Virus record (IMG/VR): IMGVR_UViG_3300013101_003214
Length of the DNA stretch: 13,150 bases
Direction: 5' to 3' (one strand)
Source: a virus
Shown here one piece after another: positions 1 to 13,150 of the stretch (position 1 is its first letter; each line of letters starts with the position of its first letter). Below the pieces are notes generated by a model. The model was not told the DNA's origin, searched no databases, and saw only the letters and a list, made by a program, of their open reading frames with translations. The translations under genes and the position numbers were made by a program.

Positions 1-11987: not shown

Positions 11988-12058
11988 GCTCCATTAGCAT
12001 AGTGGAAGTGCACCGGCTTCGTAAGCCGGGATCCGCGGTTCGATTCCGTGATGGAGCT
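11988..12058 (+). tRNA. tRNA-Thr (CGT)
   Basis: Perfect acceptor gctccat/atggagc. T8A9. D-stem gcat/gtgc. Anticodon stem ccggc/gccgg with loop ttCGTaa (12020-12022). T-arm cgcgg-ttcgatt-ccgtg. U73. Confidence 0.6.
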
Positions 12059-12228
12059 CCGAGTGTTGCGTAGGTCAATAGTTGAGCGTGCTAGGGCTCT
12101 TTTCATCCAGCGGTAGTGGGACCTTAACGGGTCTAAAGGGTCGCTCCCCCCAACCTTAGAGCACCACGAACATGAGACCGAGCCGTGTACCGACTGGATT
12201 AACCACGGCTCTACGCAACTCTCCTCAA

Positions 12229-12302
12229 TCGGGTATCGTCTAACGGCAAGGCCCAGGTCTTTGACTCCTGATATCGTGGTTCAAATCCACGTGCCCGAAC
12301 CA
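12229..12302 (+). tRNA. tRNA-Gln (TTG)
   Basis: U1:A72 acceptor tcgggta/tgcccga. D-stem gtct/aggc with loop aacggca. Anticodon stem cagg/cctg with loop ctTTGac (12261-12263). T-arm cgtgg-ttcaaat-ccacg. A73 plus CCA. Confidence 0.5.
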
Positions 12303-12309
12303 AGCTTTT

Positions 12310-12383
12310 GCTCCTTGTAGCCATCTGGGAAGGCACCTGCCTTGTAAGCAGGCGAGGCGGTTCGATTCCGACAGGGAGCTCCA
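12310..12383 (+). tRNA. tRNA-Thr (TGT)
   Basis: Acceptor gctcctt/agggagc. Anticodon stem cctgc/gcagg with loop ctTGTaa (12343-12345). T-loop ttcgatt. U73 plus CCA. Confidence 0.55.
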
Positions 12384-12387
12384 TAAT

Positions 12388-12460
12388 GCCTCTCAGACAA
12401 GCTGGTGCAGGTGGCGGACTGTTAATCCGTGAGAGCTGGGTTCGATTCCCAGGGGAGGCG
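12388..12460 (+). tRNA. tRNA-Asn (GTT)
   Basis: Acceptor gcctctc/gggaggc. Anticodon stem gcgga/tccgt with loop ctGTTaa (12421-12423). T-arm ctggg-ttcgatt-cccag. G73. Confidence 0.55.
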
Positions 12461-12468
12461 CAACAACT

Positions 12469-12539
12469 GATCTCGTCAGCTAACGGTAGGCTACAAGATT
12501 CTCAATCTTGCAATGGGGGTCCGACTCCCCTCGAGATCG
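12469..12539 (+). tRNA. tRNA-Glu (CTC)
   Basis: Perfect acceptor gatctcg/cgagatc. D-stem agct/ggct with loop aacggta. Anticodon stem caaga/tcttg with loop ttCTCaa (12501-12503). T-arm ggggg-tccgact-cccct. G73. Confidence 0.6.
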
Positions 12540-12543
12540 CTAC

Positions 12544-12615
12544 GCTCGATTAGCTCAGCAGAAGAGCGCTGCTTCGACAAAGCAGAGGCCGGAGGTGCGA
12601 TTCCTCCATCGAGCA
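12544..12615 (+). tRNA. tRNA-Val (GAC)
   Basis: Perfect acceptor gctcgat/atcgagc. T8A9. D-stem gctc/gagc. Anticodon stem ctgct/agcag with loop tcGACaa (12576-12578, C33). T-arm ggagg-tgcgatt-cctcc. A73. Confidence 0.55.
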
Positions 12616-12624
12616 CCGATCACT

Positions 12625-12695
12625 GCCTTTGTAGTTCAACGGAAGAACGCTTGCTTGGTACGCAGGAAACGGGAGTTCGACTCTCCCCTTAGGCT
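12625..12695 (+). tRNA. tRNA-Thr (GGT)
   Basis: Acceptor gcctttg/cttaggc with two U.U. T8A9. D-stem gttc/gaac with loop aacggaa. Anticodon stem cttgc/gcagg with loop ttGGTac (12657-12659). T-arm gggag-ttcgact-ctccc. U73. Confidence 0.5.
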
Positions 12696-12699
12696 CTAT

Positions 12700-12771
12700 G
12701 GCTCTGCCGGTGGACCCGGGCCGCGGACTACGAATTCGCGAGAGAAGGTTCGATCCCTTCTAGAGTCACCA
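12700..12771 (+). tRNA. tRNA-Arg (ACG)
   Basis: Acceptor ggctctg/tagagtc. D-stem ccgg/ccgg. Anticodon stem gcgga/ttcgc with loop ctACGaa (12730-12732). T-arm gaagg-ttcgatc-ccttc. A73 plus CCA. Confidence 0.55.
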
Positions 12772-12843
12772 GTCACTGCGGGTGGAACCCGGCTTGAATC
12801 TCCGAAGTTCGATGAAGGCGTTCGATTCGCCTCAGTGGCACCA
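12772..12843 (+). tRNA. tRNA-Arg (CCG), tentative anticodon assignment
   Basis: Acceptor gtcactg/cagtggc. T-arm aggcg-ttcgatt-cgcct. A73 plus CCA. Best anticodon fold is tgaat/gttcg with loop ctCCGaa (12802-12804), which has two G-U pairs. Confidence 0.4.
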
Positions 12844-12844
12844 T

Positions 12845-12921
12845 GCCTGCGTGTCCTAATTGGAACGGGAGCACGGCTTAGACCCGTGTGTTTGTCGGTT
12901 CGAATCCGACCGCAGGCACCA
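12845..12921 (+). tRNA. tRNA with Leu anticodon TAG but only a 5-nt variable loop (class-I architecture)
   Basis: Perfect acceptor gcctgcg/cgcaggc. D-stem tcct/ggga. Anticodon stem cacgg/ccgtg with loop ctTAGac (12879-12881). T-arm gtcgg-ttcgaat-ccgac. A73 plus CCA. Confidence 0.55.
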
Positions 12922-12922
12922 T

Positions 12923-12999
12923 ACCTGGGTATTCCAACTGGCAGAGAAGGTGCCTTGAGGAGGCATACAGTGCGGGTTCGACTCCCGTCCCAGGTACCA
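12923..12999 (+). tRNA. tRNA with Leu anticodon GAG, short variable loop
   Basis: Perfect acceptor acctggg/cccaggt. T8A9. Anticodon stem gtgcc/ggcat with loop ttGAGga (12957-12959). T-arm gcggg-ttcgact-cccgt. A73 plus CCA. Confidence 0.55.
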
Positions 13000-13000
13000 T

Positions 13001-13077
13001 GGGGACATGATCTAACTGGAATAGATGCTGGCCTTAAAAGCCGGTTTTTGAGGGTTCGAGTCCCTCTGTCCCTACCA
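13001..13077 (+). tRNA. tRNA with Leu anticodon TAA, short variable loop
   Basis: Acceptor ggggaca/tgtccct. D-stem atct/agat. Anticodon stem ctggc/gccgg with loop ctTAAaa (13035-13037). T-arm gaggg-ttcgagt-ccctc. A73 plus CCA. Confidence 0.55.
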
Positions 13078-13078
13078 T

Positions 13079-13150
13079 GCCGGGGGTCGTAGACTGCGCG
13101 GGGCGTCCAAAGTCCTGCGTCCAGGTGAGACCCCTGGCAAGGCGCCAAGG
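13079..13150 (+). tRNA. probable 5' part of a further (class II?) tRNA truncated by the window edge
   Basis: Starts gccgggg right after the preceding CCA. Contains hairpin ccagg-tgagacc-cctgg (13121-13137). The 3' end lies outside the window. Confidence 0.25.

Follow-up and report, generated by a model that had tools for sequence, protein, structure and literature searches.

Three consecutive tRNA genes with leucine anticodons (UAG, GAG and UAA) form the last complete block of a tRNA array in a 13,150-nt stretch of viral DNA (IMG/VR record IMGVR_UViG_3300013101_003214; this entire stretch is referred to as the window). All three lack a long variable arm and therefore do not have the class-II architecture of canonical tRNA-Leu. 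Judging from their sequences, they very probably represent functional class-I elongator tRNA-Leu genes of a large uncultured phage, located within a near-complete tRNA set. The genes, their fold, their identity nucleotides and their membership in a widespread, covarying family were established by the comparisons presented here. A sequence-only reading of the window had offered two alternatives for this trio, namely genuine short-arm tRNA-Leu or an identity that differs from the one suggested by the anticodon. Our analysis favored the former, since leucine elements other than the long arm are present and the genes belong to a covarying family. The latter was not borne out, as none of the isotype proxies that were applied gave another amino acid with confidence.

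Structure and identity nucleotides of the three genes

The three genes are encoded on the plus strand. At default settings, ARAGORN predicted each of them to be 77 nt long including an encoded CCA, with a 74-nt body and with single-nucleotide spacers between the genes. The tRNA-Leu(UAG) gene occupies positions 12845..12921 (body 12845-12918, CCA 12919-12921, anticodon 12879-12881) and was recovered by ARAGORN, by Rfam and by a covariance model of class-I Leu tRNAs (R1, see below). The tRNA-Leu(GAG) gene at 12923..12999 (body 12923-12996 followed by CCA, anticodon 12957-12959) and the tRNA-Leu(UAA) gene at 13001..13077 (body 13001-13074 followed by CCA, anticodon 13035-13037) were additionally recovered by a PSSM classifier. 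The Rfam model RF00005 matched the three bodies over model positions 1-71 of 71, with scores of 57.8 (UAG), 47.4 (GAG) and 58.1 (UAA) bits relative to a gathering score of 29, and with E-values of approximately 1e-7 to 1e-10. The agreement between ARAGORN and RF00005 upholds the earlier description of three consecutive class-I tRNAs with TAG, GAG and TAA anticodons.

Each of the ARAGORN cloverleaves contains a 7-bp acceptor stem, a 5-bp anticodon stem and a 5-bp T stem. Two of the acceptor stems are perfect (GCCTGCG/CGCAGGC and ACCTGGG/CCCAGGT), and the third (GGGGACA/TGTCCCT) contains a single G.U pair at 1:72. The Leu(UAG) gene exhibits a D arm of the form TCC-TAATTGGAACG-GGA, a variable loop TGTTT ending in U48, the T loop TTCGAAT, A73 and A37. 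In the Leu(GAG) gene, the corresponding elements are a D arm TTC-CAACTGGCAGA-GAA, a variable loop ACAGT (U48), the T loop TTCGACT, A73 and G37, with A1:U72 at the end of the acceptor stem. The Leu(UAA) gene combines a D arm ATC-TAACTGGAATA-GAT with a variable loop TTTTT (U48), the T loop TTCGAGT, G1.U72, A73 and A37. The perfect or near-perfect acceptor stems, A73, encoded CCA, 5-nt variable loops and 74-nt bodies that had been read from the letters alone were therefore all recovered by ARAGORN, and the loop and body lengths are also evident in the Rfam alignments, in which the variable region is 5 nt. The universal tertiary nucleotides (U8, A14, G18G19, U33, T54-U55-C56 and A58) are complete in every member of the trio. 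Position 37 of Leu(UAG) is occupied by A, as opposed to the G37 expected for m1G37; A37 is common in phage class-I Leu(UAG) genes.

The variable regions of the three genes (TGTTT, ACAGT and TTTTT) are devoid of an extra stem-loop, which places them in class I. Since only 5 nt separate the anticodon stem from the T stem, no fold can provide these genes with a long arm, and the proposal that an alternative fold might expose one is thereby excluded. For the UAA gene, the cloverleaf is also the predicted minimum free energy (MFE) structure. The cloverleaves of the UAG and GAG genes lie 6-7 kcal/mol above a non-cloverleaf MFE structure; for an unmodified tRNA sequence, such a difference is by itself hardly informative. 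A search pattern based on class-I spacing matched two of the three genes, with an expectation of 0.00 in 200 shuffles of the window. Pairwise identity among the genes is only 53-56%; therefore, they are not recent duplicates.

Leucine identity in E. coli is determined by A73, which is crucial, together with A15-U48, G18G19, A20a and D/T tertiary pairs, as summarized in a 2023 review (PMC9976931), and a matching list of determinants for E. coli LeuRS is given elsewhere (PMC6614811). Neither the anticodon nor the long arm is required by the E. coli enzyme, and a minimal tRNALeu that lacks the arm is still charged, whereas serine identity rests on the variable arm (PMC9976931). All three window genes contain a D arm with a 3-bp stem and an 11-nt loop of the form N13-A14-A15-Y16-U17-G18-G19-N20-A20a-N21-R22, U48 at the last variable position (forming an A15:U48 Levitt pair), T54/A58, a T loop of the form TTCGANT, and A73. 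Thus, every E. coli-type leucine identity element bar the long arm was found in each gene. The combination of this D loop with U48 and A73 occurred in the three Leu genes only and in none of the 24 other default-called tRNAs of the window. Leucylation of the trio is plausible because A73 and the elbow (A14, A15:U48, the position of G18G19, A20a and U54:A58) are present. Furthermore, given that LeuRS ignores the arm and that serine identity needs it, an asymmetry of short tRNA-Leu and long tRNA-Ser is to be expected.

A class-I tRNA-Leu family in phages and bacteria

We constructed an alignment (A1) of 51 class-I Leu tRNAs, consisting of the three window genes, 47 genes from IMG/VR and one from Salmonella phage STG2. 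The alignment is gap-free over 74 nt. Its invariant positions are U8, A14, A15, U17, G18, G19, A20a, U33, A35 and U48, and, in the 3' part, T54, U55, C56, A58, U60 and A73. Within the stems, 98.2% of cells pair and compensatory changes occur in 20 of 20 pairs, yielding a covariation score of 1.03, as compared to 0.25 in shuffles and less than 0.21 in slid controls. Strong pairing in combination with compensatory change therefore indicates a conserved, selected class-I Leu family.

The covariance model R1 was built from the 48 non-window members of A1, which had been chosen on the D-loop signature, with anticodons randomized. In a test that is partly circular, R1 ranked the trio at the top of the window (78.1 bits for UAA, 73.3 for UAG and 68.8 for GAG), followed by the next tRNA at 53.7 bits; the general Rfam tRNA model ranks the same genes only 9th, 10th and 21st. 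As controls, the Leu gene of coliphage BF23 scored 74.9 bits, within the range of the trio (68.8-78.1), and the non-Leu tRNA-Glu, Lys and His genes of phage T5 scored 61-66 bits. As a further proxy for isotype, a PSSM classifier was assembled from structure-registered tRNAs of fetched IMG/VR loci, with the anticodon masked and the variable region represented by its first and last base. The Leu model of this classifier was trained on class-II Leu only, and its cross-validated accuracy was 0.745; a classifier based on a MAFFT alignment had performed poorly (198 columns, accuracy 0.63) and was set aside in favor of the structure-registered version. By this crude measure, Leu ranked top for the GAG gene (margin of 4.2 log units) and the UAA gene (margin of 7.8), and Leu, Met and Ile were tied for the UAG gene, at -71.4, -71.5 and -72.3, respectively. 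The same proxy assigned Leu to 88 of 163 IMG/VR class-I 'Leu' genes. The isotype proxies are consistent with Leu and provide no confident alternative, without being decisive.

Among the distant blastn matches to the trio were annotated tRNA-Leu genes of 75-77 nt from Salmonella phage STG2 and from Streptomyces phages. To survey viral sequences more broadly, we searched IMG/VR with a pattern in which the distance from a UAR anticodon loop to the T loop was fixed at class-I spacing. At least 120 contigs matched, and among the matches listed, 115 of 125 were class-I tRNA-Leu according to ARAGORN. We also used a class-agnostic pattern with a free gap of 14-31 nt. In the first 120 contigs matched by this pattern, class-I spacing occurred in 29, and 28 class-I matches and 75 class-II Leu genes were verified. 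Approximately 27% of the sampled IMG/VR tRNA-Leu(UAR) genes are therefore class I, an estimate that is limited by the use of one T-loop motif and by scan order, as it refers to the first 120 contigs. Across 124 viral loci with class-I Leu, tRNA-Ser was class II in 68 of 69 genes and tRNA-Tyr in 28 of 30, such that the long Ser and Tyr arms and short Leu variable loops of the window are the rule at viral class-I Leu loci. Two or more Leu genes, all of them class I, are carried by 27 loci; a full class-I set is therefore also not special. In GenBank, 491 phage records matched concatenated class-I Leu sequences, with many of the listed alignments being ungapped across the variable loop. These were mostly T5-like phages of Salmonella and Escherichia, and the remainder included phages of Vibrio, Acinetobacter, Lactobacillus, Streptomyces, Aeromonas, Mycobacterium and Bacillus, as well as some cyanophages. 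Our literature searches found no explicit description of phage class-I tRNA-Leu.

The class-I pattern was also applied to species-representative bacterial genomes, where at least 107 matches were classified by ARAGORN as class-I Leu. Among the matches listed, 88 class-I Leu genes of 73-74 nt stood alone or almost alone on the chromosome, with A73 in 87 of the 88, and 59 of 80 record titles belonged to Actinomycetota, including Mycobacterium, Nocardia, Rhodococcus, Gordonia, Arthrobacter, Microbacterium and Nocardioides. These data suggest that many Actinomycetota carry a chromosomal class-I tRNA-Leu(UAA), which extends the published case of S. coelicolor. The type I tRNALeu(CAA) of that organism is leucylated in vitro by its own LeuRS (Fan 2019, PMC6614811) but is not charged by the LeuRS of E. 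coli or of S. purpurogeneiscleroticus (PMC6614811). The S. coelicolor system does not use A73 as an identity element and requires the leucine-specific domain of LeuRS (PMC6614811). Therefore, acceptance of class-I tRNALeu by LeuRS is not universal. The sequence-only reading had started from the premise that bacterial tRNA-Leu is normally class II. This is correct for the canonical form, as in the leuQPV tRNA-Leu genes of E. coli, which are class II, but the rarity of short-arm genes was overstated because class-I tRNA-Leu is frequent in phages and native in Actinomycetota.

Named systems were compared with the trio individually. The tRNA-Leu1(UAG) of coliphage BF23 (tRNAL1; AJ604530, positions 3881-3957) is a class-I tRNA of 77 nt. 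According to its GenBank note, which does not state the inserted amino acid, tRNAL1 with a CUA anticodon is an effective amber suppressor, which implies that the BF23 host charges this tRNA and employs it in translation. Among the BF23/T5-like class-I Leu genes, amber suppression is on record for BF23 only. The BF23 gene and the T5-like Leu(UAA) genes (STG2 and Escherichia phage vB_EcoS_MM-1) resemble the trio in their length of 77 nt, encoded CCA, 5-nt variable loop, U48 and A73, and in a D arm with a 3-bp stem and an 11-nt loop (GAATTGGCATA). They are likewise located in a phage tRNA array with homing-endonuclease genes, wherein Ser and Tyr are class II. The STG2 tRNA-Leu(UAA) is 76% identical to the Leu(UAA) gene of the window. 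However, the BF23/T5-like phages infect Enterobacteria, are AT-richer, and contain one or two class-I Leu genes instead of a block of three isoacceptors. In phage T5, the Leu(UAG) gene that is syntenic to the class-I gene of BF23 is class II and 85 nt long.

The actinobacterial type I tRNALeu genes, namely S. coelicolor tRNALeu(CAA) and the chromosomal UAA/UAG genes from the bacterial survey, share with the trio the class-I architecture and A73, and exhibit a D arm GCC-CAATTGGCAGA-GGC and variable loops CCAGT, ACAGT or TCAGT. The Leu(GAG) gene of the window closely resembles this type in its D loop (CAACTGGCAGA) and its variable loop ACAGT. In contrast, the actinobacterial genes are cellular and single-copy, usually do not encode CCA, and are present as one class-I isoacceptor per genome beside class-II genes; they are no more than 63-72% identical to the window genes. 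The E. coli leuV tRNA-Leu(CAG), at 87 nt, contains a D arm GCG-GAATTGGTAGA-CGC of the same build as those of the trio, and shares with the trio A14 A15 U16 U17 G18 G19 N A20a, the final variable U, A73, C2:G71 and the T loop. It differs by a variable arm of 15 nt, as compared to 5 nt in the window genes, and its R1 score is 50.8 bits because of this insertion. Metazoan mitochondrial tRNA-Leu(UUR) is also class I and relies on A73 and A14 for its identity, but mismatched pairs leave its anticodon branch floppy and partly unfolded, and it needs a dedicated mitochondrial LeuRS (PMC9976931). A human mitochondrial tRNA was not charged by S. coelicolor LeuRS (PMC6614811). A mitochondrial-type affinity of the trio was rejected on account of its canonical G18G19/T54-U55-C56 elbow and well-paired stems. 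In sum, the trio shares the A1 invariants, covarying stems and location in a phage tRNA array with class-II Ser and Tyr that characterize phage class-I Leu genes. It is an ordinary further example of a known, little-publicized kind, and nothing separates it from hundreds of phage examples.

The surrounding tRNA array

The array spans positions 7704..13077 on the plus strand and, from ARAGORN at default and relaxed settings together with Rfam, contains approximately 36 tRNA genes that cover all 20 amino acids. Many of the genes are 1-8 nt apart, mostly with encoded CCA. At default settings, ARAGORN called 27 tRNAs across the window as well as one tmRNA, which scored 115 bits with Rfam; relaxed settings and Rfam added genes for tRNA-Met, Tyr, Trp, two Ala, Val, Ile and two Arg. 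The array includes an ORF for a PD-(D/E)XK endonuclease between tRNA genes (8890-9306) and is interrupted by an endolysin-like ORF (VanY/PG-binding) on the minus strand (11292-11966), both assigned with Pfam and PHROGs. Several aberrant tRNA-like genes were also observed within the array, namely two Arg genes with compact D arms (12700-12843), a Met gene (10844-10916) and a doubtful His call.

The tRNA-Ser and tRNA-Tyr genes of the array, all on the plus strand, have retained the class-II architecture, in accordance with the earlier reading. The variable region measures 15 nt in tRNA-Ser(CGA) (9785-9868; ARAGORN) and 18 nt in tRNA-Ser(GCU) (9874-9960; ARAGORN, with an Rfam score of 44.5 bits for 9874-9957). 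The tRNA-Tyr(GTA) gene (8010..8093) is 84 nt long with its long arm kept; it was called by ARAGORN at relaxed settings only (-ps) and coincides with a weak Rfam match of the tRNA-Sec type (34 bits at 8010-8089).

The window appears to derive from the genome of a large phage. Families assigned to its ORFs by Pfam and PHROGs comprise thymidylate kinase, HNH endonuclease, GroES, PD-(D/E)XK endonuclease and a VanY/PG-binding endolysin-like protein. For an 885-aa homolog of the major vault protein, relatives among GenBank phages were limited to huge phages that are uncultured (462 and 735 kb). No tRNAs were located within 20 kb of the vault-protein homologs in the huge phages LR756500 and LR756501, nor within 20 kb of the endolysin homolog in Rctr197k. 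Searches for close relatives of the array were negative within their respective scopes: megablast of the array against GenBank phages and blastn of the tmRNA against phages gave no match, an endolysin-based IMG/VR scan produced no confirmed relative of the window phage, IMG/VR contained no exact match to a 25-mer taken from Leu(UAG), and JGI metagenomes gave 0 matches to a degenerate, loop-anchored pattern of Leu(UAA). Mean tRNA identity to the window array was at most approximately 70% in every array that was fetched. The contig sequence itself was found again only as 2-5 kb fragments from one sample (SRR6478915 / ERZ27227323), with an identical right-hand end.

Alternative readings and proposed role

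The class-I shape might itself have been selected, in that a short-arm Leu set could evade a host or phage nuclease or toxin, such as an enzyme used by the phage for host shutoff, that recognizes or depletes class-II tRNA-Leu. We regard such selection as unlikely. Equally doubtful is the related view of the trio as a defence-resistant replacement set that can still be charged, which would change its purpose and leave its tRNA identity as it is. Counter-defence would explain why class-I Leu is commoner in phages than in most bacteria, the share among sampled viral Leu(UAR) genes being far above the literature level for bacteria (PMC6614811), and it is in keeping with the occurrence of class-I Leu in coliphages whose host has class-II tRNA-Leu, with the T5 class-II and BF23 class-I genes at the same array position, and with the ability of the trio to decode six Leu codons by itself. 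Phage tRNAs have also been proposed to act against tRNA-cleaving defences, in a portion of PMC10644984 that cites van den Berg 2023 and Azam 2023. However, a nuclease specific to class-II tRNA-Leu was not found here or in the bacterial literature that was examined, and the variable arm goes unmentioned in van den Berg 2023. Bacterial Schlafen was considered as a class-II-specific threat and rejected, as its targets differ: it cuts tRNA-Lys, Met, Ala and others, and not class-II tRNAs specifically (PMC13056530). In addition, neutral loss of the arm fits equally well, given that the Ser and Tyr arms were kept, and class-I Leu is an ordinary chromosomal gene in Actinomycetota.

It is very improbable that the trio is charged with another amino acid, or only poorly charged, such that Leu codons would be recoded or mistranslated. 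Such a reading could draw on the fact that most non-Leu tRNAs share the class-I architecture, on the tie of Leu(UAG) with Met and Ile, on the rejection of one actinobacterial class-I tRNALeu by E. coli LeuRS (PMC6614811), and on the heterogeneity of the class implied by the PSSM proxy, which assigned Leu to barely more than half of its members. Against this, only the trio among the tRNAs of the window carries the full leucine elbow signature with A73, and the trio scored highest with the class-I Leu model R1. MetRS and IleRS depend on anticodons that the trio does not have, and the anticodon bases on which LysRS and ArgRS depend are absent from it as well. The genes also contain no G3:U70 (Ala) and no long arm (Ser), and two of the three carry C2:G71, an antideterminant against SerRS; moreover, Leu codons are used in an ordinary manner in the ORFs of the window. 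Decay of the trio into pseudo-tRNAs, or conversion into tRNA-like RNAs acting outside translation, is very improbable too. The aberrant genes elsewhere in the array and the non-cloverleaf MFE structures of two of the three Leu genes would be compatible with decay. Yet all stems are preserved, no acceptor contains more than one G.U pair, the universal tertiary nucleotides and encoded CCA are present, and each gene has kept its full structure despite the low mutual identity. The set of anticodons is also non-redundant, and compensatory covariation is strong across the wider class-I Leu family.

We favor the reading of the trio as functional class-I tRNA-Leu genes and infer that they are expressed, processed, leucylated and used in translation. 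The genes would be transcribed within the tRNA array, after which RNase P would cut each 5' end, 1 nt past the preceding CCA, and trimming of the 3' ends would stop at the encoded CCA. Charging with leucine would then fall to the LeuRS of the host or, conceivably, to one encoded by the phage; this enzyme would be expected to recognize A73 and the D/T-loop elbow in a manner independent of the anticodon and of a long arm. By standard wobble, UAA reads UUA/UUG, GAG reads CUU/CUC and UAG reads CUA/CUG. The three anticodons thus cover all six Leu codons, which makes the trio a minimal complete leucine decoder. In the nine ORFs of the window, Leu codons account for 197 of 2224 codons, an ordinary frequency, and are distributed as CTC 79, CTG 63, CTT 24, TTG 16, CTA 12 and TTA 3, all of which the trio covers. 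The trio may therefore allow the phage to translate Leu codons without dependence on the host tRNA-Leu pool and, together with the remainder of the array and the tmRNA, may provide a near-autonomous tRNA supply. Phage tRNA arrays are usually explained by codon-usage matching, by degradation of host tRNAs, or by escape from tRNA-cleaving defences (PMC10644984). With regard to the short arm, the simplest reading is that a structure dispensable for LeuRS was lost.

For this window, the trio would be a normal part of the translation toolkit of a large phage. The long arm of tRNA-Leu has been stated to be universal except in animal mitochondria (review, PMC9976931). Our survey points to short-arm tRNA-Leu as a much more common form than is conveyed by textbooks and recent reviews, with roughly a quarter of phage tRNA-Leu(UAR) genes belonging to class I and with Ser and Tyr almost never armless. 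This picture is relevant to the annotation of phage tRNAs, to the design of orthogonal or compact Leu tRNAs, and to reasoning on defences that target tRNA.

Class-I tRNA-Leu genes in phages and bacterial genomes

We compared the tRNA regions of phage T5 (locus L220) and its close relative BF23 (locus L221). Both carry a tRNA-Leu(UAG) gene at the equivalent array position, between tRNA-Ala and tRNA-Ser2, but the two sequences are unrelated: that of T5 is an 85-nt class-II tRNA (L220:6625-6709), whereas that of BF23 is a 77-nt class-I tRNA (L221:594-670). Judged from these sequences, the difference looks like replacement of one gene by another, rather than deletion of the variable arm.

Among the bacterial matches listed (loci L223-L342), a lone class-I tRNA-Leu(UAA) of 73-74 nt was found on many Actinomycetota chromosomes, with a D arm of the form GCC-CAATTGGCAGA-GGC; A73 is present in 87 of the 88 genes. 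Class-I Leu genes within arrays of 10-34 tRNAs also occur among the listed matches, on several MAG contigs (Acidobacteriota, Pyrinomonadaceae and Kribbella) that may represent prophages or incorrectly binned phage sequence.

Compact D arms and other genes of the tRNA array

Two adjacent tRNA-Arg-like genes, with anticodons ACG and CCG, A73 and an encoded CCA, are located on the plus strand at 12700-12771 and 12772-12843; neither was called by ARAGORN at default settings or by Rfam. In both, the D arm is compact and departs from the canonical form: a 4-bp stem (CCGG/CCGG in one gene and CGGG/CCCG in the other, a difference of one compensatory pair) directly abuts the acceptor stem, and a loop of 5 nt (TGGAC or TGGAA) and a connector of 3 nt come next. 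The genes could also fold with a D stem of 3 bp and without nucleotide 26. The A that follows GG may be equivalent to A20, a determinant for ArgRS. When approximately 3 Mb of sequence from retrieved phage and bacterial loci was searched with structure taken into account, no Arg genes of this compact build were identified outside the window and the contigs that duplicate it, L003 and L004. The D arm of a tRNA-Met(CAT) gene at 10844-10916 (plus strand), which scores only 36.5 bits with Rfam, resembles that of the Arg-like pair. It is likewise compact: nucleotides 8-9 are absent, and a 4-bp stem (TCCT/AGGA) is followed by a 6-nt loop and a 2-nt connector.

Elsewhere in the array, an ARAGORN call of tRNA-Ser(cga) at 9557-9646 appears to be an artefact; an overlapping tRNA-Ala(GGC) was found instead at 9538-9609 (plus strand; Rfam, 61.2 bits; ARAGORN mitochondrial mode), which carries the G3:U70 pair and, unusually, has C33. 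The top-scoring tRNA of the window, at 67.2 bits, is a tRNA-Ile with anticodon TAT (10768-10842, plus strand), and a separate tRNA-Ile gene with anticodon GAT is located at 10997-11070. Isoleucine tRNAs with a UAU anticodon are uncommon among bacteria. The highest single-tRNA identity to any cultured phage was exhibited by tRNA-Pro(GGG) (10436-10513, plus strand), which shares 86% identity across 79 nt with part of Tunturi_5, a 309-kb phage of Tunturiibacter (Acidobacteriota); this sequence match weakly hints at the host lineage. Finally, positions 13079-13150 (plus strand), 3' of the last Leu gene, may be the start of another tRNA-like gene at which the window stops; the most permissive ARAGORN setting called a Trp(cca) there, at 13074-13147. 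The independent Logan contig L003 starts at the same position as the window end.

tmRNA, endonucleases and a vault-protein homologue

A one-piece tmRNA (2274-2605, minus strand; Rfam, 115 bits) encodes the tag peptide ANDNIVAAPLAVAA. Its neighbours are phage-type genes (HNH endonuclease, GroES and thymidylate kinase), and blastn found no match to it among GenBank phages. The HNH ORF (1733-2260, minus strand) adjoins the tmRNA, and a PD-(D/E)XK endonuclease ORF (8890-9306, plus strand) lies within the tRNA array, placements that recall the homing-endonuclease genes scattered through the tRNA regions of T5 and BF23.

By sequence similarity, the 885-aa ORF at 4636-7293 (minus strand) is homologous to the major vault protein (MVP) of eukaryotes and has the size of the full-length protein. 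It matches Pfam MVP_shoulder (E 4.6e-21) and, by phmmer, PDB vault chains of 861-893 aa (E 2.5e-12), with ORF residues 507-800 aligning colinearly to vault-chain residues 475-779. Its GenBank phage relatives, with 36-38% identity over 92%, are confined to uncultured phages of huge genome size (LR756500, 462 kb; LR756501/LR756503, 735 kb). Huge-phage shell proteins of this vault-like kind would seem to merit separate study.
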